A stretch of DNA of 64,000 nt from Eledone cirrhosa. Lineage: Eukaryota. The first letter of the stretch is position 1. Each line of letters starts with the position of its first letter. Location: positions 9,238,001 through 9,302,000 of the forward strand of contig OZ024761.1 in NCBI GenBank assembly GCA_964016885.1, in the 5' to 3' direction. A model generated the notes under the pieces. It saw only the letters and a list, made by a program, of their open reading frames with translations, made no database searches and was not told the DNA's origin. A program made the position numbers and the translations under genes. This document shows, piece after piece, positions 1 to 64,000 of this stretch.

Positions 1-142
1 AATACTTAGGGTAGTAGAGTGGGTAATAGGAACGAGTAGGACCCCGACGGCTGAGCTCAAGCCGTTTCAACTGCTAATTCTGGACTGAAATTATCCGTTG
101 AAACGGCTTGAGCTCAGCCGTCGGGGTCCTACTCGTTCCTAT
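1..142 (-). mobile_element. PLE pseudo-LTR terminal foldback, family A (cut by window edge)
   Basis: Inverted arms taggaacgagtaggaccccgacggctgagctcaagccgtttc / gaaacggcttgagctcagccgtcggggtcctactcgttccta. Same family recurs at 48947, 61826, 62871, 63627. Contains a hammerhead 3' half, GAAACGGC-ttgagctca-GCCGTC. Confidence 0.6.
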
Positions 143-207
143 ATATATATATAATATATATAGTGACGAAACATAAGTCAATTACATGAACTCATAATCC
201 TTTATTT

Positions 208-265
208 ACTGCTATATATATATTTCGATGATAGCCATTGAATGGCTATGACCTCATCAGGCAGT
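208..265 (-). ncRNA. Type I hammerhead ribozyme
   Basis: Minus strand reads actgc CTGATGA ggtcatagccattc-aatggctatcatc GAAA tatatata TA gcagt. Stem I actgc/gcagt, hairpin stem II, palindromic stem III. Confidence 0.75.
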
Positions 266-329
266 TAGTCAGTTCTTAGATATGCCAGCTCTGTGTTTAT
301 AGTGTTGATGGTATCAGAGCCTTGGAAGA

Positions 330-430
<101 letters not shown>

Positions 431-439
431 TATATATAT

Positions 440-586
440 ATAAGGAAAAAAAGATGAAATCGAAAATGCAACTGGAGTCTTTTAAAAATAAAAAAATATT
501 TATTTGGTTCCTTTACCGGTTTCGCAGTTCTTCTGCTTTTCAAAAGTAGAAATGAGATGGACGGTCTGTGTTTTTTCTCACATCAT
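440..586 (-). mobile_element. PLE-type terminal fragment, family G
   Basis: Reverse complement of 57313-57460. Carries GAAA-CCGG-TA, a hammerhead 3' half with palindromic stem III. Flanked by (TA)n. Confidence 0.5.
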
Positions 587-1257
<671 letters not shown>

Positions 1258-1805
1258 CAAGAAAGAAGAGTGTAACCAGTCAATTCATCAGAGCTAGCGA
1301 GAATGCAAGCTCTGATGAATTGACTGGTTATAACTATGTATTGGTGATCGATTGACGCAGAAACAGGCGGGTAGCGATCTCTAGACATACCAGTTCAGAG
1401 AAACAATTGTCAGCAATGTGACTAAAGCCCTTATTGTATAGCAAACCGTGTCACTCTTCTTTCTTGATTTATCATTACTCCAAGTGTAAACTACATAGAA
1501 ATCACCCCGTACTCGCAACATAACTATGGAAACGCTCTGTTGAGTCAAACTTAGCCAAGCGTTGATATCATCCACTACTCGGAGTACCCTAACTGGACTA
1601 CACCTAAGTGGACTACCTATCTGTTATCTCGTATATATATATTGCAATAATATACACATACTGAATTCATCCGCCAAAAATAAGGGTTGCCTCCCTTGTC
1701 GAGCCTCACGTGGGTATTTGTAACGGTCAATCCATGGCCTGGCACTTGAACTAAAAGCCGGTTGAGAAAGTGACTACCAGAAGCCTAACATTATTTGTCT
1801 AAGCG

Positions 1806-2020
1806 GATACTGCCAATTCACCACCAATGGGTGGTGAATTGGCAGTATCGGTAGAGGGTCAGACGCCATGCTTTCTAGCATAGTTATGTCCCTTTATGAT
1901 CTGAGTTCAAATCCCGCCGAGGTTAACTTTGCCTTTCATCCTTACGGGGTCGATAAAATAAAGTACCAGTAATGCACTGGGTAATTGCTGGCCTTGTGCC
2001 AAAAAGTAGAAACAATTATT
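1806..2020 (+). mobile_element. tRNA-derived SINE with Meta/MESC-like core, 18-bp TSD and 5' foldback
   Basis: Head tggcagtatcggtag...gagttcaaatccc (A/B boxes), core gcctttcatccttacggggtcgataaaataaagtaccag. TSD attatttgtctaagcgga at 1790-1807 and 2015-2032. Confidence 0.8.
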
Positions 2021-2308
2021 TGTCTAAGCGGACAGTACTTGATTTAGGAGTCGCAGAAACCCAAATGCTGGATTTTCACCAACCATCCAGGGGTCCGGGT
2101 AAATTTTTCAATCACATTTTTTTTATTTGTTCGTTTCTATGGCTGTGCGGATAATGGTTTAACCATCGTCTCAGTGTGTTTGGCCTTTTAACGTATGTTG
2201 TAGCTCTGGTTCGTTAGAATCTATTGAGCGCTTGCCACACATCTCGGAAGTTGTTTTTCGCTAATTTCCAAAGCCGAAATACGATTCTCGCTAATTTATA
2301 TTTGTATG

Positions 2309-2373
<65 letters not shown>

Positions 2374-2472
2374 AGGTAGTGTAACGTGAAGCTACTCTAG
2401 GTTCATCCAGGTGAGCACTCGATGTTTGGGTTCATGTCAGTGGCGAGGTATAGAGCTAGACAGAGTGTAAAA

Positions 2473-2785
2473 TAATTGTTTCTACTTTTGGCACAAGGCC
2501 AGCAATTACCCAGTACATTACTAGTACTTTATTTTATCGACCCCGTAAGGATGAAAGGCAAAGTCAACCTCGGCGGGATTTGAACTCAGATTGTAAAGGG
2601 ACGTAACTATGCTAGTATCGGTAGAGGGTCGGACATGCTTTCCAGCATAGTTACGTCCCTTTATGATCTGAGATCAAATCCCTCTAAGGTTAACTTTGCC
2701 TTTCATCCTTACGGGGTCGATAAAATAAAGTACCAGTAATGTACTGGGTATTTGCTGGCCTTGTGCCAAAAGTAGAATCAATTAA
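2473..2785. mobile_element. Head-to-head pair of the same SINE (- then +)
   Basis: 2473-2610 is the reverse complement of the SINE body; 2615-2785 is a forward copy. Confidence 0.75.
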
Positions 2786-2904
2786 TAAGTAACGAAGTGA
2801 GTTGAATACAACGCGAACACGAACACGCTTGGAACGCCTGGGAAGAAGACGAGATCAGACGAGATGAGAATTTTGTAAACTTATTTAAAATTGAACGAAT
2901 TATT

Positions 2905-2986
<82 letters not shown>

Positions 2987-2997
2987 ATAACGTAGAT

Positions 2998-3195
2998 GGC
3001 GGTGGATTGGCAGTATCGGTAGAGGGTCGGACGCCATGCTTTGACGCATAGAGTTACGACCCTTGCCATTCTGAGTCACAAATTCCGCCGAGGTTAACTT
3101 TGCCTTTCATCCTTACGGGGTCGATAAAATAAAGTACCAGTAATGTACTGGCTATTTGCCGGCCTTGTGCCAAAAGTAGAAACAATTATTATTTG
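2998..3195 (+). mobile_element. Full-length tRNA-derived SINE
   Basis: Same head, core and tail as the 1806 copy, ending gtagaaacaattattatt. Confidence 0.8.
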
Positions 3196-3229
3196 TCTTC
3201 ATGTTAGCCCTTGTGGCCAATAAAGAAAC

Positions 3230-3265
<36 letters not shown>

Positions 3266-3629
3266 CATATATTTTTTTTCGAGGGGAGGGTCATTTTATC
3301 GTCTGTTTGTTTAAGTTTGATTTTCTTCCAATAAATTTCATTCAACAAATTTATTTATCAGCAGCAAAGAAAGAAAGAACAAAGAATGTAGAATGAGCGA
3401 ATGGAGTTAGAAGAAAGAAGAGAGAAAGAAAGAAGACAGAGGAAAATATTTGTTAGGGAAATATCAAAGTTCTATCAATGGCAGTTTCCCTTTCTACTTC
3501 AGGTTTAATCATTTTAGAATATTCTAGAATTAACCGTCGACTTTATCCATGGAGATATAAAGAAATTAAGGAAAAAAAAAATGAAAAAAAAGGGATATGT
3601 AAAGAGAGAAAAAAAAAGAGGAAATATAC

Positions 3630-3721
3630 ACAGTAGATTTCCCAGCATGCATCATGCATCATTTCTTCAGTTAAATCCTGATTTTTGCTTCGAAAGAAAA
3701 CGTTAATTCCTCCCGGCATAT
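3630..3721 (-). CDS. Candidate host exon, (D)MPGGINVFFRSKNQDLTEEMMHDACWEIYC
   Basis: Polypyrimidine acceptor ttttcttcag, open frame, weak donor gtatat. No homology recognised. Confidence 0.25.
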
Positions 3722-3814
3722 CTGAAGAAAATATTGAATTAGGAAGAATCAGGGAAAAAAACATTAACTGGGAAAAGAAAAAAGGGAAAGATAGATAGAT
3801 AGATATATAGATAG

Positions 3815-3848
<34 letters not shown>

Positions 3849-3852
3849 TGTG

Positions 3853-3924
<72 letters not shown>

Positions 3925-4039
3925 TAAGGAGACAAGGAAATAGAAAACTAATTCACCCCAAAAACTTTAGTTTCTACCTCAGCAATTATTTATATTTCTG
4001 TAGTGAAAAAGATAATTTCTGATAATGATAAACATAAAC

Positions 4040-4083
<44 letters not shown>

Positions 4084-4087
4084 TTAT

Positions 4088-4153
<66 letters not shown>

Positions 4154-4183
4154 ATATATATTAATATATGTATATATATACAC

Positions 4184-4214
<31 letters not shown>

Positions 4215-4293
4215 AACATATATATATATATATGTATATATATACACATACATATACATATATATAGATGTATATATTTATATATATGCAATG

Positions 4294-4326
<33 letters not shown>

Positions 4327-4612
4327 GTGTATATGTGTGTGTATATATATATATACATATATATACATATATATATGTATGTATACGTATACATATTTAT
4401 ATATATATATGTGTATATGTGTGTGTATATATAGATACATATATATATGTATATGTATATATATATATATGTATATATATATACATATACATATATATAT
4501 GTATCTATATATACACACACATATACACATATATATATATAAATATGTATACGTATACATACATATATATATGTATATATATGTATATATATATATACAC
4601 ACACATATACAC

Positions 4613-4647
<35 letters not shown>

Positions 4648-4922
4648 CATTGCATATATATATATATATATATATATCGTATATATCAGAGTTCTCCTTG
4701 AAGAAGTTGCCAATCGTCATTCATTTTTAGCTTAACTGGAATTGACATAACAGTTCTGAAAATAATTATCTGTATCTGTTTACTAGGAAAATCTATAAAT
4801 AAAGTCGGCAAATAAAACAATTTCTTTCCTTTGCACTTGGTCTAACTTTCAAGTTTTTACTCCCCATCTCTACAAAAATAAAATAAAAACCTTTTGTAGT
4901 AACACTCTGGTGTGTTCGACTA

Positions 4923-5309
4923 CCAGCCCAGACTCTCCTTCCCGCTCGCCAGGTCGAAGAGGGCAAACCAGCCCAGACTCTCCTGCCTGCCCGCCAGGTC
5001 GAAGAGGGCAAGCCAGCCCAGACTCTCCTGCCTGCCCGCCAGGTCGAAGAGGGCAAAACAGCCCAGACTCTCCTGCCTGCCCGCCAGGTCGAAGAGGGCA
5101 AACCAGCCCAGACTCTCCTGCCCGCCAGATCGAAGAGGGCAAACTAGCCCAGACTCTCCTGCCTGCCCGCCAGGTCGAAGAGGGCAAACCAGCCCAGACT
5201 CTCCTGCCCGCCAGGTCGAAGAGGGCAAACCAGCCCAGACTCTCCTGCCCGCCAGGTCGAAGAGGGCAAACCAGCCCAGACTCTCCTGCCTGCCCGCCAG
5301 GTCGAAGAG
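4923..5309. repeat. GC-rich 40/44-bp minisatellite, about 9 copies
   Basis: Unit ccagcccagactctcctgc(ctgc)ccgccaggtcgaagagggcaaa. Confidence 0.95.
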
Positions 5310-5767
5310 GATAAACTGTCCGCTGCTCTTTGATAGGTTTGTTGTAGACCCCTGTAGACCCAGTGGAGACTTCAGGCATTCTAGGCTCCACTCTCCCCAC
5401 CCAGTCCTCGGAGACCACATTCCTGCTCACTGGTCAAAGTGGAGCTAGCCACCCTCAAGCTACTAGGCTCCACTCTCCCCCACCCAGCCCTCGGCGACCA
5501 CATTCTTGCTCACTCGTCAAAGTAGAGCTGGCCACCCGCAAGCTACGTGCGAGCTCCGTGAGATGGCGTGGTTGTTCCAGCGTGTCTCCTTCGCCGTTCT
5601 CCGGGGCAATGCATTTATCCTCCTGCCGGCTGGAGACAAGAGGCGGAGGAGGGTAAGTTAGTTGGAGGTGAAGGATACTCGCTCGGATGTCTCATATATA
5701 CCCACATACTCGACATATTCAGTATAATATAATATGTAAGGCGGCGAATTGGTAGAAACGATCACCC

Positions 5768-6049
5768 GTCATCCGGCGGCCTCATCCGAAATCGAGAATC
5801 TCCACGTGGGTCTGTCGTTCATTGCCGCTGCTAATCCTGGATGTCAATACCAGAATCTCTGGAGATGACATCGGAATAGGAGGGCTTGCACCCCCTGTTA
5901 TTAGTAACTGCTTGTGGTTTCCAAAGCACTAATGGGGACACAGCCTCATAGGTGGCACGATGGCAGTGGCCAGCAAATCAGAATAGGAGGGCTTGCACCC
6001 CCTGTTATTAGTATCTTCTTGTGGTTTCCAAAGCACTAATGGGGGACAC
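5768..6049 (-). mobile_element. RTE-derived fragment inserted into a SINE
   Basis: Minus strand reads ISRDSGIDIQD..AAMNDRPTWR (frameshifted), an RTE C-terminal motif. Internal ~65-bp direct repeat. SINE head at 5741-5765 and SINE body at 6055-6180 flank it. Confidence 0.5.
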
Positions 6050-6500
6050 ATTCAGATAAAATGCTTTGCCCCATTCGTTTCGGCTCTCTTCTCTCTATGT
6101 TCAAATCCTGCCGAGGTCAAATTTGCCTTTCATCCATTTCAAAAGAACCAGTCTAGTACTGGGTCCATTTCCCCCATCTTTGGAAGACTTACTAATATCA
6201 AAATAAATAATAAAAAAAAAACAAACAAAAAACACACAGTTGCCAGTTAGAAGATAGGATAATATTTCACTCAGTTGCTATTAGTCATTCAACCAGAAGT
6301 TAGTGTAGAAGACAATAAGCTGAAGAAGATACCACGTGTTTACGAAGCGAACGTCTTACACAAATCAACACACAACAACAGCTAACTAAACCTGTACCTG
6401 TAGCATAGGGGAGACGAGAATAAACAGGAAACCAGTAGACGCCATTTTCATATGATGAAAGTAATCTGTGTTCAGTATGCAGTCTTGTCTCTGATGGTAG

Positions 6501-6548
<48 letters not shown>

Positions 6549-6951
6549 TTTTTTTTTATTATTATTTTTTTTTCATGTACAACTAATGTTGAATCTCTTT
6601 GGTTATTGATTTTAATCGAACTGTTTTATTATACACTCATGGTAGTCATTGTATATGTGTTCTTTTTTCTTCATTTTCTTTTCGTTTCGTCGCCCACCAC
6701 AGCAATCTCTTAAGTCTCCAGTGTAATGAATTACTTCAATACTTTTGACAACATAGTCTCTTTCATCACAACAACAGAATGTCTAATGAAGTCATATGAG
6801 AGAAATACACGAGAGAAACACGCAAAACTGTTCAGTTTCCAATAATCGGACTTAAGAGACGAACAGCGCAATCTTTTTTTTCCTAACTATTTGCCTTCCA
6901 CATTCTTATATATATACACACACACACACACATACACATACACACACACAT

Positions 6952-7011
<60 letters not shown>

Positions 7012-7017
<6 letters not shown>

Positions 7018-7274
7018 ATAATAGTAAATTTGAAGACTAAAATCCAAAGAGGGCTCGATAAGGATAAATATATATCAAATATATAAGAACCGTAGAGCAA
7101 ATATGTTTTGTGAAGGGAGCGTCTCCACGAACCAAACTATCGTCTTCCTGTCTTCCTTCGGTTGCAACGTTTTTCGAAATATTTACTTCTGCGTTCACAG
7201 ATTGATTTTTTTAGTTTCAGAAGATGCCGTTAAGGGTGAAACCAGCGATTTTTTGCTTAAACTTGAATCTGTTA

Positions 7275-7281
<7 letters not shown>
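7012..7281. mobile_element. PLE pseudo-LTR inverted remnant, family F
   Basis: Shares sequence with 8497-8622 and 36461-36636. Degenerate hammerhead cagaaga-tgccgttaagggt-gaaa; tail motif tatcgagccc. Confidence 0.5.
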
Positions 7282-7313
<32 letters not shown>

Positions 7314-7516
7314 CGTTTCTGAATTTGTTTGGCAAGATTCTTTATCTGAAAACGTGTGTTGAAACCGATATTGTTATGCTTTGGGAGGGTCATGTTGCCA
7401 ATAAGAAACACACGCACCAGTTGCTTTCACTCCAATTTATTATAAATTAAATTTATAAATTTAAGAATTTATAAATTTCCGGTTGGTTTGTTTGGTTCCA
7501 CAACCGGACGGTTGTT

Positions 7517-7720
7517 CATATATTGTCAAAGTTCTTTCGTCACACATTCTGTGACCTCTTCAGTGACTGGGGATTCTTTTCTTTGTTTTTGTGCCTCTCC
7601 TTTGTTCTGTCCATCTTGTGGCGTAGGACAGAACAAAGGAGAGGCACAAAAACAAAGAAAAGAATCCACAGTCACTGAAGAGGTCACAGAATGTGTGACG
7701 AAAGAACTTTGACAATATAT
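7517..7720. mobile_element. ~95-bp-arm foldback with a hammerhead on each strand
   Basis: Plus 7671-7713 reads gtca CTGAAGA ggtcac-agaatgt-gtgac GAAA gaac tt tgac. Mirror copy at 7525-7567 (-). Degenerate relative near 9215-9255. Confidence 0.6.
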
Positions 7721-7831
7721 GTAGATCCCGGGTTAAACCGGGGATAGCTACAATGAGGTACTCAATACATAGCAGAGTAAAAGTAATTTAATATAGAAAT
7801 GGCTTCTTTACTAACCTACCATTTGCACAGA

Positions 7832-7978
<147 letters not shown>

Positions 7979-7988
7979 ATATTATATA

Positions 7989-8268
<280 letters not shown>

Positions 8269-8347
8269 AAAGACGCAGTGCTAGTCAAATAATGCATGTA
8301 TAGATATACACACACGAACCCATATACACATATACAAATGTATATAA

Positions 8348-8385
<38 letters not shown>

Positions 8386-8405
8386 AAAACTACAGTGCTA
8401 GTCAT

Positions 8406-8499
<94 letters not shown>

Positions 8500-8669
8500 T
8501 AAAATAACAGATTAAAGTTTAAGCAAAGAATCGCTGCTCTACGGTCCTTATATATTTGATATATATTTATCCTTATCGAGCTCTCTTTGGATTTTAGTCT
8601 TCAAATTTATTATTATTACTAAATATCTATATATATATATATATCTCTATATATATAAATATTTCTCTT

Positions 8670-8755
<86 letters not shown>

Positions 8756-8809
8756 GTCAAAGCTGCAGTGTTAGTCATACAATGCATACATATATACACA
8801 CGAACCCAT

Positions 8810-8890
<81 letters not shown>

Positions 8891-8969
8891 AAGAGAGAAT
8901 GAGATTTGTGTATATCTATCTTTCACTACCTATATATATATATAAACAAGACTATAGTGCTAGTCATAC

Positions 8970-9050
<81 letters not shown>

Positions 9051-9294
9051 ACACACATATATATAGATATATGTTTATGCATTTGTTTTGAAGATACTTG
9101 ATGTGAAATGGTGTGTGAAAACAGATGTGGTTATATGTGGGGATGGTTACGTTGCCAGATGGAATAAAAAGAATAAGATCAGAAAGAAGATACGACACAG
9201 AGTAGAACAAATAATCATTGAGGAGGTCAGAGAATGTGTGACGAAAGAGCTTAGACGAAATAACCAATAATTAATAATAGTAAAGCCGAAGTGA

Positions 9295-9381
<87 letters not shown>

Positions 9382-9551
9382 GACATATATATATATATAT
9401 ATATAGACATATATATATATATATATATAGACATATATATATATATATATATAGACATATATATATATATATATATATAGACATATATATATATATATAT
9501 ATAGACATATATATATATATATATATAGACATATATATATATATATATATA

Positions 9552-9654
<103 letters not shown>

Positions 9655-9789
9655 CTATATATATCTATATATATATATAGAGAGAGAAAGAGATTTATAT
9701 ATACCGTACCGGAGTACAGATTTGGTAAATGATGGGTTGAATGAGTTGGGTGAATAACCCAACGAAACTTAAGTATCTGTACGTCACTG

Positions 9790-9831
<42 letters not shown>

Positions 9832-9850
9832 ATATATGTATATATATATA

Positions 9851-9928
<78 letters not shown>

Positions 9929-9937
9929 TAGATATAG

Positions 9938-9970
<33 letters not shown>

Positions 9971-10232
9971 CATTATATACATTACGCAAGCAGCGATACA
10001 TAGGTATTCGGTCTGTTACAGAAACATATGTCAATACCTAATAAATTCCTTTTTTAACAAAAGCACTTTCATTTTATATTCATCCTTTCTACATTTCTCC
10101 GGAATATAATTTATACACGTTGAGCAAACCTGCACGTACGCTGTTCATCTCTAACGTAACGATATATTATCACTACATTATTGATAACCTGAAATTTTAT
10201 ATATATATATATATAGATAGATATAGATATAC

Positions 10233-10299
<67 letters not shown>

Positions 10300-10310
10300 T
10301 AGATATAGAT

Positions 10311-10373
<63 letters not shown>

Positions 10374-10382
10374 TAGATATAG

Positions 10383-10414
<32 letters not shown>

Positions 10415-10542
10415 ACATATATATATATGTATACACACACATATATATATATATATATACATATATATATACATATATATATACCTATATATATATATAT
10501 ACATATATACATACATATATATATACCTATATATATATATAT

Positions 10543-10596
<54 letters not shown>

Positions 10597-10598
10597 AC

Positions 10599-10669
<71 letters not shown>

Positions 10670-10702
10670 AACACATATACATATATATATATATATATAC
10701 AT

Positions 10703-13319
10703 ATAACTTTGAATAACTTTGAAATGTTTTGGCCAGTATTGGCCCAGGCCATGTCTAACTTAATAGCACCACCTGGCGAAGTCTTTCAATTCAGGATTTG
10801 GGCACCATGGCCCATTCGAGAAGAGAATTACTGTTTGCGGAGACATATCCGGGTGTGGGTGGTTTGTCCGGGATTACTTGGAGGAATTTGTCCAAAGACT
10901 TCTTGAATCTTGTGTGGTCAGTTTCTGTTTTGACGTGTCCTGGTGTGATGTTGAAGAGAGCAGGGCCGATTGAGGTGAAATAATTGTGCCGTATTGTTGT
11001 TATGAGTTGCGATTTAGATTTTTGAATGGGACGGATAGCACGGGGCCCAAGCCTTGGGTGTATCTTGAAGGCGATGCCAACATCATTTGGGCAGTGATGA
11101 TGGAACATTTTCCACATCATGCAGATAATATAACGCTCACGGCGACGTTGGAGTGAGTAAAGTTTCAGGTTTTCCAATCGACCCCAGTAGTCAAGGTCTG
11201 ACATGCCATCTATCTTTTTCGTGATTGCCCTTTGAGGAGCTTCAAGTTTCATGATACTTTGTTTCGTGTGGGGAGACCACAGTGGACAACAGTATTCAAG
11301 GTGTGGTCGGGCGAAAGTAGAGAAGAGAAGGATAATGGTGCGGGAATCTCTCGACTGGAAGGTTCTGAGGATCCAGGAACACATTCTGCGGGCCATGTCA
11401 ACTTTGCTGCTTATATGCGTGGTCCAGCTTATGTTGCTGTCCACGGTTACTCCCAAGTCTCTGATGTTGTTAGATGCCACGAGAGTTTCCCCGGAGGGAA
11501 GGGAGTACGGGAGTTTCAGAGCATCCTCTTTTCCAAAGTGGATCAGTTCGAATTTGTCTTCGTTCAGTAACATGTTGTTCTTTTCTGCCCATTGGGTAAC
11601 AGCCAGTAGGTCTGACTGAAGGCTTATCCGGTCATCCACGCCATTGATGACCTTTTGGAGCTTGGAATCATCAGCGAAAATTTTAATGTTGCTGTGTTTG
11701 ATGATGTCAGTGATGTCATTAATATAGATGATGAAGAGAAGTGGGCCCAACACAGTGCCTTGTGGGACTCCACTACTGACTTTGGCTGGGCTTGATTTGA
11801 CTCCCTCAACTACAACATGTTGGGTTCTGTTTGACAGGAAGCTCTTGATCCACTGCAGCAGCTTTCCAGTGACACCAATATTGGACAGCTTTCTCAGTAG
11901 AATGTTATGATCAACCCTGTCAAAGGCCTTGCTGAAATCAAGGTAGATAACATCAGTGTTGGAACCCTCTCCCAAGGCTCTCAAAATGTCATCAAAGTGA
12001 TGCAGTAGTTGCGTCAGGCAATCCCTTCCATTACGGAATCCATGCTGGTTGGAGTTCAGCATATTGTTACTCTCAAGGAAGTGGGTCATTCGCGATCTCA
12101 CCACTCGCTCAAATACCTTAATGATATGAGAGGTGAGTGAGATTGGACGGTAATTCACGGCAAGGGATTTGTTTCCCTTTTTGAAAACTGGGACAACAGA
12201 CTGGGATAGAAGGTTTTCTGGCACATATCCAGCATCCAGTGAGTTCCGCCACAGATTGGCAAGAGGAGAAGCAAGTTGGTGTTGACACGCCTTCAAGACA
12301 CAAGCAGGGAACCTATCGGGACCTACTGCTGAATTATGTTTGATTTCCTTTATTGCCGCCAAGACATCAGGGGCGCCAAACGTTATGTCCGATAAGGTGT
12401 AATGGGGAGTAACATCGCCGATACAGCCCAGATCGGCCATATCAGGATTGCTGAAAACAGAGCAGTATTGTTTCTGCAGTATCTCACCCATGGTTTTAGC
12501 ATTGTCTTGAAGAGTGCCATTTTCATCAATTAGAGGGCCAACAGTAGAGCCAGTGATTTTGTGTTTTTTTGCAAATGAAAAGAACACTTTGGGATTGAGT
12601 TTGATCTTCTCAATGGCCCAGGCCTCTTCAGCTCTTCTCTGATTGTTGATGAGGGACATTATGTTGTTTTGGAGGTTATGTTTTTTAATCTCTAGTGATG
12701 AAATGGCAGTCAAGTTGATGTGTTGCTGCTGACAGTATTTCAGCTTGTTGATTTTTTTGTTCGTTCTCTTAATTTTTCTGATGAGTGTTTTTCTATTTCT
12801 AGGGATTCTGCTCTTAGATTTGTTTATAGTTCTTAATGGGGTGTGTTTAGCACATATGTTTGTAACAGTGTCCACAAAAGTCTGCCAGGACTTTTTGATG
12901 TTAGTGGGTGTATGAGTGTGCGTGAAGGACCAGTCGACATGTGCAAGATCATGACTGATCGCTTCCCAGTTTGCATTGTGGAAATCCATAGCGTCAAACG
13001 GATGGACAGGAGAAATGACATTGGGTTTGTATATTGGACGGTGGAATCTCAGATCACAGAGAACCATGTCATGATCAGAGAGTAGAGTTTTCTCCACTGC
13101 AATATTGTGGATATTGTCAGTGTGATTGCTGAAAATTAAGTCTAGGACGTTTTTGTGGCACCTCGTTGGTTCGAGCACTAGTTGGGATAGGAAGAAATCA
13201 TCCATGAAGTCAAGAAGCGATTCCACAGCTTCCCTGTCAGAGGTTGAGGCAGAAGAACCTGGTGGCAGGGTGTTTGTGGACCAGTCAACTCCGGGGAGGT
13301 TGAAGTCCCCCATCATTAT
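10703..13319 (-). mobile_element. CR1-group LINE, 5'-truncated, inserted in (TA)n
   Basis: ORF2 below, ~90-bp 3' UTR, 3' tail of tandem ttcaaagtta units, microsatellite on both sides. Confidence 0.85.
10791..13316 (-). CDS. LINE ORF2: C-terminal part of APE endonuclease plus reverse transcriptase (841 aa uninterrupted)
   Basis: GDFNLP, LDL, SDH (APE). [59 protein letters not shown] (CR1-type RT). The first 149 aa of the listed ORF are microsatellite. Confidence 0.92.
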
Positions 13320-13352
13320 ATATATATATACACATATATATACATACATATA

Positions 13353-13440
<88 letters not shown>

Positions 13441-13499
13441 CACATATATATACATATATATATGTACATACATATATATACATATATATATGTACATAC

Positions 13500-13534
<35 letters not shown>

Positions 13535-13633
13535 CATATATATACATATATATATATACATACATACATACATATAAACACATACATACATATCTATATA
13601 TATACACACATATATGTATATATATATATATAT

Positions 13634-13696
<63 letters not shown>

Positions 13697-13776
13697 AACA
13701 CATATACATATATATATATATATATATATACATATATATATGTATATATATATATATACACATATATATACATATA

Positions 13777-14377
13777 TGGTGGCTGCCAACTCGTTTTCGA
13801 GTACGGCCACTACTTTATATCCATGTAGGAGAACCCCTACCGATGCGCTGAACGAGTGTGACTTCTTAGTCCAGCCAGCGACTTGAAAACTCTGGTACAA
13901 ACACTACACTTGTGACAATTATTGACACATAGTGCTGGTACCATGTGAGGACAAGTGCAGAGAGATCTCCAGATATAAAGCAATGCCTGTGCCGTGAAGC
14001 TTTTATAGTGAGCAAAGGCACTGCACAAAGCCAGTCCCACTCTCTTAACCAAGATGATATTTACCAAAAAGAAGAACAAGTCAACATCATTGGATACCAT
14101 CAGGGTTGCAGGTGTTATATCAGAGTTTTCCTTCTCCTAGAATTCTGCCTTGACAAAGGCTAAGGGGTCATCTCTCCCTGTGATTTTGGATGGCCATTGA
14201 CTCTTAAGAGCTCCTTTGCCCTTTGACAGGTTTTGTTTTTAGTCCTGCAGGATGTCCAAAGTAACCCTCCTCACCAAGAAACCTTGGTGGGGTTGCCAGT
14301 TTAGTCGCCAACGTCCCGACCATGAGACAGGTTGTACTGGGATACATGTTACCAGTAGCACCAACTGGTGACCTGAC
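13777..14377 (-). mobile_element. Non-autonomous bipartite RTE-derived element (~600 bp)
   Basis: RTE-like 5' region aggagaaggaaaactctga. 3' part encodes C2H2 knuckle [22 protein letters not shown]. Four copies in window. Confidence 0.7.
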
Positions 14378-14497
14378 ACATATATATATATACATACATA
14401 TATATATACATACATATATATATATACACATATATATACATATATATATATACATATATATATGTACATACATATATATATACATATATATATACAC

Positions 14498-14530
<33 letters not shown>

Positions 14531-14576
14531 CATACATATAAACACATACATACATATCTATATATATACACACATA

Positions 14577-14640
<64 letters not shown>

Positions 14641-14978
14641 AGGATAAGAGAGAAAACACAGGTAAGCATTAAAAAAAGGATTTTATCCAGGTATTTACGA
14701 CCGTTTCATTGGTAAGTGCAACCTTATATTGCTATACTGCAAATAGTAGCCACTCAATAATAATTGTTGTACACGTACACATTTTCAAAATAGTGAATAA
14801 GTTATTCTTAACAAGTTCTCAATATATAGAAAAACATTTTTTGGAATTGTATTTGCTAGTATAGAGAGAGAGGAAGAGGAGTTACCCCTAATCGTACGTT
14901 GAAACCGTCCATGAAACTGGCTGTCCTAACCACGAACTGGATTACAATAAGCAATTTTCTGCTTCCCTAACTACACAT

Positions 14979-15300
14979 GATATTTACCAAAAAGAAGAAC
15001 AAGTCAACATCATTGGATACCATCAGAGTTGCAGGTGTTATATCAGAGTTTTCCTTCTCCTAGAATTCTGCCTTGACAAAGGCTAAGGGGTCATCTCTCC
15101 CTGTGATTTTGGATCGTCATTGACTCTTAAGAGCTCCTTTGCCCTTTGACAGGTTTTGTTTTTAGTCCTGCAGGATGTCCAAAGTCAGCCTCCTCACCAA
15201 GAAACCTTGGTGAGGTTGCCAGTTTAGTCGCCAACGACCCGACCATGAGACAGGTTGTACTGGGATACATGTTACCAGTAGCACCAACTGGTGACCTGAC
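14979..15300 (-). mobile_element. Partial copy (5' half) of the RTE-derived element
   Basis: Near-identical to 14056-14377. Confidence 0.7.
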
Positions 15301-15404
15301 AGACATATATACATATATATATATACATACATATATACATATGTATATATATATATACATATATACATATAAATATACATACATATATACATATATATAT
15401 ACAC

Positions 15405-15447
<43 letters not shown>

Positions 15448-15536
15448 TTATATACAAATATATATATAAATACATACCTGTATAAAACTATGCTTGAAGC
15501 GAAATCCTATTTCTATACATATATATATATACATTC

Positions 15537-15570
<34 letters not shown>

Positions 15571-15604
15571 GCACCCATATATATATATACATACATACAT
15601 ACAT

Positions 15605-15691
<87 letters not shown>

Positions 15692-15887
15692 CAATGTCAC
15701 ACCACACAAAACATTGACTCTCATTAAATTCACTCCTAAAGCAAAAAGGTGAACCACAAATTCCCAAAGTTACAAATCCAAGAAAAAAACAATGGAAAAG
15801 AAACTTCAACTTAAAAGCAATAAATCACTTTAGAATGTTTCATGATTTGATAATCTAATTTACTTTGGTCATGCAATTCATATTTAC

Positions 15888-15992
15888 TGGAGTTGTATAG
15901 AATCGGAAACAGTTTCTCCTTTCAGTTTTTATTACATTGAAATTCTTCGTCTCAACTTTCTTTCTTGCCTCCAAAACTTCTTTAAAATCTTT
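15888..15992 (-). CDS. Candidate host exon, KDFKEVLEARKKVETKNFNVIKTERRNCFRFYTTP
   Basis: Acceptor tttcacag, donor gtaaat, 105 nt, phase 0/0, open frame in unique sequence. Confidence 0.35.
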
Positions 15993-16294
15993 CTGTGAAA
16001 TATTTAGTTTTAAATATATATATATATATTTAGATTTTATTTCCGGGTTTGTTACTTTTTATATCGTGTGTCCCTTGTTGTTCCCTAATTAGTGTAACAG
16101 CTCTTTATGTTTCATAGACTCAATGTCTCGCCCACTAAAGGATCGTTAAAATGTGTTGTGGTTTTTTTTTTTCCTTTTTTGGAAGGTAAAGATGGCTGCC
16201 ATAGATTCTTTATATTCGGAGTTGGAAGATAATAAAGACTCTAGTAACTATAAAATACATCATCAACAGTCCCGATAGAAAGTTGATGGACAAA

Positions 16295-19200
16295 ACACAT
16301 ACACACATACATACTCAGTGAATACACACACACATACACATATATACACACATACACTCACATACACTCACATACACACACATATATACATACTCAGAGA
16401 CATACACTCACATACATACACATACATACTCAGTGAATATACACACACATACACATATATACACACATACACTCACATACACTCACATACACACACATAT
16501 ATACATACTCAGAGACATACACTCACATACATACACATACATACTCAGTGAATATACACACACATACACATATATACACACATACACACGCATATACATA
16601 CTCAGAAACATACACTCACATACATACACATACATACTCAGTGAATATACACACACATACACATATATACACACATACACTCACATACACTCACATACAC
16701 ACACATACACATATATACACACATACACACACATAGACATATATACACACATATACACACATACACACACATACATACTCAGTGAATATACACACACATA
16801 CACATACATACATACTTAGAGACATACACACACATACATACTCAGTAACATACACACACATACACTCACAAACACACACATACATACTCAGAGACATACA
16901 CCACACATACATACTCAGTGACATATACACACATACACTCACATACACACATGCATACTCAGTGGCATATACACACATACGCTCACATACACACACATAT
17001 ATACTCAGTGACATACACACACATACACTCACATACACACACATATATACTCAGAGACATACACACACATACACTCACATACACACACATACATACTCAG
17101 AGACATACACACACATACACTTACATACACACACATACATACTTAGTGACATATACTCACATACACTCACATACACACACATACATACATACTCAGTGAC
17201 ATATACTCACATACACTCACATACACACACATACATACTCAGTGACATACACACACATACACTCACATACACACACATACATACTCAGAGACATACACAC
17301 ACATACACTTACATACACACACATACATACTTAGTGACATATACTCACATACACTCACATACACACACATACATACTCAGTGACATACACACACATACAC
17401 ACATATACATACTCAGAAAAATATACACACATACACTCACATACACACAAGCATACATACTCAGTGACATACACACACTCACATACACACACATACATAC
17501 TCAGAGACATACACACACTCACATACACACAGATCCACTCACATACACACAAATGCAAACACATACATATTCACACATACACACAGAGATATATGTACAC
17601 ATACACTCACATACACACAGAGAGACATATACACATACTCACATGCAAACACATACCCATTTACATACACACACACGCACACACACTCACATACACTCAT
17701 ATACACACAGCAGAGAGACATACATATTTACACACTTGCAAACACATGCACATATACATACACACACATACACACTCACATACATACACACAGAGGCATA
17801 CACACACACAGTCATATACACATACACACATGTACACACATACCCACCCATATATACACACACGTCCACAAATGCACACACAACACATATACACTCACAA
17901 TCATACTCACACACACCCATATACACACACATACACACCAACATATACACGCACATTCACACACTTACCCCCCCCACATACACAGCCATACACACACAGA
18001 TCCACAAAAACGCGCGCACACACATACACACCAACACATATACACACACATTCACACACTTAAACACACACGCACACATACACAGCCATATACACACACA
18101 TCCACAAAAACACGCGCACACACATACACACCAACACATATACACACACATTCACACACTTAAACACACACACACGCACACATACACAGCCATATACACA
18201 CACATCCACAAAAACGCGCGCACATACATACACACCAACACATATACACACACATTCACACACTTAAACACACACACACGCACACATACACAGCCATATA
18301 CACACACACATCCACAAAAACACGCGCACACACATACACATCAACACATATACACACACATTCACACACTTAAACACACACACACGCACACATATATACA
18401 CACCAACATATATACACACACATTCACACACTTAAACACACACACGCACACATACACAGCCATATACACACACATCCACAAAAACGCGCGCACACACATA
18501 CACACCAACACATATACACACACATTCACACACTTAAACACACACACACGCACACATACACAGCCATATACACACACATCCACAAAAACGCGCGCACACA
18601 CATACACACCAACACATATACACACACACACATACACAGCCATATACACACACACGCACACATACACAGCCATATACACACACATCCACAAACACGCGCG
18701 CACATATATACACACCAACACATATACACACACATTCACACACTTAAACACACACACACGCACACATACACAACCATATACACACACATCCACAAAAACG
18801 CGCGCACACACATACACACCAACACATATACACACACATACACACACTTAAACACACACACACACACACATACACAGCCATATCCACACACATCCACAAA
18901 AACGCGCGCACACACATACACACCAACACATATACACACACATTCACACACTTAAACACACACGCACACACACATCCACAAAAACGCGCGCGCACACACA
19001 TACACACCAACACATATACACACACATACACACACTTAAACACACACACACACACACACATACACAGCCATATACACACACATCCACAAAAACGCGCGCA
19101 CACACATACACACCAACACATATACACACACATTCACACACTTAAACACACACACACATCCTCAAAAACGCGCGCACACACATACACACCAACACATATA

Positions 19201-19400
19201 CACACACATTCACACACTTAAACACACACACACACACACATCCACAAAAACGCGCGCACACACATACACACCAATACATATACACACACATTCACACACT
19301 TAAACACACACACACGCACACATACACAGCCATATACACACCAACACACACACACACTTAAACACACACACACATACGCACGCACACATACACAGCCAGA
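16295..19400. repeat. CA-rich compound minisatellites
   Basis: Recurrent catactcagtga/catactcagaga units, then ~100-bp units containing cacttaaacac, cagccata and tccacaaaaacgcgcg. Confidence 0.9.
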
Positions 19401-19758
19401 CAGAGTCTTGACTGCAAAAAAAAAGGTTATTGAATTGGACTTTACGAGACTTGAGGAAATTTACTCAAGTCTAGCATCTCTTTACCATTTTTTCTTTTAC
19501 ACAAAGAAATTTATTATAGAATAAAAATACCAACACCACACCGAGAGGACTTTTGTTTTTCAAGAATCATTTGGAATATTGTCGGGTCGGAATTTACCCC
19601 CAAATTGCTTTTTCTAGACATGCTTACAATAGTTTTATGTATTCATCTAAAGGCCATTTCTACCATTAACAAAGTTATTTTCTTTGATTAACCAAACATT
19701 TTCAATTCCACCCCTCCATGCCATCGCGCCTTGGGAGACAAAATCCATTCATCACATA

Positions 19759-20580
19759 TAATTGTCTCTACTTTAGGCACAAAGCCAGCAAATTACCCAG
19801 TGCATTACTGGTACTTTATTTTATCGACTCCCGTAAGGATGAAAGACAAAGTTAACCTCGGCGGGATTTGAACTCAGAATGGCAAGGGCCGTAACTCTAT
19901 GCGTCAAAGCATGGCGTCCGACCCTCTACCGACACTGCCAATCCACAATAATGATAATAATAATTGTTTCTACTTTAGGCACAAGGCCAGCAATTACCCA
20001 GTGCATTACTGGTACTTTATTTTATCGACCCCGTAAGCATGAAAGGCAAAGTCAACCTCGGCGGGATTTCAACTCAGAACGTAGAAAGCCATCTGTGTGC
20101 TGTGTGTGTGTGTGTATGTGCTGTGTGTGTACGTGTATTTATTTTATCGACCTCATAAGGATGAAAGGCAAAACTAACCGCGGCGGGATTTGAGCTAAGA
20201 ACGTAAAGGGCCAGAACTCTCTGCCGCAAAGCAGGGTTTTTCATCACATAGAATGGTTTACGTAGTATCAAATAGGAATTTAATGTACCGAGATTCGAGA
20301 CAACGTAAAACTAAATTAGAACAAAAAAAAAATGTTTATGTAAGTCGAACACTTAGCGAGGATTCGGGTCGCGGATTTGCAGTATCTCTGGAACGTCGGA
20401 CAAAATGCCTTATGGTATAGAGTTACACCCCTTTACGTTCTGAGTTCAAATCTCGCCGAGGATAGCTTTGCCTTTCATTTTTATGGAGTCGATAAAATAA
20501 AGTAGCAGTAATACACTGGTGTTAATTTAATCAACTTTCCCCTCCTTCAAATTGTTGGCCTTGTGCCTAAATCAAACCAA
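19759..20580. mobile_element. Cluster of four SINE copies or fragments (three -, one +)
   Basis: Core ttttatcgacccc..aaggatgaaaggcaaag near 19820, 20020, 20140; forward copy near 20370-20580. Confidence 0.75.
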
Positions 20581-21273
20581 TATTTATCGATGCTACAATC
20601 CCCCCAAAAGAGAAGCTAGTATTACCATCGATTATTCCCGCACCCAAGTTATTTTTTTTCTTTTTACCTTCCCCTCCTCATCCTTTAGTCTTCATTATCT
20701 CATATGCCTCTTTCCGACGAACGAAAGATGCTACCCGAAACGTCAGACGTTTCCCACTTTTTTTACTGTAACATAATTTTTACCCCACTTTCAGAAAGTT
20801 TAAAATATAATCAAATTTAATAAAAAATATTTCATATATGACAGTCACTTTCACTCTCATATAAAAGTTAAATTCAGATTAAAAAGAACCAAGAATTAGT
20901 AGCGAACGTAGACTGTATAGTGGCAAAGAATTTCAAAGGTTTCTGTTCTGTGGAGATATGTGACGTCACCCAAATTCTCCAAATCACTATGGCCGCCCTC
21001 ATCATCATGTAAATACACATCAAAGCTCAGACACTCTCAAATACATAGAGATCCCCGCCCACCAGATTTGTTTCCCGTGTAGCTTGACTCAACGAAAATA
21101 AGATAGCATCTTTTTTTTTTACCATAAAGCCATTACGGTGTTTAATTAAGTTTGAATAACAACATTTTTTATATACACCCTGTACCTTTGAAGATATATA
21201 CACTAGCATTACTTTTAATTCGTTGTAAATCACGAACACATACATACGTTCTCTTAAACAACATACGTACACA

Positions 21274-21329
<56 letters not shown>

Positions 21330-22049
21330 GTACATAAATATAAATATGTATATAAATGTATATAAATATTTATCTCTCTCAATATATATATATACGATAT
21401 TAAATAAATGGAAACTATATTTATAAAACCATATTTATTTCATTATATATATTTCAGGGATATCATATTAACAATATGCTATGCCTTCCTCAGACAAAAT
21501 ACAATATAAACAGTTTTATAGATAAATAGATTTGACATACCGTACAACATCGACTTGTATTTGAAAAGTTGAATTGGCAGTGAAAAAATTGTAAACAGAA
21601 AGAAAGAAAGAGAGAAAAAAAGGAAAGAAAGACAGAAAACGAAGAAAAAGAAGAAAAAGAAGAAATGCATGGAACAAAATAGAGAGATGGAAAGATAGAT
21701 AAAGAGAAGAACTTCATGTAAAGAAACAGAGAGAGATATATATATAGAGAGGAAATAGATAGAGATAGATATATATATAGAAAAATAGGTAGTTGGACAT
21801 CCGTTGAGTAAACGTATCAATGATACATTTATTTATTTATTTATTTATTTAGCTCTAGTATTAATGTAAGGGAGATATATGTGGTTAGGAGAGAAACCAG
21901 CTGTTATATAGAGAGAAAAATGAAAAGTAACCAGACATAGGCGAGGCATAAAAACCCTATGTTTTAATGTAGATGTATTAGTATGTTTAAAAACCAGGCA
22001 CTATATTGTAAATATCAGTATTCATGAATGAATACTGATATTTACAATA

Positions 22050-24164
22050 AGGAGAATCAGGTGGCGAGCATTCCACTTTGATAAATCTAATATAAATGAA
22101 AATGTCTCGGACTTAAACAAAGTTTTCAAATCTAAAAGAAATCCACCCCCTAACAAACTTTTATCTGACTTTGAAAACGATATAATTTCTATCATACAAG
22201 GGGTCAAATTCAAGAGAAACTTCAAAGGCCAGGAATATCTGAAAGGCATTAAGGATAATATTGAGAGCTTAGAGAAAACTGAGAAGATCTTGGTGAAATC
22301 TGACAAGACCAACAACCTCTATGGAGTGCAGAAAGACATGTATAATGGCCTCATACTGAAGGAACTGAGGAAAAAGTACAAGGTAGCAGATAAGGCCGAG
22401 CTTGAGAAAATGAATGTCGAAGCATCTTGTATAATGCACGAGTTGGAAATTGAGAACAGAACACAACCTTTCGTGCCCAGGAAACCGAAGATCAATATGA
22501 AAGATCACAAGAGGAATTTTGAAAATGACTTGCCAGTTAGATTGATCGCACCATCAAAATCGGACCTGGGCAAATTAAGCAAAAACATTCTTGACAGGGT
22601 GATACAGCAAATTAAGAACTTGGATTGTTTATCTAACCTGAGCTTGTGGAAGGGAACTGGAGAGGTTGTTGAGTGGTTTAAGCAAATTAAATATAACAAT
22701 AATAATAAGTTTATTCAACTTGATATTGCTAACTATTATTCTTCTATTACCCCTAATCTACTAAATAAGGCACTAAATTACGCATTCAAACATACAGACC
22801 TAACTAGCAATGAAATGCATATTATATTATCGGCTAGGAAAACATTGATAGAATTTAATGACCAACTATGGACCAGAGCAGATAGAGATAGCAATTTTGA
22901 CATTACTATGGGATCATCCGACTCAGCTCAGGTAACTGACCTTGTGGGCTTATTTTTAATCAATTCGCTACATAGGAAAATACCTGGTACTACCGGAGGT
23001 TTATATAGAGATGACATGCTTTTACTTATTGATAATAATAACTCTGAACTAAATAGAAAATGTAAACAAATTACACAATTTTTTAATTACTTTAATCTTA
23101 AAATAGAAATTGAGAACAACCATAGAATAGTCAATTTCCTAGATATAACATTAAATCTCAACACATGTCTTCACTATCCTTTTCACAAGTTGAATGAAAA
23201 CTTAAACTATGTCAGCTTTAACTCTAACCACCCCAGATCTGTCAAAAACACTATAGTAAACTCTGTTCAAAAACGTATCTCTAGAATCTCGTCTAATAGA
23301 AAGATTTTCGACGAAAAAGCCCAGTACTACAATGAAGCGTTAGCTAGAGCAGGATATACTGATAAGATTATGTACATAGATAATGATAGACAAACTAAAC
23401 AAAATAACAACTATTTTAATTACGGCAACAACCTTAACAACTATAATAGAAAGCATTACAATAATTCCAAAGGCCAAAAAAGAAATAGAACTAGGAACAT
23501 AATTTGGTTTGCCCCCCCTTTCTCACTAAACATTAAAACCCACATCGCTAAACTATTTTTTAAAGCTCTTGATAATCGCTTCCCTAGAACACATAGGTAT
23601 CACTCAATTTTCAATAGACATACTATAAAATTAACCTACTCATCCACCAAAAATTTAGCACAAAATATTAATAGAATAAATAATAGGAACTTAAAACCTA
23701 GTGATAATAGCATAAATAATATACAAGTTAACAAATGTAACTGTAGAGATAGATCTAAATGTCCGTTAAATAACAACTGCTTAGTTAAAAATATAGTATA
23801 CAATTGTAATGTTAAAACTGACTCTAATTCTTTTAACTACGTCGGTTCCACATCGACGGAATTTAAACTTCGCTATAATAACCACAAGAATTCTTTCACA
23901 GATCCAAGCAAAAAATCTTCAACGGCACTATCAGGCGTACTCTGGCAACTTAAGCTAGATAACGTTAGATATTCGACGGCTTGGAATATAGTCTCAAGAG
24001 GGATTCCTTTTAATTCATCCTCTGAGACATGTGACCTCTGCGCAGAGGAGATATTCTTTATACTAAAATCTAAAAATTCCCTTAATCTACGGACAAATTT
24101 ATTCAGTTGCTGCAAACATAGATTAAACTCAACTTTTAAATATAAATTTAAATTTAAAATGTAG
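22050..24164 (+). CDS. PLE reverse transcriptase plus GIY-YIG endonuclease, 5'-truncated, no internal stops
   Basis: Frame open from the junction (RRIRWRAF). KSDKT, KDHK..PVRLI, LDIANYYSSI, ITMGS, GLYRDD, FLDITL, SNHP, CNCR..CPL..C, IVY..YVGST..FKLRYNNHK, CDLCAEE. YRDD motif suggests a Naiad-like clade (inference). Confidence 0.92.
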   Translation, partial: RRIRWRAFHFDKSNINENVSDLNKVFKSKRNPPPNKLLSDFENDIISIIQGVKFKRNFKGQEYLKGIKDNIESLEKTEKILVKSDKTNNLYGVQKDMYNGLILKELRKKYKVADKAELEKMNVEASCIMHELEIENRTQPFVPRKPKINMKDHKRNFENDLPVRLIAPSKSDLGKLSKNILDRVIQQIKNLDCLSNLSLWKGTGEVVEWFKQIKYNNNNKFIQLDIANYYSSITPNLLNKALNYAFKHTDLTSNEMHIILSARKTLIEFNDQLWTRADRDSNFDITMGSSDSAQVTDLVGLFLINSLHRKIPGTTGGLYRDDMLLLIDNNNSELNRKCKQITQFFNYFNLKIEIENNHRIVNFLDITLNLNTCLHYPFHKLNENLNYVSFNSNHPRSVKNTIVNSVQKRISRISSNRKIFDEKAQYYNEALARAGYTDKIMYIDNDRQTKQNNNYFNYGNNLNNYNRKHYNNSKGQKRNRTRNIIWFAPPFSLNIKTHIAKLFFKALDNRFPRTHRYHSIFNRHTIKLTYSSTKNLAQNINRINNRNLKPSDNSINNIQVNKCNCRDRSKCPLNNNCLVKNIVYNCNVKTDSNSFNYVGSTSTEFKLRYNNHKNSFTDPSKKSSTALSGVLWQLKLDNVRYSTAWNIVSRGIPFNSSSETCDLCAEEIFFILKSKNSLNLRTNLFSCCKHRLNSTFKYKFKFKM

Positions 24165-25468
24165 TATATTTAGTTTGATTTATAATTATTTGGGAAACTA
24201 GCCGATAAATCTTTCGATTTCTTCTTTTTATTCTTCTTTTTCTTTTTAGTTTTATTTAAACATTCTTCATGAAAAATTAAACTACCCTAAAAGTTGATGC
24301 TCCAAATATTTCGAATAAACGTTACACTAGATAAACTTCTATATTAAATATAAGAACACATGTAGACCAAATGGGCATCCTAAACTTTTTGAAATGATTT
24401 TTGCTAGATGCGATTTGATAAATAATTTTTAGCTTTATCTGTTTTCGACTCTGATGCTTATAATGAACTTGGCAATATATTGTCAATTAATTTTGAAGGG
24501 TTGATCTTTGTGGTTTATTTTTATTATTGTAGTATTTTCTAATATTTTTATTTTTAATATGTAATATTTTTTCGTAATATTTTTTAGTTTTCTATTTTAT
24601 TATTATTTATTATTATTATTATTGTTATTTTTTGGTTTTTGTTTCTGATATATTTTTTATTAATATATTGAAATCTGCTCTCTATTTCTGCTTGATAGAT
24701 AATCTTGTAGAGTAAAGACAAGAATAGTAGTAATATAGACTCTCTATATATATGTATATATATACACATATATGTATACTTAAATTTTTATAGCACAATG
24801 AGAATGTTTTCCGTGTGAACTTAGGGTTTGCAGAGTTGATCATGTAAATTCACATCGATGTTTGTAGTTATCATATAAACATATGAATTTTTTAAAACTA
24901 AACATAAGATCATTACTTTTCACACATTATGGATACGTGTCTCATTCATGAATACTGATATTTACAATATAGTGCCTGGTTTTTATACATACTAATACTT
25001 CTACATTAAAACATAGGGTTTTTATGCCTCGCCTATGTCTGGTTATTTTTCATTTTTCTCTCTATATAACAGCTGGTTTCTCTCCTAACCACATATATCT
25101 CCCTTACATTAATACTAGAGCTAAATAAATAAATAAATAAATAAATGTATCATTGATACGTTTACTCAACGGATGTCCAACTACCTATTTTTCTATATAT
25201 ATATCTATCTCTATCTATTTCCTCTCTCTATATATATCTCTCTCTGTTTCTTTACATGAAGTTCTTCTTGTATCTATCTTCTCTTTATCTATCTTTCCAT
25301 CTCTCTATTTTGTTCCATGCATTTCTTCTTTTTCTTCTTTTTCTTCGTTTTCTGTCTTTCTTTCCTTTTTTTTCTCTCTTTCTTTCTTTCTGTTTACAAT
25401 TTTTTCACTGCCAATTCAACTTTTCAAATACAAGTCGATGTTGTACGGTATGTCAAATCTATTTATCT

Positions 25469-25566
25469 ATAAAACTGTTTATATTGTATTTTGTCTGAGG
25501 AAGGCATAGCATATTGTTAATATGATATCCCTGAAATATATATAATGAAATAAATATGGTTTTATA
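25469..25566 (+). ncRNA. Hammerhead ribozyme in PLE pseudo-LTR (mirror copy near 21422-21519, -)
   Basis: CTGAGGA aggcatagcatattgttaatatgatatccct GAAA tatata TA, closed by ataaaactgt/atggttttat. Sister copies have CTGATGA. Confidence 0.6.
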
Positions 25567-25737
25567 AATATAGTTTCCATTTATTTAATATCGTAAATAT
25601 ACTCCAAATACTTGTCGAGTGCTTTTATATCAGTTATAAATATTTACTAGTTGTAACCCAACAATTTAAATATAACTTTCCATATATATATATATATATA
25701 TATTATTATTATGTAATAAACAACATAAGGCAATTAT

Positions 25738-25795
25738 TCCATTTACCAGTGGTTTCTTAAAAGCAAAAGGTTTTGCTTTCAATCCTCAGAATGAA
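25738..25795 (-). ncRNA. Type I hammerhead ribozyme (another pLTR family; terminal hairpin also at 57546-57622)
   Basis: ttcatt CTGAGGA ttgaaagcaaaa-cc-ttttgcttttaa GAAA ccactgg TA aatgga. Confidence 0.75.
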
Positions 25796-26293
25796 AAATC
25801 CTGGTTTGTTTATTGAATATGGATTCTAAAAACAAAAATGCAATCTATATGAAAGTGAGGCTGGAAAAGGGAGAAGGAAAGGAAAAATAAAATAAAACTA
25901 CACATGCAAACACACACAAAAAAACACAAAAGCATACTTACACACACATACATATATACATATATATAAATGTACGCATACACATATACATATATGTTTC
26001 CTTGAAAACTCGTATGACTCTAAAACCCGGTCCGCCTGTGTGGTTACATACAGACTAGCTGACACTCACTGTAAAGTGTCTAGTGAAAAGCTGAGTACAT
26101 GTACATATGTATACATGTGTGTATTTATATGCATACTAATACTTCCGTATACATATGTAGATGTACACTTTAACTTAATTGTTTAAGCGTCAGTCATACA
26201 AAAGTGAGTTAGAAGCGAAACGAAATTTAATTTCGTTTCGTTATTTGTTTTTATCGTTTCCGCTGAACCGGTGCGTACAATGACTCACGTTCT

Positions 26294-26301
26294 ATGCAAA
26301 T
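26294..26301 (+). promoter_or_regulatory. Octamer ATGCAAAT (POU/Oct site, snRNA-type distal element candidate)
   Basis: tatgcaaattag is identical in both retrozyme-like families, upstream of the ribozyme. Confidence 0.5.
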
Positions 26302-26386
26302 TAGTCTACCCACTACTAATTTTCATAGAAAAAGCATATAACGATATGTGCTTTTACAATTCTCCAGAGAAGCCGGAAGATGGGTA

Positions 26387-26431
26387 AATATTGCTGATGA
26401 GATGTAATAACATCGAAACTAGTCCAATATT
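26387..26431 (+). ncRNA. Minimal type I hammerhead ribozyme
   Basis: aatattg CTGATGA gatgt-aata-acatc GAAA ctag TC caatatt. Perfect stems I and II, palindromic ACTAGT stem III, GUC cleavage triplet. Confidence 0.92.
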
Positions 26432-26731
26432 CCTGTCTGGCCCTCTGGAGAATAGAGGAAATGTGTTTCCTTGAAAACTCGTATGACTCTAAAACCCGGT
26501 CCGCCTGTGTGGTTACATACAGACTAGCTGACACTCACTGTAAAGTGTCTAGTGAAAAGCTGAGTACATGTACATATGTATACATGTGTGTATTTATATG
26601 CATACTAATACTTCCGTATACATATGTAGATGTACACTTTAACTTAATTATTTATATATATTTATTTATATATATATATATATTTATTTATATATATATA
26701 TATTTTTATTTATATATATATATATTTATTT

Positions 26732-26799
<68 letters not shown>

Positions 26800-26806
26800 C
26801 ATATAT

Positions 26807-26867
<61 letters not shown>

Positions 26868-27211
26868 TATATATATAAGTATATGCAAAAGTTCTATTTA
26901 AATTGTTGGGATACAACAAGCAAATATTTTTATAACTGATATAAAGCACTCGACAAGTATTTGGAGTAAATATACGATATTAACAAATGGAAACTATATT
27001 TATAAAACCATATCTATTTTATTATACATATTTCAAGGATACCATGTTAAATTATGGTATGCTTTCATCAGACAAAATACAATATATACCAGTTTTATAA
27101 ATAAATTTTGACATACCCTTTCAAAATGCAATCGTTACTTATGGAAGACATCAGGGATATTGGATTTGTTTATCTTAGTAAGTCATTGTGTTACGGAGAA
27201 GGAAAAAAAAA

Positions 27212-27261
<50 letters not shown>

Positions 27262-27263
<2 letters not shown>

Positions 27264-27599
27264 AGCAAAGGGGATATACAATTTGTTGGTAATTCAACAA
27301 ATATAAATGTTTATAACTGATTCAGAGCACTCGACAAGTTTAGTATAATATTCAATGATATTTAATAAATGGAAACTATATTTATAAAAGCAAATTTATT
27401 CTATTATATATATTTCAAGGGAATATTCAACTGATAAGGCATGATTATCCTTGGCTATGTCAAAATCTATAAAACACACTTCGTATTTTATCTGATGAAA
27501 GCGTACCAAAGTTCTGGTACCCTTGAAATACATATAATAGAATATATATGGTTTTATAAATATAGTTACCATTTATTAAATATAATTGAATATTATACT
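27262..27599. mobile_element. Related pLTR foldback with hammerhead at about 27492-27535 (+)
   Basis: CTGATGA aagcgtacca-aagttc-tggtaccctt GAAA taca TA. Inverted arms and gcactcgaca motif. Confidence 0.65.
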
Positions 27600-27626
27600 T
27601 CAGAAATGTGTAATGTATGTATATAC

Positions 27627-27786
<160 letters not shown>

Positions 27787-27879
27787 TATATATTACGGAA
27801 AAGATAAGTACAGCAGTTACAGTGAATTTAAAAAAAAATATTTTAAATCCTTTTCTTATTTGCTAAACCTTGATGATGA

Positions 27880-28339
<460 letters not shown>

Positions 28340-28482
28340 TATATATGTATATATGTATATATATATATATATAGAAAGTGTTTATTGCTACGGTTTCAAT
28401 TATTGGTCACCGGGTTTTAAACAGATTAACAATATCTTGAAAACGATTTCTATGGCTTCAAACATACGTAGTTATTCTGACG

Positions 28483-28551
<69 letters not shown>

Positions 28552-28575
28552 CATATATATATATATATATGTATG

Positions 28576-28617
<42 letters not shown>

Positions 28618-28753
28618 TAAAATCAAAAAAATGGTTAAAAGAGTTCCATGTATTTTATTATGCGCATTTCAAAAACAAATATCATAGCAGTGAAGTGTCA
28701 AATCAACACTTCACCGCTCGCAAGTGTTTTTTAAGCTTCATATCATGTCTCCC

Positions 28754-28824
28754 TATTTTATCTGATGAGAACGCAAATATCATCCCATGATGATATTTGT
28801 TTTTGAAATGCGCATAATAAAATA
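28754..28824 (+). ncRNA. Type I hammerhead ribozyme within foldback element 28617-28945
   Basis: tattttat CTGATGA gaacgcaaatatcatc-ccat-gatgatatttgttttt GAAA tgcgca TA ataaaata. Palindromic ATGCGCAT stem III. Confidence 0.85.
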
Positions 28825-42935: not shown

Positions 42936-44712
42936 ATGTTATATATACCTCTATATATTGTTATATCTATATCTATATGCTGTATATATATATCTATATA
43001 CTGTTATATATACCTCTATATATTGTTATATACCTCTATATACTGTTATATACCTCTATATACTGTTATATATCTCTCTATATACTGTATATATACCTCT
43101 ATATACTGTTATATATCTCTCTATATACTGTATATATACCTCTATATACTGTTATATATCTCTCTATATACTGTATATATACCGCTATATACTGTTATAT
43201 ACCTCTATATACTGTATATATATATCTATATACTGTTATATATACCTCTATATACTGTTATATACCTCTATATACTGTTATATATCTCTCTATATACTGT
43301 ATATATACCTCTATATACTGTTATATATCTCTCTATATACTGTATATATACCTCTATATACTGTTATATATCTCTCTATATACTGTATATATATCGCTAT
43401 ATACTGTTATATACCTCTATATACTGTATATATATATCTATATACTGTTATATATACCTCTATATACTGTTATATACCTCTATATACTGTTATATACCTC
43501 TATATACTGTTATATACCTCTATATACTGTTATATATCTCTATATACTGTTATATATCTCTCTATATACTGTATATATACCTCTATATACTGTTATATAT
43601 CTCTCTATATACTGTATATATACCGCTATATACTGTTATATACCTCTATATACTGTATATATATATCTATATACTGTTATATATACCTCTATATACTGTT
43701 ATATACCTCTATATACTGTTATATATCTCTATATACTGTTATATATATCTCTATATACTGTATATATACCTCTATATACTGTCACCAGTTGGTGCTACTG
43801 GTAACATGTATCCCAGTACAACCTGTCTCATGGTCGGGTCGTTGGCGACTAAACTGGCAACCCCACCAAGGTTTCTTCAAAGGGCAAAGGAGCTCTTAAG
43901 AGTCAATGGCCATCCAAAATCACCGGGAGAGATGACCCCTTAGCCTTTGTCAAAACAGAATACTAGGAGAAGGAAAACTCTGATATAACACCTGCAACCC
44001 TGACGGTATCCAATGATGTTGACTTGTTAATCTTTTTGGTAAATATCATCTTGGTTAAGAGAGTGGGACTGGCTTTGTGCAGTGCCTTTGCTCACTATAA
44101 AGGCTTCACGGCACAGACATTGCTTTATATCTGGAGATCTCTCTGCACTTGTCATCACATGGTGCCATGGGCCCAGCACTATGTGTCAATAGTTGTCACA
44201 AGTGTAGTGTTTGTACCAGAGTTTTCAAGTCGCTGGCTGGACTAAAAAGTCACACTCGTTCAGCGCATCGGTAGGGGTTCTCCTACATGGATATAAAGTA
44301 GTGGCCGTACTCGAAAACGAGCTGGCAGCCACCATATACTGTTATATACCTTTATATACTGTTATATATACCTCTATATACTGTTATATATACCTCTATA
44401 TACTGTTATATACCTTTATATAGTGTTATATATATCTCTATATACTTTTATATATACCTCTATATACTGTATATATACCTCTATATACTGTATATATACA
44501 TCTATATAGTGTTATATATATCTCTATATATTTCTATATACTGTTATATGTACCTCTATATACTGTTATATACCTCTATATACTGTTATATATACCTCTA
44601 TATTTCATGTTATATATACCTCTATATTATAATGTTATATATACCTCTGTATAATGTTATATATACCTCTATATACTTTATATATACCTCTATATACTGT
44701 ATATATACCTCT
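42936..44712. repeat. ~20-bp minisatellite (ctctatatactgttatatac), interrupted by an RTE-derived element
   Basis: Direct reading. Confidence 0.9.
43781..44333 (+). mobile_element. RTE-derived non-autonomous element with internal deletion
   Basis: Forward copy of 13777-14377 lacking about 50 bp. Confidence 0.75.
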
Positions 44713-44713
44713 A

Positions 44714-45162
44714 CTAGCAGTGGTACCCGGCGTTGCACGGGATAAGGTATTTTGGAACGCGGACCGCCAACAGACCTAATCGTGGAAAAACTGCATGCCT
44801 GGGCAATATGTAAAGAAAATAAACCGAATACTCTGATGGCTGGATAATCTTTAAGATTTTGCTCGATGAAGCAGGAAAAATGCAGGTTTTGACTTAATGC
44901 GAGCCCTAGGGGATCAAGAAAATGAATGTTTTTATGTGCATAATATGACTTTAAATTTCGGGAAAATTGGCTAGACGTAACGCCTCAAAAAAGCCCTAAA
45001 AAGCTCAAAAAATGAAGTTTTTCACCTAATGCAGGCTCTAGGCCATACAAAAGTTGGATTTTTTATGTGCATAACACTCCCTGAAACATAAGTAATACAC
45101 ATGTAAAGTTTGAAAAGAATCGGTTGGGTACTTCTCGAGTTTTAGGGATTCAAACTCACAGA
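44714..45162 (+). mobile_element. Non-autonomous Helentron/HINE (DINE-1-like) element
   Basis: Starts actagcagtggtacccggcgttgcacggg. 3' block atgtaaagtttgaaaagaatcggttg followed by (CA)n, as in HINE-type elements. Confidence 0.5.
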
Positions 45163-45262
45163 CACACACACACACACATACCTCTATATACATGTTTTAT
45201 ATACCTCTGTATTAAAAGCTATATATACCTCTATGTACTGTATATATCAATATCTCTATATA

Positions 45263-45827
45263 TGGCTTATTTGGTAGCCCAGTGATGGCCAGGTGATGGC
45301 TTATTTGGTGGACCAGTGATGGCTTGTTTGATAGTCAGGGATGACTTATTTGTTGGACCAGTGATGGCTGGTTTGATGGTCAGGTGATGACTTATTTAGT
45401 GGACCAATGATGGCTTGTTTGATGGTCAGGTGATGGCTTATTTGGCGGCCTGGTGATGGCTTGTTTGATGGTTGGTCAGGTGATGGCTTGTTTGATGGTC
45501 AGGTGATGGCTTATTTGGTGATCAAGTGATGGCTTATTTGTTGGCCTAGTGATGGCTTGTTTGATGGTCAGGCGATGGCTTATTTAGTGAACCAGTGATG
45601 GCTTGTTTGATGGTCAGGTGATGGCTTATTTGGCGATCGGGTGATGGCTTATTTGTTGGCCTAGTGATGGCTTGTTTGATGGTTGGTCAGGTGATGGCTT
45701 ATTTGTTGGCCTAGTGATGGCTTGTTTGATGGTCATGTAATGACTTTAGTGTTCCAGTTGTGGCTTGTTTGATGGTCAGGTGATGGCCTGTTTGATAGTC
45801 AGGTGATGGCTTGTTTGATAGCCAGGT
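45263..45827. repeat. ~23-bp minisatellite (ggtcaggtgatggcttgtttgat)
   Basis: Direct reading. Confidence 0.9.
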
Positions 45828-46265
45828 AATTATGTCACTGTTGCAATATAGGCTCAAGGCCAGAAACTGGGAGGAGGACTAGGGGAGAGGGGAAAGTTTA
45901 CGAAGTCATCCTCGGTATTTTACAGAAAGATGAAAGTCAAAGTTGACTCGACACGGAACAAACAGCGCTAAATAATTCATCCGACGCTCTAGCGATTCGG
46001 CCAATCCACTACCGTCTAGTCGTTTGACAATAAAATCTATTGATACGACATTTCAATCGATCGATCTTCCAAAGTTTATTATTGATCAGTCAAACCACAG
46101 ATATTGAATCTATCAAAGCAAATTATGGAAAGCTGTCATACTGAAAAAGCTAAATAAAATTCCTGATTAAAAATAATTCGCGATTAAAAAAACTTGCTGA
46201 TTAAAATTTGATATATCGCTTTTTAAATATCTCCTAATATGAGATCAAAGAGACGATTCGTGATC

Positions 46266-46320
<55 letters not shown>

Positions 46321-46546
46321 TAGATAGAGAGTATTTACGTATCGAGAGAGAGAAAAAAAGGGAGGGATAGGTGATACGTGTAGTTATTTGCCAATAGCGT
46401 ATGCAGAAGGTGCTCAATACTAGTGCCGGCAGTGTTAAATATTAGAAGTGTTAATATTTAGTGGGCGAGAGAGATAGCAGAGCGTAAGCACGTGGAAAAG
46501 TAAGAAATTGGAGAACAGACCGTTAATACATGTTTATTTAAAACAG

Positions 46547-46586
46547 CACCTACGTACGTTTCGCCCGGACGGGCTTCTTAAGGGCA
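46547..46586 (-). ncRNA. Hammerhead-like motif with variant core
   Basis: tgcc CTTAAGA a-gccc-gtcc-gggc GAAA cgtacg TA ggtg. The conserved core G5 is replaced by T. Confidence 0.45.
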
Positions 46587-47010
46587 TAAATAACAAAGTG
46601 TTCCTTACAAGGTTCGGAAAGTGTTTTTGGGGGTAAGTTCACGTCAGAGTTCATTCTTCGCAAAAAAAGCGTGATTTGATTTTGCAGTAGGTCAAGGGAG
46701 GTAACTCTGGCCGGAGTTAGGGCAGTCTTTCCCGGACAAACCTTTTATCCGTTACAAGATCTGGTTACAACCTTACCATTTCCGATACGCACAGGGTCAG
46801 GTAATCAACGCTTATTTTGAGACGTTTGTTTTTCTGCACCTGCCCGCCTGGGTCATTTGAAGCTGGGTCTGGGATGCATGGTTAGTTTCTGAATTGTTTT
46901 TTGCAGCGCCTGCAAAGCTTGTTACAGGGAGACCCGGTATACGGTTTCACTCCTCATCCTTATCCCATCTGAAGAAGGATATTTTTAAGCGATGTGTACA
47001 GCTTATCGTC

Positions 47011-47067
<57 letters not shown>

Positions 47068-47213
47068 TTTTGATTATGTATATTTTGATTATGTGAATAT
47101 TTAACATTTTGAATAATATATATATATATATATATAAAAGATAAACAGAAATAAGAACACAATCGGTACAGTATATGGAAGGTATATATTAGGTTAACGC
47201 TTGATATAGCAGG

Positions 47214-47249
47214 TCTTAACGTTTCGCACACTAGTCGTTCATCAGAAGA
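47214..47249 (-). ncRNA. Minimal hammerhead candidate
   Basis: tctt CTGATGA acgactagtgtgc GAAAcgTTA aga. Palindromic AACGTT; weak stem II. Confidence 0.5.
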
Positions 47250-47346
47250 AAGAATGAGAAATAAAATAGATTAAGGGGACGGGCGGGATGGAATTGGAAA
47301 AATGTCTTTAGATAAAAATAATAGGTCCATTCATGTTGACATCTCT

Positions 47347-47420
<74 letters not shown>

Positions 47421-47440
47421 GTATATATATATATATATAA

Positions 47441-47495
<55 letters not shown>

Positions 47496-47516
47496 TGTAT
47501 ATATATATATATATAA

Positions 47517-48270
<754 letters not shown>

Positions 48271-48340
48271 TGTATATATATATGTATATATATATATATA
48301 TATGTATATATCTATGTATATATATATGTATATATATATG

Positions 48341-48374
<34 letters not shown>

Positions 48375-48390
48375 TATAAATATATATATG

Positions 48391-48424
<34 letters not shown>

Positions 48425-48434
48425 TATAAATATG

Positions 48435-48485
<51 letters not shown>

Positions 48486-48598
48486 TATATATATATATAT
48501 GTTATATATATGTTATATATCTATATATATATATATATGTTATATATATGTTATATATCTATATATATATATATATGTTATATATATATATAAATATG

Positions 48599-48633
<35 letters not shown>

Positions 48634-48668
48634 GTATATATATATGTATATATATATATATATATATG

Positions 48669-48702
<34 letters not shown>

Positions 48703-48886
48703 CAAATTTGATATAGAAATGGTTTCATTAGAAGGAAATCTATTTCTGTATCAAATTTGTTGTTTAAACTCTATTAATGTATTGAGAACCAGTAATGTAC
48801 TGGGTAATTGGTGACCTTGTGCCAATAGTAGAAACAATTAATGTATTGAGTACCTTACTTACTGTGGTTACCGCCGATTGAACCCA

Positions 48887-48945
<59 letters not shown>

Positions 48946-48946
48946 T

Positions 48947-49125
48947 AGGGTGTGGTAAAAACCAGGTAGACCATAACCTACCAGAGTACTCAATACTTGG
49001 GGTAGTAGAGTGGGCAATATGAAAAGATTCAGGACCCCGACGGCTGAGCTCCGACTGTCGCTTTAATTCGGATCTAGCTGTCGAAACAACCGGATCTCAC
49101 CGTCGGAGTCCTGAATCTTTTCATA
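48947..49125 (-). mobile_element. Family A-related pLTR foldback
   Basis: gtactcaatac..ggtagtagagtggg, arms gaaaagattcaggac / gtcctgaatcttttc. Confidence 0.6.
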
Positions 49126-49204
49126 CACACATTAATATACACACACATATATACATCTTTATCTAAATACGTACTCCCATACACAAGATATATATATATA
49201 TAGT

Positions 49205-49476
49205 TGTTATATAGTCTAAGGCGGGTAAAATTCCCGAGATCCATGGACGAGTTCTCTCCAGCGGTCTCTGTCCCTCATTATCGCTGCCATGTCCTGCATC
49301 TCCAACAGACCAGTGTCTGTCCTTAGGGCATCAACATACGTTAACCTTGGTCTTCCTCTTCTAGTGTGTCCATGTTGGGGCTCCCACAGGAGCACTGAGT
49401 GCAATGTCAACTCTGGATGTCGGTGAGCATGTCCAGCTAACCTCAGTCTCCTCTCTGTCACTTTTGAGCTGATAAA
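49205..49476 (-). pseudogene. RTE-group LINE 3' fragment
   Basis: RRLRLAGH..LLWEP..RRGRPRLTYVD..DRDRWR. Confidence 0.85.
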
Positions 49477-49662
49477 CATGTTATATAGTAAGGTGTATTA
49501 TTGGTTGTGTCATACGGTCCAATAAATTTTGTCAGCAATATTAAGTTCTCCACGCTTTTGTATATCTCCAGTTCCATTTATGGGAACAGCTAGATGATGT
49601 AAAACGGAGTATTTGTATCAAAATAAAGATCCGTAGGCATGGTATAAATTTCCAATCATTTT

Positions 49663-49740
49663 AATCACGACACATGTTTCAATAAGAGATAGGTCGATCG
49701 TGTGGTCATGATCGATTATCACTGATCTCATCAGGTGAAT
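49663..49740 (-). ncRNA. Type I hammerhead candidate
   Basis: tcac CTGATGA (long imperfect stem II) GAAAc-atgt-GTC gtga. Confidence 0.6.
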
Positions 49741-50113
49741 AATGAAATGTCTTCAAATCTTTGATATGAGGGAGGGAAAACTAACGATGTTCACTCACTA
49801 GAGTTTTGTCCCCCATATGAAGATCAGCAGCCAAAACACGCCAACTGCTATCGTCTTCAGTCAGGGTCATAAATCTATCAAGTCTCTATCTCTCAATAGC
49901 TGTAAAAGACGCTGGACAGGTCTAATCTCACCATCAAATCTGTAGAATTTCAGTCGGTCACAATTAGTGTGAGTGAGTACACACACACTCACAAACACTG
50001 ACGCGAGGTCAGAGAAAAAATATATATACCAGCATAGTATGCACCGAAAGTTAGGTTACAAAACAACAAATGTTATATTGGTCAAATCTCAATTTTAACG
50101 ATGTAAATTAGTG

Positions 50114-50168
<55 letters not shown>

Positions 50169-51025
50169 TAAACAAATAATGAATAAAACAATGAAACAGT
50201 TCCTTATATTAAACAAAAAAAGTTCATTATTTAACGATCGTTTCTAGGATATATATGTGTTAGAATTGGCATGTATATTCAACAGATCTATGTATAAAAT
50301 TATACAAAATTATACAAACTATCAAGATTAAATATACATACCAACACATATATACGCCGTCTTCAGAAATAATGAAATATATTTATTGATAATAACAACA
50401 ATTCAAAATTTCAGGTCCGTTTGGGAACAAAATTGACCAATGAAAATACAAAAGGTTTTATGCAGTTCGGTGTGTGTATATACATGTAACTACCCCGTAC
50501 TCATATTTATACAAAAATGTATGCTCAACATGCATACGCTTGCCAAAAAGATGCATGCAAATACAAAATTTCAAGGTTAATGTCTCTGTAAGTTTATAAT
50601 GCACAGATAAGATGCGTATAGACACATAAATATGAAATAAGTGTATACACATATTCTCATACTCACACATATCCGTACAATCACACACACGCGCGCGTAT
50701 ATGCATAAACATACACATAATTACGAACATACACACACACACATACCCCCACACACATATATATATATGTGGATATAATATTATCATAAGCACATGGATA
50801 TTAATTCACTCACATAAACACTGCCACACACATTTAGATCAAGATACAGAAATTAGGTGGGAGGGGGGGAGAGGTCAGTATTCAACGGTTTGGGCAGACT
50901 GCTTATTTATAGATGTATCTATAAACTAAGAAATAAAAAATAAAAATTAAAAAGGAAAGAAAAGAAAAAGAAAAAAGAGAAAAAAGAAATATATCAAGAA
51001 AATATATATATATATATACATACAT

Positions 51026-51082
<57 letters not shown>

Positions 51083-51164
51083 CACACATCTACACTTAGA
51101 ACATACATACACACACATATATAAACATATACATATACACACATACACACATATACACACATAC

Positions 51165-51204
<40 letters not shown>

Positions 51205-51511
51205 GTATATACACATATAATCACACATACATATATAGACACACATATATATTCACATACACGCACATATACATACACATACATACTTATATACATACAG
51301 ATATACACATACATACCTATATATACACACAAATACATACATACATACATACATACATACATACACACAAATACTTACGCATCCATATATCGGTATATAC
51401 ATACAAACACCACTACACTCTCACACAACTCAGACATACAAAGAAAAAGGTATATACCTATACACATATACATATACAAATAGAGATACATATACATATA
51501 TATATATATAT

Positions 51512-51548
<37 letters not shown>

Positions 51549-51740
51549 CACATATACACACATACATATACATACACATACATACATGTACACACACATA
51601 CATATACATACATACACACATACACACATACATATATAGTCATACACACACATACACCTACACGAACATACACATACACATATATAAAGATATATATACA
51701 CACACACACATACACACACACACATATATATAAAAAATAA

Positions 51741-51785
<45 letters not shown>

Positions 51786-52609
51786 CACATATACATAGAC
51801 ATACATGTAGATACATACACATACATACATACATATACACACACATATATATATATATATACACACATAGACACATACATACATACACACACAACATACA
51901 TAACACACATATATACCCATACATAGACAAAGATATATATTCATACATACATACGCACTTACATATACTCATATATACAAATACATACGCATCCATATAT
52001 GCGTATATACATACAAACACCACTACACTCTCACACAACTCAGACATACAAAGAAAAAGGTATATACATATACATATATACACACATTAATAGAGATATA
52101 TATACACACATATATATATATATATACACATACATTTATATATATACACCTACACACACATACAACCATAAACACACATACAAACACACACATACACACA
52201 TATATACATACATATATATACACACACACAAAAAAAACACACATACACATATATATTTTTACACATATATATACACATATATATACATATACACACCCCC
52301 ACATATACACACATACACATAAGTTATATTATAATAATAAATAATATATATATATATATATATACGAATATAGACATATATACACACATAGATATACACA
52401 TATATATACATATACACACACACACACACACACTCACATATATATGTGCGCACACGCACACATATACACATACACACATATACACATAAACACATACATG
52501 TGCATACATGTACATACACACATATACCCACATAGATACGAAGATAGACATATATATAGAGAGACATACATATATATACACACATATATATATATATACA
52601 TACATACAT

Positions 52610-52661
<52 letters not shown>

Positions 52662-53445
52662 TCATACACATACACGCCCACACACATATACACATATACA
52701 CATATATATATACATATATATATACACATACACATATATATACACACACACATATATATACACACAATCTTACATTTTTATTTGCATGCGCATATGTGTA
52801 TTTTTATATTCAGATATAAATACCCAAACATATATACACCTACCTATATATATATTCATACATACACGCTTACAAACACAGATGATAATAGTATGGGGGA
52901 AAGGGGGGGGGGGTTGGAGAAGGGGATTATAGTAAATATATGTTTCAAGAAACATAGAATATTATCTGTATCTGGATCCAATGTATGTTTTTACATAGTT
53001 TCAGTGTTAGGAAATACAAGAAATAAGGCAAAATTTATGCATTTCAAAATAAGTATACCATTAATTATATGTTAACTAAACTAAAGATAGTTAACATATT
53101 GATTTCTAAGGTGTAAATTAGTTAGGTTTATAATATTTGAAGCAGAATTTTGAAGTTAAATAGTAGTAGAGTATTAATTATAGTATAACTAAATTAAAGT
53201 TATTAACGTTATGGTATCAATATTAGGAAATGAATTTAGTAATAGGGAAAAAACAAATAAAGTATTACATCGGTAGTAGAATATAAATTATAGGTTAACT
53301 AAATTAAAAATTATATATTAATTTCTATAGTATATGTTAATTAGGTATATAATAAATAAAACAGATATTGTATTTTATCAATAGCAGAATATAATTATAT
53401 GCAAATAGAAATCAAAATTAATACATATACATATACATATACATA

Positions 53446-53511
<66 letters not shown>

Positions 53512-54000
53512 TACGCATACATATACATACATACATATACATATTTTTTCAAAAATTGCAAAGAATATATTAACTAGGTATACATCCAAAACACATCCCA
53601 TTCTATGATTACATGACACTCTGCAATCCGTCTGTATAAGGATACTAATTTTAAGCCAATTAAATTAAATTTTTAGGTTGACTAAATTTAAAACCAAATT
53701 ATAAATATATTTCTAAAATGTATATTAATTAGGTCTATAATACTAAAGATTATTTCTCTGTCATTGGATACACGATATTTTGTTATATTTTATCTGTAAA
53801 GGAATTTTAATAAAAGGTTTAAATAAATTAAAATTAATCTATAAATTAAATTACTAAGTATATATTAGTAATATTTAAAAGTTTTTTCACAATTTATGAT
53901 TACACAATATTTTATATTCTCATCTGTAGTAGAATTTTAATTAAATTAAATTTATAGGTTAACTAACATTTAAATTAAATTAATTTCTAAAATAATGTTA

Positions 54001-54406
54001 TTAATTAGGTTTATAATATTTAAATGTTTTTTTTAGTTTATGATTACACGATATAATTAATTCCTGTCGTTTATTTAATAGGATATCCTTAGATTTCATT
54101 ATTTCAAATAGTTCTTGGGAACATAATCTACATTCATTTCTATTATTTTGATAAGGGGTGGCTCTTTTGAGCACACTCCAGGTCAAATCATATTCTATAT
54201 TCTTATTTTTATAACTATTGATTTTTTCTGCTAGAGATGTTGTATTAGCCAGTGCGGCATTTTTAAAACTATGCTTGTGGGTATTAAACCTTGTCTTAAA
54301 ATTGTTAGAGGTAGCTCCTATATATGAGCAAATAGAATCTTTAGTTTTAACATTACATTTATAGACTATGTTGTTAACAAGACAATTCCCTTTTAATGGG
54401 CAGTTT
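54001..54406 (-). pseudogene. PLE GIY-YIG endonuclease fragment
   Basis: NCPLKGNCLVNNIVYKC..YIGATSNNFKTRFNTHK..CRLCSQE..LLNKR..CNH. Confidence 0.88.
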
Positions 54407-54616
54407 GGTGTATATATGTTTGGGTATTTATATCTGAATATAAAAATACACATATGCGCATGCAAATAAAAATGTAAGATTGTGTGTATATATATGTGTG
54501 TGTGTATATATATATGTGTGTATATATGCATATGTATATATATGTGTATGTGTATATATATATGTATATATATATGTGTATATGTGTATATGTGTGTGGG
54601 CGTGTATGTGTATGAG

Positions 54617-54649
<33 letters not shown>

Positions 54650-55718
54650 ATGTATGTATGTATATATATATATATGTGTGTATATATATGTATGTCTCTC
54701 TATATATATGTCTATCTTCGTATCTATGTGGGTATATGTGTGTATGTACATGTATGCACATGTATGTGTTTATGTGTATATGTGTGTATGTGTATATGTG
54801 TGCGTGTGCGCACATATATATGTGAGTGTGTGTGTGTGTGTGTGTATATGTATATATATGTGTATATCTATGTGTGTATATATGTCTATATTCGTATATA
54901 TATATATATATATTATTATTTATTATTATAATATAACTTATGTGTATGTGTGTATATGTGGGGGTGTGTATATGTATATATATGTGTATATATATGTGTA
55001 AAAATATATGTGTATGTGTGTTTTTTTTGTGTGTGTGTATATATATGTATGTATATATGTGTGTATGTGTGTGTTTGTATGTGTGTTTATGGTTGTATGT
55101 GTGTGTGGGTGTATATATATAAATGTATGTGTATATATATATATATATATGTGTATATGTATCTCTATTAATGTGTGTATATATGTATATGTATATACCT
55201 TTTTCTTTGTATGTCTGAGTTGTGTGAGAGTGTAGTGGTGTTTGTATGTATATACGCATATATGGATGCGTATGTATTTGTATATATGAGTATATGTAAG
55301 TGCGTATGTATGTATGAATATATATCTTTGTCTATGTATGGGTATATATGTGTGTTATGTATGTTGTGTGTGTATGTATGTATGTGTCTATGTGTGTATA
55401 TATATATATATATATGTGTGTATATGTATGTATGTATGTGTATGTATGTACATGTATGTCTATGTATATGTGTATGTATATATATATATATATATATATC
55501 TTTATTTTTTATATATATGTGTGTGTGTGTATGTGTGTGTGTGTATATATATCTTTATATATGTGTATGTGTATGTTCGTGTAGGTGTATGTGTGTGTAT
55601 GACTATATATGTATGTGTGTATGTGTGTATGTATGTATATGTATGTGTGTGTACATGTATGTATGTGTATGTATATGTATGTGTGTATATGTGTATGTGT
55701 ATATATATATATATATAT

Positions 55719-55750
<32 letters not shown>

Positions 55751-56026
55751 GTATCTCTATTTGTATATGTATATGTGTATAGGTATATACCTTTTTCTTT
55801 GTATGTCTGAGTTGTGTGAGAGTGTAGTGGTGTTTGTATGTATATACCGATATATGGATGCGTAAGTATTTGTGTGTATGTATGTATGTATGTCTGTATG
55901 TATTTGTGTGTATATATAGGTATGTATGTGTATATCTGTATGTATATAAGTATGTATGTGTATGTATATGTGCGTGTATGTGTATATATATGTGTGTCTA
56001 TATATATATGTGTGATTATATGTGTA

Positions 56027-56073
<47 letters not shown>

Positions 56074-56155
56074 GTATGTGTGTATATGTGTGTATGTGTG
56101 TATATGTATATGTTTATATATGTGTGTGTATGTATGTTCTAAGTGTAGATGTGTG

Positions 56156-56212
<57 letters not shown>

Positions 56213-56862
56213 ATGTATGTATATATATATATATATTTTCTTGATATATTTCTTTTTTCTCTTTTTTCTTTTTCTTTTCTTTCCTTTTTAATTTTTATTT
56301 TTTATTTCTTAGTTTATAGATACATCTATAAATAAGCAGTCTGCCCAAACCGTTGAATACTGACCTCTCCCCCCCTCCCACCTAATTTCTGTATCTTGAT
56401 CTAAATGTGTGTGGCAGTGTTTATGTGAGTGAATTAATATCCATGTGCTTATGATAATATTATATCCACATATATATATATGTGTGTGGGGGTATGTGTG
56501 TGTGTGTATGTTCGTAATTATGTGTATGTTTATGCATATACGCGCGCGTGTGTGTGATTGTACGGATATGTGTGAGTATGAGAATATGTGTATACACTTA
56601 TTTCATATTTATGTGTCTATACGCATCTTATCTGTGCATTATAAACTTACAGAGACATTAACCTTGAAATTTTGTATTTGCATGCATCTTTTTGGCAAGC
56701 GTATGCATGTTGAGCATACATTTTTGTATAAATATGAGTACGGGGTAGTTACATGTATATACACACACCGAACTGCATAAAACCTTTTGTATTTTCATTG
56801 GTCAATTTTGTTCCCAAACGGACCTGAAATTTTGAATTGTTGTTATTATCAATAAATATATT

Positions 56863-57014
56863 TCATTATTTCTGAAGACGGCGTATATATGTGTTGGTAT
56901 GTATATTTAATCTTGATAGTTTGTATAATTTTGTATAATTTTATACATAGATCTGTTGAATATACATGCCAATTCTAACACATATATATCCTAGAAACGA
57001 TCGTTAAATAATGA
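56863..57014 (+). ncRNA. Type I hammerhead with ~115-nt stem II (mirror copy 50224-50375, -)
   Basis: tcattatt(t) CTGAAGA ...atatatgtgtt / aacacatatat... GAAA cgatcg TTA aataatga. Palindromic AACGATCGTT. Confidence 0.75.
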
Positions 57015-57960
57015 ACTTTTTTTGTTTAATATAAGGAACTGTTTCATTGTTTTATTCATTATTTGTTTAATATTTTATCTTGACTCTGTATACCGTTTAT
57101 CTTTCACCGAAAGTGATTTTTCATTACATCTCTTCTTTCCATGATATCCGGAATACATTGAGTTCTTCATACGGATTTGACACTACCGTAAACTCTTGGT
57201 AGATTTATCTACATATATATATATATATATATATATAACAGACACACACACACACGCACATATATATATATAACACACACACACACTCATATATACATAT
57301 ATATATATTATATCAGATGTGAGAAAAACCACAAACCCTCCATCTCAACTCTACTTTTGAAAAGCAGAAGAACTGTGAAAACCGGTAAAGGAACCAAATA
57401 AATATATATTTATATAAGACTCCAGTTGCATTTTTGATTTCATCTGTTTTCCTTATATTTATATATATATATATATATATAAATGAAGTAATTCCGTCGG
57501 AAAAGTCCAGGAAAAAAGAGTGCTCTATGTAGGTAACAGAGCTTAATAGTTATGTAATAAACAACATAAGGCAATTATTCCATTACAATGGAATAATTGC
57601 CTTATGTTGTTTATTACATAACTATATATATATATATACCAAGTAAGTATGTTTTGAAACAGTGAGCGAGTTTGAAATTAGAAAATATATAGCTTTCACC
57701 GTATTTTTAACTAAAGGAATTTTAGCTTGATAACTCGCTAAGAATGTAGTTTCTAATTTGAATGGAAAGAGACGGGTGATGTGTTGGTATAATGGTAGCA
57801 CAGTGGTCGCGATAACCACAGATGTGGGTTCGACTCCCATGTACGTCAATACTCATCTTTTTCCATTTATCTGAGGGTTCTAAACCCCGTTATCAAGCTA
57901 AAATTCCTTTAGTTAAAAATACGGTGAAAGCTATATATTTTCTAATATATATATACTTAT

Positions 57961-58148
57961 TTAATATAGAAAGGCTTCTACAGGGCTAGAACTGTTTCAT
58001 CCCGAAGAAATCACCAGGAAGCCCTGATGATTTCTCCGGAATGAAACAGTTCTAGTCCTGTAGAAGCCTTTCTATATTAAATATTTATACTCTGGTTTGT
58101 ATTGAGTACCTTACTTACTTTGGTTACCCCCCGATTGAAGCCGGGATA
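57961..58148. mobile_element. Family E pLTR foldback with hammerhead-like cores on both strands
   Basis: CTGATGA tttctccggaat GAAAcagttctaGTC at 58024. Inverted arm 57961-58023; tail with tattgagtac. Confidence 0.7.
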
Positions 58149-58150
58149 TA

Positions 58151-58206
<56 letters not shown>

Positions 58207-58277
58207 TATATGTATATATAATCGCGGAAGAGTGTGTCTATTAAATAGTATAATCCTAGACATACACAATATCTCAA

Positions 58278-58470
58278 TAATTGTTTCTACCTTTGGCTCA
58301 AGGCCAGCTATTAATCCCAGTGTATTACTGGTACTTTATTTTATCGACCCTGGAAGGATGAAAGGCAAAGTTAACCTCGGCGAGATTTGAACTCAGAATG
58401 GCAAGGGCCGTAACTCTATGCGTCAAAGCATGGCGTCCGACCCTCTACCCATACTGCCAATCCATCGCCC
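58278..58470 (-). mobile_element. Full-length SINE with 14-bp TSD
   Basis: TSD aatatctcaataat at 58268-58281 and 58472-58485. Confidence 0.85.
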
Positions 58471-58488
58471 TAATATCTCAATAATGCT

Positions 58489-58624
<136 letters not shown>

Positions 58625-58706
58625 GACACATACACACACACAGACAGACACACACACATACACACAACACACACACAACACACAGACACACACACACACA
58701 CACACA

Positions 58707-58810
<104 letters not shown>

Positions 58811-64000: not shown

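What the first reader, a model, noticed from the sequence alone, without database searches (positions are those of the whole stretch)
25995..26649. Divergent sister retrozyme (469-bp unit) with covariation across the ribozyme
A 1.4-unit tandem has nearly the same period as the array but largely different sequence. Pairing is conserved while bases change: stem I aatattg/caatatt vs aacggtg/catcgtt; stem II gatgt/acatc vs agct/agct; outer helix ttctccagag/ctctggagaa vs gttcaac/gttgaac. Invariant parts are CTGATGA, GAAACTAGT, agatgggtaaa just before stem I and ttcctgt after it. Colinear boxes are also shared: aatttcgttt..ttatcgttt, actcac, tatgcaaattag, taattttcata. This implies selection on RNA structure, unit length and cis-elements, so an old, diversified family rather than a chance satellite.
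Basis: seen in the sequence. Interest (0 to 1): 0.9.

Follow-up and report, generated by a model that had tools for sequence, protein, structure and literature searches.

The report
Ribozyme repeat bearing Penelope insertion footprints
This is one copy of a roughly 39,000-copy family of small self-cutting-RNA (hammerhead) repeats whose insertion ends fall at two fixed sites, the mark left by Penelope-like jumping genes, so it was likely copied by their enzyme, and it carries an exact match to the host's U6-type promoter box, which may drive its own transcription.

Summary
25995-26649 is a 5'-truncated copy of a 469-bp non-LTR retrozyme (lineage S) with one type I hammerhead (GUC at 26422-26424). 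It is a sister of the 466-bp array (lineage A): 304 of 499 aligned columns are identical, and stems I and II show compensatory changes. (1) 100 of 110 scored 3' ends fall at two homologous sites 62-72 nt apart, 93 of these against (TA)n, and 25 of 25 fully scorable head-to-head insertions pair one site with the other. This is the 'tail' of Penelope-like elements, also shown here by young Hydra-clade elements, one of them 300 bp upstream. (2) The shared box TATGCAAATTAG matches the -77 to -80 element of all 7 distinct host U6, U6atac, MRP and tRNA-Sec loci examined, but lies about 5 bp closer to its TATA. Corrections: unit length and several 'invariant' motifs vary in older subfamilies; this single-ribozyme copy cannot itself yield a circle. 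Expression and cleavage are untested. The scan earlier noted Penelope-type ends on ribozyme-free tandem repeats in other genomes.

The parts
25995..26649 (+). Lineage S retrozyme insertion, 1.40 units of 469 bp; 5'-truncated (starts about monomer position 40, counted from the cleavage site), 3' end at site 1 against (TA)n
26378..26438 (+). Type I hammerhead: distal stem I 26379-26384 with 26432-26437, stem I 26388-26393 with 26425-26430, CUGAUGA 26394-26400, stem II 26401-26414, GAAA, one-pair stem III with palindromic CUAG loop; predicted cleavage after 26424
26360..26452 (+). Outer helix (26360-26369 with 26443-26452) extending stem I across the cleavage site; would hold the cut ends together
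   Evidence: (z=-4.6, 0 of 200 shuffles)
26293..26304 (+). TATGCAAATTAG box: exact match to the host U6/U6atac/MRP/tRNA-Sec -78 element; also the 5' arm of a hairpin
26316..26327 (+).
26335..26342 (+). TATA-like element 42 nt from the box start (42-43 in 101 of 116 upstream regions)
26180..26186 (+). Site 1 of insertion 3' ends (monomer 225-231); its second occurrence, 26649-26654, is the actual 3' junction of this copy
26252..26254 (+).
26204..26288 (+). Helix gtgagtta (26204-26211) with tgactcac (26281-26288), enclosing hairpin 26215-26241 and site 2
30797..33467 (-). Lineage A array: 5.7 units of 466 bp, no mismatch between units, five whole hammerheads, 3' end at site 2 against (TA)n, 21-bp duplication at the 5' end
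21390..25687 (+). Hydra-clade Penelope-like element (candidate class of helper): ORF 22032-24164 (710 aa, 5'-truncated), inverted arm about 21390-22031, terminal repeat 24942-25687 with a minimal hammerhead at 25495; its own two ends are about 85 nt apart, both against (TA)n

Best explanation
The stretch is a truncated copy of a non-coding hammerhead repeat (non-LTR retrozyme, lineage S) whose family ends at two fixed sites against (TA)n tracts and was therefore likely inserted by the reverse transcriptase-endonuclease of a Penelope-like element, probably from an RNA circle. Steps: (1, inferred, about 0.5) tandem copies are transcribed from an internal snRNA-type promoter (TATGCAAATTAG plus TATA) just upstream of the ribozyme, so each read-through transcript carries the next unit's promoter. 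(2, inferred from structure and from known relatives) the hammerheads cut at GUC, most likely as dimers through the ACUAGU palindrome, since stem III has one pair; the long stem I holds the ends for a host ligase to close a 469-nt circle. (3, footprint shown, enzyme inferred, about 0.85) a Penelope-type protein nicks both strands of a (TA)n tract and starts reverse transcription at two internal sites 62-72 nt apart, one per strand. (4, shown) the two cDNAs run back through the ribozyme junction for a variable length and are joined head to head, or one arm alone survives, as here. (5, inferred, about 0.65) the helper is of the Hydra clade, which shares the (TA)n target and the two-site ends in this genome; which family is not known. 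This copy has one ribozyme and cannot release a monomer; arrays such as 30797-33467 can.
For: Ends: 100 of 110 scored 3' ends in two small windows (S 41 of 43, A 59 of 67), 93 of the 100 against (TA)n; 25 of 25 head-to-head insertions with both ends at a site use site 1 plus site 2 (p=6e-8); 90 of 100 arms cross the cleavage junction and 40 run more than a unit beyond it; 5' ends are scattered. The two sites fall at aligned positions of S and A. Both arms of a locus mostly share its private variants (e.g. L004, L144, L146, L148, L152, L169, L172). Two Penelope-like families here end the same way, with tails of about 85 nt and 67 nt. Frangieh 2024 showed in vitro that a Penelope protein cuts both strands and starts at two internal sites that bound the genomic tail (PMC11167929). 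P0001 has RWR, DKT, YRDD, CxCX5C, CxxC and CxH, close to the Hydra description, which includes insertion in (TA)n (PMC8557442 section 11); its family has 137 of 137 scored matches at 97-100% identity, many in open frames of 745 aa. Structure: circular fold z=-10.3 (S) and -9.4 (A) against 60 shuffles; compensatory pairs in stems I and II. Promoter: box at -77 to -79 in 5 of 5 distinct U6, U6atac and MRP loci with intact upstream and, not used to build the matrix, exact at -80 in 2 of 2 tRNA-Sec loci; absent from U1, U2, RNase P, 7SK and SRP genes; 1 of 1500 and 0 of 1500 shuffles and 0 of 128 window tiles reach the score; box-to-TATA stays 42-43 while box-to-ribozyme varies 80, 88, 100; the oldest A subfamily loses the hairpin around TATATA but keeps TATATA.
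Against: No expression, cleavage or circle was observed. No sequence similarity between the retrozymes and the terminal repeats or tails of three Penelope-like families tested, and the tail lengths differ (62 and 72 against 67 and 85), so no helper is pinned down. The site windows were drawn after seeing the data, loci were the first hits on C1 plus 30 picked by a box pattern, and 23 of 48 head-to-head junctions could not be scored at both ends. In L006 and L008 the arms do not share all variants. In Frangieh 2024 uncut RNA was the main template and ribozyme cleavage was not needed, so a linear multimer could give the same arms. Promoter: spacing to TATA is 42-43 against 47-49 in every host gene; the unit holds a T5 run (26248-26252) that would stop polymerase III; the box is also a hairpin arm, so RNA-level selection could keep it.
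Confidence: 0.8

Rival explanations
1. Same element and helper, but the template is an uncut linear multimeric transcript; the ribozyme serves some other step and circles are by-products.
For: Ribozyme mutants did not alter insertion in vitro for PAc (PMC11167929); stem III is weak, so monomer cleavage should be poor (PMC4209133 passage); homogeneous source arrays exist; some arrays show period-2 or period-3 variants.
Against: The core and stems I and II are kept across about 0.64 changes per column; tandem copies allow dimeric cleavage; relatives in coral, mussel and axolotl accumulate as circles (PMC7229834); one arm is at least 44 units long, although later local amplification could explain that.
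Confidence: 0.3
2. The TATGCAAATTAG hairpin is not a promoter but the RNA signal bound by the helper protein (or a plain structural arm); transcription is read-through from host promoters.
For: It lies about 40 nt 3' of site 2, on the side where PAc needs RNA for activity; it forms an 11-12 bp hairpin in all subfamilies; TATA spacing is off by about 5 bp; the 2020 review saw no promoters in retrozymes (PMC7761336 passage).
Against: The hairpin has 0 pairs changed on both sides: the 5' arm stays fixed (80 of 116 exact, 11 more with one change shared by a subfamily) while the 3' arm switches between two states (58 and 32 of 116). The ATGC(A/T)AAT core is absent from 6 of 6 loci of the P0001 family scanned. 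A chance match to a position-fixed host element is about 1 in 1500. The two roles are not exclusive.
Confidence: 0.4
3. A satellite spread by DNA-level processes (unequal exchange, extrachromosomal circles), with the ribozyme a relic of a Penelope terminal repeat.
For: Long homogeneous arrays exist (44 units on C1; about 31 units of an older S form); Li et al. 2026 discuss local amplification.
Against: DNA-level spread does not give fixed paired 3' ends with scattered 5' ends; dispersed young copies are identical; compensatory changes continue within lineages (stem II A-U to U-A in older S copies).
Confidence: 0.07
4. Mobilised by a LINE (twin priming), with site 2 simply a polymerase III termination point.
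For: Site 2 of S follows a T5 run; a LINE ORF with RT and AP endonuclease lies in the window.
Against: Site 1 has no T run; site 2 of A lies after CAATTTAT, not at a T run; arms overlap in sequence and include the region 3' of site 2, which a transcript ending there would lack; no poly(A) at the junctions. Twin priming as I recall it gives a variable internal second site and non-overlapping arms.
Confidence: 0.05

Closest known systems
Metazoan non-LTR retrozymes (Cervera and de la Pena 2020, PMC7229834, results and discussion read; Li, Clavereau and Pollet 2026, 10.64898/2026.07.22.740005, parts 1-3 of 5 read)
   Same: Tandem non-coding units with a type I hammerhead, low G+C, highly self-paired predicted circle, thousands of copies, two coexisting families (as in axolotl, one with a U-U mismatch at the base of stem II like lineage A), Penelope-like elements in the same genome.
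   Different: Unit slightly longer than the 150-450 bp quoted in 2020; no sequence homology found to a Penelope terminal repeat (24 of 57 Xenopus families had TE homology); fixed two-site 3' ends and a host promoter box were not described in the parts read; expression untested here.
Penelope-like elements: Poseidon PAc mechanism (PMC11167929, parts 1-2 of 4 read) and Hydra clade (PMC8557442, section 11 and passages read)
   Same: Head-to-head inverted arm, 5' truncation, optional tail bounded by two internal start sites, AT-rich or (TA)n target, type I hammerhead.
   Different: No ORF; tail 62-72 nt rather than 30-40; tail far from the ribozyme (225-310 nt after the cut); canonical rather than minimal hammerhead; arms are many units long.
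Newt satellite 2 (Coats 1994; seen only as its title and one citing sentence in PMC2220036; the paper itself was not held)
   Same: Hammerhead tandem repeat with a weak palindromic stem III and an internal snRNA-type promoter.
   Different: There the promoter was shown by experiment and assigned to polymerase II; here it is a sequence match to the polymerase III class (U6, tRNA-Sec) with a shorter TATA spacing.
Schistosome satellite Sm-alpha (citing sentence in PMC2220036 only)
   Same: Hammerhead repeat with its own promoter.
   Different: Described there as a functional polymerase III promoter; that it is of the internal tRNA type is recalled, not read.

Membership tests
non-LTR retrozyme | Type I hammerhead with conserved core and loop 1 / loop 2 architecture | tested here: met
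non-LTR retrozyme | Short tandem units, each with a ribozyme | tested here: met
   Family arrays of 469 bp; this copy alone has one ribozyme
non-LTR retrozyme | No LTRs or coding capacity | tested here: met
   No ORF of 120 aa or more within the unit; the only overlapping frame (26401-26901) runs into the TA tract; ends lack terminal repeats
non-LTR retrozyme | Highly self-paired predicted circle | tested here: met
   69% paired, z=-10.3 against 60 shuffles
non-LTR retrozyme | Self-cleavage in vitro | not testable with these tools
   Needs a dimeric transcript assay; 8 of 9 predicted Xenopus elements failed such a test
non-LTR retrozyme | Expressed as linear and circular RNA | not tested
   No RNA holder was listed and no reads were laid
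Penelope-dependent non-autonomous element | Tail bounded by two fixed internal start sites; inverted 5'-truncated arm | tested here: met
   100 of 110 ends; 25 of 25 scorable pairs
Penelope-dependent non-autonomous element | Young, intact Penelope-like elements with the same target in the genome | tested here: met
Penelope-dependent non-autonomous element | Sequence homology to a Penelope terminal repeat | tested here: not met
   Three families only: no significant match; other families seen as fragments were not compared
Hydra clade (for P0001, the neighbouring element) | RWK-like, DKT, CxCX5C linker, CxxC and CxH, C-terminal GIY-YIG, hammerhead, (TA)n insertion | tested here: met
   RWR (not RWK), DKT, CNCRDRSKC, CDLC, CKH, YVGST; ends; no phylogeny was built; Pfam gave no hit
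Host U6-class (type 3) promoter | TATG(C/G)(A/T)AAT(T/G)AG box | tested here: met
   12 of 12 match to a U6 locus and both tRNA-Sec loci
Host U6-class (type 3) promoter | TATA 47-49 nt from the box start | tested here: not met
   42-43 in 101 of 116 upstream regions
Host U6-class (type 3) promoter | Drives transcription from a defined start | not testable with these tools
   Needs 5' end mapping or a reporter

The most novel reading that the evidence does not exclude
A self-sufficient parasitic RNA circle: it has captured the host's U6/tRNA-Sec promoter box, re-spaced so that transcription reads through whole units, cuts and closes itself by dimeric hammerheads, and presents two fixed start sites to a Hydra-clade Penelope enzyme that copies the circle on both target strands by rolling-circle reverse transcription. 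This would give animal retrozymes both a promoter and a mechanistic link to their helper, the two points that the 2020 review left open, with two lineages riding the system in parallel through successive waves.
Probability: 0.3. Interest if true: 0.82.

Novelty: new variant of a known kind. Interest (0 to 1): 0.64.

Why it matters
The class is known, but how animal retrozymes are transcribed and which enzyme moves them is open. The 2020 review says they do not seem to harbour promoters and show no conserved motif pointing to a helper (PMC7761336 passage), and the 2026 preprint argues for Penelope-like elements from co-occurrence and terminal-repeat phylogeny. Here the insertion ends themselves carry the two-site signature that was shown biochemically for a Penelope protein, at nucleotide resolution and in two lineages, so the helper question becomes a direct in vitro test with named start sites and young candidate enzymes. 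It would also be a natural case of rolling-circle target-primed reverse transcription giving inserts of many kilobases. The promoter match offers a simple test of autonomous expression and, in passing, defines the U6-class promoter of this host.

Tried and rejected
Whole-window Rfam scan: swamped by microsatellite matches to miRNA models. A first pattern with one N too many found only 5 insertion variants. Idea that taattttcata is an insect-like PSE: not found at a fixed upstream place in U1, U2 or U6 genes. Idea that the retrozyme tails descend from a resident Penelope tail: 9 retrozyme-versus-Penelope comparisons, none better than 109 of 1000 shuffles; a look-alike of site 1 in a second Penelope family rested on one locus and did not hold. 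Idea that young A converged on S: 11 of 22 changes go to the S state, p=0.08 against one third, left open. A third lineage with the same core: none among 50 loci fetched for it; the divergent hits lack stem I and look like chance (output partly cut). Metagenome scan: 2 hits, both chance matches inside what reads as a bacterial coding sequence. Sequencing runs: no RNA holder listed, which is no evidence either way; read laying gave no result. The idea that a 5-bp shorter spacing means polymerase II is only an analogy: in this genome TCAGT lies at -56 to -58 in U1 and U2 and at -63 in the one 7SK gene, and the passages of PMC1761439 read credit sequence, not spacing. Literature: searches showed no paper on these ends or this box in retrozymes; PMC13282606 (Octopus vulgaris repeats) has no 'ribozyme' or 'retrozyme' in its main text. 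The supplement of PMC7229834 could not be read and bioRxiv supplements are closed; either may list related elements or flanks. Coats 1994 was not held.

Full report
Observation. The 469-bp period and the perfect 186-bp repeat are as stated. The + strand holds one type I hammerhead at 26378-26438 (Rfam HH9, E=1.3e-6 in a local search, below the gathering score) with GUC at 26422-26424. Stem III is a single A-U pair closed by the palindrome CUAG; the ACUAGU self-duplex is -6.2 kcal/mol, the arrangement described as working in dimers (PMC4209133 passage; PMC7229834). The array at 30797-33452 (-) has 5.7 units of 466 bp without a mismatch. The two monomers share 304 of 499 aligned columns and both halves align far above dinucleotide shuffles (z 7-16). 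On 13 natural copies 93% of cells pair, 6 pairs change on both sides (all in stems I and II), and slid controls give 0-3 such pairs. Most of these changes are one event, the S/A split, so the shuffle control overstates them; a few are independent (stem II in older S copies, stem I in the oldest A).

Family size and age. The window lies on C22 of a 3.0-Gb genome. The core GCTGAYGA-N14-16-GAAACTAGT occurs 39,467 times (control 0); the two youngest subfamilies give 9,957, of which 1,138 are exact S. 40 of 40 scored full matches to 294 bp of this copy are 100% identical. 164 distinct segments sort into a ladder: A from 7.7-7.8% divergence (oldest) through 4.6% to 2.1%, S from 3.0% to 1.3%, with about 0.64 changes per column between the lineages (at most 25 per group aligned, 38 rows in the tree). 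So the family is old and this copy is young.

Insertion ends. I mapped monomers on 85 stretches and counted on 83 after dropping two duplicates. Left out before the count: ends at the edge of a fetched stretch, ends at monomer position 460 or more (alignment breaks at the unit boundary) and 13 ends inside the internal TA-rich part. Of 110 remaining 3' ends, 100 lie in two windows (S 225-231 and 297-299, A 245-255 and 302-310) that cover 4% and 7% of the scorable unit; the windows were drawn after seeing the data. 93 of the 100 abut (TA)n. Of 48 head-to-head junctions, 25 have both outer ends at a site, and all 25 pair site 1 with site 2; 13 have one end at a site and one elsewhere (often an alignment break), 3 neither, 7 touch an edge. 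5' ends are spread over the unit. 90 of 100 arms pass the cleavage junction, so a cut linear monomer cannot be the template; it is a circle or an uncut multimer. Among 13 head-to-head S loci compared, the arms share private variants in most of those that have any; L006 and L008 do not share all. The finding itself ends at site 1, the array at site 2.

Comparison with Penelope-like elements. PMC11167929 (parts 1-2 read) shows a Penelope protein cutting both strands of AT-rich DNA and starting at two internal sites that bound the genomic tail. PMC8557442 (passages and section 11) describes inverted 5'-truncated arms, tails, and a Hydra clade that inserts in (TA)n. A 710-aa ORF at 22032-24164 has the Hydra motifs and sits between an inverted arm and a terminal repeat with a minimal hammerhead. 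Its family is young and often intact and ends at two sites about 85 nt apart; a second family ends at two sites about 67 nt apart. Neither, nor a third, resembles the retrozymes in sequence. The footprint therefore points to the class of helper, not to a family.

The boxes. Folding shows that most are helix arms. The ttatcgttt box holds site 2. TATGCAAATTAG is different: three distinct U6 loci, the U6atac gene and the RNase MRP gene carry TATG(C/G)(A/T)AAT(T/G)AG at -77 to -79 with TATA at -30; one U6 variant has both displaced by an insertion, and the pseudogene-like copies shown lack it. Two tRNA-Sec loci, found afterwards, carry the exact 12-mer at -80. U1, U2, RNase P and 7SK genes have a TCAGT element instead and SRP genes neither. 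Shuffled monomers reach the score in 1 of 1500 and 0 of 1500 trials. In 116 upstream regions taken by the ribozyme core and a loose box filter, the box is exact in 80, and a TATA-like word follows at 42-43 nt in 101, while the distance on to the ribozyme varies by 20 nt between lineages. Against a promoter: the host spacing is 47-49, T runs in the unit would stop polymerase III, and the box pairs with a downstream arm. I put the promoter reading at about one half. Newt satellite 2 is the precedent (seen only through PMC2220036).

Verdict. A real, young copy of a large two-lineage non-LTR retrozyme family: a known kind. What is new in my searches is the two-site Penelope footprint on retrozyme ends and the host promoter box; unread supplements may bear on both. 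Earlier notes of this scan report Penelope-type ends on tRNA-bearing tandem repeats in other genomes; I did not check them. Cleavage, expression and circularity are untested. The host was not identified; the closest named hit to P0001 is a 41%-identical Octopus bimaculoides protein, which does not establish the taxon.

Noticed in passing
window 21390-25687: Near-complete Hydra-clade Penelope-like element with an inverted arm; young family with many 745-aa open frames.
   Followed up: yes
window 29687 (-), 35979 (+), 58024 (+): Terminal repeats of a second Penelope-like family with a canonical type I hammerhead (U-U at the base of stem II, longer stem III with CTAG in the loop); 772 candidates, head-to-head pairs, 67-nt tail; a GIY-YIG piece at 35646-35954 (-).
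   Followed up: partly
window 27071 (-), 27492 (+), 28762 (+), 29536 (+), 47760 (-), 47245 (-), 260 (-): Further hammerhead-like motifs, mostly minimal type with long stem II, in short Penelope-like remnants beside TA tracts; the region is a pile-up of (TA)n-targeted insertions.
   Followed up: partly
window 10791-13814 (-): 1007-aa frame with AP endonuclease and RVT_1 domains, a LINE.
   Followed up: no
window 50160-52317 and 54941-57078: Long inverted repeat (arms 95-96% alike) enclosing a Penelope-type GIY-YIG fragment at 54016-54402; probably another head-to-head insertion.
   Followed up: no
window 57777-57849 (+): tRNA-Ser(CGA)-like gene inside what looks like an inverted repeat next to the 58024 element.
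   Followed up: no
window 38171-38966: 130-bp tandem repeat sharing a 20-nt word with the element at 28762.
   Followed up: no
L031-L045, L180, L211-L214, L300 against L046-L048, L108, L114, L301-L302: The host has two snRNA-type promoter classes: TCAGT near -57 (U1, U2, RNase P; -63 in 7SK) and TATGCAAATTAG near -78 (U6, U6atac, MRP, tRNA-Sec); many share a distal CCCTT element near -260. RNase P and 7SK falling in the U1 class is unexpected.
   Followed up: partly
L117, L179, G000:C1:14.044-14.051 Mb: Arrays in which variant units recur with period 2 or 3: either dimeric and trimeric circle templates or later local amplification.
   Followed up: partly
L119, L135, L041, L209: An older S copy abuts an oldest-type A copy (L119); S and A copies lie within 1 kb in L135; an S ribozyme lies within 1.5 kb of a U1 gene (L041); an A copy lies beside a P0001-family element (L209).
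   Followed up: no
A lineage, oldest to youngest subfamily: Several changes move young A to the S state in the pre-ribozyme stem and the hairpin 3' arm (11 of 22; p=0.08): possible convergence or recombination between lineages.
   Followed up: partly

Follow-up and report, generated by a model that had tools for sequence, protein, structure and literature searches.

Newt satellite 2, the subject of work by Coats, Zhang and Epstein in 1994, reportedly contains an internal octamer together with a PSE. A source on hammerhead satellites cites repeats with internal promoters both from newts, where the promoter is of the snRNA type, and from schistosomes, where it is a Pol III promoter (PMC2220036), so that the newt precedent invoked in a first-pass annotation of the locus studied here does exist, as cited there. 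A second group of related elements, the non-LTR retrozymes, consists of head-to-tail units of 150-450 bp, according to Cervera and de la Pena (2020; PMC7229834). Metazoan retrozymes seem to lack promoters, and read-through transcription has been proposed for them, as stated in a review from 2020 (PMC7761336). Two diverged families that lie side by side provide a natural experiment on the source of the abundant transcription of metazoan retrozymes.

The window, i.e., the whole 64-kb stretch of DNA that was analysed, contains two hammerhead tandem repeats, A and B (Table 1), which share 58% identity in a MAFFT alignment. Both possess a complete hammerhead core with helices I-III, of which helix III is short and helix I extended, and repeat A has a single ribozyme and a single octamer box. 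Between the two families, 5 of the 12 pairs in hammerhead stems I and II have changed on both sides. The Rfam model HH9 scores the ribozymes at 31.8 bits (A) and 18.5 bits (B), both under its cut-off of 52. The repeat units are non-coding, with GC contents of 0.37 and 0.36, and the reading frames that overlap them are low-complexity stop-to-stop frames of at most 166 codons. Sequence rich in TA is found at the end of both repeats. Judged by their fit to the class delineated in the accessible sections of PMC7229834, A and B would be non-LTR retrozymes, for which self-cleavage and the formation of circles are predicted. The 5' end of array B begins inside the ribozyme, and an identical 5.7-copy array with such a start is compatible with the copying of a circle. 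The five complete ribozymes of B would allow four monomers to be released, whereas A by itself would yield none. At the 5' junction of array B (about 33453-33470, minus strand), the 3' half of the ribozyme is present as a short duplication, and the 3' end of the array falls inside the TTTATCGTTT block, at the junction with (TA)n. Both flanks of B bear a (TA)n-AAT stretch, which could be a target-site duplication.

Table 1. Positions of the repeats, their sequence and structure elements and the neighbouring reading frame in the 64-kb window.
Feature	Position	Strand	Remarks
Repeat A, hammerhead tandem repeat (putative non-LTR retrozyme)	25995-26654	+	Unit of 469 bp, 1.4 copies; AT/TA-rich surroundings
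Repeat B	30797-33452	-	466-bp unit, 5.7 identical copies with 5 complete hammerhead cores; repeat ends in (TA)n
Type I hammerhead, A	26378-26438	+	Extended stem I; core from 26394; predicted cleavage after 26424 (GUC)
Type I hammerhead, B (lowest copy)	31090-31153	-	Core from 31137; predicted cleavage at 31107 (GUA)
GTGAGTTA, 5' arm of long-range stem, A	26204-26211	+	Pairs with ACTCAC box; pair probability 0.97 (0.91-1.0 across conditions)
Hairpin H1, A	26214-26242	+	Inside ACTCAC long-range stem; also in B, where it differs by one compensatory change
TTTATCGTTT, 10-nt block common to A and B	26250-26259; 31267-31258	+; -	Mostly unpaired in B
TGACTCAC, ACTCAC box, A	26281-26288	+	3' arm of stem with 26204-26211
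ACTCAC stem, B (lowest copy)	31229-31304	-	GAGTGAG (31304-31298) and CTCACTC (31235-31229) around H1; pair probability 0.98
TATGCAAATTAG, A	26293-26304	+	Octamer box and hairpin 5' arm; C26297 unpaired (C·U mismatch)
TATGCAAATTAG, B	31215-31226, 31681-31692, 32147-32158, 32613-32624, 33079-33090	-	Spacing 466 bp
CTAATTTTCATA, hairpin 3' arm, A	26316-26327	+	One-mismatch copy of octamer box on minus strand
Octamer hairpin, B (lowest copy)	31191-31226	-	Arms 31226-31215 and 31201-31191; extra 4-bp inner stem; recurs every 466 bp
Small hairpin H4, A	26330-26355	+	
Small hairpin H4, B (lowest copy)	31173-31188	-	Shorter than in A; 2 compensatory changes in 6 pairs
Penelope-like reverse transcriptase/endonuclease frame	22032-24164	+	Outside the repeat, about 2 kb upstream of A; open, 710 codons, the first Met being codon 103

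The first-pass annotation had highlighted a 12-mer, the octamer box TATGCAAATTAG, as identical in both families and as recurring every 466 bp in B. This description proved accurate: the box occurs six times in the window, once in repeat A and five times in repeat B, at each of the sites at which it had been placed, and among the 19 exact blocks of at least 8 nt that the two units have in common, none is longer. The independent sequences number two (A and B) rather than six, and the four full units of repeat B that were compared represent a single distinct sequence. The bare octamer ATGCAAAT is no rarity and is found 12 times in the window, with 5.85 occurrences expected by chance, and the six octamers outside the two repeats do not have the flanks of the octamer box. 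These flanks had also been pointed out previously and are indeed present in both families, with ACTCAC starting 11 bp before the octamer and TAATTTTCATA following the octamer box after a spacer of 12 nt in A and 13 nt in B, and with a small hairpin after it; ACTCAC alone is frequent in this microsatellite-rich window. However, TAATTTTCATA does not constitute a separate box but corresponds, save for one position, to the reverse complement of the octamer box.

The octamer box and TAATTTTCATA form an 11-bp hairpin that in both families contains one C·U mismatch, located at the C of the octamer. When the window was searched with the octamer box at a tolerance of one mismatch, seven matches were obtained, the seventh being the 3' arm of the hairpin in A, on the opposite strand. 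The mean pair probability of the hairpin reaches 0.94-0.99 at 15, 25 and 37 °C, whether the RNA is modelled as a circle, a linear molecule or a dimer. Its z score is -5.3 in repeat A and -2.0 in repeat B, and RNAalifold, applied to a sequence-only alignment, recovered all 11 pairs of the stem. In each family, the stem is lengthened by bases that the other does not share, namely two to three outer pairs and one inner pair in A and a 4-bp inner stem in B. Comparison of the two stems reveals 10 identical pairs and a single change, a 3'-arm substitution by which a G-C pair becomes G·U. None of the 11 pairs is altered on both sides, as one would expect of a stem whose 5' arm is held constant while the 3' arm adapts to it. 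The C·U mismatch is common to A and B and could simply be unchanged. According to these models, the octamer box thus makes up one side of an RNA hairpin that both families conserve.

The same applies to its surroundings. In both families, ACTCAC pairs with a GTGAG sequence located ~70-80 nt upstream, with a probability of 0.91-1.0. Folded separately, A and B adopt the same abstract branched shape, except for a 2-bp helix at the junction of B, with a tree distance of 207, whereas none of 280 randomly diverged controls (70% or 85% identity) kept the shape of its parent or came as close. Among the 62 pairs outside the octamer stem, counted with helix registers placed by hand, 16 show two-sided changes that still pair and 2 break. 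Sequence-only alignments did not contain clearly more compensatory pairs than expected, with 14 versus 11.2 in one alignment and 7-11 versus 4.3-9.9 over six settings, one of which recovered the GTGAG register. Mutated controls of the B domain reach energies down to -71.1, so that its own value of -62.6 falls among theirs. The shared fold is thus supported by shape agreement more than by formal covariation. Overall, the paired fraction amounts to 0.70 and 0.66 of the respective unit, and the folding z scores of the monomers are -10.1 and -7.0 (60 shuffles each), values that are inflated by an AT-rich palindromic hairpin. A long, microsatellite-like hairpin of this kind sits at the same place in both units (26095-26166, plus strand; 31452-31338, minus strand). 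At loose Rfam thresholds, it draws many below-threshold microRNA models by virtue of its composition, and nothing meaningful matched the octamer-box region at these thresholds. A covariance model built from A and B retrieved no third family, its eight matches comprising the six training copies and two weak self-matches, and scans of prokaryotic genomes with the hairpin pattern and with the ribozyme pattern returned no matches in either case. As modelled, the boxes are primarily arms of a conserved RNA structure. The shared fold provides a structural map of what is probably a cephalopod retrozyme and marks sequences that the mobiliser or the host may read. TTTATCGTTT is predicted to be mostly unpaired in B and is hence a candidate for a signal read as sequence.

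An inverted repeat can also be extruded in DNA, and the second arm of the hairpin represents a near-octamer on the other strand. It is thus conceivable that the boxes serve as promoter elements solely at the DNA level and fold incidentally, or that DNA or cDNA forms a hairpin or cruciform that is read at integration. We regard this explanation as very improbable, given that folding in both units has a more favourable energy for the ribozyme strand than for the opposite one (-155.0 versus -137.7 and -149.9 versus -113.3), that the G·U change permits pairing solely in RNA of the ribozyme strand and that the shape of the whole unit is conserved.

The interpretation of the octamer as a POU/Oct site, proposed in the first-pass annotation, is a fair one insofar as both families share a perfect match. 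With 40 8-mers common to units A and B, the chance that one of them equals the octamer is 0.0027, and among 3000 shuffled units the octamer appeared in 2.1% and 5.4%. Its conservation in excess of that of other helices, however, is not significant, and the comparison comprises two sequences: two-sided changes affect 0 of 11 pairs in the octamer stem and 16 of 62 in the other helices (Fisher p 0.052), the corresponding test for pair identity gives a p value of 0.13, and the four neighbouring helices, which keep 22 of 27 pairs identical, do not differ significantly from the octamer stem (Fisher p 0.43). The ACTCAC box, which lies at a fixed distance from the octamer, reads TGACTCA in A (26281-26287, plus strand) and TTACTCA in B (31238-31232, minus strand), both of which we take to be AP-1-like. 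The octamer context in B corresponds to 13 nt of a consensus-octamer probe presented in the available part of PMC1800861, an anecdotal match to a single probe. None of 10 other hammerhead-like cores in the window has an octamer within 300 bp. In a rough weighing of the evidence, the chances that the octamer is a real POU site appear about even, with a slight lean to yes.

These observations can be reconciled in two main ways. In the first, the element would be dual-coded, acting as a hairpin in the RNA and as a POU site in the DNA, where it may work from within the unit as an enhancer or upstream element for Pol II. We place this interpretation, which we favour, just short of an even chance, based on sequence and modelling. 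In the second, which is nearly as likely, the match to the octamer is incidental and the hairpin is retained because the retrozyme RNA needs it for its structure or handling, with the C·U mismatch perhaps forming a contact for a protein or the reverse transcriptase and transcription arising from read-through or another element. The pairing of all three boxes within a fold common to both families is consistent with such a role at the RNA level, as are the almost equal conservation of the neighbouring stems and the fact that about two thirds of each unit are paired. The read-through transcription proposed in the review mentioned above (PMC7761336) points in the same direction, and its description of metazoan retrozymes as seemingly promoterless counts against a dual code. 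On the other hand, an incidental match would require a ~1-in-370 coincidence involving precisely the motif tied to the newt precedent, and the octamer stem is devoid of two-sided changes, while these affect 5 of 12 pairs in hammerhead stems I and II.

The first-pass annotation had gone further and proposed a promoter of the snRNA type. According to the available part of PMC9652321, the PSE of snRNA promoters is essential and located 40-70 bp upstream of the start, whereas the DSE, with its octamer at -250 to -170, is missing from some genes and normally lies outside the transcript. A flatworm study (PMC5460494) assigns an octamer by alignment only. Using an insect core pattern for the PSE, which may not be that of the host, we obtained two one-mismatch matches in A and none in B. 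A pattern derived from human U6 contacts, to which the same limitation applies, gave one match in A, at a site unmatched in B, and two weaker ones in B. Consequently, neither pattern identified a PSE-like match common to A and B. TAATTTTCATA was also considered as an insect-like PSEA and rejected, as it deviates from the core at more than one position and lies at different distances from the ribozyme (62 versus 49 bp). The flanking boxes, ACTCAC and TAATTTTCATA, are explained as paired arms; they may also act in the DNA, but a promoter is not needed to account for them. With no match to the insect or human-derived patterns in common between A and B, the snRNA-type proposal is unsupported.

A strict snRNA-type internal promoter, in which the octamer would act as the distal element and a PSE bound by SNAPc would set the start, represents a sub-case of the dual code and, in our view, an unlikely one. 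The perfect octamer in both families and the newt precedent cited in PMC2220036 are in line with it, and PSEs diverge quickly between lineages (PMC1761439, available part), so that a mollusc PSE could be missed. Moreover, A and B share a block, CGTATG, ~170-185 bp downstream of the octamer, in the next unit, at a distance that would fit the distal-proximal spacing given in the available part of PMC9652321. However, apart from the lack of a shared match to the two PSE patterns, the CGTATG block itself belongs to a stem, as an arm in which a compensatory change has occurred, and the distance from the octamer to the cleavage site differs by 12 bp between the families (130 bp in A versus 118 bp in B). 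In addition, our literature search, conducted at the title and abstract level, returned no paper on octamers in mollusc snRNA promoters. Rfam detected no snRNA gene in the 64-kb window. Pol III is unlikely to transcribe the units, because the ribozyme strand contains runs of at least four T (three in A and five in B) and neither of the A- and B-box patterns gave a match in them. The further claim that each unit drives transcription through the units downstream could hold for array B but not for A, with its single ribozyme.

For dual coding as such, there is a familiar parallel in the A and B boxes of tRNA genes, which are both promoter and RNA structure. Under the favoured dual code, the octamer in the genomic DNA would be bound by a ubiquitous POU factor and act as an internal enhancer or upstream element for Pol II, so that any inserted copy could be transcribed. 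POU binding would hold the letters of the octamer fixed, and the partner arm would follow through pairing. In silico, transcription and hammerhead cleavage would give rise to a 466-469-nt monomer with a branched fold, in which the octamer box pairs with TAATTTTCATA, ACTCAC closes the neighbouring branch and the small hairpin comes next. Multimers would thus cleave themselves into monomers, which, following the retrozyme model outlined in the accessible sections of PMC7229834, would be circularised by a host ligase and then reverse-transcribed and inserted into (TA)n by a Penelope-like element. Copying of the circle by the Penelope-like enzyme could generate identical head-to-tail arrays such as B. 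At somewhat less than an even chance, retrozymes of invertebrates may be equipped with a Pol II activator of their own in the form of a POU site hidden as an RNA hairpin, possibly an inverted pair of a perfect and a variant octamer beside an AP-1-like site, a dual code that would be independent of salamander satellite 2 or anciently shared with it. If true, such an activator would explain the constitutive expression of retrozymes without read-through. Because the box is a stem arm, its DNA and RNA roles are cleanly separable.

A candidate for the mobiliser of the retrozymes lies nearby, in the form of a Penelope-like frame. This frame contains the motifs RWR, DKT, CNCRDRSKC, CDLC and CKH (codons 10, 91, 569, 667 and 694, respectively). 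As described in the available part of PMC8557442, the (TA)n-targeting Penelope-like elements of the Hydra clade feature RWK-like, DKT, CxCX5C, CxxC and CxH motifs and a C-terminal endonuclease, a match by which the frame would be assigned to this clade. Pfam identified no family in it. Among its 20 homologues, the only one listed with an organism stems from Octopus bimaculoides, a faint pointer to a host that is probably a cephalopod. The frame is flanked by inverted terminal repeats (about 21284-22031 and 24942-25703), with hammerhead-like cores at 21493 (minus strand) and 25495 (plus strand), and further members of this Penelope-type terminal-repeat hammerhead family, in diverged form, are found at 27071 (minus), 27492 (plus), 29536 (plus) and 47760 (minus). 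Hammerhead-like cores of different sequence families are located at 25789 (minus), about 200 bp from repeat A, and at 260 (minus), 7563 (minus) and 7675 (plus). Fragments resembling the endonuclease end of the Penelope-like frame are present at 35616-36026 and about 54001-54400, both on the minus strand. The window also contains a long LINE-type reverse-transcriptase frame (10794-13280, minus strand; Pfam RVT_1, E 2.7e-31), which upstream passes into a microsatellite, and a tRNA-like match (57778-57848, plus strand; Rfam, 38.2 bits), possibly a tRNA-derived repeat, which is the sole match in the whole window at curated Rfam thresholds.

Compared with the known promoter-bearing repeats, A and B resemble newt satellite 2, as reported, in being hammerhead tandem repeats with an internal octamer, a short helix III and a palindromic loop region. 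They differ from it in that a snRNA-type Pol II promoter has been reported for the newt repeat, whereas in A and B no PSE was identified and the octamer is the arm of a hairpin. With the vertebrate snRNA promoter, composed of DSE and PSE in the available part of PMC9652321, they share the perfect octamer but not the essential PSE, as judged with the two borrowed patterns. The SM-alpha element of Schistosoma is likewise a hammerhead repeat with a reported internal promoter (PMC2220036 and PMC6155905, accessible sections); its promoter is of the Pol III type, whereas A and B contain T runs and no match to an A or B box. Our literature search, which left most subscription papers outside its reach, returned no cephalopod retrozyme and no octamer hairpin in a retrozyme. 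The closest likeness is that to the metazoan non-LTR retrozymes, as characterised in the accessible sections of PMC7229834: A and B are tandem repeats that lack coding capacity and have a single type I hammerhead in each unit, a GC content below 50% (about 36-37%) and a highly self-paired monomer, and they coexist with Penelope-like elements, although their units of 466-469 bp marginally exceed the range of 150-450 bp. Unlike the retrozymes described there, the two families have, for all their divergence, a single fold in common and an octamer hairpin that does not vary.
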